Origin: a virus
Length of the DNA: 64,000 nucleotides
Strand: one strand, 5' to 3'
IMG/VR virus record: IMGVR_UViG_3300034102_001514
Coordinates: 1-64,000 of that record
Made by a program: the position numbers and the translations under genes
The notes under the pieces: generated by a model
Told to the model about the DNA's origin: nothing
Databases searched by the model: none
Seen by the model: the letters and a program-made list of their open reading frames with translations, nothing else
Shown here: positions 1-64,000 of the stretch, one piece after another
Position numbering within the stretch: position 1 is the first letter of the stretch
How the letters are laid out: the number at the start of each line of letters is the position of its first letter

Positions 1-1
1 A

Positions 2-247
2 CAACATCATCCACAAAGAATATCCTGCCGATAGAGTAGAAATACCTAACTGGCGAGATTTAAGGATTACATTAAATCGGTGGTCATCAAATTCCCTCAT
101 CAAATCTTCTTGGAAATCATAAAGATTGAAAAGAATTTTACCTCGGTGGGGGTGTTGGATATAGCAATATTTCTTAAAGAAATACACTGGGTCTTTAGCA
201 CATTTAATATACTCTTCCCTAATAAGTTCCTTTAAACTTTTTGCCAT
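2..247 (-). CDS. Terminase large subunit, N-terminal part (T4 gp17-like), truncated by window edge
   Basis: Manual translation from ATG at 247: MAKSLKELIREEYIKCAKDPVYFFKKYCYIQHPHRGKILFNLYDFQ...VILKSRQLGISTLSAGY, with YDFQ adenine-binding motif and KSRQLGxST Walker A. Confidence 0.9.
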   Translation of the reverse strand, partial: MAKSLKELIREEYIKCAKDPVYFFKKYCYIQHPHRGKILFNLYDFQEDLMREFDDHRFNVILKSRQLGISTLSAGYSLWMML

Positions 248-257
248 ATATTTTTAT

Positions 258-665
258 TTATAGAGCAAGCAATAATGTAACTGTAGCCGCTCCGCCAGCA
301 AATCCAATTAAAAGACCTTGCCACATTTTAGAAGATTTTTCTCTTTTTAAAACTTTAATTTGGTCTTCTTTTAGAGAAATTACTTTGTTTTTTTCTACAA
401 TAACCAAATCTTTTGAAGTGATAATTTTATTTAAGTTTTCAACTTCAACTTTATATAAATCAATAGACTTTGAGTATAAAACAACTTTTCCTTGTGTTAG
501 TCGTAATTCTTCAACACACAAGTCACGCTCTGCTTTTACTTTTAATGCTTTTTCAAGAGTGGCTCTTGGAACTGCAATTAAGTTAGGTTCAGTTGAAAGC
601 GTCTGTGAAAGCGTCGGCAATGTCGTTATCAGACATAGCGTCAAGCTTAGCAACATCTTTTTCAT
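258..665 (-). CDS. Signal-peptide coiled-coil protein with C-terminal hydrophobic helix; possible spanin-like partner
   Basis: N-terminal signal peptide, coiled coil, C-terminal TM (MWQGLLIGFAGGAATVTLLLAL); overlaps 3' end of upstream TM/coiled-coil gene. Confidence 0.45.
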   Translation of the reverse strand: MKKMLLSLTLCLITTLPTLSQTLSTEPNLIAVPRATLEKALKVKAERDLCVEELRLTQGKVVLYSKSIDLYKVEVENLNKIITSKDLVIVEKNKVISLKEDQIKVLKREKSSKMWQGLLIGFAGGAATVTLLLAL

Positions 666-933
666 ATTGTTTCCTTAACTTATTAATTTGAGTATCTTTT
701 TTATCAATCTGAACATCAATTCTCTTTAATTCTTTTTCAATATCTTTATTGATTTTTAAAAGAGAGTCCGATTGACTTTCCAACTTTTCAATCTGCGTGT
801 TGTATTCTTGTTCACGCTCTCTCAACATTCTTTCGTAATCTTTTTTGTAACGATTGCCAGCAAAAAAGAATTGATATGCTAGTAATGCTAATAAAGCAAG
901 AATTACAATTTGTTGAGTATTGAATCGTTTCAT
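589..933 (-). CDS. N-terminal TM coiled-coil protein; possible i-spanin (Rz-like)
   Basis: Single N-terminal TM then long heptad coiled coil; overlapping downstream gene. Confidence 0.45.
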   Translation of the reverse strand: MKRFNTQQIVILALLALLAYQFFFAGNRYKKDYERMLREREQEYNTQIEKLESQSDSLLKINKDIEKELKRIDVQIDKKDTQINKLRKQYEKDVAKLDAMSDNDIADAFTDAFN

Positions 934-1200
934 TTATTTTTTAGCAGCAGCTTTAGGAGCAGCTTTTTTCTTTGGGTAGTATCTTTTCTTTTTAGGAGCA
1001 GCTTTTTCTACCACATTAGCCACATCAGAAGCTTCTTTTATTACTTTTTTAACAGCAACTTTTGCTTCTGCAACAGCAACCTTTACTTCGGCTACTTCTT
1101 TTTTAATTTCAACAGCAGTTTTTTTGATTTTTTCATCAATTGTTGTTTTACCAAGCAACCAATTCCAAGCTTTCTTTAATGTTTCCATAGTTTTTTCCAA
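934..1200 (-). CDS. Small Lys/Ala-rich protein with histone-H1-like tail
   Basis: C-terminal KAAPKKKRYYPKKKAAPKAAAKK; late-promoter motif upstream. Confidence 0.6.
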   Translation of the reverse strand: MEKTMETLKKAWNWLLGKTTIDEKIKKTAVEIKKEVAEVKVAVAEAKVAVKKVIKEASDVANVVEKAAPKKKRYYPKKKAAPKAAAKK

Positions 1201-1244
1201 ATTTTAATTAAACTAATAATAAGTATGTAATTCAATGTTAATAA

Positions 1245-3803
1245 TTACCACTTACGACAAGACCAATAACGAGCTTTCCATCTTGGTCCTGGAGTATCAC
1301 AATTGTGTCTAGCTCTAAATGATTTTCTTGCTTCAGGATTGTCTTTACGAATTCGCATCGTTCCACCTTTAGCATCACCACCTTGTCCAAAGTTTACCTT
1401 AACAACATTACCTTTGTCATTTTTAACATACACTTTGAACTTCTTAACATCACCTTGCATAATCTTACCAAGTTTTACTTTTCTACCTTGATATTCTGCC
1501 TCGTTGATGTCACTTTTGTATTCAGCCATAAACTGAACAAACTCTTTTAGGTCTTGATAGTTTTCTACATCATACTCATCAAGTATTTCTTCCTCTTCTT
1601 CTTTTAAAAAAGGTTTTGCTGCAAGATTAGAATATACCTTACCCAATTCAGGAGTAAATCCATATTTTTCTTCCATGAAAGTTTTTACATTATGATATTC
1701 TTCTTTGATAATTTTCTTCAAAGAATCTTTGGTCAATTTTGATTCAGCAAGAGTTTCTTCTTTTTCTTCTTCTTCAAGTTTGTGAACCGGATATTTCTTT
1801 CCGTTGAATTCAAATTCAGTTAAACCTTCTTTTCTTGCGTTAAACAAAGCGCCTGTAAATGCATTACCTTCGTTTACATTATCTTGAGCCAATAACTTAA
1901 TTTTATCAACCACGGTTTTAACTTTTTTACCATTCGCCAACTTTAAGGTTACACTTCTACCAAATCTATCAACAACAGTAGCAGCACTATTCGCTGATGG
2001 GAAGAATACAATATCACCAATTTCAACCGATGATTCATTTACAATGGATTCGGTTGTGCTTCTATTATCATAAACACCCTTTAACCATTTGATAGTATCT
2101 TTATCTTTTGGAAAATCTTTGTATTCTTTATAAAATTCTTTGACAAAATCTTTAAAGTCGTTTGCTTCTTGAGCGATAATATCAATATTACTCATTGATG
2201 ATTCGTTTACTGATTTACCTTTTTTGAATTTTTTAATAAATGCTTGACGTAGTTTAGGAACGGAACCAACAGTACCTCTTTCTCCACTTATATAATGTTT
2301 AACATTATACCCATCAATATTATTTCTATTAGCCTTCACATAATCTGATAGTTTTTCACCATCCAATCCGTTATCATCAATAAAATTTTGAGTAGCATCT
2401 TGACCTGATTGTAGGATTCCGTGAATGTAAGCTGCATCCCTTGAAACACCCTCATTTACTGATAGTGTTAATTCATTTGGTGCGTGTTTCATTACTTCAC
2501 CATTTGCTAATTCTATGTTGTAGTATTTTTCATCATCAGCACCATCTTCTTTATCTAATGACTTAACAACACCAACACCACCATGAGACATTTTTACTTT
2601 GTCACCAACTTGAAAATGTGATTCGTTTACAACGGATTCTTCAATACCTTTTTTAGAGCGAAGTTTGTATTTTTTGTAGAGGTGGTCCATTGACTTAATG
2701 TTTTGCTTTAACTGCCACTCATGTTCGCTATTTACTATCTTTAAACGAGCCATCAATTCTACATCACTATCAGATGCAACTTCAGCAAATTTAGGACCAA
2801 TTACGAATGCTTGTTTTTTTCTATAAACATCAACATCAATACTTGCTTCATTTACTGATTCAATGATAGTATTCGCATGCGGCCCTTCTCCATTTAAACC
2901 TATGTTAGCACCATATTCGTTATTCCACAATTTTCTGAATCTCTCCTCTAACTTTTTAACACCCATTTGACTTGGTCGTTTTACCAATTCAGTTACAACA
3001 GCTAATAATTCTTTTAAACCCTTTTTAAATACATCAATTCTTTGTTGATTGGATAAATCACCAAGACGTTGTAAATCTCTTTTTAAAATATATGCCGGTT
3101 GTGGATTTGGCTTGTAGTTGTGTGCAAGTGTGGCTTTAATTGCGTTAATTAAAACCGGCCCCATTGTATCAACTACTTCTTTAGCATCTTTTTTTTCATC
3201 CATAACCATTTTGACAATACCAACGCTATTGTTATAGATAGCTTCTACATATCGTACACCAGCACCATCTTTTGATTTTCTACCTTCGTTTACTGATTCT
3301 TTTTTTGATAAAAGATTTTTTGCAAGAAGAGAAAGAAACTTAATATCTACCGCTGCAATTTGTTGTAGTTCTTGTTTTGATAATTTATTTAACATATCAA
3401 CCAACCTCTTATATGCGGGCTCTGATGGATTAATTCTATCAATATCTTTAAATGCATATTGTAAAATACCAAGATGTGTTTTATCAAATTTTTCGTTCAT
3501 TTTTTCTTCTGGGCTTTTACCAAATGTTTTGTGGACTAATTTGTCAAGTTGTGTATGAAATTCAGTTTCTTGAGCATCAGTAGCTTCACTTGCACATTTT
3601 TTCCAACTACCACCAGCATCGCCATATTGTTTTGAAGCCCAACCATTAGCATATGCGGATGGATATACATCAAACTTTTTCTTCGCCTGTGATTTGTAAT
3701 AAGACCACTTTGATGGGTCAGTCGGGCAGTTTTTTTCTTCTAGCCGTTCAACTGCTTCACCTAAACGAATGTAATACTCTTTATTTTTCATATAATACCT
3801 CAC
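1245..3803 (-). CDS. Modular putative internal head polyprotein (DUF5872-like N-terminal and DUF6321-like C-terminal modules)
   Basis: N-term KKKFDVYPSAYANGW..YGDAGGSWKK; C-term KKFKVYV..VNFG..RKSFRARHNCD..ARYWSC; repeated ES(V/I)(V)NE linkers. Confidence 0.65.
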   Translation of the reverse strand: MRYYMKNKEYYIRLGEAVERLEEKNCPTDPSKWSYYKSQAKKKFDVYPSAYANGWASKQYGDAGGSWKKCASEATDAQETEFHTQLDKLVHKTFGKSPEEKMNEKFDKTHLGILQYAFKDIDRINPSEPAYKRLVDMLNKLSKQELQQIAAVDIKFLSLLAKNLLSKKESVNEGRKSKDGAGVRYVEAIYNNSVGIVKMVMDEKKDAKEVVDTMGPVLINAIKATLAHNYKPNPQPAYILKRDLQRLGDLSNQQRIDVFKKGLKELLAVVTELVKRPSQMGVKKLEERFRKLWNNEYGANIGLNGEGPHANTIIESVNEASIDVDVYRKKQAFVIGPKFAEVASDSDVELMARLKIVNSEHEWQLKQNIKSMDHLYKKYKLRSKKGIEESVVNESHFQVGDKVKMSHGGVGVVKSLDKEDGADDEKYYNIELANGEVMKHAPNELTLSVNEGVSRDAAYIHGILQSGQDATQNFIDDNGLDGEKLSDYVKANRNNIDGYNVKHYISGERGTVGSVPKLRQAFIKKFKKGKSVNESSMSNIDIIAQEANDFKDFVKEFYKEYKDFPKDKDTIKWLKGVYDNRSTTESIVNESSVEIGDIVFFPSANSAATVVDRFGRSVTLKLANGKKVKTVVDKIKLLAQDNVNEGNAFTGALFNARKEGLTEFEFNGKKYPVHKLEEEEKEETLAESKLTKDSLKKIIKEEYHNVKTFMEEKYGFTPELGKVYSNLAAKPFLKEEEEEILDEYDVENYQDLKEFVQFMAEYKSDINEAEYQGRKVKLGKIMQGDVKKFKVYVKNDKGNVVKVNFGQGGDAKGGTMRIRKDNPEARKSFRARHNCDTPGPRWKARYWSCRKW

Positions 3804-3820
3804 AAAATAAATAGGTATGG

Positions 3821-4408
3821 TTAATCGTTTCCGTTTTCCAACTTGGCGATAAACTCCGTTTTAAACTTTTCAAATTCAGCATCAATTTTAGCTTCAAGTT
3901 CTTCAGGTGATATTCCACCTTCCCACTCTTCAACACGACCATCTTCAAGGATGTATTGAGCTTTCAATCCCGTCTTTAAGATTTCTTTTTCTATTTCGGC
4001 TTGTTTTAACCAAGCTTTAGCATTTTCTAAAATCTTACTTCTTTCGTATTCTTTAAACTTACCTTCAATCTTTAATTGATGTTCCATATCAATTACACAA
4101 TCCAAACACATTCCGTGATACACCATCATCTTTTTATCAGCTTGAGATGGATTAGCGCAAGTGCAAACTTCTTTACGACAATTTGAAAATTGTGAAACTT
4201 CTTTACGGACCTCTGAAAGTTTACCAAGTTTAACCTTGTATCCTTTTTTTTGTTCCCATTGATTACCAAACTCATCGGTCCATTGTTCTCCAACTTCTCT
4301 TCTTACATAATCTTTGGTTTCAAATCCAATTGTAGTTTTTGTTTGAGTTCTATGTGTTCCGGCAATCATTTCTTTGATTGCCTTTATGTTTTGTAATTTT
4401 TTAGTCAT
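3821..4408 (-). CDS. Hypothetical phage protein with Cys cluster
   Basis: ORF in gene block; CxxxxCxC and CxxC motifs. Confidence 0.7.
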   Translation of the reverse strand: MTKKLQNIKAIKEMIAGTHRTQTKTTIGFETKDYVRREVGEQWTDEFGNQWEQKKGYKVKLGKLSEVRKEVSQFSNCRKEVCTCANPSQADKKMMVYHGMCLDCVIDMEHQLKIEGKFKEYERSKILENAKAWLKQAEIEKEILKTGLKAQYILEDGRVEEWEGGISPEELEAKIDAEFEKFKTEFIAKLENGND

Positions 4409-4425
4409 AACTTTATTTTAATTTA

Positions 4426-6717
4426 TCAATCTCCGTAGAACAATCCTAAAATTTGATTCAGAGGTGCAAATGTGCCTGTAAGTTTATAAGTATTACCTTT
4501 ATACACAAATACAATACCCTCATTGGGAACAATTTTGTCTTTACCACCAATAGCAGCAAGTCGTTCTAATTCTAATTTTAGTTTTGCAATTTTCTTTGGG
4601 TCGCCCGCCTTTTGAACATCCTTGACTGTTTGGTCAAGTCGGTCTTTCATACTTCTAACAGCCGTATCCGGATTTGCAGTTAGAACTGAACTCATAAATG
4701 AAAGAACCTCAGCACCCACTCCCAAGAAAATATCCTCAAATGGTCTAATATTGTCTTTTTGAATTTTAGCGTGGTCGTTCTTGTCTATACCTTGAGCCCA
4801 AGACAATACCTTTGGGTCTTCTATACTTTTACCATCTAAACGAAATCCTTTATCATAAAACGCCCATCGTTTTACAAGACCCATTTTAGTTTTATTATCA
4901 AGTGTTGATGGTGATTTTGTATCTACAAAGTTTTCCCACCACTTTTGGTGATATTCTGCAACACCATCAGTATCTTTCAAGTTAAATTCTTTTTGAAGTT
5001 TACTCAACTGACCATCAAACTTTGATTTTAAAGAAGTAAGTTTTTGTGACTTTGGTAATTGAGTCACCGGCGGTCCTTGAATAGTATATTGTGATTGAAT
5101 AGTTTGATTGATTTGTTTAATCATTCCAGCAAGAATTTTTGCATCACTTTGGTCAGCGCCAATGGCTATACCAGCTTCATTGTATTCAGTTGTATTGTGG
5201 AATATCAATAGGGCCTGACCATAGGGAATTACATTTACCGATGTTGGCCAGATTACTTCAAGGTTCATAAACTTTGCACCTTGTTTAAAGATTTTGTCTC
5301 TCTGTGCTTTTGATAAACCTTTGATTGCTGATGTAAGGTCTTTCATTGCAAAGTTGTATGCGTCAGTTAATCCACCTCTACCACCAAACTTGGAAGCGAC
5401 TCCACTAATGTCTAATGCTTTTTCACCACGATTAGCAAGATGTCCTTTATTTCGTGCTGCAATCAAACCCATATCATCTCTCCAAGAAATCGCAAGGGCT
5501 TGACCATCAGTTTTTTCTCTTGCAAGTTCTAATTCACCTGTTAGGGCTCCGTTGATAATTTGTTTTAAATCACCAAAAGTTAAATTCATTTCAGTATCAA
5601 ATGGGTGAGCCATATGTCCATACGCACCGCCTTCAACCAATAAACTCTTATCTAAAAATTGTAAAAATCTGCTACCTATTTTTTCTGATATTAAGGTTTC
5701 ATTTATTTTTTTACCTATGGTATATTCAATAATTTCTTGACCAAGGTTTATAGCTATTTCCGTTTGCAGGTCTTGAACATCTACTTGTTTCCTACCTTGT
5801 TTTGCACTTGTAAAGTCATTACTAACAGGTGGAATTTCCAAGTCCGTATTATTACGAATATTTCTTCTTGATGAGTATTGATAGTAATCAGATGACCCTT
5901 TTGAACCAGGAGCAATAATTACATCAGCCTTTGGGAAATGCATTTGAGTCCAACCACCATTTACAAACCAAACATCATCTTTTTGACCTGGGTTTTTCAT
6001 TCCAAGTTTACGAATTTTTCCTGGCAATACAAACATGGTGTCTGGCTCACCAGCGTCAGCTCCATAAAGAGAACCTTCTAAAAGTGATTTAATATCAAAT
6101 GATTCAAAAAATTGTTCCATAATAGATTCAACTTTCATTAATCTTGTTGAAATCAAATTATAAATCTTTGGGTCAAACTTTGGATATGCTTTTTTAAATC
6201 CAGCTTTTCTTTGAGAATCATCTCCGGCTGATAACCAATTACGAACGTCAGTTCCACTAATTGCATTGGGTTGTGCGGGTGCTACATAAACATACCCACT
6301 ATCAAGGTATCCACTTTCAGGTCTACCATCATATTTTTTAAAGTATTTACCACCCAATCTTGCTTCATCTTTTTCACCAACTACCGTGATAAACGCTGTG
6401 GTTTTGGAATCAAACTTATCGAGAACTTCTTTTGGTTGGTATGGATTTTTAACTTGAACAATTTGTGATGATGGGATGTTAAACATCTTCATCATTACTT
6501 CTCGTTTTTCTTTAAAGTTAAATGGACTTTTTGGACCACCTTGTTGATTTGATGTTCCGATAAACACATTTTGTTTACCAAACTTTTTTACCAAATGTTC
6601 GTAGGTAGCGTAGTGTCCTTTGTGGAATGGTTGGAACCTTCCAGCATAAACTACCACTTGTTGCTTTACTTCTTCAACAAGAATTCCTTTAATCCACTCT
6701 TTAATTAAATTTCCCAT
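4426..6717 (-). CDS. Cytidylyltransferase-like (HIGH) domain fused to DUF6267/RNA-ligase-like domain
   Basis: GRFQPFHKGH and ISGT motifs N-terminally; EKTDG, EGIVF, YKLTG ligase-type motifs C-terminally. Confidence 0.75.
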   Translation of the reverse strand: MGNLIKEWIKGILVEEVKQQVVVYAGRFQPFHKGHYATYEHLVKKFGKQNVFIGTSNQQGGPKSPFNFKEKREVMMKMFNIPSSQIVQVKNPYQPKEVLDKFDSKTTAFITVVGEKDEARLGGKYFKKYDGRPESGYLDSGYVYVAPAQPNAISGTDVRNWLSAGDDSQRKAGFKKAYPKFDPKIYNLISTRLMKVESIMEQFFESFDIKSLLEGSLYGADAGEPDTMFVLPGKIRKLGMKNPGQKDDVWFVNGGWTQMHFPKADVIIAPGSKGSSDYYQYSSRRNIRNNTDLEIPPVSNDFTSAKQGRKQVDVQDLQTEIAINLGQEIIEYTIGKKINETLISEKIGSRFLQFLDKSLLVEGGAYGHMAHPFDTEMNLTFGDLKQIINGALTGELELAREKTDGQALAISWRDDMGLIAARNKGHLANRGEKALDISGVASKFGGRGGLTDAYNFAMKDLTSAIKGLSKAQRDKIFKQGAKFMNLEVIWPTSVNVIPYGQALLIFHNTTEYNEAGIAIGADQSDAKILAGMIKQINQTIQSQYTIQGPPVTQLPKSQKLTSLKSKFDGQLSKLQKEFNLKDTDGVAEYHQKWWENFVDTKSPSTLDNKTKMGLVKRWAFYDKGFRLDGKSIEDPKVLSWAQGIDKNDHAKIQKDNIRPFEDIFLGVGAEVLSFMSSVLTANPDTAVRSMKDRLDQTVKDVQKAGDPKKIAKLKLELERLAAIGGKDKIVPNEGIVFVYKGNTYKLTGTFAPLNQILGLFYGD

Positions 6718-6735
6718 AATAATAAGTATCTAATT

Positions 6736-9111
6736 TTATAATCCCACAATACCTAAATCAGGAAGTGCTTCCGTAATATCACCGGCTCTTTGACCGAATT
6801 GTCTTGTTGAAACTACGCTAAGACCTTTTATTCTTGAAAAAGTTCCAGCACTTCTTGTTCCACCCGTTCCCACATTTAAAGTTTTTAAGTAAACATTTGC
6901 ACGAATTAAACGACCTTGTAAATTCGTTGGTATTTCATAATAGAATCCTTGCTCTCCCGGCTGATTTGTTCTACTTGAATAGTGGTCGTTTGTTGCAATA
7001 TTAAACAATGATTTTTCAAATACCGTATATTCAGTTGCGTTTACAAATCCATCATAAAAAAAAGTTCCATCGGTTGGGCCGGTGTATCCAAACGGACCCG
7101 AATTTACCGAACCGGTGTTTGGAATTTGTAAAGTCATTTTACAAGTTCCTTCAACATAACCACCGGTTAAACCACTTGCTTGTCTATGAGCTAACTGACT
7201 AAATGCGTATACTAACCGATTTTCACCCGGCATTAGTTGAAAATAATATTCTGCTACTTTTGTTTCAACCGAACCGGTCCACTCATATTCAGCATAATCT
7301 GATATAATTTGTCTACCATTATTTCTCGCGTCTATAATACCAAGGTTCGTATCAAACAAAGTATAAAAATCACCATCCAACAATCTTTGAATTAAAACAT
7401 TAGAACCCGTGATTTGTCCATTTGATTTAAGTGCAAGTTTTGGAACTGATATTGACGCAGAGGTATCAAATTGTGATGAACTTATTGCGGTTGGAGTTAT
7501 AACAAATCCACCGATTATAGCTTCACTATCTTTTGGATTTAAGTGAAAGAATGATGAACTGATTTCTATATTACCATTTGAACCACTAATAAATTGTGTG
7601 GTTTCGGTTCCAATAAAGAAATCATCCGTAATCACTTTAAGATTACCACCACCTGCGGTTGTAAAGAAGAAACTCGATGAACCACCAGCGGACACCATTT
7701 CCATTCCTACGCCGGGGTATTGGTCTACTCCTACTTGAAGATTACCACTACCACTCCAAATAAGGAAACCGCCCGGACCCTTACCAAGAGACGCTGAAGT
7801 CATGCCTTGATATCCAACTGATTTTAAGTATCCACTTGAATGACCTGACATCTCAATGCCGGTTCCAATAGAGTTTCCAATATGAAATGAACCCGTGATT
7901 AAGGATTGGTCGCCTGCAATGTAAACATTACCACCTGCGAATACAACATCGGATTGAATAAGTTCGGTTTCTGATTTAACACCATCTACATTTAAAAATT
8001 GTAATTTTAAAGTTTTTGGGTCATTTAGTTGTTCCGTTGGAATTGGAACTTTGAATGATACGGATGATGTAGGTTCTACTCTATTATTTGATATTAACTG
8101 AAATTCAGCTGAAGTTAATCCTTGAGATTTAAGTAAGGTATTAACCGAATGAACTCTACCTACAATAGGGTCAAGGTTAGTTAAGGTTATATTTGCAACC
8201 GCGATTTGGTTTTGAGTTTGTGTATCGGATGCGGTAGAGTAATATTCTACATTTACATTTATAATTCCATCCGAATATTCATAGGTGTGAATAGAACCAT
8301 TTGTTCTATTATCACTTTGAGTTAGTGGGTTTTGGATTCTTAAAATTTGATTACTTACAACATTTGTAATACTTGCTGTAAATGTTGTTGGTTGTGATTG
8401 ACCACCACCCAATCTTGGAAACAATGTAGTGGATAAATTACCATAAACAATACCACCAACCATTTCACTATTAAAGTTAGCACCACCATCTCTTTCAAGA
8501 GATACAGTGTCACCAAATGTTGACTTTTTATAGTAAACGGATGAACCTGTAATTTCTCTAACCAATTGATTATTTGATACTATCTTATTGGTAAATGTAT
8601 CAACACTTGAAGACAGTGCTAGTTTTGGTAAACTATCAGACTTAAATACAATTTTACCATTTGATGGTTTATTTGGTGCGAATGAAACTTTACGTCTCCA
8701 CCTTACATTTGGAATCTTTTTGAAATCAGTAGGAACTTGATTACCATCCGATGTAGTTGATAAGGTTCCAAGTAAGATTATCTCACCAATACCCTTACCA
8801 TTATTATATCGGTCAGTTCTATCACCATACACCCAAATAGAGATTAACCTTGAATTATCATTTTCTCTATGATTTGGAATCTCCCAATATACAGGCGTTC
8901 CATTTGGGTCTAATACTTCAATAAAAATTTGAGTATTGGGCTCAAATATGTTTGGGTTTGTTTTAATACGAAGTAGGTTTTTACCCTCGCCCAAGTATTC
9001 TGGAAACTCTACAATAGAAAAATACTCATCAGATGTTGCTGATGAATCTTCTACTAAAACTCTATATTTAGATAGATTTTGTTTTGATTTTATTTTGAGC
9101 GGTAAACCCAT
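6736..9111 (-). CDS. Virion structural (tail/baseplate-associated) protein
   Basis: Gly/Ser/Thr-rich beta-type sequence; late-promoter motif upstream. Confidence 0.6.
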   Translation of the reverse strand: MGLPLKIKSKQNLSKYRVLVEDSSATSDEYFSIVEFPEYLGEGKNLLRIKTNPNIFEPNTQIFIEVLDPNGTPVYWEIPNHRENDNSRLISIWVYGDRTDRYNNGKGIGEIILLGTLSTTSDGNQVPTDFKKIPNVRWRRKVSFAPNKPSNGKIVFKSDSLPKLALSSSVDTFTNKIVSNNQLVREITGSSVYYKKSTFGDTVSLERDGGANFNSEMVGGIVYGNLSTTLFPRLGGGQSQPTTFTASITNVVSNQILRIQNPLTQSDNRTNGSIHTYEYSDGIINVNVEYYSTASDTQTQNQIAVANITLTNLDPIVGRVHSVNTLLKSQGLTSAEFQLISNNRVEPTSSVSFKVPIPTEQLNDPKTLKLQFLNVDGVKSETELIQSDVVFAGGNVYIAGDQSLITGSFHIGNSIGTGIEMSGHSSGYLKSVGYQGMTSASLGKGPGGFLIWSGSGNLQVGVDQYPGVGMEMVSAGGSSSFFFTTAGGGNLKVITDDFFIGTETTQFISGSNGNIEISSSFFHLNPKDSEAIIGGFVITPTAISSSQFDTSASISVPKLALKSNGQITGSNVLIQRLLDGDFYTLFDTNLGIIDARNNGRQIISDYAEYEWTGSVETKVAEYYFQLMPGENRLVYAFSQLAHRQASGLTGGYVEGTCKMTLQIPNTGSVNSGPFGYTGPTDGTFFYDGFVNATEYTVFEKSLFNIATNDHYSSRTNQPGEQGFYYEIPTNLQGRLIRANVYLKTLNVGTGGTRSAGTFSRIKGLSVVSTRQFGQRAGDITEALPDLGIVGL

Positions 9112-9126
9112 TAACTACTCCATTTC

Positions 9127-12100
9127 TTATAAATATCTTATAGATGAAAACCCTTTGATTTTATTGATGTCAATAATGAAATCTACCATATCTCTTGTTT
9201 TGTCAATGTGTGAAATGGTGATTATAAAATCAAACTGCGTCTTTAGATAATCAAATAATAAATAGAGTGAGTTAAAGTTGTCCGTGTCTAATGAACCAAA
9301 CCCCTCATCAATTGCAATAAAGTTTGGTCGTGGTAAATTAGATACATTTATCAAAGCGGTTCGGATTGCGATAGATGAAATAAACTTTTCCATACCACTT
9401 GTAAGTTCTAATGGCCAGTATTCAGTATCAGAATAAGCAATAAATGAATTGATATTTTTACCATCCGTATTCAATAGAATTTGAAAATCTACAATAGGTG
9501 AAAGAATATTGTTAATTTCCATTTCTAATTTTGGAAGAACCTCTGAAATAAGATTGTATGGAATACCATCCCTCTTTACACATTTGAGGTAGTATTCATA
9601 ACCATCATATTTCGTTTCCATACCACGAAGTTTTTCCAAAGATTGGTGAACATTCTCAATCGTTTTTTCAGCGACCTTAATCTCTGAATTGATGTGCATT
9701 AATTCGTTGGTAGTTTCTTTTATTGAATCTTCAATTTCAGTTCTTTTACCTTTTAAAGATTGTATCTTTTCTTTTACCAACTTGTTATGCTCTACCGCTT
9801 GTTGTTGGTTCTTTGCTTTTTGAATATCAATTTCTAAATTTTTAATAGAGGTATCATAATCTTTAACAAGCGACAAACACGACTCATATGAACGACTAAT
9901 CTTTAACCATTCTTTTTCTAATTTAGAAGAAGTTTCGGAAAGCTCATCCCAAAGTTTTAGTTCTTTGGTTACATCATTTTGATTTCGTAGTGTCATTACA
10001 TCCATACGCTTGGTCACCAACTCACTATATTCATTACCAAGCTTTTGTAGTTCATCTTCAAGGGTTTGAGCTTGTTTTGCAAATGGTGTGTTTTTATTAC
10101 TTACACAATGGTCACAATTATCATCAAAGGTAAGAGACCCAATGCCATCCAAATGTTTTTTAGCGTGAATCATTTGAGATTCTAACTTATCAAGTTGAAC
10201 TCCGATTTCATTAAACTTATTGTTGTAAGTTTTATATTGTTCGTTTTTTTCTTTTAAGTCATCAATGTTTAAATTAGATATCTTTGACTCAACATCTCCT
10301 TGTTTGGCTTCTATACTTTTAAGTTCCGAAAAATTTATACCACATTCGGTCTCTTGCGTTTTTCGTTGTTTGTTAAGTGATTCTAAATGGGATTCTAATT
10401 GTTCTACATCACCAACATCATCAACGGGCTTTAAACTACCAACTTCAAACTCAATCTTTGTGTTGATTGAATCTCGGTGAGAATCCAATTTAAGACGCTT
10501 ATCTTCTAATTGGGTTAAAGAACCTGTAATAGATGTTAAAGTGTCCTCAGCGTCAGCTAATTGTGTAGGAAGGTCTTGATTCTTGTAATCTTTTAGAAGA
10601 GCGGATAGTTCTTTGATTTCTTCACTTGCAATTTGGTAAAGAGATTCAAATACATCCATATCCAAAAATTGCGCAAGTAGTTCCTTTCGTTCTTTTTGTG
10701 ACTTGTCAATAAAGCCAGTATTGTTTGATTGGGTGGACATTGCTGTAAGGATGAAGTCATCATAAGTTCCTACATACTCACGGATAATAAAGTTTGTATC
10801 TCTTCGTTGTTCTCCGTTAAGAGATTCTATGACACCATTTTCTATTTTGTAAAAGTTTGTATCTACCTTTACAGTTCCCCTCTTTGGAGATTTCTTTGCA
10901 CCTCGTTCAATTACATAGTCAACACCATTGAGGTCAAAAGTAAATTTACAATCAAACGAATTTTTAGAATAGTTCATCACATCCTCAGCTTTTGAGGTTC
11001 GTGAACATTTGTCAAAGATGCAAAACGACAAAGCATCCCACAGGGTTGACTTACCACTTGCGTTTGGTGCAAAGATTCCATACGCGCCTTTCATATTACT
11101 GAAATCAATGATGTTGTTTGGTCCGTATGAAAACATATTTGAAAATTCAAATGTTTTTGGAATCCAAGTAGAATTCAGTTTGATAGTGTGACTACCCAAC
11201 TTAGCGTTAAGGTCCGTGTTAATTCCCTTTACAACACTCATTTGGTCTTCGGTCAAGTGTTCCGTATCCGAAAGGTATTCTTCAATTAATTTATTTTGAT
11301 ATGCAACATCACGCACATTTTGAAGAACAATCTTTTCGCTTTCGTTAGAATTCTTATGAGTAATAACCTTTTGAACCGTCAGTTCTTGAATTTGTCTACC
11401 CTTCTTTAGTTCTGCAATCAATTTGTTTAGGTCAGCAGCTTTGGTATTTTTAACACGAATTCTCATTCGTGGTTTTTGTGGAATTGGTGAGTTAGATACA
11501 ATCTTACCATTCTCAACATCAACCGTCACATACCCATATGGATTTTTAATCTGAACAAACTCGTTTCTTTTTGTATCAACATCCCATATCAAAATTCCGT
11601 GTTCTGGAAACACCGACTCAGCGTGGTTCTGCATAATCAAGGAACCTGGATACTTAATCCAATCATTACCCAATACACCATTGTTTGGTTTGTGAATATC
11701 TCCAAGAAGAACAATATCATATCCCTTGAAATTATCTACAAGAACTTTTTTGTTTTCAATTACAAACCCAAACTCGGTCACAATTTTATCAACTGCTCCG
11801 TGGAATAATGCAATCTTATAGTCACACCCTTCAATATCAACTGGTGGTGGAAATCCCGGCGATTCATCAAATACTGACTGATGTGAGAACGAACAATTAC
11901 CAATCTTCCAAACGCCGGTATCACGAAGGTAGTATAGATTATCAAGCTTCAGCGCATTTACAATAGGTTGTAAAGCGTCCATACGAGATGGATTATTTAA
12001 ATTAGCATCGTGATTACCCGGAATTACAATGGTTGGTAGTAGGTCTGATAAACGAGTAAAGAACTCTTGTGTTAAATCAACTACTTCCGGTGACATATCC

Positions 12101-12297
12101 GTTTTTGCGTGAACAATATCCCCAGCAACCACAATGATGTCATTTTCCACCATTGTAGACAAAATTTGTCCATAAAGTTGGGAAAACACATCACGATACT
12201 CGGAATGTCTTTTTAGGTTTCTAATATGGACATCAGCGATGTGATAAATCTTACCAATCTTTTCTATACCAATATTAAGAGTTTTAATTTTACTCAT
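9127..12297 (-). CDS. Fused SbcD(Mre11/gp47)-SbcC(Rad50/gp46) recombination nuclease-ATPase
   Basis: DVH, GDIVH, GNHD, GDIHK phosphoesterase motifs; Walker A NASGKST, CxxC zinc hook (CDHC) in coiled coil, LTSGMEK signature, IDEGFGSLD Walker B. Confidence 0.93.
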   Translation of the reverse strand: MSKIKTLNIGIEKIGKIYHIADVHIRNLKRHSEYRDVFSQLYGQILSTMVENDIIVVAGDIVHAKTDMSPEVVDLTQEFFTRLSDLLPTIVIPGNHDANLNNPSRMDALQPIVNALKLDNLYYLRDTGVWKIGNCSFSHQSVFDESPGFPPPVDIEGCDYKIALFHGAVDKIVTEFGFVIENKKVLVDNFKGYDIVLLGDIHKPNNGVLGNDWIKYPGSLIMQNHAESVFPEHGILIWDVDTKRNEFVQIKNPYGYVTVDVENGKIVSNSPIPQKPRMRIRVKNTKAADLNKLIAELKKGRQIQELTVQKVITHKNSNESEKIVLQNVRDVAYQNKLIEEYLSDTEHLTEDQMSVVKGINTDLNAKLGSHTIKLNSTWIPKTFEFSNMFSYGPNNIIDFSNMKGAYGIFAPNASGKSTLWDALSFCIFDKCSRTSKAEDVMNYSKNSFDCKFTFDLNGVDYVIERGAKKSPKRGTVKVDTNFYKIENGVIESLNGEQRRDTNFIIREYVGTYDDFILTAMSTQSNNTGFIDKSQKERKELLAQFLDMDVFESLYQIASEEIKELSALLKDYKNQDLPTQLADAEDTLTSITGSLTQLEDKRLKLDSHRDSINTKIEFEVGSLKPVDDVGDVEQLESHLESLNKQRKTQETECGINFSELKSIEAKQGDVESKISNLNIDDLKEKNEQYKTYNNKFNEIGVQLDKLESQMIHAKKHLDGIGSLTFDDNCDHCVSNKNTPFAKQAQTLEDELQKLGNEYSELVTKRMDVMTLRNQNDVTKELKLWDELSETSSKLEKEWLKISRSYESCLSLVKDYDTSIKNLEIDIQKAKNQQQAVEHNKLVKEKIQSLKGKRTEIEDSIKETTNELMHINSEIKVAEKTIENVHQSLEKLRGMETKYDGYEYYLKCVKRDGIPYNLISEVLPKLEMEINNILSPIVDFQILLNTDGKNINSFIAYSDTEYWPLELTSGMEKFISSIAIRTALINVSNLPRPNFIAIDEGFGSLDTDNFNSLYLLFDYLKTQFDFIITISHIDKTRDMVDFIIDINKIKGFSSIRYL

Positions 12298-13229
12298 AAG
12301 CCGTTCATCTTCAACTCAACCAACCTTCGGAGTGTTAAGGATGGTGTATTGTAAATAAGTTTATTTATATTTTCATATCCCATGTCAGATGGGTCTTTAT
12401 CTTTTAACTCCACTAAATGCGTTTCAATTCCATACGATACAAACTTTTCAGCCAACCCTATGGAATTTTTTATAGCATCCGAATCTAAACAAATATACAA
12501 CTTTTTTACCAATTTTCCAAGTATTTTTTTTTCAAGACTTGGTTGTATTGATTTACCGAAAAGTGGTATAGCGTTTCTTCTAATTGAAATAGCGTCAAAC
12601 GCACCCTCACATAGGATAATTGGAGTATCCCAATTAACCAATAAATCAAATCCAACTATGTCTTTGGAAACCTTTGGATTTTTGTGTTTAAACTTTGTAT
12701 CATAAAATGACCTACCAACAAAGTAGTTTAACTTACCACTCCCATCATAGGATGGTATAATAACTTTATTATCGTATTCACCACTTTCACAATATCCAAT
12801 ATTGTATTTAACAATATCTTCAGCACGAACCCCCCTACTTAACAAGTAATTCATAGCGTGTTTCCACTTGATGGAGTCTGACTTTTGGTAGAGTGGTTTA
12901 AATTCTTTTGGAAGTTCTACTTGCTCTACAACTTCGCCAGTTTCATACTCACTTGCGTATCTATTTACCTTGCTGAAGATTGAATTGTATTCATCCCAAG
13001 TTTGTTTAGATACACGAAGCTTTTTAAAAAGTGACTTGATTGTTCTACCCTTTTCATCGGAAATCCAACAATGCCAAGGATTTTCTCCTTTGGAATTTAA
13101 TCGTATATTAATTTCTAATTTTCTTTTGTAGTGGTCTACAAATGGAGAATAGAACGAGTAATTGTCGCCCGAAGTTTTCTTGGATTTACCAAGAATAGAT
13201 TCTAAAAGTGATAATAGTCTTTCCTCCAT
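12294..13229 (-). CDS. DNA primase (DnaG-like, TOPRIM)
   Basis: YLLSRG, FVGRS, CEGAFDA, CLDSDA, KDPSD motifs; N-terminal zinc-finger-like region. Confidence 0.88.
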   Translation of the reverse strand: MEERLLSLLESILGKSKKTSGDNYSFYSPFVDHYKRKLEINIRLNSKGENPWHCWISDEKGRTIKSLFKKLRVSKQTWDEYNSIFSKVNRYASEYETGEVVEQVELPKEFKPLYQKSDSIKWKHAMNYLLSRGVRAEDIVKYNIGYCESGEYDNKVIIPSYDGSGKLNYFVGRSFYDTKFKHKNPKVSKDIVGFDLLVNWDTPIILCEGAFDAISIRRNAIPLFGKSIQPSLEKKILGKLVKKLYICLDSDAIKNSIGLAEKFVSYGIETHLVELKDKDPSDMGYENINKLIYNTPSLTLRRLVELKMNGL

Positions 13230-13249
13230 ACCACTAATATACGAAATAT

Positions 13250-13678
13250 TTATGAGAAATCAAAGAAATTTTGTTTAGGGGTTTCTTCAATCCATATTTG
13301 TGGAATTTGTTTACTAGCCCACTTGAATCCGTGTTTATCACACCATTGAGCATAAGTAGTTTTTGAACCCTTATAAATTTTACCATTTGGAGATTGAAGA
13401 ATAAATCTCAAATCCATTTCAGGATGTTGTTCTTTGATGAGTAAGTGTTTTTTTCTATCTTCAGGCAAAAACCACCCCTTTGATTCTATATAGATTCCGT
13501 TTGGTAATTTAAAGTCCGGCTTATAAGTGTGATGTGATGCTGGGATGGTGTATGATACTTCGTGTTTCTCGTATTCGCCATCAATTCCTTGAATTCTTAA
13601 CTGTTCGTTAATTTTAGTTTCAAGACCAGACTTATGTCCTTTGGTCTTTTGGATATGACTCCAATTTCCATTTGCCAT
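13250..13678 (-). CDS. T7 endonuclease I-like Holliday junction resolvase
   Basis: SGLE...YKPDFKLPNGIYIESKGWF..DRKKHLLIKEQHP. Confidence 0.9.
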   Translation of the reverse strand: MANGNWSHIQKTKGHKSGLETKINEQLRIQGIDGEYEKHEVSYTIPASHHTYKPDFKLPNGIYIESKGWFLPEDRKKHLLIKEQHPEMDLRFILQSPNGKIYKGSKTTYAQWCDKHGFKWASKQIPQIWIEETPKQNFFDFS

Positions 13679-13687
13679 AACTTTTAT

Positions 13688-15409
13688 TTAATCTATATCA
13701 AATTTAACCTGAATTGTTACATCCACATCATTTCTTCTTTTTAAGGGAGACCCTAATTTTGCCGTAGCCAACAAATCACCACTATCATTGTATAACCCAA
13801 GTGTAGTCACATATGGATAAAATGAAGATGATGTTGTGAATTCAGCCAATTGAAATTCATTTTCACTTGGGGTATATCTTGCGGATGGATTGGATGTAAC
13901 AAGAAATTCTTCTTTACCAATTTCACAAAGAGCAACTATTTCTTCTACGACTTTTGTTGAACGATAATCAACTTGATAACCCGAAGAGGTGGTATATGTA
14001 ATATTACCATCACCCAAAAGAACATTTTGATATCGTGGTCTTGGGTCGGTCACTACAATCATACCTTGTTTGTAGAATACATACCCAACATCATTTTTTT
14101 GAAGGTATGAACCACTAATAACATTATTGTCAGCAAGTGATGATACTTCGGATGTGGTAAATGCTTCACGATGTAATCTAAATTCATCAAGTGAACCACT
14201 AAATGCGGAAATTCCACCATATGAATCATTGCCAATTAAAATATCTTTTTGGTTATTGATATTAAATGGATATGAAACTGACTGACTTGCTACTCTTGCA
14301 CCATTTACCCAAATTTCATATAGAGAACCCGTCTTGTTAAATGTAAAATGTCTATATGAACCATCGTTGTATTGTGCTGATGAAGTTACACGATTGGTAG
14401 AAGTTCCATCAGATGTTTCAAAAAATACTTTACCATTTACATCACTATATGAAGTATAAACACCCACTTTAAAGGGGTATGAACCTACTTCGGAGTTTTG
14501 AGTAGTGATAGTTCCATTTTCGTTTATGTATCGTTCTGCGATGTGTTTTGATACTATAAGTTTTTCAGTATCAGTACCAGATTGAGATGGTGGTAAACTT
14601 GCCCAAAATGAAATACCCCAATTATCTCTTTTATTAAAAACATCAAAGTTAGAATTATGTCTTACAAGAATACTTTGACTTTGACCACCAAAGACATATG
14701 CATATCCAGTTCCACCAACACCACTTGTAGTTGAAATACCACCACCCCCTCCACCAGATTGTGGTCCTACGGGTGATATATATCCAAAGGTTCCGGCCGA
14801 CAAACTTGAAGATAACGGATATCCTAATTCATTTGGATTTAAACTTGAAGTATCACCAATTAAATACACAAGTCGCTCAGGAGCTGTCATTTCACCAGCG
14901 TAACTTACACCATACGATGGTATAAGATTAGCAAGGGCTTCAAAAGTTACAGTATTGTTTTCAAATAAAAGAGTTACAACCCCAGAGCCGGGAAATTGAA
15001 ATCCCGTTACTCTAGCTAAACTTGAGGTAACACCCGTATTTCTATTAACAAATGGATAGTAAACACTATAATCGGTAGATGAACTAAAGTAGTTATTTGA
15101 TGAAGCCGCCCACAATCCGCCTGAAATAGCAGCTGCTAATGAAGCACTAGCGGCTGTATCAGCAACTACAGCAGCATTACTTAATTCACCACCATACAGT
15201 GTAATTCCATCTAAAACAAGATTATCATGGTGAGTTCTTGAAGCGGATACCACAACCGATGGTGAGAATATATCATCTAAAGTTAATGGTAAATTTACGT
15301 TAAGGCTTTTAGAGCCACTTTGAACTCCAAGAAAGGTTCCACCATTTCCTACCGAAAGGTTTTCAGAATCGGTAGTAAAATAACCTATAGATGTAGTAGT
15401 CCAAGCCAT
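13688..15409 (-). CDS. LamG/concanavalin-like domain tail/baseplate protein
   Basis: ISFW..., NDGSYRHF, WVNG, FSGSLDEFRLH LamG motifs; C-terminal YVTTLGLYNDSGDLLATAKL tail-collar-like motif. Confidence 0.75.
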   Translation of the reverse strand: MAWTTTSIGYFTTDSENLSVGNGGTFLGVQSGSKSLNVNLPLTLDDIFSPSVVVSASRTHHDNLVLDGITLYGGELSNAAVVADTAASASLAAAISGGLWAASSNNYFSSSTDYSVYYPFVNRNTGVTSSLARVTGFQFPGSGVVTLLFENNTVTFEALANLIPSYGVSYAGEMTAPERLVYLIGDTSSLNPNELGYPLSSSLSAGTFGYISPVGPQSGGGGGGISTTSGVGGTGYAYVFGGQSQSILVRHNSNFDVFNKRDNWGISFWASLPPSQSGTDTEKLIVSKHIAERYINENGTITTQNSEVGSYPFKVGVYTSYSDVNGKVFFETSDGTSTNRVTSSAQYNDGSYRHFTFNKTGSLYEIWVNGARVASQSVSYPFNINNQKDILIGNDSYGGISAFSGSLDEFRLHREAFTTSEVSSLADNNVISGSYLQKNDVGYVFYKQGMIVVTDPRPRYQNVLLGDGNITYTTSSGYQVDYRSTKVVEEIVALCEIGKEEFLVTSNPSARYTPSENEFQLAEFTTSSSFYPYVTTLGLYNDSGDLLATAKLGSPLKRRNDVDVTIQVKFDID

Positions 15410-15410
15410 A

Positions 15411-15983
15411 TCAACTCACTATAATTTCGTTTTGAAAATTTGAAGAGTCAATAACTCGCGTTGAATCAAATGATAATTTTAATACAACATTTGATTGGTT
15501 TACTTTTACTGAAGAGGTTAATTCACTTGCGATTAATAAGCCATAAGAGTCATCCATTGATTGGTCGTATAATTTTATTGATGCTGATGGATAGTGTGAA
15601 TTATCCAAAATAAACACCGACCCGGGCTTAATACCATCACCAAACTTATTTACAGGTATAGACATCACCGAAGCGGTGTCATATAAAGTCTTATCTGATT
15701 CTTGGAAAAATACTTGATTAAGAGAACTCCAAAGAACCTCTTGTGATACTTGGGTCATTGACCCCCAAGCGTTTGTGTTGAAGTGAGTATTTGGGTCTAC
15801 TGCAATACTACCATTGACCGAAGATGAAATTTCTACTTTCGTATTATTTGGATTGATTGCTCGTAATACTTGTATTCCAAAAGATGATGAGTAATTTACA
15901 TTAGTTACTTCATATCTTTTGTGAGCCTTAAAGGGTCTTCGTTGTAAACCCTCTTGGAATATTTTTTTGAATACAATACTCAT
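15411..15983 (-). CDS. Virion structural protein
   Basis: Within tail block; FGDGIKPGS motif. Confidence 0.55.
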   Translation of the reverse strand: MSIVFKKIFQEGLQRRPFKAHKRYEVTNVNYSSSFGIQVLRAINPNNTKVEISSSVNGSIAVDPNTHFNTNAWGSMTQVSQEVLWSSLNQVFFQESDKTLYDTASVMSIPVNKFGDGIKPGSVFILDNSHYPSASIKLYDQSMDDSYGLLIASELTSSVKVNQSNVVLKLSFDSTRVIDSSNFQNEIIVS

Positions 15984-15998
15984 TTAATACAAACATCT

Positions 15999-17192
15999 TT
16001 AAAAATCAAGTTTAACCTTAACAAGGACCTCGTTTGAAAATGACTTTAAGATTGGTTTAGATAGTTTAGCAATTGCTAATAACTCATTATCGTTGTTATA
16101 TAATCCAACAGTTGTGATGTAAGTTTTTGGGTCACCAATAAAGGTAGATTGACCCAAGTCACCATCTGAACCTGTTACATAGGATGGGTTATTTGAAAAG
16201 TTGTATTCTGCGTTTTTAACCCTTGTAAAAAAGAATGTGGATTTAACTTCTTCTTCGTTTCTTGCTTGGAAACCATTACTTGAATTTGCTACAGCAGCAC
16301 CACTAATTGCAAGGAATAATTTATTATGATTCTGAGCATTACTATTTGTTCTAACAGTTCCCAAAGAAGCAGAAGCGTCAAGAGCCGCTGGGTTTAAGAT
16401 AATTACACCTCTATGTGGGTATACAGCTCCAAATATTTGTGTTGTAGAAAATACACCACTAGCAAGAGAACCTGATACAACATTGTATGATTCTGCGTCA
16501 TTAGATGAATTTTGATTTACATCACCACTATCATCAATTAAATAAAGTGTTTTGCCAGAACCTGATAATACCAATTCCCAATTACCTCTATCCAATTTAT
16601 CTTTCAATCTTGCTCTATTAATTGTAATAGCGTAGATATCATCAGAAGTTGCGGTTCCAAATGTAAATTGAGTTTGGGTTGATGGTAAAAGTGTTTGTTG
16701 ATATTGACCATAAATTGCTTTAGATGGAGCATCATAATCAGGCGCAGTACTTAATGAACCACTACCCAATCTATGTCCATATGCAACCGAAAATTGAGGC
16801 TCTGAAGTTGAAGTGGATGGATTACCATTATAAATTTCATAGTAATATGATTTTTGAGTAGCAGACTGAAATGATGAAGTGAAGAACGTAGTTAATTCGC
16901 CAACATTACCACTCCACAAACCACGGGTAATTCTTTGATTACCACCTTCAACTACATCATCCGTAGTGAATGCTGTGTAAACTTTTCCATTACCAACATT
17001 GTATGCGCCAGCAGGAACAATAGGAGTTCTATTTTCACTAATGTCAAACGACAAAAGTTGTTGAGCGGTTAAGGTGCTTGCTGGTGGTGTTCCTGATGGG
17101 GATGGTGTGGTATTACCACCTACACCACCAACATTTCCAGTTGAACCACCACCGGCTGGATTATTGAAAGAAAAAATTGGAGAATCTGACAT
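15999..17192 (-). CDS. Virion structural (tail/baseplate) protein
   Basis: C-terminal YITTVGLYNNDNELLAIAKLSKP..VKVKLDF, paralogous to C-terminus of 13688..15409. Confidence 0.65.
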   Translation of the reverse strand: MSDSPIFSFNNPAGGGSTGNVGGVGGNTTPSPSGTPPASTLTAQQLLSFDISENRTPIVPAGAYNVGNGKVYTAFTTDDVVEGGNQRITRGLWSGNVGELTTFFTSSFQSATQKSYYYEIYNGNPSTSTSEPQFSVAYGHRLGSGSLSTAPDYDAPSKAIYGQYQQTLLPSTQTQFTFGTATSDDIYAITINRARLKDKLDRGNWELVLSGSGKTLYLIDDSGDVNQNSSNDAESYNVVSGSLASGVFSTTQIFGAVYPHRGVIILNPAALDASASLGTVRTNSNAQNHNKLFLAISGAAVANSSNGFQARNEEEVKSTFFFTRVKNAEYNFSNNPSYVTGSDGDLGQSTFIGDPKTYITTVGLYNNDNELLAIAKLSKPILKSFSNEVLVKVKLDF

Positions 17193-17210
17193 ATTTTGTC
17201 CTTTTTAATT

Positions 17211-17879
17211 TTATAGTCCTGCGACAGTTCGTGTGTTTAACACTCTACCTGTGAATGGGTTTACGGTTAAAGTTACTTCGGTTCTACCGCCGGTCTCATT
17301 ACCAATAAAGATAATACGAGTTGTAATTGCGGTAGCGGATGGAAGAACTTTTGTTGTGATTGTGAATGCGTCTTTACCAACCACCGTAACACTCTTATTA
17401 GAGATGTATGATGTTGTATTAACACTTGGAGAAGTTCCACCAGGAACACCAGGATTACCAACGATATTTGCTGCGTCTGAATTTAACAACACTGCGGTGT
17501 ATCCTAATAATGAGTTTCCACCATTTTTGGTTGTGATGTTGATAGTAGAAGTAATGCCGGATTCTTCCAAAGAAAGAGTGGTTACTGAAGGAACGATAAT
17601 TGGAAGTTTTATGGTTGATTTTGGAAGAGTCAACAATTTAAACTTCATAGTGTAGTTTTCATCAGTTAGGGCTTCTAATACCGGCATATTCTCAATAATT
17701 GCGCCATAGTAATCAGAGCCCAATGAGTGTGCTGGATTCCAAAGGTTGTAATCAACCTCATCATCTGCTAATGCAAATTGTGTGATTTGAAACTTATCAC
17801 GACCTTGTGCAAGAAGTTCTCTTCCCTTTTTGGTCAAAATCGCATCAACAGTTACCGATGAATTATCTAAATATCCCAT
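17211..17879 (-). CDS. Virion structural protein (baseplate/tail)
   Basis: MGYLDNS..VDAILTKKGRELLA..FALADDEVDY motif typical of tail genes in large phages. Confidence 0.65.
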   Translation of the reverse strand: MGYLDNSSVTVDAILTKKGRELLAQGRDKFQITQFALADDEVDYNLWNPAHSLGSDYYGAIIENMPVLEALTDENYTMKFKLLTLPKSTIKLPIIVPSVTTLSLEESGITSTINITTKNGGNSLLGYTAVLLNSDAANIVGNPGVPGGTSPSVNTTSYISNKSVTVVGKDAFTITTKVLPSATAITTRIIFIGNETGGRTEVTLTVNPFTGRVLNTRTVAGL

Positions 17880-17930
17880 AGTGTTTCCTTATTTTATGTA
17901 TATAAATATCATTTTTTTATTAAATTAAAC

Positions 17931-20900
17931 TTAACCATTTCGTGGTTGTATAAAATTTGTTTGAATTGTCACATTTCCTGCCACTTGTTGTTGTGTAGAA
18001 ACAGCATCTCTATACAAAGGTCTTGATGGAATTGTATAAATAAATGGTGCATTCAATACAGCTTGTTCCGTGTCAATATCATTTCTTTTTTGAGTTGATG
18101 TTTGAGAAATGGATTCTTCGTAATTTTGTAAAGAAATTAATTCAGTTGGAACCATAGTTTGAATTGGTTCAGCTGAGCCTATTCTTAAATCACCATCTAA
18201 TGCTGTTTTAGTTGATAGAACCAATGTATTTGAATCAACTACATTTACTTCAATTACAGGACCACCATCTGGTGTATCCGTTGAATCCGTGGTTAAAGAA
18301 TCTGAAGTAATTCTACATCCATTGAAGTATAGATTTTCAATTGACAATCCACGATATTCCTGTACATCCGCTGGCGAAAGTGATGATGAGAACGCCTCAT
18401 TTCTACTTGCGGAACCAGCCGTTGAAAAGAATCTATTAACGATGAACGCTTGACTTGTGGTTCTAGCGTTTACCGCTTGACTTCCGGTTGGTGAATATTC
18501 CCAATATCCATTTGTTCTATTAACATAAGTGGTTACAGAGTCACAAACTAAACTTGATGATATAAATTCTGCAAACTCATCTTGAGTAGGGTCATTAGTT
18601 GATGATAGTATGAATACACGGTTTTGACTGTTGAAGCTAGCGTCAATAGTATATCCACTTGTAAGTTCAATAGTTCCTTGGCTATCATCCGTAGTTATTA
18701 AACTAACACTTGCGCTAATTGAAAAACCACCGCTCACAAATACCATTTCGTTATTTTTGTCAACAACCCAAAGAATGCTTGATGTTATATGCGATAGTAA
18801 AGAAGCGTTTGTAGTAATTGATGTAAAATTAAACTGATTATTACCACCAGCCAAATTATCGCTTAAAACACTAGCACTTACATTTGTTGAAACAATACTA
18901 CACGAAATACTTGATGATAGAGTTGCAATTTGATATTGGTATGTTGATGGTAGATAGTTGTATAAATCAATAGCACCATCATTTACAATACCAGACCCAC
19001 TACTAAATCCATAGTCATTTCTACTTGCGGTGATGTTTGATTCAACATAAAAAGGTATAGTCCCAACATACTGATGGAAATCTCGTGTAATACCACGATT
19101 TCTTTTGTATTTGTTTCGTTCAAGGATGTGTGGTTCAATTAAGATACCACTCATATAATTTACACGAGCAGGAAGAACTTGTTTGATTTGACTAAAAATA
19201 GATGAATCATATCTAGCCAATAAACTTAAAATAAGATTTAATGCAGTCTTGGTTGTGTATTTAGCAAAGTAGTTTTGAGACCTATATCTTAAAAGTGGAT
19301 ATGACTCATTGTATCTTTCATCAGTATCACCAACCCAATCATCAATTTCAAAATAACCTTCGGAATTATAAATGTCGTAGTTTACAGTATCCGTAGTTGA
19401 AAAGTAAACACCAACCAAGTTTGAATCAAGTGGAGCGTAATCATACTGACTATTTTCTTGTGATTTATCAGGTGATAATACACCAGCCAGACTTGATGAT
19501 TCAATACGAATTTTATTGTTGTTTACATTTAATGCGCCTGCTGATGGAATCTTTGAGTAGTATGTATCTAACTCACCTTCAAGGTCAGCTGCTGAAACAC
19601 TTGGTCCAAATGAACAACTTAAAATTTTACCAGTAGAGGTAGTAGTTACTTCTTGGTTTGGGTGTAATGAACCACTATTCCAATTTGAACCACCATATTT
19701 ACTATCAAAAAATTGTCTATACAATAAAGTCACCAATGAACCTGTCGTATCAAGGTCGGTTGTGTTATCATCAATAAAGTAAGCATCACGATTTTTTGCG
19801 TGGTCTTCAACAATCTCTTGACTGATAGTGTTATAGTAGTATCTTAATTCTTGTAAATTAAATTGAGTGTAATCATTATCAGTTGGAGAACCAACATTTA
19901 AAGAACCATTACTCCCCCAAATTGCCGTAACAGTGCCTGGTGTAGCTATCGAAGCACTAACACTTGAAAGAATACCACCAAAGTTATCCGGCATAGCCGC
20001 TCTTAAAGATGTAGTTGTTGAATCGTTATTTAAAACTATTACAACATCTCTACTACCATTCCAAGTAAAGTTATTTGTGGTTAATAATGAGGTTGAGCCA
20101 GAAACTAATGTAAAGTTAGCAGTAGTAGAATTAACACCATTAAATTTAACTGACATCCTTTCTCCCGGAACAACCATATCAAAAATAGTGTATTCGCCAG
20201 TTGCACCACCATCATCCGAACCAATACTTGCAGGTAATTTTGCAATAACCTCAATACTATATGGAAATCTTGATGAATAACCTTCGGGTTGAATTTGTCC
20301 CCAAGGGTTTACAATATACTTTCCAGCTTGAGCATCAATGTTTACTTTGTATACAAACCTTTCGTGTTCGTATTGGTTTGGAACATCAATAATTGTAGGA
20401 CCACCATATTCACGGATTTGTAGGAACGCTTGTGGAATACCATATGTAGCGAGAAGTGCTTTGATTGACCTTGGAGTTCCTTTTGTTTTGTAAATGTATG
20501 GTAAATTATTTACAATCCTTCTCCAAGTTTCTTTTACAATTTTTTCTCTTGATTTGGTTTTTAATTGACCTGTTTGAGCTAACGAACCTGTTTGGTTGGT
20601 TCCAAGAACATAAGTCCATAAGTCTGAATCACCATATCCGTTTGATAAAGACCAACCCATTGATTTTGCAACATTGAATAGTAAATCATCGGACATACCA
20701 TCCCACGGATGCTCTTCTCTTTTGTTGATATCACTTAATGAATTTATATAGGTCCACGAAATATCAAAGTGTTGACCAATCATATCAATGAATGTAATGT
20801 AATCCGAATTTTTATCATCCTCTTGTAGATGAATTGGAATAAAATTACGAAGTCTTGCCGGGTTTTGTGAGTCATACAACGATGCTGATGATTGAACCCC

Positions 20901-22508
20901 AGCATACCACGATTGTGCTTGAGATGATGTTAGTGGTTGTAAAACATATGGGAATGTTGATACTTTTGGATATGGTGTAATTGTAAAGGCAGATGATGAC
21001 CAATGTGTATAGATTGAAGATGTATCTTGATAATACATCCAATATTCAAACCCATCAAATGCGCCAACTATTTTATCCCTACGACTAATTGATTGTGAAA
21101 TATTGGTTAATGCGGCTGAACCGCTGACACCTGTTAAGAAATCAATTCGTGAGTTGTATGCCTCAATTTGTTGAAGTTTATATACAAAGTTTTCAACTCG
21201 TTCGGTGGCTGATGAAAAGTGGATGTAGTTTTGGAAATCGTTGTATTGAATATTTAACTTTATCTTTCCAAGAGAACCACTAAAATAGTAGTCAATAATT
21301 TGTTGAGATGTAGATAAATTTGCATCCAATAAATCATTCCAAGTTTTGAAATCAGTTCCATCAGACTTACCATACGATTCCATTTCAATAGCAAAGTTTG
21401 GTGTTGAAAAATCATCTTTGTCTTGTGATTGAATTGCTGGAAATGCTATTACCTTATCTACCCAAGTTTTTAGTATTCTAGCATCAACACTTAAATTATC
21501 ACCAACCTCAATTGAAGGTTCAAGTGGTTTTAATAATTTAACAATTACTACATTTAATTCTGATAGTGTATTGTTATACCGCTTGTAATTTAAGTTTAAT
21601 TTCCCTACCTCAACTTGATACCTTTTATCAACAAGAGTTGTATCCGAAAGAAACTCTGAAATTTCTAAAGGAACATCACTTGGAATGTCAGGAAATACAA
21701 ATGTATTTTGACCAGGATTCCACTTTAAAGTTCCGTTTGTATTTTGTTGTAATTCGTATTTTCTAAACCTACCCGTTGGAGTTCCCAATACAGGAGTAGT
21801 TTGATTAATTGCTGGGTTAAAAACTTCAATGAAAGTTCTCCAAATACCAATACCACCAGCAATGACATCATCTAATGGAACAAATACAGTTGGAGTTGAC
21901 TGAACTATTCCCGTAGGATAGTTTAAGGTTTCGGTTATTTCACCAATACGAGGACCATCAAAAAGTAAATTAGTTACATCGTAAATTTCATTATCACTAA
22001 AATTAAGAACAAAATCTTTTTTTCGTAAAAACGCATTAAATGAATTTGAACCAAGAGATTGATTTATTGCGTTTAGTGGTTGAAAGGCATTTGGTGTATT
22101 TGTTTTTGATACTAAACGAACTTCCGTTCTATCCGCTGAAATAGCATTAACCTTTAAGTTTGAAACAACATTATGATGAAAGTTATATAATACTGAATAA
22201 TTACCTTCGTTAATTCCACCTTGTCTTAAATCTAATTCAGGAACTACATAAACCGCTGGTTTACCATTTGTAAGAATAGAACGAATTGGTTGACCATATA
22301 GTGATGCAAGTAAATTGTCTTCACCATAAATGTGAATTTCAGACGCATTGGTTAGTGCTGCGCCAGAGTATGTTCCATCAATATCGGTTTGCGTAATTTG
22401 GTCGTTGAACTTCTCAATACGAGGTTCTTCATCAGCAAACATAGTTTTGCCAAAGACGGGAGTTACACCGACAACTTCATCTTTATTTTCAAATCTATCT
22501 AATGACAT
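17931..22508 (-). CDS. Large baseplate wedge/tail protein (gp7/P2-I-like domain)
   Basis: NNLPYIYKTKGTPRSIKALLATYG motif; position in baseplate block. Confidence 0.65.
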   Translation of the reverse strand: MSLDRFENKDEVVGVTPVFGKTMFADEEPRIEKFNDQITQTDIDGTYSGAALTNASEIHIYGEDNLLASLYGQPIRSILTNGKPAVYVVPELDLRQGGINEGNYSVLYNFHHNVVSNLKVNAISADRTEVRLVSKTNTPNAFQPLNAINQSLGSNSFNAFLRKKDFVLNFSDNEIYDVTNLLFDGPRIGEITETLNYPTGIVQSTPTVFVPLDDVIAGGIGIWRTFIEVFNPAINQTTPVLGTPTGRFRKYELQQNTNGTLKWNPGQNTFVFPDIPSDVPLEISEFLSDTTLVDKRYQVEVGKLNLNYKRYNNTLSELNVVIVKLLKPLEPSIEVGDNLSVDARILKTWVDKVIAFPAIQSQDKDDFSTPNFAIEMESYGKSDGTDFKTWNDLLDANLSTSQQIIDYYFSGSLGKIKLNIQYNDFQNYIHFSSATERVENFVYKLQQIEAYNSRIDFLTGVSGSAALTNISQSISRRDKIVGAFDGFEYWMYYQDTSSIYTHWSSSAFTITPYPKVSTFPYVLQPLTSSQAQSWYAGVQSSASLYDSQNPARLRNFIPIHLQEDDKNSDYITFIDMIGQHFDISWTYINSLSDINKREEHPWDGMSDDLLFNVAKSMGWSLSNGYGDSDLWTYVLGTNQTGSLAQTGQLKTKSREKIVKETWRRIVNNLPYIYKTKGTPRSIKALLATYGIPQAFLQIREYGGPTIIDVPNQYEHERFVYKVNIDAQAGKYIVNPWGQIQPEGYSSRFPYSIEVIAKLPASIGSDDGGATGEYTIFDMVVPGERMSVKFNGVNSTTANFTLVSGSTSLLTTNNFTWNGSRDVVIVLNNDSTTTSLRAAMPDNFGGILSSVSASIATPGTVTAIWGSNGSLNVGSPTDNDYTQFNLQELRYYYNTISQEIVEDHAKNRDAYFIDDNTTDLDTTGSLVTLLYRQFFDSKYGGSNWNSGSLHPNQEVTTTSTGKILSCSFGPSVSAADLEGELDTYYSKIPSAGALNVNNNKIRIESSSLAGVLSPDKSQENSQYDYAPLDSNLVGVYFSTTDTVNYDIYNSEGYFEIDDWVGDTDERYNESYPLLRYRSQNYFAKYTTKTALNLILSLLARYDSSIFSQIKQVLPARVNYMSGILIEPHILERNKYKRNRGITRDFHQYVGTIPFYVESNITASRNDYGFSSGSGIVNDGAIDLYNYLPSTYQYQIATLSSSISCSIVSTNVSASVLSDNLAGGNNQFNFTSITTNASLLSHITSSILWVVDKNNEMVFVSGGFSISASVSLITTDDSQGTIELTSGYTIDASFNSQNRVFILSSTNDPTQDEFAEFISSSLVCDSVTTYVNRTNGYWEYSPTGSQAVNARTTSQAFIVNRFFSTAGSASRNEAFSSSLSPADVQEYRGLSIENLYFNGCRITSDSLTTDSTDTPDGGPVIEVNVVDSNTLVLSTKTALDGDLRIGSAEPIQTMVPTELISLQNYEESISQTSTQKRNDIDTEQAVLNAPFIYTIPSRPLYRDAVSTQQQVAGNVTIQTNFIQPRNG

Positions 22509-22519
22509 TTACTTTATCC

Positions 22520-22942
22520 TTATAATTCTTGCCAGAATGTTCCAGTCCACGAATAAGGTACGGTAGCCCCATCAGTTCTTGTAAATACTCTATACTCGTT
22601 AATATAAAGACCAACTTCCCCAAATGGTGCTGTATCTATTGAACCAATAACAGTACCACCATCGTTAGTAGCTCTTTGGTCTTGTGTAGTTATGATTTCA
22701 TTCAATACAATTTGAGTATCTATAATCGTATCGGATGTAACCAATTCCAAAGTAATATCAGTATTGATTTCCTCGTTGAATGAACCAGAACTATATTTTT
22801 CAATAACAGTTCCTTCTTCGTTTGGACCTTGTAATAAAAACTTACCATATTCTGGCGTAGCAACAGTTGGGTCATTAATTGCAGCAATTTCATATGATAC
22901 AATCTGACCTCTACTATTTCTTTTTATTTGTCTTTCCGCCAT
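22520..22942 (-). CDS. Hypothetical structural protein
   Basis: ORF within baseplate operon. Confidence 0.6.
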   Translation of the reverse strand: MAERQIKRNSRGQIVSYEIAAINDPTVATPEYGKFLLQGPNEEGTVIEKYSSGSFNEEINTDITLELVTSDTIIDTQIVLNEIITTQDQRATNDGGTVIGSIDTAPFGEVGLYINEYRVFTRTDGATVPYSWTGTFWQEL

Positions 22943-22943
22943 A

Positions 22944-24983
22944 TTATCTTACCACTTTGAAAAAGAAATTATCATCATAGAATTTTGTAGTTCCGTTTGT
23001 AGAATCTACAACCTTAAATACAAACTTGTAGTATCTTTCAGGTTGTAACCCATTAAACCAAAAGTTAAAGTAATTTGATGTAGAATCACAACTTAACTTT
23101 GTATATGTATCATCAAACGGAATAAATGTCTTATTTGTTTCAGCGTCAACTACCGAGTAATATGCGGTAGTTGGAAGATACTTAACACTTTTAATTGGTG
23201 ATGCGTTAGCAAAGGTTCTTGCTGGAAATCTTTCACGACCATATACTCTAATTTTACTTTTAGAATTTTCTTTATATTCTGATTGGAAATCTTTTACATA
23301 AACAATCAAATCAGAATTAGTTTGTGGTGATAAAGAGCCCGTTGTAAATGTAGTATTGTTCCAACGAACTTCAAGAGTCGGAACATAGATGGTATGGGTA
23401 TCTGATGAAAAGAATTTAGCCGTTCCAAACTTACGAGTAGATGATTCATCCTCTTTTGATTTTAAAACAATGAAACCATAATTCTCACGATGACCTTCTA
23501 AAAAGTCATTGATGTAATCAGTCACCTCAACATTTAAGTTTTGAATATACTTGTCAAATGATTGGTAGTAGTGATTGCCTGTTAGGAATGATGAAGTATA
23601 CCAAGTTCCACCGCCAGAGTTTACAGCTCCTCTGGCTTCGTATTCATTATCTAATACCAACGATGATGTTGGATATAATGCAGCGTCGGTTTGTAATTTA
23701 AAGTTTTGGATGAAAGCATTTCCTTGGCCCGAACCACTTGCGTAGTAAGACCATCTAAATGAGTATTCACCATTTTGGTCTGCAACAAAACTTTGTGTAT
23801 ATGGACCTGATTGAGTTAATAGTTGAAATGTTTCTTCTCTACCGTCGGGTTCAATAACTTGATATTTTAAATTGTTAAGACCGGAGCCCGTATCAAAATA
23901 AAAACTTGAGGTGTATGTAACGCCCGAATATAAATCAAAATTTCTATTTACAGCAGCACCACCAAAATTAGATGCTGTTAAGAAAAGTTTTGATGCACTT
24001 ACAAATATACTTGGTAATTCACCAGCAGAACCTGTTATAGTATTATTTAAAAAATAAACAGTAGTTGTACTTGGTATAGCGTATGTGTCCCATAATAGAG
24101 TTCCAGCAGGAGGAGTACCATAGATGTAAAAATTATCTATAAATCCATCAGAACCATTTGAACCATTTCTATCAAAAAATGTTAAAGATACTTCGTATAC
24201 ACCAGACTGATTTGGTGTAAATTTAACGGATTGGGTTGATGCTGCTGAAATTGATTGTGTATAGTTTGATAGATTTGTTAAATACACACTATTATATGCA
24301 ACTCTAAAATCAATACCAGTTAGTGTATTTGGGTCAACTTCAAATGTAATATTATATTCTTGACCACCCAACAACGAAGCACTTAATAATGTGGTTCCAC
24401 CACCAAAGTTAGCGCACGAAAGTTTCATTCTACCATTTTCTACGGATATGGATGGAGCTGTTCCATCGGTTCCAAGAATACTTTGTGATGTATCTAATGT
24501 AAAAGAACCAACCGATGCCACAAAGGTATATGCTGACAATAGGTTTGAAATCGTTTCGGGATTTGTTGGTTTGTTTACAGTTTCGTTTTCAACATCCCAA
24601 ATTGAACCACTAGCACGATACACCCAAGATACATCAACTTCATTGTGTGGAGTATCTGACTCTTTACCAATACCTTCTAACCATTGTTCTTTTACAGGAT
24701 AAACATACAAATCGTAATTTGATGCGATTTCAGCTTCTTCGGTAGATTCCAAATTTAGGTAGTATTTAATGCTACCACTAATATCATTACTTGAAATTAA
24801 ACTTGAAATAGTATCAAGGTCAAACTCAATTAAGATTCTACTATTACCAATTAAGGTAGATGGGTTAGTGGGGTCGTAAAACTTACCAACCTCAAGAATC
24901 TCATCCTTGCCAGTATTTTGATTTTTACGAGCAGTATCCTCATAAATTGTGGCGTCTTTTTTTGGATAAATTCTATAAATCAT
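22944..24983 (-). CDS. Baseplate/tail protein with carbohydrate-binding-like inserts
   Basis: KDATIYE..NTGKDEILEV N-terminus; internal repeated beta-sandwich-like segments; FFSSDTHTIYVPTLEVRW. Confidence 0.6.
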   Translation of the reverse strand: MIYRIYPKKDATIYEDTARKNQNTGKDEILEVGKFYDPTNPSTLIGNSRILIEFDLDTISSLISSNDISGSIKYYLNLESTEEAEIASNYDLYVYPVKEQWLEGIGKESDTPHNEVDVSWVYRASGSIWDVENETVNKPTNPETISNLLSAYTFVASVGSFTLDTSQSILGTDGTAPSISVENGRMKLSCANFGGGTTLLSASLLGGQEYNITFEVDPNTLTGIDFRVAYNSVYLTNLSNYTQSISAASTQSVKFTPNQSGVYEVSLTFFDRNGSNGSDGFIDNFYIYGTPPAGTLLWDTYAIPSTTTVYFLNNTITGSAGELPSIFVSASKLFLTASNFGGAAVNRNFDLYSGVTYTSSFYFDTGSGLNNLKYQVIEPDGREETFQLLTQSGPYTQSFVADQNGEYSFRWSYYASGSGQGNAFIQNFKLQTDAALYPTSSLVLDNEYEARGAVNSGGGTWYTSSFLTGNHYYQSFDKYIQNLNVEVTDYINDFLEGHRENYGFIVLKSKEDESSTRKFGTAKFFSSDTHTIYVPTLEVRWNNTTFTTGSLSPQTNSDLIVYVKDFQSEYKENSKSKIRVYGRERFPARTFANASPIKSVKYLPTTAYYSVVDAETNKTFIPFDDTYTKLSCDSTSNYFNFWFNGLQPERYYKFVFKVVDSTNGTTKFYDDNFFFKVVR

Positions 24984-24993
24984 TTTCTACCTC

Positions 24994-26910
24994 TTAATAT
25001 GTCATTGGGACTACCTTACCTTTGATATCAAGGTCAGGGTATTTAATTTCAAAAATTGATGGGTCTTTTGGTGGATATACAACTCCTTGTTTTGTTGCGT
25101 TTACAATGTCGTATTTGTTTTCGGAGTATACACCACCCCACTTGTTTACAACCTGTAAGCCACCCACACCATCTCTATCAGGTCTTACAACAGTCTGAAC
25201 TCCATCAATTCTATCCAATAGAATATAGAGTTCTGATAACATAATTGGTTGGTTGATTTGTCTTTTATCAATATTAAAGTAATCTTTTAGTGCGTTAATA
25301 CATCTTAAAAGAACTTCATTAGAATTATAATTTGGAAGAACAATCACTTCAAAATCAATACCAATATTTACAACATATCCATTTTTAATATTTACAGCAT
25401 CAGTCAACATACGATAGTATGACAAGTAGTTCTTTAAGTTTTCCTTGGTAGCTGCATTTAAACTCTTTAATTTTTTTTCATTATCATAACCCAAAACATA
25501 AAGGTTTAATGCTAATGGATTTGCAATTGGGTTTGGACCATCATCAAGTAAAGTTTGAACTTGCCAATCAGGTGCAAGAAACGCTTTTGCTACTGAACCA
25601 AATTGTGGTGGTAAAGCGTATGCTCTTAAAACATAATCTTCCTTGGTGACCGCTCTATTTTGAGCTGCAAAGTAAGCCATTGCGTTTTGGCGAACTTGTT
25701 CAATGTCTTCTTCAAATTTAGCACCACCAGCAGCAGCTTCGTTAGTCACTGCAACTGAATTTTGAACTACTCTAAATTTATCTTCGTTTAACGCTGATTG
25801 ATTTTGGTTTTCAAATATGACTGTATCAATTTCAGTTAAGTCTCTTGATGGAACATTATCTAATACACCATTACCAGTGCGATATGTTACGGTTAAAGTT
25901 GAATTGGATGGAGCGACACCATATGTTTTTGAATACATAAAGTTTGATGGGTCAATACCTTGGTCAAGGTCACCACTTGCAGGATAAAGTGCAGAACCCA
26001 CATTATCTGGATTTGGTAAGATTTCTTCATCAGCATTTGATGATATACCAGCACCAAACTGAATTGTAATTGAGTTGTCCTCTTCAATTCGGGTAATATA
26101 TCTTTTTGGAACTCTTTTTAATCTTAAAAGATATGGAGTTTCGCCAGCATACAAGTTATAGTTTAAAGAGTATGCGGATGTATTTGGAACTTGTTCAAAA
26201 ATAGTATCTTGAGCCAGATATGGAACCTTGGACCAAGTATCACCATTATCATCTACAATCTTTACAACATCAATTAAGTTTTCTTCATCAATACGAATCT
26301 TGTCGTAAATTTTTGGAGAATCAAAAACAAATTCTTGTGTTGCTTCTTGACCACTAACGGCTTTAACATATTTTTTTAACAAGTAATATGTTGGTTCAGT
26401 TGTAGTATCATTTGTTTGATAAACCGTAACTTCCGTTGGGTCAAACGATGATGAAAATGCAAAATCTACTTTTTGAGTTGTGGAAAACTGAATTTCGTTA
26501 TTGGTAGCCGAATTGACTTTCATACCTTCTTTGACTTTCAAAGCGTAATCAAAATCAGGAGTAACATTATCACCACTACCTTTTGAGGGAATGATTTGGT
26601 AGATTGTTAAAATTGTGGTCGCAGGAACATTCAACTTTGGTTTGTATCCCATAGCTTGAGAAATAAGGAATACATTACCCTTTTCTTGTGCTTGTTCAAG
26701 AATTGATTCTCTTAACTGAACATCAGTATAGTAAGAAAGAACATCACCCACATATGATGCCATTTCAATAAACATCATTCCAGGAGATGACTCATTAAAG
26801 TCATTGTAAGTTTCGGGAAAGTAGTTTTTAGCAAAGTCAATAAGATTCTTACGGAAATCTCCAAAATCTCTACCAATTAAACTTACTTCTTTATTTACCT
26901 TATCAGTCAT
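24994..26910 (-). CDS. Baseplate wedge subunit (T4 gp6/baseplate J-like)
   Basis: RDFGDFRKNLI..YNDFNESSPGMMFIEM..; QNRAVTKEDY motif. Confidence 0.85.
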   Translation of the reverse strand: MTDKVNKEVSLIGRDFGDFRKNLIDFAKNYFPETYNDFNESSPGMMFIEMASYVGDVLSYYTDVQLRESILEQAQEKGNVFLISQAMGYKPKLNVPATTILTIYQIIPSKGSGDNVTPDFDYALKVKEGMKVNSATNNEIQFSTTQKVDFAFSSSFDPTEVTVYQTNDTTTEPTYYLLKKYVKAVSGQEATQEFVFDSPKIYDKIRIDEENLIDVVKIVDDNGDTWSKVPYLAQDTIFEQVPNTSAYSLNYNLYAGETPYLLRLKRVPKRYITRIEEDNSITIQFGAGISSNADEEILPNPDNVGSALYPASGDLDQGIDPSNFMYSKTYGVAPSNSTLTVTYRTGNGVLDNVPSRDLTEIDTVIFENQNQSALNEDKFRVVQNSVAVTNEAAAGGAKFEEDIEQVRQNAMAYFAAQNRAVTKEDYVLRAYALPPQFGSVAKAFLAPDWQVQTLLDDGPNPIANPLALNLYVLGYDNEKKLKSLNAATKENLKNYLSYYRMLTDAVNIKNGYVVNIGIDFEVIVLPNYNSNEVLLRCINALKDYFNIDKRQINQPIMLSELYILLDRIDGVQTVVRPDRDGVGGLQVVNKWGGVYSENKYDIVNATKQGVVYPPKDPSIFEIKYPDLDIKGKVVPMTY

Positions 26911-26919
26911 TTATATTCC

Positions 26920-27354
26920 TTAAGCAATAGTTAGACCACCTTGTTGGTCTACATAGATAATTATAGTTTGATTTGCGCCACTTTCAGTTACTCTAAAATT
27001 AAGTGATATATTAACTCTATTGGAATCCGGCTGAGCGTCTACAATAACATCACTTAATAAAATATACGGCAACCAGAAACCAATATCCTCGGATATAGAC
27101 GCTTTTAAATTGTCTTCAATAAAACCACCTATTTGCTCAAATAAAAGTGAGTATACATCCGTTCCAAATAGAGGTTGGAAAGGTCGTTCACCTTTACGAG
27201 TTAGGACTAAATTTTTTAGATTAGAAATGGCTTGTTCTTCGGTTGTGTAAGATAATTGGAAAACGCCTGCTCCACCGAATGGTAATTTAACACCAACGGC
27301 AACATTCTTTTTTAAATCAATTGGATTTATTTTCCATTCCTTACGAACAGCCAT
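26920..27354 (-). CDS. Baseplate wedge gp25-like protein
   Basis: NLKNLVLTRKGERPFQPLFG..LLFE motif. Confidence 0.88.
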   Translation of the reverse strand: MAVRKEWKINPIDLKKNVAVGVKLPFGGAGVFQLSYTTEEQAISNLKNLVLTRKGERPFQPLFGTDVYSLLFEQIGGFIEDNLKASISEDIGFWLPYILLSDVIVDAQPDSNRVNISLNFRVTESGANQTIIIYVDQQGGLTIA

Positions 27355-27839
27355 TACTTACCTTTCTTGGCGTTAATCGCCTTCATTAATCCGGAGTAAT
27401 CTCGTGTTAATGCGTTTACCACCGCTTGACCGGCTTCAGTTTGTTGTAATTGTTCAATCGGAATAGCTCTACCCTCCGCGGTTTGTAAAACATCCGGGGT
27501 TTGGTTCATAGCACCCCAAGCCATTGCTTGATTTGAATTAAAAGCACCACCGGTAGAGTTAATACTTCTCCAATCACCACCATCAGCGGTTTCATTAAGT
27601 AGAGATGCAAACTTACCCTCAAACTTTGGACCAGATTTTTTCTTTGGTGTTTGAGATTCAAAAATGTGACTTACCTCTAATGGGTCAGCTTCAACCTTTG
27701 GAATTTGTTTTTGAATTGGTTTTGATTTAATTTCTTTTAAAATAGATTCACGGATGGCTTTTTCACGCTTAGCCACTTCCTTCTTCACTTCCTCTTGGAC
27801 AATGATTTGAATTGCTTTAAATAGTTTATTTGTATCCAT
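27354..27839 (-). CDS. Hypothetical phage protein (possible head-associated)
   Basis: ORF with late-promoter motif; ALTRDYSGLMKA C-terminus; LNE/IRES motifs. Confidence 0.6.
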   Translation of the reverse strand: MDTNKLFKAIQIIVQEEVKKEVAKREKAIRESILKEIKSKPIQKQIPKVEADPLEVSHIFESQTPKKKSGPKFEGKFASLLNETADGGDWRSINSTGGAFNSNQAMAWGAMNQTPDVLQTAEGRAIPIEQLQQTEAGQAVVNALTRDYSGLMKAINAKKGK

Positions 27840-27850
27840 AGTAATAAATA

Positions 27851-28888
27851 TCAGTTTTTCATCAATTGTAGTTCGGTCTTTATTTTAAGTAATTTACCTG
27901 TTATTGGAGTTAGTTGACTTGTCAATGTTGCTCCAAGAGCCGTGGTTAATGGTAGTGCTGTTAAAGCAGCTGCAAGGGTTAGTAAAGCATTATTTAACGC
28001 GGTAACTTGTGCTTCTAAATTTGCAAGTTGAGTAAACATTTTATCCATATCAGCTTTCCAACTTGGAGTAGAAACATAAACTCCTTTTTCACCACTAATA
28101 AGAACGCTATCTTTTTTAGAGTTAATTAAAACTCGGTCAGAGTTTAATACCGCTTGTGGGTTTTGATAAATTCCACTTGGAACTACTCCAATTGAAAATG
28201 GTCTTGTTTTAATTTGAAGTTTTTGTTGTGAGGTAAGATATAGTGATGAGTCGTCACGATTTATATCTTCAACTATAAACTTGTTATATCCACGAGAAAA
28301 CCCAACACCATTTCTAATAATTGTGATTGGGGCTTCAGGTCGTGGTGATGTCCAACTTGGTTCTATCGTAGCACCACTTACCAAACTATTAGTTCTTTTT
28401 GTATTTCGTGGAGTGTATCCAAAACGAATTGATTGGCCAAATCTACCTTCAAAAATAACATCACCAAGATATGGTTGTAATTGAGATAGGTTTTTTAATT
28501 CAACAAATCCGTTTCCAAAATCATGTGGAGAATCAACCGATGATTGGGCTGAAACACCAGCAAAAGCACCATCTATATTACCAAGCCCTACGGATGATTT
28601 ACTATTAAGTTTTGGTAATGCGTTATGATTTATGTTTGACTGAATACCAACCGTTGAAATATAATAATTTCTCGTTGATGACCTTTTTTGTGAATTTGCA
28701 TCAGCATTGGAACCCAATACCACCATTACTTGTTCACCAATAACAGGAATCTTTTTAGAAGTCATATCAAGTGGATATGCTTCAATTGTATTACCTGTGA
28801 GACCCGTGGTAGTTGCTACATAAATTTTATATAACTTTTCAGAGTCTTTATCATCTAATACTATATTTTCTACCGTACCAAATATCAC
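27851..28888 (-). CDS. Baseplate hub/spike protein (gp5/gpV-like)
   Basis: IPVIGEQV OB-fold motif; GDVIFEGRFGQSIRF; LNSDRVLINSK beta-helix-like region. Confidence 0.65.
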   Translation of the reverse strand: MIFGTVENIVLDDKDSEKLYKIYVATTTGLTGNTIEAYPLDMTSKKIPVIGEQVMVVLGSNADANSQKRSSTRNYYISTVGIQSNINHNALPKLNSKSSVGLGNIDGAFAGVSAQSSVDSPHDFGNGFVELKNLSQLQPYLGDVIFEGRFGQSIRFGYTPRNTKRTNSLVSGATIEPSWTSPRPEAPITIIRNGVGFSRGYNKFIVEDINRDDSSLYLTSQQKLQIKTRPFSIGVVPSGIYQNPQAVLNSDRVLINSKKDSVLISGEKGVYVSTPSWKADMDKMFTQLANLEAQVTALNNALLTLAAALTALPLTTALGATLTSQLTPITGKLLKIKTELQLMKN

Positions 28889-29244
28889 AAATCTCCCTCA
28901 TCATCTTTTGGAAGGTCTTTTTCAACTTCTTCCATAGCTTGTATAAGTTGTTTTTTTTCATCCTCTGAAAGTAATAAACCACCCTCACCATCAGATTCAT
29001 TTTTTAACATTCGTTGAACAATCGCTGCAAGTTTAATTAGGGCATCATCATTTTTAACGGATACATCTAAATACTCTTTGATTAGGGGAACTACCGCAGC
29101 AGCATCGCCCACACTCTTTACCATAGGTTCAAGTTGGGCGATTAGCAATTTAATTTGTCGGTCTTTCTTTTTTGAATTGTTATAGATGTCAGACATCAAA
29201 TCCGAAAAAGTTTTACCCTTAAAGATTTCATCATCTTTATGCAT
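28885..29244 (-). CDS. Conserved hypothetical phage protein
   Basis: Translationally coupled ORF next to sigma-like gene. Confidence 0.65.
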   Translation of the reverse strand: MHKDDEIFKGKTFSDLMSDIYNNSKKKDRQIKLLIAQLEPMVKSVGDAAAVVPLIKEYLDVSVKNDDALIKLAAIVQRMLKNESDGEGGLLLSEDEKKQLIQAMEEVEKDLPKDDEGDL

Positions 29245-29953
29245 TGAATTCCTCTATACGATGGTTTAAGTTTTTTATTGTTCCCTTACTGTAGTCAGAA
29301 TATAATTCTGTGTAAATAACTTTGTATTTACCAACAATCTTTGTGATATATTGGGTTGATACTCCTGTTCGTTCTCTAATAAGTATGTATAATGCCTTTT
29401 TGTTGTAGGAATAAAGATTATCTCGGTGTTTAAATAACTCATTCAAAGAGTCTGCAATTTTTTGGTCTCTTTCTTTTGGAAATAAACGCTTCATATGAAA
29501 ATCCATATAATCTCCAAAGAAATCCATAAAGTCAGATTGAAACTCCAAGTTTTGTGCAATATAAGTTTCATTTACCACATCACGCTCATTATCAATAGAA
29601 TCAACATCGGTATGAGCCTTCATTCGTGCATAGTTCTGATTGTTCTCGTTGAATAGATAGTTTCTTGCAATTACCGTAAAGTAAGAGAACGCCCTACCAT
29701 TATCTCCATTAAACTTGTGAATCTTTTCATTTAGAAACGCAACCACATTCATCTTTACATCTTCATATGGAATATTAAAATAATATGTCTTATAAGTGTG
29801 AATTACATTCTCTACAAGTTTATCAAACGGATAGTGAATAAATCTATTGTAGATTTTATTTTTTAATCGTTGGTCATCAATTCGGTTGTAGGCGTTAATA
29901 GCCATCTCCGTAATTTGGGTGAAGTATCTTTTACTCTTTGCTTTTCTCGCCAT
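29237..29953 (-). CDS. RNA polymerase sigma factor, T4 gp55-like (late transcription)
   Basis: YFT N-terminal motif and RAFSYFTVIARNYL, resembling gp55 NPFAYFTQI. Confidence 0.7.
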   Translation of the reverse strand: MARKAKSKRYFTQITEMAINAYNRIDDQRLKNKIYNRFIHYPFDKLVENVIHTYKTYYFNIPYEDVKMNVVAFLNEKIHKFNGDNGRAFSYFTVIARNYLFNENNQNYARMKAHTDVDSIDNERDVVNETYIAQNLEFQSDFMDFFGDYMDFHMKRLFPKERDQKIADSLNELFKHRDNLYSYNKKALYILIRERTGVSTQYITKIVGKYKVIYTELYSDYSKGTIKNLNHRIEEFNA

Positions 29954-30248
29954 TATAATATACTTCCAATTGTTCTACAATTTCATAAAGTTCTTTGAAC
30001 ACATAACCCGTTTCATCATTGGCTTCAAATGAACCAAGTTTATCAATGTCTTTCATACGAGAAATAGCACTATCAATGTGACCAGCCATTTCCGAAAGTA
30101 AGACTTCAGCTTGTTCGTAATTACTACCCAAGTCCTCAAATTCAGCTTCAAGAGCTTCATACTTTTTTAACAAGTTCCAAACAGCATATCCAAGTGCTGA
30201 TGAAACTAATAATAAAATTAAAATAATCCAAATCATATTAATCCTCAA
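29931..30248 (-). CDS. Membrane-anchored coiled-coil protein
   Basis: N-terminal TM; GSFEANDETGYVF motif. Confidence 0.65.
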   Translation of the reverse strand: MRINMIWIILILLLVSSALGYAVWNLLKKYEALEAEFEDLGSNYEQAEVLLSEMAGHIDSAISRMKDIDKLGSFEANDETGYVFKELYEIVEQLEVYYNGEKSKE

Positions 30249-31020
30249 TTACATCTTTAAAAGCGTCAAATACATTCACAGTTCCAAACCCACCATTTGT
30301 AAATGCGTTTCCAAGGTCCGACTTTTTGGGTCTACCATTAGTTATATTACGAGTTGATTTTTGTGGTTGCATTTCTTTAATCCATCTTTCGTTTTCAAAT
30401 CGTGCGGCAAACAAGTCAGCAGTATGCATTATAAATGGTATTGATGTTTTGATTGCTTGGTCTTTATCAAACTTGATAAAATACTCTTTGTTGTTTTCAT
30501 CATACAACCCATCCGTAAGTTTAATACCAATCCACTCTTCTTCGGTGCATCTAATACCAAAGTAATTTAGATTATAAAAGGTTCTATCATTTAAAGACAT
30601 CCAATGAATATTAGGATTGTATTTGTAAATTTTACCTTGGTTTTTTACATGCCACTCTGAATCGTTCTTAATGTATAGGTCTTCCGATGGAGTTCCCAAC
30701 TTACCCAAGTCGTGGTGAAGCGCTGTAAAGATTAGGTTTTCACGGGTGTAATCATTCATACCCATACCCAATTCAGTATACAAATCATATACCTTCAAAG
30801 CATTACGAGTCACACGAAGAACGTGGTCTACATATCCTCCTGGAAAAGCATTATGAAAATGTTCAACCGATGAGGCTGGGGTATAAATCATACGCTCTTC
30901 AAAATGGTCATACATCTTGTTAAGAGCATCCAACCTTTCGCCTGTAAAGGTTTGGTTGATTAGTTTACGAAATTTTTCGTAGTTTTCTACAAGCTCTTCC
31001 GCCGTGAAAAAATTTACCAT
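30238..31020 (-). CDS. HD-domain phosphohydrolase
   Basis: HNAFPGGYVDH, LHHDLGK, HTADL motifs. Confidence 0.85.
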   Translation of the reverse strand: MVNFFTAEELVENYEKFRKLINQTFTGERLDALNKMYDHFEERMIYTPASSVEHFHNAFPGGYVDHVLRVTRNALKVYDLYTELGMGMNDYTRENLIFTALHHDLGKLGTPSEDLYIKNDSEWHVKNQGKIYKYNPNIHWMSLNDRTFYNLNYFGIRCTEEEWIGIKLTDGLYDENNKEYFIKFDKDQAIKTSIPFIMHTADLFAARFENERWIKEMQPQKSTRNITNGRPKKSDLGNAFTNGGFGTVNVFDAFKDVIED

Positions 31021-31023
31021 AGT

Positions 31024-31656
31024 TTAAATAATTACATCAATAATTCCCAATTCCAAAGCTTTTTCAGCCGACATAAAGTAATCGGAACTTTGAATGTTCT
31101 GCCAATAGTCTTTATCCATTTTAGTGCTTTCAGCCATCAACTGATTACATTCAGTTTCCAACTCTTCACTAAACTTTGCGTTTGATTTAACATCACTCAA
31201 TTTACCAACTACAATAGTAGACAATTGGTGAACCATAATCTTGGAGTGTTTACTTGCAGCACGAGTTCCGGTTCCATTAGCCAAAAGAAGAGCAGCAGCG
31301 GACATAGCCATACCACGAACAATAATGTTAAATTTCATTTGGTCTTTTTGTGATTTCATATAATCAATAAACGCAAGGGTTTCAATAACATCACCACCAC
31401 CGGAATTTAATAGAATATTTACCGTGTCAACATTACCATTAATTTTTTTCAATAATCTTACTTTGGATACAATATCAAAGGTAAGACCACTTTGGATTTC
31501 ATCTTGAATAAAGATTATATTATTTTCGGTGTCAATACCATAGTCAAACTCACGATAATATTTACGATGATTGTCAACATCAGTTCCATCGTTATTTGTT
31601 TCTTCATAAGCAATTTTAACGGTATTGCCTAAAGTTGTTGTATATAGTTCATCCAT
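31024..31656 (-). CDS. clpP: ClpP-like serine protease
   Basis: LNSGGG, AMSAA (Ser), MVHQ (His), SDYFMSAEKALELGIID (Asp). Confidence 0.9.
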   Translation of the reverse strand: MDELYTTTLGNTVKIAYEETNNDGTDVDNHRKYYREFDYGIDTENNIIFIQDEIQSGLTFDIVSKVRLLKKINGNVDTVNILLNSGGGDVIETLAFIDYMKSQKDQMKFNIIVRGMAMSAAALLLANGTGTRAASKHSKIMVHQLSTIVVGKLSDVKSNAKFSEELETECNQLMAESTKMDKDYWQNIQSSDYFMSAEKALELGIIDVII

Positions 31657-31679
31657 AGATTTAATAATTTATATTGATA

Positions 31680-31711
31680 CAAATATACGAAAAATAATTG
31701 AATTATCCAAA
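31680..31711 (-). promoter_or_regulatory. Bacteroidota sigma-70-type promoter
   Basis: Minus strand TTTG-N20-TATATTTG matches the -33/-7 consensus. Confidence 0.75.
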
Positions 31712-31712
31712 T

Positions 31713-32807
31713 TTATTTTCTATATTTGTGAATTTTTGACCTTGCGGGTGTTTCTCTATATAAGTTTTTTAATGCGTCTTCATCCGTTGGAACAAATACT
31801 ACTTCTTCTTTTTCTTTTTTAATTTGTTCTTCAATTGGGTTATCTTCTGACTCAATCGACTTTCCGTTTGTTTCAGTTGGTTCTCCGTTTGAATAGTTTG
31901 ATTGTAATACCTCTTCATTATTGGTGTCGCTAATAGGAATCCCATCGTTGCTATTGTTATTATCACCGCTATGGTTGATAGAATAAAGTTCGTGTCCATT
32001 TTCATTTTCTTTGTTAGTTAATTTATTTAAAGCAATAACCATTGAAATGGCTAAGGGGTCAAATACAAATACAATCAAAAGGGTAAACCAATTTACGATT
32101 ATATTCATAGGTTTGCCTGTAATTTCAGACATATAGCGAAGTGGTCCTACTTCTGCCGCTACTTCATTATTAGTTTGTAAATCCAATACATTCAATTCTA
32201 ATTTTGTAATAGAATCAGTTAAAACTTCAATTTTTTTTGAGATAGATTCTCTTTGGTCTACCGCACTTTTTAATTGTGATTCCAAAGCGTTTCTTTGTGA
32301 GGATGATGTTGTTGTAATAACATTACCATTTCTATCAACACGAGATTGAGTATTGTTAGCCAACCCACCACGAAGTCCGTTGATAGATTCATTTAATTTT
32401 ATTTTTTCATCATTATAGTAAGTTAATTGTTCTTGAAATCTTCCCTTTTTCAATTCAACTACTTCTACCATTTTATCAGTCACACCTAACTTATCAGCAG
32501 TAGACTGATACGCTGAGGTTAAAAATCCATAAATACCTATGGATGTAATTACCATGAGAATACCAACTGCAAAAGTTAGATACCACTTCATCCAACCGGC
32601 TTTACTCCAATGGTTATGTAGGTATGATGCAAGAATTAGTTTAGAAAATTCCAAAGCCCCAGCCATTATAATAACCTCGGTTCTAGCCCCAGCAAACAAA
32701 GAACTTAATCCGAATACTGAATAATAGGCAGCAGACCCCGCAAGAGCAAAAGTGCTGATAATCATCAATAAAATAAATCCGTTCTTTCTATTTAAAAATT
32801 TTTTCAT
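31713..32807 (-). CDS. Multi-TM coiled-coil membrane protein (DUF4407-like)
   Basis: Three N-terminal TMs, coiled coil, EVGPLRY and IVFVFDPLAI motifs. Confidence 0.7.
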   Translation of the reverse strand: MKKFLNRKNGFILLMIISTFALAGSAAYYSVFGLSSLFAGARTEVIIMAGALEFSKLILASYLHNHWSKAGWMKWYLTFAVGILMVITSIGIYGFLTSAYQSTADKLGVTDKMVEVVELKKGRFQEQLTYYNDEKIKLNESINGLRGGLANNTQSRVDRNGNVITTTSSSQRNALESQLKSAVDQRESISKKIEVLTDSITKLELNVLDLQTNNEVAAEVGPLRYMSEITGKPMNIIVNWFTLLIVFVFDPLAISMVIALNKLTNKENENGHELYSINHSGDNNNSNDGIPISDTNNEEVLQSNYSNGEPTETNGKSIESEDNPIEEQIKKEKEEVVFVPTDEDALKNLYRETPARSKIHKYRK

Positions 32808-32825
32808 ATTTTCCTAAAACCTATT

Positions 32826-32908
32826 TTTATTAACTCCAGGAGCGATACTTATAATCACTTATTAAGTCGCTTGAAGCTTAAGTGCTTAAGCACCCTGTGG
32901 TTAATAAA
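32826..32908. other. Palindrome-rich intergenic structured element
   Basis: Closing IR TTTATTAAC/GTTAATAAA, inner CAGG/CCTG and AGCGA/TCGCT, palindromes GCTTAAG-TG-CTTAAGC and GTGCTTAAGCAC. Confidence 0.5.
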
Positions 32909-32939
32909 TATCAAAGTGCTTGAATAATAATAATTTATA

Positions 32940-33869
32940 TTAAGCTTTCCCCATACTATGCCCCATTGAGTGTTGACCAAATTTGGAAATATAATCCAAT
33001 ACAGTCAGCTCTTTCATCTTGGCTTCAATGTCAATATCAAGGTTATGACCATAGGTGTTAATCTCTGAATAGATGTAGTCAGAGTGTGCTTGTGGTTTAG
33101 AGGTAGGGTCTTCTAATGTTCTTGACTCTGAATAATGGACAAGTGGTTTAACATCACCCCAAGTAGACATTGCAAGTTCAAGAGCTTCTTGTTCAGTCAA
33201 ACCGCCAGTATTAAAAGTGTGGTGGTGATAATCAAAAACAATTGGGATTCCGACACGAGTGTGAATATACATAAGGTCCTTGACTGAATACATACTTCCC
33301 TTGTCATCGTTCTCAACAGTCAGTCGTGTCTGAACTGATTCTGGCAACAATTCAAAGTTTTTACAAAACCTATCCATAGCAGATTGTTTATCACCATAAA
33401 CACCATTACAATGGATGTTAATAAGGTTGTATGGGGTTCGTTCCAATCCCATAAGGTCAAAGTGTTCTCCGTGTATAGAAAGGTCTTTAATCGTGTTCTT
33501 AACAACTTTCTCGTTGGGAGAGACCAATACATTAAATGGACCGGGATGTGATGTTATACGCTGTCCGTAGGTCTTGGCCAGCGTACCTGCACCTTTGAGG
33601 ACATTAGAAAACTTTTCGTAGTCCGGCATTTGGTGTAATCTAAACTCACTAGCCCAAGGAACAAGGTCAGAAGTCATACGAAATAGTTTAAACCCATTCT
33701 TGTGATTCCATTTGATAATCTCTACCAAGTCTTTTGCGTTTTGGACAGCAAGGTCAGATGACCGATTAATACCCTCCTTGATAAATGTTTTTTTAATCAT
33801 AGACCGGTTGGTAGTAATCTTATCCTTACCAAGAGTCATATTGATACAACAGTAACCTAAATTTGTCAT
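32940..33869 (-). CDS. uvsE: UV damage endonuclease UvsE/UVDE
   Basis: LGYCCIN, FRMTSD, HPG, LTVENDD, FDYHHH, HYSE, AHSD, EAKMKE motifs. Confidence 0.93.
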   Translation of the reverse strand: MTNLGYCCINMTLGKDKITTNRSMIKKTFIKEGINRSSDLAVQNAKDLVEIIKWNHKNGFKLFRMTSDLVPWASEFRLHQMPDYEKFSNVLKGAGTLAKTYGQRITSHPGPFNVLVSPNEKVVKNTIKDLSIHGEHFDLMGLERTPYNLINIHCNGVYGDKQSAMDRFCKNFELLPESVQTRLTVENDDKGSMYSVKDLMYIHTRVGIPIVFDYHHHTFNTGGLTEQEALELAMSTWGDVKPLVHYSESRTLEDPTSKPQAHSDYIYSEINTYGHNLDIDIEAKMKELTVLDYISKFGQHSMGHSMGKA

Positions 33870-33893
33870 AGTTTATTCTTTATACATAAAGAT

Positions 33894-33926
33894 AATAAAA
33901 AAAGGGGACTTATACAAGCCCCCTTT
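33894..33926 (-). terminator. Intrinsic terminator after dnaK, overlapping the uvsE promoter
   Basis: Minus strand AAAGGGGGCTT-GTAT-AAGTCCCCTTT followed by T-run. Confidence 0.75.
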
Positions 33927-33946
33927 GTTAAGAAATTGTTAAATCA

Positions 33947-35803
33947 TTACGAGTTCGTAACTTCTTCAAACTCTATGTCTTGTGTACCACTATCCGTTTG
34001 GGTTGGTGGATTCTGATACATTCTTGTTGTGACTTTTGACCACGCAGATTCTAATTTTGTTTTATTATCTTTAACTAACTCTATATCTTTACTATCAACT
34101 GCGGATTTCAAATCCCTCATAAGACTTTCCAATTCCTCTTTTTCATCCGATTGAATTTTATCACTCAATTCTTGTATTTGTTTTTCGCTGGAGAATAAAT
34201 AACCATCAGCAGCATTTACAAGTGTAACCGCTTCTTGTCGTTTTAAATCCTCTTCACGATTTGTTTCCGCTTCATCCCTCATACGTTGAATTTCATCCTT
34301 GGATAATCCTGTTGAAGATTCAATTCGGACTCGTTGTTCTTTTTTAGTTCCCAAATCTTTTGCAGAAACACTCAAAATACCATTTGCGTCAATATCAAAC
34401 GTAACCTCAACTTGAGGGACTCCCCTTGGAGCCATTGGAATACCTTCCAAATGAAATCTACCCAATGGTCTATTATCTTTAGCCATAGGTCGTTCACCTT
34501 GTAAAACGTGAACCTCTAAAACTTGTTGATTATCCGATACCGTTGAGAATGTTTGTGATTTCTTTACTGGGATTGTTGTGTTAGCATCAATTATGGAGGT
34601 GAATACACCACCAAGGGTTTCAATACCCAAACTTAATGGAGTCACATCTAAAAGAAGAACATCTTTAACATCACCACCAAGAACACCACCTTGAATAGCA
34701 GCTCCAACAGCAACAACCTCATCTGGATTTACACCCTTACTTGGTTTTTTACCAAAGAACTTTTCAACGGCTTCTTGAACGGCTGGGATACGAGTAGAAC
34801 CACCTACAAGAATAACTTCATCAATATCACTCAATGAAACAGCAGCATCCTTAACGGCTTGTTGACAGGGTTTCATACATCGGTCTACAAGTGATGATGT
34901 TAAACGATTAAAATCCGATTGAGATATATTCGTTTCAAAGTGAATAGGACCGTCTTGACCTACTGAAACATATGGTAGGTTAATTGCAGTTGATGTTGCA
35001 GATGACAATTCAATTTTAGCTTTTTCAGCAGCCTCACGGATTCTCTGCATAGCCATTGCGTCACTTGACAAATCTACACCTTTGGTAGTTTTAATCATAG
35101 ATACAATATGTTCTACAATTATTTCATCAAAGTTATCACCACCAAGTTGAGTATCACCATTTGTAGATAAAACTTCAAATACACCATCACCCAATTCAAG
35201 GATTGATACATCAAAGGTTCCACCACCTAAATCAAATACTGCTATTTTCATATCAGTATCTTTTTTATTTAAACCATACGCAAGTGCTGCAGCGGTTGGT
35301 TCATTAATAATCCGTAATACTTCTAATCCAGCAATCTCACCGGCTTCTTTAGTAGCCTGCCTTTGAGAATCATTGAAATACGCAGGAACTGTGATTACCG
35401 CCTTACGAACACTTTCACCAAGGTATGCTTCTGCAGACTTACGAATGTTTTGAAGAACCATAGCCGAAATTTCTTGTGGAACATAATCTCTTCCATTTGC
35501 ATGAATGATAATAGTATCGTTAGAACCTTTCTTTACTTCGTATCCAACATTAAGATGGTCTTTGTTTAATTCAGAATATCGTTTACCAATAAAACGCTTT
35601 ACTGAATATAAAGTATTTTTAGGATTGGTTACTGCAACTCGTTTAGCGGCTGCTCCAATCTTTACTTCACCCTTATCAAAGGAAATTACCGATGGTGTTG
35701 TTCTGGCTCCTTCACCATTTACAATTACTACGGATTCACCGCCTTCAATTACGGAAATACACGAGTTGGTAGTTCCTAAATCAATTCCAATTATTTTGCT
35801 CAT
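33947..35803 (-). CDS. dnaK: Chaperone DnaK (Hsp70)
   Basis: [39 protein letters not shown] signatures; full length. Confidence 0.97.
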
Positions 35804-35903
35804 TTTGTTTTTTAAATTAAAGTGTATTTTATTACCCTTTTAAGTGTTAATGTATTATAAAAGGGACAAAATACATACCAATTGTGTATTATATTACACT
35901 TTG

Positions 35904-36218
35904 TCAGTTAACTGACATATTTTCAGTATTACCTACTATCTTATAAAAGATTACGTTGTTTTTTTGCTCTTGGAAATGTAATATCATACCATCCATAACA
36001 AATGAAGATACAAACTTTTTTGATACCTCTGAATCATCGCAGGTTATAATAAGGTGGGTGTCGGTAATTGTAATTTCAATGGATGGTGTATATGTGTTTT
36101 CAAATTCAACATACTCATTTGTAATAACATCATATATGTAATACAACTTATCTTCGCTTGATAAGCTAGAAAAGAAGTTGTATTCTGCTTCATCCCAAGA
36201 GTTATCTTCCATTGTCAT
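35904..36218 (-). CDS. Hypothetical protein
   Basis: ORF with late-promoter motif at 36228-36235. Confidence 0.6.
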   Translation of the reverse strand: MTMEDNSWDEAEYNFFSSLSSEDKLYYIYDVITNEYVEFENTYTPSIEITITDTHLIITCDDSEVSKKFVSSFVMDGMILHFQEQKNNVIFYKIVGNTENMSVN

Positions 36219-36235
36219 ACCTTTATTATAAGTAT

Positions 36236-36529
36236 CTAAAACACACCCAACCTTCCCTTCATATTTACAGTGGTTAATGTATCTTCTAATGTGCGAACAA
36301 TTCTATCCATTTCACCAAGTGATAAAGAGATTCGGTAATCACCCACCACAAGAGCACCAATTTGAGTTGAGTTCTTGATGGGGTAATCTGATTCTTCCAA
36401 ATCAAATTCAAAGTCAATAGATGAGAATTTTTCTCCGAACGACTTATTTAATCTGCCTTCTTCGGAGTCAGAAACACCATACGAATGATTTAGTGAACCA
36501 TTTCGCTGGGGTTGGTTGTATTTTTTCAT
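36236..36529 (-). CDS. Hypothetical protein
   Basis: ORF in co-oriented block. Confidence 0.6.
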   Translation of the reverse strand: MKKYNQPQRNGSLNHSYGVSDSEEGRLNKSFGEKFSSIDFEFDLEESDYPIKNSTQIGALVVGDYRISLSLGEMDRIVRTLEDTLTTVNMKGRLGVF

Positions 36530-36573
36530 AACAAAAAATTTATAGTTAACGAATATAAATAGTTTGTTTAAAG

Positions 36574-36873
36574 TTAATATCTTTTGTTTCTGTTAGAAAT
36601 TCTTTCAAATTTTTTCTCAAATGAATCTAAACTCATACGAGTCGGTGAAGTTCTTTCAATATTTTGGCTTATCCTTACCGATTCAGCCGCCCAATGCCAA
36701 GCTTTCATAACATTTGGTTGTGATGGTATTAAAAGTTCAGAACCCACAATCCCACCTTCACCATCTGATACGCAATATAATCCATCTTTGGTTATATGGG
36801 TTTTTGCATTTGGAAATGCTTTTAAAACTTTTCGTTTAAGAGTTTGAAACTTCTTTTTCTCCGGAGTTATCAT
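36574..36873 (-). CDS. Hypothetical protein
   Basis: ORF in co-oriented block. Confidence 0.6.
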   Translation of the reverse strand: MITPEKKKFQTLKRKVLKAFPNAKTHITKDGLYCVSDGEGGIVGSELLIPSQPNVMKAWHWAAESVRISQNIERTSPTRMSLDSFEKKFERISNRNKRY

Positions 36874-37087
36874 TTTCTATTTTATTTAATGACTTTGTAA
36901 GTCCTCGTTTTATGTGACAATACGGAGACAATTCTTTGTTAATGGAACATACATCAATTAGCTTTCCATCTTCTAATTTCAATGCGTAGGTATTACCTCG
37001 TTTTATTTTTGTTTTAGAGACAATGGTGCCCACTTTATGGACACCATTTATCTCCGCGATTACTTTTTCACCTATCATTGGGTTCAT
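36836..37087 (-). CDS. Small SH3/KOW-like protein
   Basis: IGEKVI..GTIV..YALKLEDG pattern. Confidence 0.55.
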   Translation of the reverse strand: MNPMIGEKVIAEINGVHKVGTIVSKTKIKRGNTYALKLEDGKLIDVCSINKELSPYCHIKRGLTKSLNKIENDNSGEKEVSNS

Positions 37088-37284
37088 TCAATTACCTTAA
37101 TGATTTTTGTTTCAATTACCGATGATACTTCAAACTCCAAATTGGAACCCTCAAAATCGGCAACAACCTTGGCTTCTGCATCAGTCACCGATACGGCATG
37201 AACCATATATTGTTCAGTCAACTTCTTGATTCGACCTTTTGCATCTTCTTGGTTAACTTTAACCTTTACTACATAGTAACTCAT
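37084..37284 (-). CDS. DUF4494 family protein (Bacteroidota-associated)
   Basis: KKLTEQYMVHAVSVTDAEAKV...FEVSSVIETKII. Confidence 0.75.
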   Translation of the reverse strand: MSYYVVKVKVNQEDAKGRIKKLTEQYMVHAVSVTDAEAKVVADFEGSNLEFEVSSVIETKIIKVIE

Positions 37285-37316
37285 AAATAAAAAAATTAGT
37301 GTTAGTTGTTTAATAA

Positions 37317-37628
37317 TTAGTCTTTAAAATTTATTTCGTATCCAAGTTTTCCATTCTCATCTACAACCATCCGAATAAGACCATTTTCGGAAAGGGATTC
37401 AATCGCATCATTGATTTCAATGTCACGATATATTTTAATAGCTTTAAGCAACAATTCTGATAATAAGTCATCATCATTAGCTATCATAAGAAGATGCTTT
37501 ACAATGTCTAAAAAACGACCTTCGTATTCAATGTGAGCCGACTCAAAAAAGTTTTCATCATACATATACTTTTTAACATTCTCATAGAGTTCGTTAAAAT
37601 CATCGTTACTATCATAACTCATTTTCAT
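37317..37628 (-). CDS. Hypothetical protein
   Basis: ORF in co-oriented block. Confidence 0.6.
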   Translation of the reverse strand: MKMSYDSNDDFNELYENVKKYMYDENFFESAHIEYEGRFLDIVKHLLMIANDDDLLSELLLKAIKIYRDIEINDAIESLSENGLIRMVVDENGKLGYEINFKD

Positions 37629-37818
37629 TCTTCATCTGAATAAGTCGGTTAATATAATTAATGGATTCAGAGTCACCCATCAAAGCATCAGCTTTTCCGT
37701 ATTTCCGAACAACCCATTCAACACCATAATCATAAACCTCAGCGGATACAATGTTAACACTTGGAACATACATTTTATTAAACCCCATCTTGTTGAATTT
37801 TTTGGATAATTTTTTCAT
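37612..37818 (-). CDS. Hypothetical protein
   Basis: ORF in co-oriented block. Confidence 0.55.
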   Translation of the reverse strand: MKKLSKKFNKMGFNKMYVPSVNIVSAEVYDYGVEWVVRKYGKADALMGDSESINYINRLIQMKNENEL

Positions 37819-38071
37819 TTGCTTCTTTACGATATTTGATTGATAGTTTATTTAATTCATCATGGTGTTTACTGGTAACTTCAACTCCTCGTTGGGCAGC
37901 GTCCATATACGCAAATCGTTTTAGGAAATATCCCGGCAAGGGAGCAGCACCTTTCATCAGATGTTCTGATAGTTTATCAAGATAGGTCATCAACTCATCA
38001 TCGTTGAGTTTTTCTACCTCACTATCACTTAACTTTACAAACTTGTTTTTCATACCATTTATATAATTCAA
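37778..38071 (-). CDS. Hypothetical protein
   Basis: ORF in co-oriented block. Confidence 0.55.
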   Translation of the reverse strand: MNYINGMKNKFVKLSDSEVEKLNDDELMTYLDKLSEHLMKGAAPLPGYFLKRFAYMDAAQRGVEVTSKHHDELNKLSIKYRKEANEKIIQKIQQDGV

Positions 38072-38450
38072 CTAACGACATAGGTTTTTCTTCCATCATT
38101 TTGTCCCAAAGGTCAACTTTAAATTGATTTTTTAAAGCCACTTTCAAATCAACTAACCTTGTGTGTTCATCCTTGTCAGCAGAATCAAGAAGCTTTAAAG
38201 CCCGAACTCGTGTCATCCGAGCACTATCTTCAGCCGCACGGATTCGGTTTAGCTCATCGTTTCCGATGTAGTTTTTATAAGCCAACTCATATGCGAGTTC
38301 AGAATCTTGCCGACATTTTTTTGAAGCATCAAATAGTGGTGAATAGTCAAAATCTCCATTTTTAATTTTGTCTAATAATGGTGCGTTTTTACCCAAAGGT
38401 TTTTTACGCTTTTGACCATTCATCCACCATTGAAATTTGTTGTATCCCAT
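38025..38450 (-). CDS. Hypothetical protein
   Basis: ORF downstream of AAA gene; YNKFQWW..LLDKIKNGDFDYS. Confidence 0.65.
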   Translation of the reverse strand: MGYNKFQWWMNGQKRKKPLGKNAPLLDKIKNGDFDYSPLFDASKKCRQDSELAYELAYKNYIGNDELNRIRAAEDSARMTRVRALKLLDSADKDEHTRLVDLKVALKNQFKVDLWDKMMEEKPMSLVELYKWYEKQVCKVK

Positions 38451-38456
38451 ATTGAA

Positions 38457-39728
38457 TTAAAAAGGGTTAGAGTAGTCGTAAGTTTCCATATCAGCATTCA
38501 CATTGAAGATGTCTTCGGTAGATGTGGTCTTGATGAACTTTTGAACGAATTGCTTGATGTAGACTCGTTCAGACTGAGCACCACCGGCTTCTTCAAAGAA
38601 TGGGTAGATGGTAATTTCAGCAGCCTCTTCAAGTGAGAATCCATCATAGAGAAGTGAACCAATCTCCACAGCAGCCCGTGTAGATAGTGAGTTAGTAAGT
38701 TTAGGAGAATCACTTTTGACCTCATTACGAGTCATTGAAGTAATGTCAGCAACACTTTCAATCAACTCAGCCTCAACCGAAGGATACATCATCTGAAGCA
38801 ATTGGGTCTCTTCTTCTTTGGTCAAGGTATCCATCTCAATGATGGTAAATCGGTCAAGGATAGCCCGGTCAAGCATTCGTGTAGCGGTGTATTCGTTACC
38901 AATGTTAGCGGAAGCGATAAAGGACACACCATCAGCAACACGAACCACAGGAGCGTCAGCAGCTTCATCTAAGCGAATGTATCGTTGACCTTGGTCAAGT
39001 ACTGTCATCAAGATGTTCCAAGCCTCTGGATGAGCACGAGTAATCTCATCCAACACAACCACCGTGTTGGGAGTCTGAATCGCCTTGATAAAAGGTGATG
39101 AGTTAAACACCGTACCTTTTTTGGTATCAAATTGAGTATTACCAATCAAGGTAGTTCGTGGGTCTTGAGTAGCACCCAAGTTGATAATAAAGGTGTTGTA
39201 ACCTTCAAGCGAATTAGCAGCCGCCTTAGCAGCCATAGTCTTACCACAACCAGCAGGACCAGTCATCATAATGTTTTTACCACGAATGATATTACGAACC
39301 AAGTATTTCCACTTGAGTGAGTTCATAAACAACATCTTGGGTTTTAGACCCTCAGCCTCATTGTGAATAAAGTTAAGGACATCTTCAGGAACACTTGTTA
39401 TCATAGGTTCAACGATAGGGTTAGAGTTGTAAAGATAAGAGTCAAGACCACCATTTGGTTTATCAAAGTTGGTCACGGGTTCAGCCCCTGCGAGCATCTC
39501 AACTCCAACACGAGTGAATCCTAAAGAACCACTTTTCAATGTTCCGACAACACGAACTTTAAAAGCCCATTTGCCGGGGGCGTTAGCAGCCGCTCGGGCT
39601 CGTTTGTAAAGGGGACTTCCCTTTTCATTTAACTCTGGCAAGTTATAAAACTTACCATCTACATCAGAGAAAAGGAGGATTCCGTTTTTCTCAACAATTG
39701 AACCATAAACAAAGCGTTGGTTTTTCAT
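38457..39728 (-). CDS. MoxR/CbbQ/CobS-like AAA+ ATPase
   Basis: GPAGCGKT Walker A, VVLDEITR Walker B, ASAN sensor, DRAILDRF, STR. Confidence 0.9.
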   Translation of the reverse strand: MKNQRFVYGSIVEKNGILLFSDVDGKFYNLPELNEKGSPLYKRARAAANAPGKWAFKVRVVGTLKSGSLGFTRVGVEMLAGAEPVTNFDKPNGGLDSYLYNSNPIVEPMITSVPEDVLNFIHNEAEGLKPKMLFMNSLKWKYLVRNIIRGKNIMMTGPAGCGKTMAAKAAANSLEGYNTFIINLGATQDPRTTLIGNTQFDTKKGTVFNSSPFIKAIQTPNTVVVLDEITRAHPEAWNILMTVLDQGQRYIRLDEAADAPVVRVADGVSFIASANIGNEYTATRMLDRAILDRFTIIEMDTLTKEEETQLLQMMYPSVEAELIESVADITSMTRNEVKSDSPKLTNSLSTRAAVEIGSLLYDGFSLEEAAEITIYPFFEEAGGAQSERVYIKQFVQKFIKTTSTEDIFNVNADMETYDYSNPF

Positions 39729-39754
39729 AAAAAAGTGATTAATTGATTACTTAA

Positions 39755-39809
39755 CAAAGATACGAAATTATTCGGATTACACAAGCGTCTAATGTTATTA
39801 AATTGTTAA
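39755..39809 (-). promoter_or_regulatory. Sigma-70-type promoter with upstream TTAACA direct-repeat box
   Basis: TTAACAATTTAATAACA-N7-CTTG-N19-TATCTTTG. Confidence 0.7.
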
Positions 39810-41840
39810 ATTTGCCTCAAACTTTGAGTTGAGTGATTTAGCAAGCGGAGTTAATTCGGTTACATTGATAAACTGAGCATCATTACCATACATTGTTTTG
39901 AACGCTCTGGCGTCAGTCCCATAATAACCCTCGGTGATGAAGTAAGAAAGGACATTGATTCCGGCTTGGCGAATTTTCTTAACTTGAGCAGCTGTGTGAT
40001 TGTAAGCATCCTCACCTTCGTAGTAGATGTCGTTGTTTGAGAATGTCGGACATCCATCAGAAAAGTTGATAAAGTAAGCATCACTACCTTTAGCGTATCC
40101 GATAATGTCCTTCATCACAGCCTCAAAACACAAACCTTCGGGCGTGGTTCCGTTTGCGGTGATGTGGTGAAATAAGTTCTGAATTTTAGAGAACTTGTCT
40201 TTACGACTATCATAAGCCACCAAGATGAATGGAACATAATCATTACCATAACCCATAGTGCTTCGGTAAGAAATTACCACATCAATGTTTTGAGTCATTG
40301 AAGCCGCCTTAGCAATAGCGACCGCTGCAACTTGGGTGTTGTTCCATTTATCACCACCCATAGAACCACTCGCGTCAATAGTAATGTGAATTACAGCGGG
40401 CTTGGATTTGTTCACCATTGTTCTTTCAAAGATATCAAAGTTACCAAATCCAATTTCGTGAATCATACGAGCACTCAATTTACCACTCTTCATACGAGGA
40501 GTAATCAAAGAGCGTTCTTCATTACGAGTTTTAAGTTTTTTACCCAAAAGAATACCCAACTGAATACCTCGTTGAATGTTTTCTAAATATTTACTTGTCC
40601 GATACTCAGCATCCGTAAGGATTGGAAACTGATTGGTAGAAACCAACTCTTTGGTAAAGTTACGAATCACATAGGTTTGAGTTCCACCATTGGCTGAACT
40701 ATTCCACTTACGAGTAATGTCTTTACCTGTGACCTCAACCTCAATATCGGCCCGGTCAAGAGCTTCAACCTTGCGCTTTTCACTCTTACCAATTTTCTTT
40801 TTGGCGACCTCACCCTCTTGGAACTTTTTTTGTTTTTCAATAGCCCGTTTGAGTTGTTCAATTTGAGATGGGGTGAGTTGTTCTAATTCACTATCACCAC
40901 CATCAGTCGGTTCACCACTCATATCCATATTAGAAGACATACCACCTTCTGATGATTGGTCATCCGTATCACCACTCATATCAGCGGAACCATTCATTTC
41001 GTGTTCCTTTGGTTCGGACTCATTACTATCACCACCTTGACCTTGTTCTTTAGCCTCAATGTAATTTTTAAAGTAAACCATAAACACAGCACCTGCAACC
41101 TCAAGAGCGTCCCAAGTAGTTTTTAAACGACCAATGTTTTTAAGGTCAAGGATGTTCCAAATCTCACGAAGACCCTTCAAAGCGTCAAGGTCACGATTTG
41201 GGTTGGTGATGTTTACGATTCGGAAAATGTAAGAGTCCCAATTCTCATCACGATACTCGGAAGATTGAAGACCTTTGTCAATAATCTTGGCGTTGAAGTA
41301 TTTATCATACATTGACTCGTAATAACCACGATAGCCCGGCGCGGTACGGAAGATAAAATTATCAATCCGGCGGTCTTCAACCACATTAAGTAGGTCTTTT
41401 AGTTGGGTGTAAATCTCGGATGAAACACTTGATTCAAGTTCAAGACCCATCTTTTCACGAAGATAGTTTACATCAATAGTAGATGGAAGAAAGTTATCAC
41501 GAGTCATCTTACGAAGAGTTTCAAAGTCAGTAAGTTTGATGTGAGAACCCTCGTGAAGCGCTAGACCAACAGTAGGGTCAAATTCGGTGTCATCCATTTT
41601 AGCGGAAATAACTACCTCGGTGCCATCGGTGTAAGAATCAGAACCTCGTTCATCAAAGGTCACCTTAATCGGCATACCAGTTACAATGTTAACGAAGTTG
41701 GATACCGCACGTTTGTAGGATACCAACTTCATAAGGTCAGAAGACTTTCGTTCTACATCGGTGACATAGGTAGTGTTCTCATCAAGGAACAAAGATTTGT
41801 CAAGCCAGAATGAAGAGTAAGAAGATTTTAATTTAGCCAT
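39798..41840 (-). CDS. CobT-like vWA protein with N-terminal HExxH metallopeptidase-like domain
   Basis: LALHEGSH, NVVEDRRID, acidic linker, MIDAS DASGSM, GTTP, FSDG. Confidence 0.85.
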   Translation of the reverse strand: MAKLKSSYSSFWLDKSLFLDENTTYVTDVERKSSDLMKLVSYKRAVSNFVNIVTGMPIKVTFDERGSDSYTDGTEVVISAKMDDTEFDPTVGLALHEGSHIKLTDFETLRKMTRDNFLPSTIDVNYLREKMGLELESSVSSEIYTQLKDLLNVVEDRRIDNFIFRTAPGYRGYYESMYDKYFNAKIIDKGLQSSEYRDENWDSYIFRIVNITNPNRDLDALKGLREIWNILDLKNIGRLKTTWDALEVAGAVFMVYFKNYIEAKEQGQGGDSNESEPKEHEMNGSADMSGDTDDQSSEGGMSSNMDMSGEPTDGGDSELEQLTPSQIEQLKRAIEKQKKFQEGEVAKKKIGKSEKRKVEALDRADIEVEVTGKDITRKWNSSANGGTQTYVIRNFTKELVSTNQFPILTDAEYRTSKYLENIQRGIQLGILLGKKLKTRNEERSLITPRMKSGKLSARMIHEIGFGNFDIFERTMVNKSKPAVIHITIDASGSMGGDKWNNTQVAAVAIAKAASMTQNIDVVISYRSTMGYGNDYVPFILVAYDSRKDKFSKIQNLFHHITANGTTPEGLCFEAVMKDIIGYAKGSDAYFINFSDGCPTFSNNDIYYEGEDAYNHTAAQVKKIRQAGINVLSYFITEGYYGTDARAFKTMYGNDAQFINVTELTPLAKSLNSKFEANLTI

Positions 41841-41861
41841 AGGGTATTAATGATTACAGAA

Positions 41862-41916
41862 CAAAGATACGACAATTATTTGTCTATACAAGCGTTCAAT
41901 GTTAAGAAATTGTTAA
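41862..41916 (-). promoter_or_regulatory. Sigma-70-type promoter with upstream TTAACA direct-repeat box
   Basis: TTAACAATTTCTTAACA-N7-CTTG-N19-TATCTTTG. Confidence 0.7.
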
Positions 41917-42065
41917 ATCTCACGCTTCCACGATTTGTCTTTACGAGTATAACTTCGCTCTGAATCATGTGTTTTGGTAGTGGTCTTCTTACCAATGTGG
42001 TGTGCTGCCTCACCAAGAGTCCAATCACCATTGAATTTTAATTTGCTTTTATATGTCTTACCCAT
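41913..42065 (-). CDS. Small basic protein, 50 aa (not in ORF track)
   Basis: MGKTYKSKLKFNGDWTLGEAAHHIGKKTTTKTHDSERSYTRKDKSWKREI*, with own promoter at ~42085-42115. Confidence 0.65.
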   Translation of the reverse strand: MGKTYKSKLKFNGDWTLGEAAHHIGKKTTTKTHDSERSYTRKDKSWKREI

Positions 42066-42093
42066 ATCAATAATTATTACGATGTAAAGATAA

Positions 42094-42125
42094 TAAAAAA
42101 AGAGGACTTACACAAGCCCTCTTTT
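42094..42125 (-). terminator. Intrinsic terminator overlapping a promoter
   Basis: Minus strand AAAAGAGGGCTT-GTGT-AAGTCCTCTTTTTTT. Confidence 0.7.
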
Positions 42126-42145
42126 AATTATTTTTAGTCAAAATA

Positions 42146-42646
42146 TCATTTTTTTTGATATATTTTTATATATTCACATTCTTTGGATGTGATTACCTTC
42201 ATAGGTTCAATAAAATATTTAACAACATCAATATCCGATGTGTCGTATAACATAGTGTCGTTTATAAAAACGATGATTCGGCTTGGAGTCCATAACAATC
42301 CATATTTAACGGATTTGTTTTTGTTAGTATGTTTCCAAATCTTTTTAAATTCAGATTCCAAGGTTGAAAAGAAAAACCAACCATTATTATTTAAAGAAAT
42401 TTTTAATGGATAAATTCTATCGGATGATAAAATAACATCACCATCGGTTTGGATTTCAAAATATCCGTATTTGTATTCTTTATTGGATTTTAAAACGCTG
42501 TGGTCTACCTTCCATTCAGTATAGCCAGATAATCTATGTTTTTTATATTCAGTATGTTCAAAAACTAATCCATAACCCTCAATGATAGATGGATTGAATT
42601 TCTTTTGAGGTAATAAAAATTTAAACCAATTTAATATGTTCTTCAT
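42146..42646 (-). CDS. Hypothetical protein (degenerate GH16/concanavalin-like)
   Basis: YKYGYFEI and KYGLLWTPSRIIVFIND resemble GH16 motifs; no catalytic EIDxxE seen. Confidence 0.45.
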   Translation of the reverse strand: MKNILNWFKFLLPQKKFNPSIIEGYGLVFEHTEYKKHRLSGYTEWKVDHSVLKSNKEYKYGYFEIQTDGDVILSSDRIYPLKISLNNNGWFFFSTLESEFKKIWKHTNKNKSVKYGLLWTPSRIIVFINDTMLYDTSDIDVVKYFIEPMKVITSKECEYIKIYQKK

Positions 42647-42665
42647 ATAACTCCTTTAATATTTG

Positions 42666-42737
42666 TTGCCCCACAAGGATTTGAACCTCGATTCGCTGAA
42701 CCAAAATCAGATGTCCTGCCAATTAGACGATAGGGCA
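42666..42737 (-). tRNA. tRNA-Gln(TTG)
   Basis: Cloverleaf TGCCCTA..CTGA-TTTTGGT-TCAG..GTTCAAATC..TGGGGCA. Confidence 0.9.
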
Positions 42738-42773
42738 AAATTTAGTGATGTCGTTCGGTTAATAATTATTAAA

Positions 42774-43076
42774 TTATCCTTTTAAAATTTCTTTTTTGTT
42801 TATTACTTTGTTTTCAAACTTATCAAAGCGTGAATCAATATAACGATAAAGTTCATTCATATTACTTTCATTATTATGATTTAATTCATCGGTATATCTA
42901 ATCAACGAAGCTTCCTTTTCTTCAAGTTGTTTGTAGACATCTTGAAGTGTTTCGTTAGTATCCCTAATTTGAGATTCTAACTCTTTTACTGATTTTCTCA
43001 TCTGAAACACAACCACAGCCATCAATGTATAGACAACCGTAATCATACCCCAAACAAATGCAAGAATTGTTTCCAT
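42774..43076 (-). CDS. Membrane-anchored coiled-coil protein inside tRNA array
   Basis: N-terminal TM, YIDSRFDKFE motif; flanked by 13-bp inverted repeat. Confidence 0.7.
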   Translation of the reverse strand: METILAFVWGMITVVYTLMAVVVFQMRKSVKELESQIRDTNETLQDVYKQLEEKEASLIRYTDELNHNNESNMNELYRYIDSRFDKFENKVINKKEILKG

Positions 43077-43110
43077 GTTTTTTCCTTTTTTAAGTGAACG
43101 ACATCACTTG

Positions 43111-43184
43111 TTGCGGGAGAGGGACTCGAACCCCCGACCTCAAGGTTATGAGCCTTGCGAGCTACCAACTGCTACCATCCCGCG
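43111..43184 (-). tRNA. tRNA-Met(CAT), initiator-type
   Basis: CAT anticodon; C1:A72 mismatch; canonical D/T loops. Confidence 0.88.
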
Positions 43185-43194
43185 ATTATAAGTC

Positions 43195-43249
43195 GTAGAC
43201 CCGGGCCTAACAAGCCGTGTAACACGGAAAGGCCCTTTTGAAGGTCTAC
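43195..43249 (-). ncRNA. Putative small structured RNA between tRNA-Gly and tRNA-Met
   Basis: Nested stems GTAGACC/GGTCTAC, GGGCCT/AGGCCC, CCGTG/CACGG. Confidence 0.5.
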
Positions 43250-43252
43250 TTG

Positions 43253-43325
43253 AGCGAAAGAGGAGATTCGAACTCCCGACCCTCACCTTGGCAAGGTGAT
43301 GCTCTACCAACTGAGCTACTTTCGC
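43253..43325 (-). tRNA. tRNA-Gly(GCC)
   Basis: Canonical cloverleaf, TCACC-TTGCCAA-GGTGA, U73. Confidence 0.93.
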
Positions 43326-43331
43326 TTATTG

Positions 43332-43403
43332 AGCGGAGAGGTGGTTCTGCCCCACCATCTCTCATCTGGTTGATGAGTGAGTTTCTTTAAACTCCTCCTC
43401 CGC
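43332..43403 (-). ncRNA. Non-canonical tRNA-Gly-like RNA (ACC)
   Basis: Cloverleaf with GCGGAGG/TCTCCGC-T acceptor; T-loop GGCAGAA; D-loop without GG; 6-bp anticodon stem. Confidence 0.75.
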
Positions 43404-43409
43404 ATTATT

Positions 43410-43482
43410 GGGTATGAATGTCCGGTAACACTCGAATTAAATTCACTGCAGTCGGTTTTATTACTGTCTTCAATTCATACCC
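43410..43482 (-). ncRNA. Putative helix-closed small RNA between tRNA-Thr and Gly-like RNA
   Basis: Perfect 10-bp terminal IR GGGTATGAAT/ATTCATACCC; inner GTAATA/TGTTAC and GAATT/AATTC pairings. Confidence 0.5.
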
Positions 43483-43485
43483 TTG

Positions 43486-43558
43486 AGCCTCCAGCCGGAC
43501 TTGAACCAGCGACCTACTGATTACAAATCAGTAGCTCTACCAACTGAGCTATGGAGGC
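43486..43558 (-). tRNA. tRNA-Thr(TGT)
   Basis: Canonical cloverleaf, ACTGA-TTTGTAA-TCAGT. Confidence 0.93.
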
Positions 43559-43619
43559 TTGTGGTGATTGATTAGGGTTCAAACACCAAAACCCAATCGG
43601 CTAGACTCAGCTCTTTATA

Positions 43620-43793
43620 TTATTCAGCGGATGCTTCCACTTCATAAGCAGCATCTTCCAATTCTTGAGAATTTGTAGAATCAAGAACGGCTGTTGTATC
43701 AACAGATGTTCCTTCAACTACTACCTCTTCGGTAGATTCGCTACAGGCAGCAACTGAAGCTGCGATAACGAACATTGCAATCATTTTTCTCAT
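43620..43793 (-). CDS. Small acidic lipoprotein, 57 aa (not in ORF track)
   Basis: MRKMIAMFVIAASVAA-CSESTEEVVVEG...; lipobox VAAC. Confidence 0.75.
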   Translation of the reverse strand: MRKMIAMFVIAASVAACSESTEEVVVEGTSVDTTAVLDSTNSQELEDAAYEVEASAE

Positions 43794-43852
43794 AGTAAAA
43801 CTTTAGATTAAATTATTAAACATAAAAACGACAAAGAACATTTCCTTGTTTG

Positions 43853-43924
43853 AGCGGAAGGTTGGAACTGCCCCAACTCCTCTTATCTGGATGATAAGCG
43901 ACTTTCTTTTAAGTCTTCTTCCGC
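43853..43924 (-). ncRNA. Non-canonical tRNA-Gly-like RNA (TCC)
   Basis: GCGGAAG/CTTCCGC-T acceptor; T-loop GGCAGTT; D-loop AAAAGA; 6-bp anticodon stem; paralog of 43332..43403. Confidence 0.75.
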
Positions 43925-43934
43925 AATTGTTTGA

Positions 43935-43966
43935 CAAATATACGAAATAAATTTCATATTGCCAAA
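43935..43966 (-). promoter_or_regulatory. Bacteroidota sigma-70-type promoter
   Basis: TTTG-N20-TATATTTG directly upstream of the Gly-like RNA. Confidence 0.8.
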
Positions 43967-43977
43967 TCTTTTTTTAG

Positions 43978-44063
43978 CGGAGGCTGTAGGATTCGAACCT
44001 ACGGAACCTTTCAGTTCAACAGTTTTCAAGACTGCCGCAATAGACCAACTCTGCCAAACCTCC
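43978..44063 (-). tRNA. tRNA-Ser(TGA)
   Basis: Long variable arm, GCAGT-CTTGAAA-ACTGT, G73. Confidence 0.93.
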
Positions 44064-44104
44064 TTTATTGTGTGAATAAGTATATAACACAAATTTAATA
44101 CTTG

Positions 44105-44176
44105 TAGTCCGTGCGGGAATCGAACCCGCCTTTTATCCGTGAAAGGGATATGTCCTAACCGATAGACTAACGGACC
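44105..44176 (-). tRNA. tRNA-Glu(TTC)
   Basis: TATCC-CTTTCAC-GGATA; canonical T-loop. Confidence 0.92.
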
Positions 44177-44179
44177 ATG

Positions 44180-44251
44180 CGCTCTTGGATGGATTCGAAC
44201 CAACGACCAATTGATTAACAGTCAACTGCGCTACCACTGCGCCACAAGAGC
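44180..44251 (-). tRNA. tRNA-Asn(GTT)
   Basis: GTTGA-CTGTTAA-TCAAT; G73. Confidence 0.92.
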
Positions 44252-44256
44252 TTTTG

Positions 44257-44333
44257 TTGGAGAGGGGGGACTTGAACCCCTATGTGACCAGTTACCCTTT
44301 CTACAAGGTATAAGCTTGAGGGGATACTCTCCA
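44257..44333 (-). ncRNA. Atypical tRNA-like RNA (TAT anticodon-like loop, no D arm)
   Basis: TGGAGAG/CTCTCCA acceptor, GGTTCAAGTCC T arm, CAAG-CTTATAC-CTTG hairpin close to the 5' acceptor strand. Confidence 0.6.
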
Positions 44334-44338
44334 TTAAG

Positions 44339-44412
44339 CGGTCTGTACGGGACTCGAACCCGTGACCTCCGGCGTGACAGGCCAGCGTTGTAACCAACTC
44401 TACTAACAGACC
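44339..44412 (-). tRNA. tRNA-Asp(GTC)
   Basis: CTGGC-CTGTCAC-GCCGG; G73. Confidence 0.93.
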
Positions 44413-44417
44413 CTTTG

Positions 44418-44490
<73 letters not shown>

Positions 44491-44544
44491 AACTCGTTGT
44501 TAAAGGACAACGATAACCTTGGTGTTGATTGTGCACGCCTGGGG

Positions 44545-44626
44545 TGGGAGTGGATGGACTCGAACCACCGATGTCGTTAGACGATTGATTTACAGTCAAC
44601 TGCAATAGCCACTATGCGACACTCCC
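44545..44626 (-). tRNA. tRNA-Tyr(GTA)
   Basis: GTTGA-CTGTAAA-TCAAT, variable arm. Confidence 0.92.
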
Positions 44627-44631
44627 ATTAG

Positions 44632-44705
44632 TACCCCGAGCAGGATTCAAACCTGCGGCCTACGCATTAGAAGTGCGTTGCTCTATTCAGCTGAGCTATC
44701 GGGGC
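44632..44705 (-). tRNA. tRNA-Arg(TCT)
   Basis: ACGCA-CTTCTAA-TGCGT. Confidence 0.9.
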
Positions 44706-44752
44706 ATTTTTTAAAAACCAATAAATCAAAGAACTGTATGTGGGTTTCCGTG

Positions 44753-44838
44753 TACCGATGGCCGGGATCGAACCGGCACACTCATTACTGAGCGAGGGAT
44801 TTTAAGTCCCTTGTGTCTACCTATTTCACCACATCGGC
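44753..44838 (-). tRNA. tRNA-Leu(TAA)
   Basis: AGGGA-CTTAAAA-TCCCT, long variable arm. Confidence 0.93.
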
Positions 44839-44849
44839 ATTTTGTGATA

Positions 44850-44881
44850 CAAATATATAAAATAAACTTGGTATTGCCAAA
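44850..44881 (-). promoter_or_regulatory. Sigma-70-type promoter of tRNA operon
   Basis: TTTG-N20-TATATTTG upstream of tRNA-Leu. Confidence 0.75.
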
Positions 44882-44886
44882 CTTAT

Positions 44887-45207
44887 TTAGATATAAGTTT
44901 CAATTTGTTTTTTAATTTTATCTATCAGTTCCATATCACCCAATTGTGGAATGACTGACTCTAATAACTCTTTCATATGTTTTTGAGATTTCTCTTTGGA
45001 CATTTGTTGATTATGTCTTTCTACCAAATACAAGTGATATGCAATCTCATCAGTTTGTTTTAGTTTATCATAATACTTTTGAATACGAGCGTCCAACTTT
45101 CGTGAACGATGTAGGTCAATTATTGTTGGAAACGCTTTGTGTAGTTCATCCAATCTACCTTTAAGGTATTGAATTTCTAATAGTTTATGGAGTTCTTGTT
45201 CAGTCAT
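44887..45207 (-). CDS. Hypothetical protein
   Basis: ORF in co-oriented block. Confidence 0.6.
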   Translation of the reverse strand: MTEQELHKLLEIQYLKGRLDELHKAFPTIIDLHRSRKLDARIQKYYDKLKQTDEIAYHLYLVERHNQQMSKEKSQKHMKELLESVIPQLGDMELIDKIKKQIETYI

Positions 45208-45209
45208 AA

Positions 45210-45947
45210 TTAATAGTCTATTCCTACAATAGGAGATGTTAGTGAATTACCTAAAGCTTCAAATCGTAATTGAGTTATGATATTGTGTTTGTAAGCCAGA
45301 GCGCTGATATTACGTTGATACATACTACGAATATCTTCTCGTGGGTGTGTTGTGTATGTAGCGGGCAAAAACTCATCAGACACAACTATGTTTTGTTTTA
45401 AGGTTGGTAGGTGAGTTTCTACTAATTTTTTAATTCCGGATTTAGATACTACATAAGAGTGCGTTTGGTATGAGTAGCCAGGAACTACAAAATTCTCAAA
45501 TCCAATTTCAACATCAGAATGACCACCTTGTAATTTTCGTGATAGGAATAGAATATCGTATTCATAATTTTCTAATTCATTACAAACATCCCACGGAAAT
45601 GGCTGTTCTGGATTGTAATCATCTTCAAGTATCAAAATGTTTTCATATCCATTTTTGTATGCATCTTCCCACACTTTGATATGGGAACACATACCACCGG
45701 CTTCACCAGATGTGACTCCACGATTCCAAAATTCATTTGAATCATCTAATTTCCAACCATCGTAAAATTTAATTCCATAATCCGAACGACCCTCTTCAGT
45801 AGAAAATAATTCACGACCATTGACACCATCAAAAATAATGTAAGTAGTTGGGTTTGGTACGCCCATAAAAACCAATCTTTCTAAAATAGACTTTCTATTT
45901 TCATCCGACTGGTCCAATGTAATAATGTATACTTTATCTATTTTCAT
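45210..45947 (-). CDS. Glycosyltransferase family 25 (procollagen galactosyltransferase-like)
   Basis: YIITLD..R, FDGVNG, GEAG..CSH..W, ILILEDD, YSYQTHSYVVS..G, VSDEFLP motifs. Confidence 0.85.
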   Translation of the reverse strand: MKIDKVYIITLDQSDENRKSILERLVFMGVPNPTTYIIFDGVNGRELFSTEEGRSDYGIKFYDGWKLDDSNEFWNRGVTSGEAGGMCSHIKVWEDAYKNGYENILILEDDYNPEQPFPWDVCNELENYEYDILFLSRKLQGGHSDVEIGFENFVVPGYSYQTHSYVVSKSGIKKLVETHLPTLKQNIVVSDEFLPATYTTHPREDIRSMYQRNISALAYKHNIITQLRFEALGNSLTSPIVGIDY

Positions 45948-46336
45948 TTTGCCTTGGGTAATTTTTCAAGAAAGTCAACAAAAGTTAAATACATCATTTT
46001 GTATTTACTATCCTTTCGTTGATTACGAATGTTTACTTGCCGTATCATATCATCAAATAATAAATTTAAATAATAACGAAATTCTTTACGACTACCATCA
46101 TTATCTTTGCGAGATATATACGCCTCAAACCCTTTATAATCTTTTTCATACAACAAACTACGAAGGTCCTCTATCATTTCTACTAATTCATATGGGTTAC
46201 CTAATGATTGTTGTTCAAACGAATCGTTACCAACAACCATATAGTTATTGTCCTTTGTTTTATCATTTTGAGTTGCAACTACCCAATGTTTCATCAGACC
46301 CAATAATTCTATTTGATGTTCAGTATTTAAATCCAT
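45944..46336 (-). CDS. Hypothetical protein
   Basis: Coupled ORF. Confidence 0.55.
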   Translation of the reverse strand: MDLNTEHQIELLGLMKHWVVATQNDKTKDNNYMVVGNDSFEQQSLGNPYELVEMIEDLRSLLYEKDYKGFEAYISRKDNDGSRKEFRYYLNLLFDDMIRQVNIRNQRKDSKYKMMYLTFVDFLEKLPKAK

Positions 46337-46563
46337 CAGTCGAAACTTACACTATTGTCTCGCATAAATTGATTGAGTTGTTGTCTACACTTTTCATAAG
46401 TATCATACTTGTCCGCACTGTACTCATTATCCGACATATACTTGTATTGTGCTCTCAACCACTGGTCCATTTCCCATAATACGGAATGTATCTTTGCGCC
46501 AGTAATTGCCATTTGGAACTCGTGTGATTCTTCAGGCAAGTTAAATTCTAATGTTGCTTTCAT
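46336..46563 (-). CDS. Conserved small phage protein
   Basis: MKATLEFNLPE..WEMDQWLR..KY motif common in large phages. Confidence 0.7.
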   Translation of the reverse strand: MKATLEFNLPEESHEFQMAITGAKIHSVLWEMDQWLRAQYKYMSDNEYSADKYDTYEKCRQQLNQFMRDNSVSFD

Positions 46564-46775
46564 TTTTTATCTAATAAAGTTTTAAAAAAATTATACCAAA
46601 AAATAAATCCCAAGATAGGCCATATTAAAATAACCATAATTCGTTCCGAGTGTGGGTATTCAATCTTACCACCAAGTTTTGTAATTCTATTTGTGATAAA
46701 ATTAATCAAAAACATATGGATGAATCCAACAATCAAATATAGTGATATTAGGTTAATCATTTTACAAATATACAA
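46560..46775 (-). CDS. Small two-TM membrane protein (true start probably ~46760)
   Basis: Two hydrophobic helices; promoter at 46764-46795 overlaps the annotated start. Confidence 0.6.
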   Translation of the reverse strand: MYICKMINLISLYLIVGFIHMFLINFITNRITKLGGKIEYPHSERIMVILIWPILGFIFWYNFFKTLLDKK

Positions 46776-46798
46776 AATAAATTTGAATTATACAAGAA

Positions 46799-47476
46799 TT
46801 ATAATTTCTTTACTACAAACAAATTTGAATTCAACATAATGGCGGGTCTTGCGTTTTGTATATTTGGCAATGAACCTACTATTTCAAACCCATCTTTCAT
46901 TTTGTTAGCCACTAAATAATCAACAGCATAACAAACTCCGGTTGATGACCAAATGTCTTCATAGTCATCAAATACAATATAACCGCCCGGATTTACAAAA
47001 TCAACAAAGTTTTCAAAATCATGCAATACATCAAAAAACCAATGTCCTGCATCAATATATAATAAATCAACTTTTGGTATTTCTGATTTTAGTTTTTGAA
47101 TAAATTCTTTGTTTTGACAATTACCCTCATAAAATTTAAAAGAGTTATGTGGTTTTATAAACCGATTCACAGTATCATAAACTACGTCTCCATAAAAAAC
47201 TTCACATATATCAACTCCATATACTTTGGTTGGATATGGGTGGGATGACAACAATGCAGATGAACCACCTGCATAAGTTCCTAATTCAAGATATACTTTT
47301 TCTTCATTACCCAACAAACTACGAATGTCGTAAAGTATGTGATTGTGATGATGTAAAATTTTATTTTGAATATCACCCAATGGATAGTTGTAAGACATAT
47401 CACCATCAATTTCTTGAGTGATGTTTTTTAATATATCAAGTGATTCTTTTGTGATATGTTCTCTTCCAAAAAGCAT
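46799..47476 (-). CDS. Class I SAM methyltransferase (Methyltransf_24-like)
   Basis: LELGTYAGGS, DLLYIDAGH, PGGYIVFDDY. Confidence 0.88.
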   Translation of the reverse strand: MLFGREHITKESLDILKNITQEIDGDMSYNYPLGDIQNKILHHHNHILYDIRSLLGNEEKVYLELGTYAGGSSALLSSHPYPTKVYGVDICEVFYGDVVYDTVNRFIKPHNSFKFYEGNCQNKEFIQKLKSEIPKVDLLYIDAGHWFFDVLHDFENFVDFVNPGGYIVFDDYEDIWSSTGVCYAVDYLVANKMKDGFEIVGSLPNIQNARPAIMLNSNLFVVKKL

Positions 47477-47487
47477 TGCCTTGTGTT

Positions 47488-47658
47488 TTATAATAAAAAT
47501 GGGTTTTTCTTTTCTACTGAAAACAACTTTAAGAAATTCTTCAATGGTAGTTGTTTTCTTTCAGCAAATGATTGTGCTGCTTTGAGTCGTGATATAGATA
47601 CCACCTTTCCAAGTGGTTCTTTGTTTTGGTCGTTCTTGATATAATAAAAACAATACAT
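47488..47658 (-). CDS. Small hypothetical protein, 56 aa (not in ORF track)
   Basis: MYCFYYIKNDQNKEPLGKVVSISRLKAAQSFAERKQLPLKNFLKLFSVEKKNPFLL*. Confidence 0.6.
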   Translation of the reverse strand: MYCFYYIKNDQNKEPLGKVVSISRLKAAQSFAERKQLPLKNFLKLFSVEKKNPFLL

Positions 47659-47665
47659 AAATAAA

Positions 47666-48007
47666 TTATTTAACCCATTCTCTATACGCTAACTCGTATG
47701 CGGTTAACCTATCAATTTTATGGTTACTACTCATAATTTCTCTTGCAGTTTCCATAACTTCGTGTCTCAATCCATAAGAATGAGACTCCATTAAGATTTC
47801 TTCAATTTGAGATTCGCAAGTCATTTCATATTCCCTTTTATAAACGAGTTCCATTGGTTCTAACTGATTTCCACCAAAAGATAGTCCATCCGTTGTATAA
47901 TATACATATTCGTTAAGCTCTTCATAGAATTCAATTTCTTGAATAGTTTTTACACTTTTTGTTCCGATGGGAACTACATAATCTACTAATTGAAATAGAG
48001 GCTTCAT
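47666..48007 (-). CDS. Hypothetical protein
   Basis: Coupled ORF. Confidence 0.6.
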   Translation of the reverse strand: MKPLFQLVDYVVPIGTKSVKTIQEIEFYEELNEYVYYTTDGLSFGGNQLEPMELVYKREYEMTCESQIEEILMESHSYGLRHEVMETAREIMSSNHKIDRLTAYELAYREWVK

Positions 48008-48915
48008 TTAATTTTATATTGGAGTTGTGATTCATCAAAAAATTCATTTGTATCATTTGCAGATGGTGAGGTAAATAGATGTTGTTCATTACCTTTCACA
48101 GCCACAAAAGTACAGCGGTCCTCGTGTTCAAACCCATCATTTCCATAATTTTTATGTGCGGGTGTGAACGCTTCGTATACGGATGTAAATCCTGTTTTGT
48201 TTAGTATATTTACCAACGATGGTCGTGTAAACCAAAAACTATGTGGATTATCCCAAGACGCAAGAATTCGTGTTTCTTTGATGTCCTGCGATTCATCTTC
48301 ACCGTGTTCTTTATGTAGGTTACCAAAGTATGAACTTCCCTCATATGGAAATTCTAATTGAGGTTGTAAACTAATATGTGTATCTAAAACCAAAAGGTTT
48401 TCAGTCATCTGATACATTTTCTTTATCAACTCAATTGAGTCCGTTGCAGTTAAGTGATACAATAACCCACTACAAATAATAACATCAAATCTTCCGTGTT
48501 GTTCTAAAGAAATATTTCTCGCATCTTCTTCCAAGAAAGTTACACTACGAAGTTCCAAAGTTCGTTTACAAAATTCAGACTTCATTACATTCGCGTGTCG
48601 GACTTCAACTCCAACTACATTAGATTGGTGATATGCAAACTCCAAAGAGAATTGTCCATCTAAAGAACCCAAATCTAAAACACGAATTTTGTTCAGAGGT
48701 TTTTTGGATAAATCAGATACTACTTGTAAGATTCTCTTTAATCGTGTATGGGGGATGTTTAACGCCCCATTTGTCCAAATCCCTTCAGGTAGTGGAATGT
48801 CATAAATAAACTCCCCATATTGGGATTTGATAAAATCCAATTCTTTTTTCAAAACACTTTTTTCTTTATGTGTTATTGCTTTTGTTGAAGGGCCCGAAAT
48901 TCCATTTGTAATCAT
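48004..48915 (-). CDS. Class I SAM methyltransferase (CmoB/DUF1698-like fold)
   Basis: VLDLGSLDG, VVGVE, FDVIICSGLLYHL. Confidence 0.85.
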   Translation of the reverse strand: MITNGISGPSTKAITHKEKSVLKKELDFIKSQYGEFIYDIPLPEGIWTNGALNIPHTRLKRILQVVSDLSKKPLNKIRVLDLGSLDGQFSLEFAYHQSNVVGVEVRHANVMKSEFCKRTLELRSVTFLEEDARNISLEQHGRFDVIICSGLLYHLTATDSIELIKKMYQMTENLLVLDTHISLQPQLEFPYEGSSYFGNLHKEHGEDESQDIKETRILASWDNPHSFWFTRPSLVNILNKTGFTSVYEAFTPAHKNYGNDGFEHEDRCTFVAVKGNEQHLFTSPSANDTNEFFDESQLQYKIK

Positions 48916-48964
48916 CGTGTGTCTTTTTTTAATTTTTGGTGTGTGTAAAGGAATTTGCCATTCC

Positions 48965-48996
48965 GCCCGTTTTGCCCGTTTTGCCCGTTTTGCCTG
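48965..48996. repeat. 9-bp tandem repeat (GCCCGTTTT) x~3.5
   Basis: Directly visible; GC-rich relative to surroundings. Confidence 0.8.
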
Positions 48997-49096
48997 TCTG
49001 CTTTATCGCTTGATGACTTAAAGGGGTTAGATAGATGTTGGTCTACCACAATGAATCATAATTTTGATTCGTTCTCTTTCCAAGAAAGTGAGAAAC

Positions 49097-49345
49097 TTAA
49101 ATAATTTCTTCATCTCTATCAACCCATTCGTGGATATCTTCTTTGGTTAACTCGTGTAGAAAGATTGGAGTTCTTTCTCCTACATAAGTATTCCACACAT
49201 TGTATTCTAACCATTCTAACGCATGAAATTCAGATAATCCATCTTCAATCAAAACATCAACCATTTTTGATTTAGAGTATACTACTCTTTGGTATTCCGT
49301 ATCCATTCCAAGGATTGCGGAGTCGTATCCATCTACAAACATCAT
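49097..49345 (-). CDS. Conserved small phage protein
   Basis: DGYDSAILG..VVYS..EYNV..YVGERTPIF motif. Confidence 0.7.
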   Translation of the reverse strand: MMFVDGYDSAILGMDTEYQRVVYSKSKMVDVLIEDGLSEFHALEWLEYNVWNTYVGERTPIFLHELTKEDIHEWVDRDEEII

Positions 49346-49608
49346 TTGATTTCGTATTTTTTTAGTAGATGTATCAATTTTACCAAATCATCCAAGTCGT
49401 AGATTTTTTCTAATCCACTTTCCATAATATGGACTGACCATTGATTGTCTATAATTTCATCATCACCATCGGTAATTAAGGTAAGGTAGTTTACATCTAA
49501 TGAATAGTAGTAGAATTCTACTTCACTACCACTTTCTTCAATAGGGACTACCTCTTTCTGAAAACCTAATGAGCGGAGGTGGGATTCGGAGATTTTGTTC
49601 ATAATCAA
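49342..49608 (-). CDS. Hypothetical protein
   Basis: Coupled ORF. Confidence 0.6.
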   Translation of the reverse strand: MIMNKISESHLRSLGFQKEVVPIEESGSEVEFYYYSLDVNYLTLITDGDDEIIDNQWSVHIMESGLEKIYDLDDLVKLIHLLKKYEIK

Positions 49609-49638
49609 TTTTTTAAATTGTCAGCAGGTGCTAACCAT

Positions 49639-49824
49639 TTACATATCAATAACCTTGTAAAGACATCCGTGGGTGGAGTTTTGTTGAAATAATTGTGCAA
49701 TTCGTTCTGCATCTTCTTTATTATCCCATTCCACAGCAATACCTTCGGAATCATTTACATAATTCCCTACTATTGTACCACTTTGGGTTTCTTGGTATTT
49801 TAAAATTTTAAATTTTTGCTTCAT
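49639..49824 (-). CDS. Hypothetical protein
   Basis: Co-oriented ORF. Confidence 0.55.
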   Translation of the reverse strand: MKQKFKILKYQETQSGTIVGNYVNDSEGIAVEWDNKEDAERIAQLFQQNSTHGCLYKVIDM

Positions 49825-50018
49825 ATAAAAATATTTAAAGATAATCCTCTATTAAACCAAATAAATTCAATGGTGTACCATCCATACAATTTTAAATCGT
49901 GGGTGATACGAATTGTAGGAATGGGATAGATTTGACCCCATTGATTAAATCGCTCAAATTTTATATGTTTAATTTTCATAGCCCTAATATACAAAATTTA
50001 TTTCAATAAAACAAGCCT

Positions 50019-50762
50019 TTAAATCTGCTTTGCAACAAATTTTTTATCTTCATAAATTACATACCCACCACTCGGCAATGCATCAATCAGTAAGTATCTA
50101 CCACCCATTGACTTTTCACTTGCGGTTAGGGAGTCAAAGATATTCTTTACTTGAGTGTGTCCTACTACTTGAATAAATTTCTTCTTTAACCCATTGTCTC
50201 CTTTGTTGGAAGACATCAACGCAGCAGGTCTAATCCACATCGGTCCTTGTGATGGATGATTTCCGTATGGGTCGTACCCCATATGAGAAAAGTTAAAAGC
50301 GTGTAATCTATTCTTGTATAATTCGTTTGTTAGTTCAACGAAATTACTTTTATTCCAACCATCCCAACCAAAGGTATCATCCAACCAAGTAGGACTGAAC
50401 CCAGCGTGACTACAAAGTATATCATCAAATTGATATCCAACTTGTAGGTGGTGCATATTCTTGATAAGTAAATCTTGGATGTCCCATTTTAGAGCGGGTT
50501 GGAATCCTGAATATGTTTCATTAGACAAATAGTGGTGGTCGTGATTACCAATCAACATTACCACCGGTATGCGAGCTGCTTCTTTGAACTCAATAATGTC
50601 CTTAAAGTTTTTGATTTGCTCTACACCTGTAATATCAAATGAGTCAAAGTAATCACCAATAAAAACAACCCTATCAGGGGTTTCTTTTTTGATAATTTCT
50701 TTCCAAAGATTTCTTCCGTGGGTGTCTCCCAACAATAAAGTTTTCATATTAATTTTTTTCAT
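50019..50762 (-). CDS. Calcineurin-like metallophosphoesterase
   Basis: GDTHG, GDYFD, GNHD, HAG, WIR, VGHT motifs. Confidence 0.9.
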   Translation of the reverse strand: MKKINMKTLLLGDTHGRNLWKEIIKKETPDRVVFIGDYFDSFDITGVEQIKNFKDIIEFKEAARIPVVMLIGNHDHHYLSNETYSGFQPALKWDIQDLLIKNMHHLQVGYQFDDILCSHAGFSPTWLDDTFGWDGWNKSNFVELTNELYKNRLHAFNFSHMGYDPYGNHPSQGPMWIRPAALMSSNKGDNGLKKKFIQVVGHTQVKNIFDSLTASEKSMGGRYLLIDALPSGGYVIYEDKKFVAKQI

Positions 50763-50828
50763 TTCGTTGTAGTTGTTTTAGGATAGCCCATAATAACACT
50801 ACAACTATAATACCAAGTGCCATTTTAA

Positions 50829-51116
50829 TTAAATTTTAAAATCACTAAATTTCAATCCCCACATTAGGGAAATCATATTCATCTCTTTTTTTGCCCATTC
50901 CTTACTGTATCGGAATCGTTTACGGATTTCTTGGATACCCCACTGTTTCCACTCATCATTCTGAGCTTCAGTCATAGTCCATTGAGTAAACCAATCATCC
51001 TTTCTATCTTTAATATCTTGGTAAGTAACCAAGTGTCCTGCAATCTCAAACATTTTGTTGATTGTATCTTCAACAAATAGTTCTCTTTTTTGTTGTTTAC
51101 TCTTCCGTTTTACCAT
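50829..51116 (-). CDS. Hypothetical protein
   Basis: Co-oriented ORF. Confidence 0.6.
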   Translation of the reverse strand: MVKRKSKQQKRELFVEDTINKMFEIAGHLVTYQDIKDRKDDWFTQWTMTEAQNDEWKQWGIQEIRKRFRYSKEWAKKEMNMISLMWGLKFSDFKI

Positions 51117-51732
51117 TTTCTAAATCCTCTAATTGTTTTTCTAAATAGTCTACACTAATAATATTTGTGTTAGCGTTTGGGTCAATCTTTTTGATTCGTT
51201 CAATTAGTTCATTTTGATATCCCTTTTTGTAAAATCCATCCTCAATCCAACTTGCAAGGTCTTGTAGATGTTGGGGTGCTGAAATAGAGATTCGTAAATC
51301 GTAATGTGACCATTTAGTTTTCCAATCCCAAAATTGGATACCCTTGGTTAATTTTCGGTGTAGATTAGATAATGTCCAATTACGAACACGAACTATTGAT
51401 TTATCGTTTCCAAAGATATGGAGAAATCGTAGAAACCATCTTGGACACCACCAAGGTTTAGCTTCATAATCCATTGCTAATACAAGCGGAAGGAGAACTT
51501 TATTGAATTCACTATCGTTATAGAATGTGATTCCTAAATATCCATACCTGTCCCCTTTGGTTGGAAAAAAGATGTAGCGTAAATCACTCCACTCTAAATT
51601 ACGAGTGGTGATATACGTCATCTTACGACCTTTCCAAAATAGGATAGTGTATTTCAAATTCTCCAACCTTTCTTTGAGGGTTGGTTTTAGTGGTGGAATA
51701 TAGAATTTACTATTTTTGTTTATCGTTTTCAT
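51097..51732 (-). CDS. Hypothetical protein (Trp-rich)
   Basis: Coupled ORF; KPWWCPRWFLRFL motif. Confidence 0.6.
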   Translation of the reverse strand: MKTINKNSKFYIPPLKPTLKERLENLKYTILFWKGRKMTYITTRNLEWSDLRYIFFPTKGDRYGYLGITFYNDSEFNKVLLPLVLAMDYEAKPWWCPRWFLRFLHIFGNDKSIVRVRNWTLSNLHRKLTKGIQFWDWKTKWSHYDLRISISAPQHLQDLASWIEDGFYKKGYQNELIERIKKIDPNANTNIISVDYLEKQLEDLENGKTEE

Positions 51733-51983
51733 AACTCTTGAATTTGACCAAGGTAATCGGTTACCTTTTCTTCAGTTAAATATCCTATTACTGCAGTAAT
51801 AGGGGTATCGTATGTAATATTTCCATTTTTAAGCACAGCCAATTCATACAACCCATCGCTACCACCATAAGTGTGTTCACTTCTAACTACGGATGCTCCA
51901 TAACCATTATCAAAGTAGATGAGGGCTTGAACACCTTGGCCCATTGGGTGATTTTTAAATTCTAAATCTTTAAATGTTTTCAT
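51729..51983 (-). CDS. Conserved small phage protein
   Basis: FDNGYGASVV..YGG..GLYELAVL motif. Confidence 0.7.
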   Translation of the reverse strand: MKTFKDLEFKNHPMGQGVQALIYFDNGYGASVVRSEHTYGGSDGLYELAVLKNGNITYDTPITAVIGYLTEEKVTDYLGQIQEL

Positions 51984-52001
51984 TTCTTTTTAATTTGTTT
52001 G

Positions 52002-52074
52002 TGACCCCGATGGGATTTGAACCCATGACCCATACATTAAAAGTGTATTGCTCTACCAGCTGAGCTACAAGGTC
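52002..52074 (-). tRNA. tRNA-Lys(TTT)
   Basis: ATACA-CTTTTAA-TGTAT; canonical D/T loops. Confidence 0.9.
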
Positions 52075-52078
52075 ATTT

Positions 52079-52312
52079 TTAAATACCCAATTCACGATTC
52101 AGTCGGCGGTTTTCTTTGGTATTCAACTTATAAGCTGGAAAGATGTAGGTTTCGTAACATTGATAATCATACTGACCACCTCGTGGTCCGTGAATGTTAA
52201 TGGTGTAAATTTGTTGATTGTTATGATAATGATGTCGTTCTTCATTTCTCATTTGATTAACCATTTTACCAATATCTTTCAAAGCAATTTGTCTAGCAGT
52301 CATCTTTCTCAT
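52079..52312 (-). CDS. Hypothetical protein (start revised to ATG 52312)
   Basis: Boxed promoter at 52323-52377 lies inside the longer ORF call. Confidence 0.55.
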   Translation of the reverse strand: MRKMTARQIALKDIGKMVNQMRNEERHHYHNNQQIYTINIHGPRGGQYDYQCYETYIFPAYKLNTKENRRLNRELGI

Positions 52313-52373
52313 TATTACATAGTAAAGATAATCATTTTTTTTGAACTGGCAAATTTCTAATGTTAAGAAATTG

Positions 52374-52631
52374 TTAAGTTTTTGAACCAAATTTAGCTAC
52401 GCCTTTATATTTTGTTTTGATAGATTCAATATCAGACAAAGCCCTTTTGTAATCAGCCACTACATTACTATCGGTAGTAAAATTCATAATTACTCCACAA
52501 TGTGGACATACCGATATAGGATTTTTTACAATAAAGTTAAGGTCTATTCCAAGTGGTTGTCTACATCCCGGACAAGGTAATGGCATTATTCTTGGTTTTG
52601 ATTGGTTTGGTCTTGTTTGTGATGAAACCAA
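52374..52631 (-). CDS. Zinc-ribbon protein
   Basis: CPGC...CPHC; likely start MPLPC. Confidence 0.7.
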   Translation of the reverse strand: MVSSQTRPNQSKPRIMPLPCPGCRQPLGIDLNFIVKNPISVCPHCGVIMNFTTDSNVVADYKRALSDIESIKTKYKGVAKFGSKT

Positions 52632-52876
52632 AAATCAACTACTTTTCCAAAGTTACCAATAAGGGCTCCAATTAAAACAAGAATTAATTCTTTCCATTCA
52701 CTATCAAGTTTTTGTTCTTGTTGTAATTCAAAGAAAATAAATCCTAATGTAAATGCAAAGATAGAGGCTATGAAAATACCTAACCGTTGTCTATGTTGGT
52801 CTGGTGTGATATTTTTCATTTTTGGCAGTTCCTCTTTTTTATTTTTTGAATTTGGTAATTCTAATTCCGGTATCAT
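52586..52876 (-). CDS. Two-TM membrane protein (holin-like)
   Basis: Two TMs; LIGALIGNFGKVVDFWF motif. Confidence 0.65.
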   Translation of the reverse strand: MIPELELPNSKNKKEELPKMKNITPDQHRQRLGIFIASIFAFTLGFIFFELQQEQKLDSEWKELILVLIGALIGNFGKVVDFWFHHKQDQTNQNQE

Positions 52877-53367
52877 TATTTTTGATTATTAGGACTGGTG
52901 TTCATTTGTTGAATTAACGCATCTACCAATCGTGATACCGCTTCGGGCTTGTTATCTTTTTTAAATTTAATTTTAATAGTTGCTACACCATCTTTATTTG
53001 GACTATCACCATCAACGGATATGTTTGAAATCTGATGTTTATATCTTGCATTACCTTTTTGTTTTTGTCTTTCAAAAATAGGTAATAAGTTTTTTTTGAG
53101 TTCTGATGGAGTTTCTCCATTTGGTAGTAGTCTTGCTTGAAATTGAATGTCTAATTCATCTAATCCTACTGAAGAATGGTCTGCTAGGATATAAAGTGGA
53201 ACTACCACTTCTGAATCGCCAATCTTAAAAGTTTGCGTGATGGGAGTTCCATCCTCATCAAAATACTTTGACAACGTATTGATGTGTTGTCGTTCTTGTA
53301 TTGAGAGAACTACTTGGGCGGCCTCTTGAAGACCACCCAATAGTTCCTCTAAATTAACTTTTGCCAT
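52876..53367 (-). CDS. DUF2589 family protein (short paralog)
   Basis: LEELLGGLQEA, VPLYILADHSSVGLDELDIQF, PEAVSRLVD. Confidence 0.7.
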   Translation of the reverse strand: MAKVNLEELLGGLQEAAQVVLSIQERQHINTLSKYFDEDGTPITQTFKIGDSEVVVPLYILADHSSVGLDELDIQFQARLLPNGETPSELKKNLLPIFERQKQKGNARYKHQISNISVDGDSPNKDGVATIKIKFKKDNKPEAVSRLVDALIQQMNTSPNNQK

Positions 53368-53433
53368 TTACCATAACTTTTTAATAAACAAATATACAAA
53401 ATTTATTTCATATATCCTAATTTATTTCAATAA

Positions 53434-54036
53434 TTATTGTGGTCCGTTAGCGTTTGTAGCTTGTTGAACGATGGATGGTTCCATCATCATATTTAACATA
53501 TCAGACAACTTCAACATACCTTCAGTAGCAGGTAATTGTTCAGCGTGTACTTTTACATTGTATTTTGCAGAGTTGTCAGTTGAACGAGTATTTTCTTTAG
53601 AAGTAGCAACCTTACCAGACATTTTTACAGAATACTTCATACCCCAAAATCCACCAGACGCTTCAACATCAAGTGATGCTTCTGAACTTGATGTATCTTT
53701 TGATGTTTCAGATTGTTGAACTTCCATAGTAAATTCTACATCAGCAGATGTGATGGCTAACGATGGTAGTGGTACTAATGGTAACATTGGAACCATTGAG
53801 TTGATTTGTTGTAACTCTTGTACTCCGGTATCGGGGTTGGTTACATAACGATTTAACTGAACATCAAGAAATCTTGTTTTTGATTTTTTAGTTGTTTCAT
53901 CTTTTTCAAATGCTACTTCAGAGATGTATCTCCAAGTAACATCATTTAGTTGGGCTTGACCTTTGGCCATTCCAACTAAAGGTTGTACGATTAGGTCTTC
54001 AATTGGAAGTCCTTTAAACTGGTCTGCGATTGCCAT
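53434..54036 (-). CDS. DUF2589 family protein (long paralog)
   Basis: QFKGLPIEDLIVQPL..AKGQAQL, VPMLPLVPLPSLAI, RSTDNSAKYNVKVHAEQLP.TEGMLKL. Confidence 0.8.
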   Translation of the reverse strand: MAIADQFKGLPIEDLIVQPLVGMAKGQAQLNDVTWRYISEVAFEKDETTKKSKTRFLDVQLNRYVTNPDTGVQELQQINSMVPMLPLVPLPSLAITSADVEFTMEVQQSETSKDTSSSEASLDVEASGGFWGMKYSVKMSGKVATSKENTRSTDNSAKYNVKVHAEQLPATEGMLKLSDMLNMMMEPSIVQQATNANGPQ

Positions 54037-54077
54037 ATTTTTCCTTTTTTAAAAATTGTTTGTAAGTGGTTACCCTA

Positions 54078-54085
54078 ATAAATAT
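54078..54085 (-). promoter_or_regulatory. Putative late promoter core ATATTTAT
   Basis: Same motif precedes structural genes at 1219, 6722, 9129, 17902, 27844. Confidence 0.55.
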
Positions 54086-54130
54086 GGAAGTATATTTTAT
54101 AAGTTTGGTTTTGGGCAACAATCACTTAAT

Positions 54131-54667
54131 TCAAATTTTTATTGCAAAGGTATCATCCGTATCAGTTTCTATGTGATATCCCTTTGATATTAAAAGATTA
54201 TGAATTGCAGTCTTTGTATCCAACTTTGTTAACCCTTGCCTCGTTTCTACCTTTATAATTTTTGGAGATATTAAATCAAATGGAAACATTTTTAGTATTT
54301 CGTAATCATATAATTCGGTATCAATTTTTAAAAAATCAATTTCCGTGATATCACACATTTTGATAACATCTAATATTGGAATAGTATTTACTAATATTTC
54401 TTTTGAAAGGGCGTTATTATATTGATAAAAACTTGACATTCCTGCATAATCATGGTCTTGTTCCACAACATCATCTTCAGCCATAAACATGATACGTTGA
54501 CCTTTGGTGTAATCAATGGCATAGTTTAGATAATGAATATTTGGTTTTTGTGGTATATTATCCAAATACTTTTTTATAGGTTCTATGATGACACCCTTCC
54601 AATTTAAATCTCCAAGATAGTTTAAGGTGTTAAAATCACACGAACCTATTTCAATAAAAGTTTTCAT
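54131..54667 (-). CDS. FkbM family methyltransferase
   Basis: FIEIGS, GVIIEP, IDFLKIDTE.YDYEIL. Confidence 0.85.
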   Translation of the reverse strand: MKTFIEIGSCDFNTLNYLGDLNWKGVIIEPIKKYLDNIPQKPNIHYLNYAIDYTKGQRIMFMAEDDVVEQDHDYAGMSSFYQYNNALSKEILVNTIPILDVIKMCDITEIDFLKIDTELYDYEILKMFPFDLISPKIIKVETRQGLTKLDTKTAIHNLLISKGYHIETDTDDTFAIKI

Positions 54668-55110
54668 AATTCATCGTAAAATATAATTTCTACCCCAGCT
54701 TCTTTAAACATTTGGATGGAACGAATTTCGTGTTCATCCCATAACTTACCTTGAGCACCACCACCTCTTTCAAGGTAGACCTTTTTGATTCCTGAATTGA
54801 TGATTCCACGAGTACAATCCGAACACGATATACCACAAGTCAAATACATTGTGGAATCTTTTAGGGATACCCCAATTCGTGCTGCGTTGTAGATTGCGTT
54901 TCGTTCTGCGTGCTCAAACCAATAGTATTTCTCCGGTCGTTCTTGTCTTTCATCCAACTCATCGTTAATTCCACGAGGGAACGAGTTGTAGCCCGTGGAT
55001 AGGATTTCGTTGTCCTTACCAACCACTACCGCACCAATTTGCGTTTTGATATCCTTTGACTTTAATTTTACTTGATGAGCAATACCTCTAAAATAATCTA
55101 CCCAATTCAT
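54664..55110 (-). CDS. dCMP deaminase
   Basis: IGAVVV, GYNSFPRG, HAERNAI, CSDC. Confidence 0.92.
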   Translation of the reverse strand: MNWVDYFRGIAHQVKLKSKDIKTQIGAVVVGKDNEILSTGYNSFPRGINDELDERQERPEKYYWFEHAERNAIYNAARIGVSLKDSTMYLTCGISCSDCTRGIINSGIKKVYLERGGGAQGKLWDEHEIRSIQMFKEAGVEIIFYDEL

Positions 55111-55183
55111 AGGTCATCCATTTTCTTGGATACCCATACCATAAATCCGATGGCGAGAACTACAAGTGATATTAAAAAAATTT

Positions 55184-55486
55184 TCATTCAAAATCGTTAT
55201 TACGCCGTGATTGATATTCTTTAAAGTAGATATCATACATTTCTTTAAAGATAGAATCCCAAGCAGAATCATAGGTATCATTCAAATAAAACTTATTTAG
55301 TCCTTCTGATGTACCCTTACGAGTCTTTATAGAGATGGACCGCTCTTTACCTTGAGGCTGGGTTTGGTCTACTACATACGATACCGTATAGAACGTACCA
55401 TTGAGTTTAAACATTCGGTAGGACATCCCCTCTGATTTTGCAATCTCAATCAGAGCGTTCAGTTTTTTAATATCAAATTTGTTCAT
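55184..55486 (-). CDS. Hypothetical protein
   Basis: Starts within the 21-bp direct repeat (ATGA). Confidence 0.6.
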   Translation of the reverse strand: MNKFDIKKLNALIEIAKSEGMSYRMFKLNGTFYTVSYVVDQTQPQGKERSISIKTRKGTSEGLNKFYLNDTYDSAWDSIFKEMYDIYFKEYQSRRNNDFE

Positions 55487-55598
55487 TTCTTGTTGGTGTT
55501 AAAGAAAAAGACTCCGTTAATCAGGGCGGTAGCTTTCCGCTTGCTGAATCCTAATGCGCCATAAGCGGGCGGAGTTCTCATTTCTCGTTGGTGTTAAA
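55483..55598. repeat. 21-bp direct repeats flanking a GC-rich structured element
   Basis: TCATTTCT(T/C)GTTGGTGTTAAA at 55483 and 55578; ACTCCG/CGGAGT closing stem inside. Confidence 0.75.
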
Positions 55599-55764
55599 TT
55601 TCAATTAATAATTCATCAAAGCATTCCAAGCAGATGAACATCATATTACATTCATTCTTCACATCTGAATCGTATGGGTTTTGAGTCCATATACCATCCT
55701 TTTTCTCACAACATTCACAAGTGTCAATGAGGTGTCCGAATTGTTCTTTAGCTGTATTTTTCAT
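55594..55764 (-). CDS. Small Zn-finger protein, 56 aa (not in ORF track)
   Basis: MKNTAKEQFGHLIDTCECCE...ICLECFDELLIEI*. Confidence 0.6.
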   Translation of the reverse strand: MKNTAKEQFGHLIDTCECCEKKDGIWTQNPYDSDVKNECNMMFICLECFDELLIEI

Positions 55765-55790
55765 TTTAGTTTGATTTAAGATTTACTGTC

Positions 55791-55949
55791 TTAATTCATA
55801 AACTTTTCGTAACGGGTAATAGCACCTTCTTCGGTATAAGCGTTGATGTAGATTTCAAATCCATTACCTTCTTTACTTACCACATAGGTAGTGGATTGGA
55901 CTCCTTCTCCTTTTTGGTAGATTCTTACGTTGTAGTTCATAACACTCAT
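55791..55949 (-). CDS. Small hypothetical protein, 52 aa (not in ORF track)
   Basis: Downstream of boxed promoter 55964-56019. Confidence 0.55.
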   Translation of the reverse strand: MSVMNYNVRIYQKGEGVQSTTYVVSKEGNGFEIYINAYTEEGAITRYEKFMN

Positions 55950-56015
55950 TTCTTATTACATAGTAAATATACAACAACCCCATTGGATAAAAAAGCGATG
56001 TGTGTTAACAAATTG

Positions 56016-56174
56016 TTAAGTTTTACGAAACCCAATAACCTTGATAGGACCACGGACTTGTATGGTTCTACGCTCAATCATCAGTTTGGTCATGTCCAAC
56101 AATTCGGTGTCTTGTTCGGAATCCAACCATTCTACAAACCATTTGGTTAATAACTTACGTTTCAGTGCGTTCAT
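56016..56174 (-). CDS. Small hypothetical protein, 52 aa (not in ORF track)
   Basis: MNALKRKLLTKWFVEWLDSEQD...GFRKT*. Confidence 0.55.
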   Translation of the reverse strand: MNALKRKLLTKWFVEWLDSEQDTELLDMTKLMIERRTIQVRGPIKVIGFRKT

Positions 56175-56193
56175 AAAAAAGTGATATAAAACA

Positions 56194-64000: not shown

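Follow-up and report, generated by a model that had tools for sequence, protein, structure and literature searches.

Two small RNAs encoded in the tRNA array of a 180-kb phage are members of a real RNA family that is under selection and, judged by sequence, this family is phage-specific and derived from tRNA-Gly(UCC). Their retained and lost features support the view that they would be charged by glycyl-tRNA synthetase (GlyRS) yet go unused by the ribosome, and on balance we lean towards their serving, outside the ribosome, as dedicated donors of glycine for Mom-type DNA hypermodification. Both lie in the window, the whole stretch of 64,000 nt that was analysed (positions 1 to 64,000 of IMG/VR virus record IMGVR_UViG_3300034102_001514), with the following features around them.

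43252-43325, minus strand: canonical tRNA-Gly(GCC), called by ARAGORN (Rfam tRNA score 71.8 bits)
43332-43403, minus strand: copy A, tRNA-Gly-like RNA of 72 nt (sequence, minimum free energy cloverleaf, covariance model R1)
43485-43558, minus strand: canonical tRNA-Thr(UGU), between copies A and B, called by ARAGORN
43853-43924, minus strand: copy B, tRNA-Gly-like RNA of 72 nt (sequence, minimum free energy cloverleaf, covariance model R1)
43965-43937, minus strand: promoter-like site TTGGCA-17-TATATT, directly upstream of copy B (10/12 in a consensus scan)

Each copy folds into a cloverleaf: an acceptor stem of 7 bp, the D, anticodon and T arms, and 4-5 nt of variable region. The minimum free energy fold reaches -31.5 kcal/mol for copy A (z -4.90) and -26.3 kcal/mol for copy B (z -4.34), with 0 of 200 shuffles as good in either case, and the opposite, plus strands fold slightly worse (z -4.05 and -3.13, respectively). 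The acceptor stem is GCGGAGG/UCUCCGC in copy A and GCGGAAG/CUUCCGC in copy B; both copies carry U73, and CCA is absent from the gene sequence. Complete in the two copies is the set G1-C72, C2-G71, G3-C70, U73, C35 and C36, which we take to be the bacterial GlyRS identity set. The list in PMC7826273 comprises G1-C72, C2-G71 (printed as C2-G70), U73, C35 and C36. A8 stands in place of U8 and A33 in place of U33, the D loops (UAAAGA or AAAAGA) hold a single G and no GG, and the T loops (GGCAGAA in copy A, GGCAGUU in copy B) have no TTC, with C56 alone retained from the T54-Psi55-C56 triplet. The anticodon region, C-A-A/U-C-C-A-G, adopts a 6-bp stem and a 5-nt loop in the minimum free energy fold, the loop being AACCA in copy A ('ACC' with A33) and AUCCA in copy B ('UCC' with A33). 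An earlier note on this DNA had described two 72-nt cloverleaves with the same retained GlyRS positions, the loss of U8, D-loop GG, U33 and T-loop TTC, a 6-bp anticodon stem with a 5-nt loop, three compensatory differences between the copies (in the D, anticodon and T stems) and an adjacent canonical tRNA-Gly(GCC); the sequence, the folds and ARAGORN agree with this description on every point and place both copies on the minus strand.

The same note had argued for selection from the compensatory changes, and a comparison of 11 homologues bears this out. All 242 cells (100%) are paired, 11 of the 22 pairs have changed on both sides, and all four helices of the cloverleaf covary; 0 of 500 shuffles reached this level, and sliding the partners left 42-55% paired. 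Of six loci picked up by an initial pattern scan, three (L002-L004) proved to be chance matches and were left out. A covariance model, the check that the note had proposed, found conserved, covarying homologues in both metagenomes (127 matches in 80 loci) and viral sources (36 matches in 19). This model (R1) scores copy A at 92.6 bits (E 3e-24) and copy B at 102 bits (E 5.8e-27), and gives the canonical tRNA-Gly(GCC) neighbour only 29 bits.

The RNA family is widespread and confined to phages: it occurs in at least 118 metagenome contigs and 49 IMG/VR stretches, is common in marine and freshwater metagenomes, and was found in 0 of 185,579 prokaryotic species genomes. It is currently unannotated everywhere, because standard tRNA finders miss it and Rfam has no entry for it. 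ARAGORN called 13 other tRNAs in the window and neither of the two copies, and the Rfam tRNA model (RF00005) matched neither at its gathering score nor at E<=10. A blastn search with copy B returned no match in 50,697 phage records, and one with the 901-nt region matched only canonical tRNA parts among the best 40 of 790 records. The family may already be listed in a catalogue of 8,495 structured-RNA candidates from IMG/VR which includes tRNA-like ones (PMC10690425).

Which positions are held constant across the family is informative. G1C2G3/C70G71C72 and U73 are invariant in all 106 distinct members (the raw count, 108 of 108 distinct sequences, includes two canonical tRNA-Gly(GCC)), as is the rest of the identity set, C35 and C36, and the 15 members that match none of the fetch patterns all keep GCG/CGC, U73 and C35C36. 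A8 is present in 104 of 106. The anticodon loop is far more relaxed: AUCCA was counted 55 times, UUCCA 29, UACCA 10, AACCA 6 and GUCCA 4, which puts a purine at position 33 in about 62% of members and A at position 34 in about 15%; a fully canonical C-U-U-C-C-A-G loop is retained by 29 of 106, and some members have 6-nt loops. In the T stem, pair 49-65 is G-C in 104 of 106 and pair 51-63 is U-A in 105 of 106, whereas the canonical tRNA-Gly(GCC) neighbour has G49-U65, G50-C64 and G51-C63. The latter combination is the 'tight' EF-Tu-binding type of the Staphylococcus aureus P1/P2 tRNAs described in PMC7826273; going by sequence only, the neighbour matches this type and the family pairs are unlike it. 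U51-A63 also occurs in the canonical tRNA-Gly of one relative, so this pair is not exclusive to the family. One family member has canonical D and T loops and is called tRNA-Gly(tcc) by ARAGORN, which argues for descent of the family from a real tRNA-Gly(UCC).

The genomic setting is that of a tRNA array. The canonical tRNA-Gly(GCC) lies 6 nt downstream of copy A, a synteny shared by 11 of the 15 homologous loci inspected, and the order Ser(UGA), copy B, Thr, copy A, Gly(GCC) recurs in relatives. The earlier note had also given copy B a sigma-70 promoter of its own. The site is present, the same hexamers (TTGGCA/TATATT) head the entire array at 44880-44852 on the minus strand, and, of 128 distinct sequences upstream of family members, 35 carry a promoter-like site, which is kept before the first copies in homologous loci. 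Taken singly, a match is weak, since 10 such sites occur in the region and shuffles give 5.1+/-2.2; it is the conservation that adds weight. Read as TATATTTG, the site of copy B also fits the Bacteroidota -7 motif TAnnTTTG.

A candidate client for a glycylated RNA is encoded in the same phage genome (G000), where a Pfam profile identifies three GNAT genes outside the window.

G000 112260-112874: Mom-family (PF25680) GNAT gene
G000 119037-119834: Mom-family (PF25680) GNAT gene
G000 119815-120576: Mom-family (PF25680) GNAT gene

The three proteins score 143.3, 144.8 and 121.9 bits against a cut-off of 27.1 and cover profile positions 15-193, 2-201 and 2-191 of 202, and phage Mu Mom (PDB 8bv8) is the best or sole PDB match for each. 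Mu Mom transfers glycine from Gly-tRNAGly to N6-adenine of double-stranded DNA (Silva et al. 2026, PMC13219725); it accepts all three Escherichia coli tRNAGly isoacceptors and, in the authors' view, reads mainly the acceptor end of the tRNA. Read from alignments, Mu residues H58, Y59, R111, S124, D149 and Y159 are conserved in all three paralogs, with the residue list taken from PMC13219725 and the HYS motif and the sequence of the S124A crystal used to calibrate the numbering. Of these, R111, S124 and D149 are catalytic in Mu; at the position of a fourth catalytic residue, R151, the paralogs have K, F or T. Since R151 is essential in Mu Mom, the paralogs may differ from it in chemistry or target. 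Some 70 kb separate the RNA genes from the Mom genes, and an operon link is absent. The family model matched 0 of 5 cultured Mom-positive phages of other lineages (Polaribacter P12002L, Synechococcus DSL-LC03, Aeromonas AsFcp_1, Staphylococcus Alsa_3 and Listeria LMSP-25). Mom therefore needs no private tRNA, given these five phages, the host isoacceptors taken by Mu Mom and the empty blastn search with copy B. From the literature on momylation, Mom/glycyl-tRNA hypermodification and non-canonical phage tRNAs, the accessible parts of PMC13219725, 10.1101/2023.03.24.534169 and PMC7824862 make no connection between Mom and a phage-encoded tRNA.

The RNA and Mom do nevertheless travel together. 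Among related records at least 70% complete, 15 have both (G000, G001, G002, G005, G006, G014, G016, G020, G027, G029, G031, G032, G036, G042 and G079), two lack both (G026 and G039, whose full length was searched again with the family model and ARAGORN) and none is discordant. G026 and G039 occupy two separate places in the polB tree, each next to Mom-positive relatives. These are the only two independent contrasts, which puts significance out of reach (sign test, p 0.5), and the 15 concordant genomes include many near relatives and represent about eight polB lineages. G026 and G039 also carry only three to four tRNA genes and no canonical tRNA-Gly, so the RNA may have been lost as the tRNA array contracted as a whole. 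Mom was found in 0 of 5 RNA-positive fragments that are 20-63% complete and in 3 of 24 further RNA-positive records, including the sole one at least 90% complete. In complete genomes polB neighbours Mom, and the five largest fragments without a Mom match lack polB as well, which makes the absence of Mom from fragments uninformative.

From the structure, the conservation, the retained identity elements and the presence and co-occurrence of Mom genes, all directly observed, we infer a route that runs from expression and processing through glycylation and avoidance of the translation machinery to donation to Mom. The RNAs would be transcribed along with the tRNA array, copy B from its own promoter, excised as tRNAs are, and provided with CCA by the host enzyme. 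Host GlyRS would then glycylate copies A and B, since the full identity set is kept. Class II aminoacyl-tRNA synthetase cores (PF00587) were found in 0 of 5 phage genomes, and a CCA-adding enzyme (PF01743) in none of the three RNA-positive genomes searched, the sole match among five being in RNA-less G026; such dependence on the host is in keeping with how strictly the identity set of host GlyRS is preserved. The rewired elbow (A8, no G18G19, T loop GGC[A/G]G), the T stem and the relaxed anticodon loop would bar EF-Tu and the ribosome. The glycylated RNA could thus form a private pool of activated glycine for the three Mom-family GNATs, which, by analogy with Mu Mom, would move glycine from Gly-tRNAGly onto DNA bases. 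Phage DNA decorated in this way would be shielded from host nucleases, and a private donor would spare the host Gly-tRNA pool for late protein synthesis.

That large aquatic, probably Bacteroidota-infecting myophages possess an orthogonal donor system, in which phage-only, GlyRS-charged RNAs are kept from EF-Tu and the ribosome and marked for Mom, seems to us about evenly balanced between true and false. If true, glycine for genome-wide DNA hypermodification would flow through a channel insulated from translation, explaining how a 180-kb phage can spend much activated glycine on its DNA while late protein synthesis is not starved. The RNAs would be the first non-ribosomal tRNAs encoded by a virus and the first tRNAs dedicated to nucleic-acid modification, non-translational tRNAs would have evolved in viruses too, beyond staphylococci, and Mom's newly discovered reliance on tRNA would acquire a second component, co-evolved with it. 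They would also offer a natural, sequence-defined split of synthetase recognition from use by EF-Tu and the ribosome, useful for orthogonal tRNA engineering.

The closest cellular parallel is S. aureus, where the non-proteogenic tRNAGly species NP1-NP3 are donors for FmhB, FemA and FemB, a lineage described as confined to staphylococci (PMC7826273). In both cases extra tRNA-Gly genes keep G1-C72, C2-G71, U73, C35 and C36, the D and T arms are altered, the T stem departs from the proteogenic tight-binding type, and the idea is that a separate Gly-tRNA pool feeds a GNAT-fold transferase without starving translation. Copies A and B, in contrast, are phage-encoded rather than cellular, probably belong to an unrelated lineage and are far more rewired (A8, A33, T loop GGC[A/G]G, pentaloop); their phage has no Fem transferase, and the proposed acceptor is DNA, not lipid II. 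With Mu, these phages share the enzyme family PF25680 (here as three paralogs), all but one of the seven proposed active-site residues and the location of the genes in the replication module. The Gly-tRNAGly donor is established for Mu Mom, whereas use of a Gly-RNA by the phage paralogs, in which R151 is not conserved, is proposed by analogy. Mu, with a single Mom, encodes no tRNA of its own and draws on the isoacceptors of its host, whereas these phages have two or three Mom paralogs and one to three dedicated tRNA-like genes. Ordinary phage tRNAs, such as the tRNA-Gly(GCC) neighbour, resemble the copies in array, strand, size, acceptor-stem type, U73 and the absence of an encoded CCA, but the copies are missed by ARAGORN and RF00005 and lack U8, G18G19, U33 and T54-Psi55.

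These likenesses leave room for a divergent tRNA-Gly(UCC/ACC) that still decodes, serving the GGA/GGN codons of an AT-rich phage in the manner of elbow-less mitochondrial tRNAs. The copies share not only array and strand but also promoter type and spacing with real tRNAs, and the phage's tRNAs for other four-codon boxes all have U34 (Thr UGU, Ser UGA, Pro UGG) while Gly has only GCC, a pattern that a UCC species would complete. For some members decoding is possible, given the canonical CUUCCAG loop in 29 of 106 and the one member called tRNA-Gly(tcc). For the family as a whole we consider it unlikely: position 33 is A or G in most members, both window copies included, A34 recurs, a C32-G38 pair can shrink the loop to 5 nt and some loops have 6 nt, U8, G18G19 and T54-Psi55 are replaced throughout, and the Rfam tRNA model is silent on both copies even at its loosest threshold. 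Two or three copies sit next to a canonical tRNA-Gly in arrays of only about five other tRNAs. Gly codon use is alike in G000 and its RNA-less relatives (GGT 59-66%, GGA 24-28%), so codon usage does not appear to drive the RNAs.

Keeping identity elements while losing decoding features would also suit decoys or sponges for a host factor that targets tRNA-Gly, with an anticodon nuclease, a GNAT toxin acetylating Gly-tRNAGly or an uncharged-tRNA sensor as candidates, or throttles of host GlyRS. Phage tRNAs can counter tRNA-targeting defences. Type II GNAT toxins that acetylate charged tRNA, AtaT and TacT, do exist (PMC13219725, Fig. 5 legend). We nonetheless find a decoy quite unlikely, as it does not predict the association with Mom, positions 33 and 34, where anticodon nucleases read, vary freely, and the D and T loops are specific and conserved (AGAGAA, GGC[A/G]G), which hints at a partner of their own rather than at mimicry of a host elbow. 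A glycyl donor for some other phage or host transferase, whether a Fem-like peptidoglycan enzyme, an aminoacyl-lipid synthase, a WbqC-type sugar enzyme or a virion-protein modifier, would bear a signature identical to that of a Mom donor, and G000 does encode a WbqC-family protein (143 bits) among sugar-modification genes, with GT25 and methyltransferase genes near the array, named by reading translations. FemAB (PF02388) and Acetyltransf_6 (PF13480) are missing from all five phage genomes searched (G000, G001, G002, G005 and G006), which speaks against a Fem-type client there, and WbqC (PF08889) turned up in no more than 2 of 16 genomes, both among the 14 RNA-positive genomes at least 70% complete, and so was rejected as a general partner. 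A transferase of this kind is accordingly improbable to us. The glycyl-donor idea of the earlier note survives as far as it concerns an RNA with an invariant GlyRS set and rewired or variable U8, positions 33/34 and D and T loops; its envelope, lipid or virion acceptors find no support. Of the FemABX and GNAT genes that it had suggested seeking, the Fem side is empty, and in G000 the aminoacyl-tRNA-dependent partner takes the form of the three Mom-family GNATs, which co-occur with the RNAs in relatives.

Among 10 large ORFs of the window, PHROGs matches were limited to baseplate wedge, SbcC-like and cytidylyltransferase; the strong PHROG match proved to be DnaK. Expression data came from four metatranscriptome runs in the form of contigs, which carry no end information, and tRNAs are recovered poorly by standard RNA-seq. 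In this data type copy B is uncovered in all four contig sets, and copy A is covered by two contigs only (run X1, depth about 4, covering 43357-43463). Most depth over the array comes from other organisms, because it lies on canonical tRNA parts and carries mismatches. Over a small ORF, exact-match contigs end at 43822-43839, before the 3' end of copy B at 43853, a weak hint.

The viral genome that encodes the two tRNA-Gly-like RNAs (G000; 125,805 bp, 35% G+C, about 70% complete, its first 64 kb forming the window) carries nearly all of its genes on the minus strand. ARAGORN and Rfam each recognize 13 tRNA genes. All are on the minus strand, and most belong to one array at 42.6-44.8 kb, which also holds the copies with an ACC anticodon (copy A) and a TCC anticodon (copy B):

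43332-43403, minus strand: copy A, 72 nt, inside the tRNA array
43853-43924, minus strand: copy B, 72 nt, inside the tRNA array

Neither copy is called by ARAGORN or matches the Rfam tRNA model, even at E ≤ 10. The minimum free energy fold of each is a perfect cloverleaf (z -4.9 and -4.3; 0/200 shuffles as good). The features reported in the earlier note were recovered: both copies possess the GlyRS identity elements G1-C72, C2-G71, G3-C70, U73, C35 and C36, both have A8 for U8, a D loop without GG, A33 and the T loop GGCAG, the anticodon arm is a 6-bp stem with a pentaloop, and compensatory differences distinguish the copies in the D, anticodon and T stems. The canonical tRNA-Gly(GCC) described as a neighbor lies 6 nt 3' of copy A. 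A promoter-like TTGGCA-17-TATATT is found 5' of copy B, with hexamers identical to those of the site heading the array.

Pattern scans derived from the two copies retrieved homologues from 17 IMG/VR stretches under a strict pattern, from 49 once the pattern was relaxed, and from at least 118 metagenome contigs; the same type of scan found none in bacteria and archaea (one genome per species, 185,579 species). A covariance model of the family (R1) returns exactly copies A and B from G000. Its hits number 36 across 19 viral sources and 127 across 80 metagenome loci, amounting to 106 distinct sequences. The family covaries: over the first 11 homologues, 242/242 cells are paired and 11 of the 22 pairs are altered on both sides, with 0/500 shuffles as good and slid registers only 42-55% paired. 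Two copies per phage are usual, one or three occur in a few, and the order tRNA-Ser(UGA), copy B, (tRNA-Thr), copy A, tRNA-Gly(GCC) is kept; the last of these genes was within the locus in 11/15 loci checked. The only non-family sequences touched by R1 are canonical tRNA-Gly(GCC) genes (29-33 bits). ARAGORN calls tRNA-Gly(tcc) for one member, whose D and T loops are normal, and the family is therefore descended from tRNA-Gly(UCC).

Positions G1C2G3/C70G71C72 and U73 are invariant (106/106 members). Because the fetch patterns had CCAG and the 3' CGCT fixed, 15 distinct members lying outside every pattern were examined separately, and GCG/CGC, U73 and C35C36 are kept in all 15. The anticodon loops are AUCCA (55), UUCCA (29), UACCA (10), AACCA (6) and GUCCA (4). 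In some members (L031:706-778, L092:1146-1219 and L100:1051-1122, in three homologous loci) the loop has 6 nt, AUUCCA, and becomes an 8-nt loop once the closing pair opens; in real tRNAs, 8-nt anticodon loops are associated with +1 frameshift suppression. A8 is present in 104/106 members, and the T loop GGC[A/G]G and D loop A[A/G]AGAA occur throughout the family. In the T stem, 49-65 is G-C in 104/106 and 51-63 is U-A in 105/106, whereas the neighboring canonical tRNA-Gly(GCC) has G49-U65, G50-C64 and G51-C63. The latter stem resembles the 'tight' EF-Tu combination that excerpts of Rietmeyer et al. (PMC7826273) assign to proteogenic Staphylococcus aureus tRNAGly, unlike the non-proteogenic (NP) isoacceptors. 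As a sign of a difference in EF-Tu binding this contrast is only suggestive, since one relative's canonical tRNA-Gly also has U51-A63.

No encoded CCA was seen among the 3' flanks listed, which start CAA or CTA, and neither a CCA-adding enzyme nor a class II synthetase core was found in the RNA-bearing genomes searched; the family RNAs would depend on host enzymes. Overall, synthetase identity is frozen, and decoding and elbow features have been swapped for a different, equally conserved set. Together with host dependence, this is what would be expected of an RNA that must be glycylated and is unselected for the ribosome. A PolyA_pol/CCA-type nucleotidyltransferase domain, absent from the RNA-bearing genomes searched, was seen inside a 1307-aa open frame of a relative without the RNA (G026:C1:172031-172387).

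Comparative evidence supports the part of the earlier donor proposal in which both RNAs would be glycylated, non-ribosomal tRNA-Gly derivatives that serve as donors; its envelope, lipid or virion acceptor is not supported. The Fem-type transferases suggested as partners (FemAB, Acetyltransf_6) are absent from five genomes, of which three reach 90% completeness or more, and WbqC was rejected as a general client, being present in only 2/14 RNA-bearing genomes. Candidate clients are three genes of the DNA-modifying Mom family (PF25680) in G000:

G000 112260-112874, minus strand, outside the window: Mom-family gene
G000 119037-119834, minus strand, outside the window: Mom-family gene
G000 119815-120576, minus strand, outside the window: Mom-family gene

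All three exceed the cut-off of 27.1 bits, at 122-145 bits, and lie in a replication module beside a family B DNA polymerase, a ribonucleotide reductase and a DnaB-like helicase. A further gene of this module, between the third Mom paralog and the upstream genes, encodes a 395-aa match to Pfam DruA (Druantia protein DruA; G000 110326-111513, minus strand, outside the window; 89 bits, E 3e-25). Mu Mom (8bv8) is the best or sole PDB match for each paralog. With the crystal chain numbering calibrated by the HYS motif and the S124A substitution, H58, Y59, R111, S124, D149 and Y159 are kept in 3/3 paralogs; R151, essential to Mu Mom, is replaced by K, F or T. In excerpts of Silva et al. 2026 (PMC13219725), Gly-tRNAGly is shown to be the donor from which Mu Mom places glycine on N6 of adenine in dsDNA; every E. 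coli isoacceptor is accepted, Gly-tRNAAla is rejected, and the authors point out that reliance on the translation machinery could be costly. Those excerpts make no mention of phage-encoded tRNAs.

Related phages were gathered as 80 IMG/VR loci fetched with the DNA polymerase of G000 (44-97% identity), and the 50 longer records were searched with R1 and PF25680. Completeness is 70% or more in 15 of these: RNA and Mom occur together in 13, both are missing from two (G026 and G039), and no record is discordant. With G000 and G079, a 252-kb record found via its RNA, the tally becomes 15 with both, two with neither and none discordant. Over their whole length, G026 and G039 contain no family RNA by R1 (best E 3.2) or ARAGORN. 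They stand at two separate places in the polymerase tree, each adjoining Mom-bearing relatives, and therefore provide two independent contrasts, both concordant, which are too few for a sign test. Both have just 3-4 tRNA genes, with tRNA-Gly missing altogether, and loss of the RNA may reflect an overall contraction of the array. Fragments are uninformative on co-occurrence because RNA and Mom genes are about 70 kb apart; RNA-bearing fragments without Mom also lack the polymerase, and Mom-bearing fragments lack the array. Among cultured phages, a Mom homologue is present in 254 records, the best being that of Polaribacter phage P12002L at 41% identity. Mom in general does not need such RNAs, since R1 found no match in five cultured Mom-bearing phages and blastn of copy B found none in the whole cultured collection (50,697 records).

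The likeliest mechanism, which we consider moderately probable from these comparisons, is that the RNAs would form a private glycyl-donor pool for the phage Mom paralogs. Divergent decoders seem unlikely. The canonical CUUCCAG loop is kept in about a quarter of members, but glycine codon usage is alike in G000 and two RNA-less relatives (GGT 59-66%, GGA 24-28%), and translational demand therefore does not explain which phages carry the RNAs. Decoys are judged slightly less likely still, and donors for another transferase appear the least probable of these. Donation to Mom would join, in a virus, the two closest systems, the staphylococcal NP tRNAGly/Fem pair and Mu Mom with host tRNAGly, and is directly testable by the published Mom assay.

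The host is probably a member of the Bacteroidota (Flavobacteriia), a placement made with low-to-moderate confidence. The -10 region 5' of copy B (TATATTTG) fits TAnnTTTG, the -7 motif of Bacteroidota promoters, and a motif of this type occurs in 23/128 upstream contexts. The closest cultured Mom is that of a Polaribacter phage, and the window's tRNA-Ser resembles that of Flavobacterium phages among the blastn matches listed.

Several further elements lie in the window. A conserved element directly 5' of the second (A-type) copy (window 43404-43482) recurs in many phages (L005, L006, L007, L010, L011, L022, L023 and others) as ...ACCGG(A/T)TAT..., after which come a few mostly pyrimidine positions and AAT. 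An 86-nt gap between tRNA-Asn and tRNA-Asp (44252-44337) is uncalled by ARAGORN and Rfam. Between the copies, a 57-aa ORF (43620-43793, minus strand) shows a lipoprotein-like signal (MRKMIAMFVIAASVAAC-S), its tail is acidic, and its region (43599-43822) has exact-match contigs in three metatranscriptome runs. A predicted 423-aa AAA ATPase and a large 680-aa protein (38457-41840, minus strand) both adjoin the array, the latter a putative vWA-type (CobT-like) protein as read from its translation. A 618-aa phage DnaK/Hsp70 (33947-35803, minus strand) shares 54-60% identity with copies from huge uncultured phages and about 46% with those of Lak phages.
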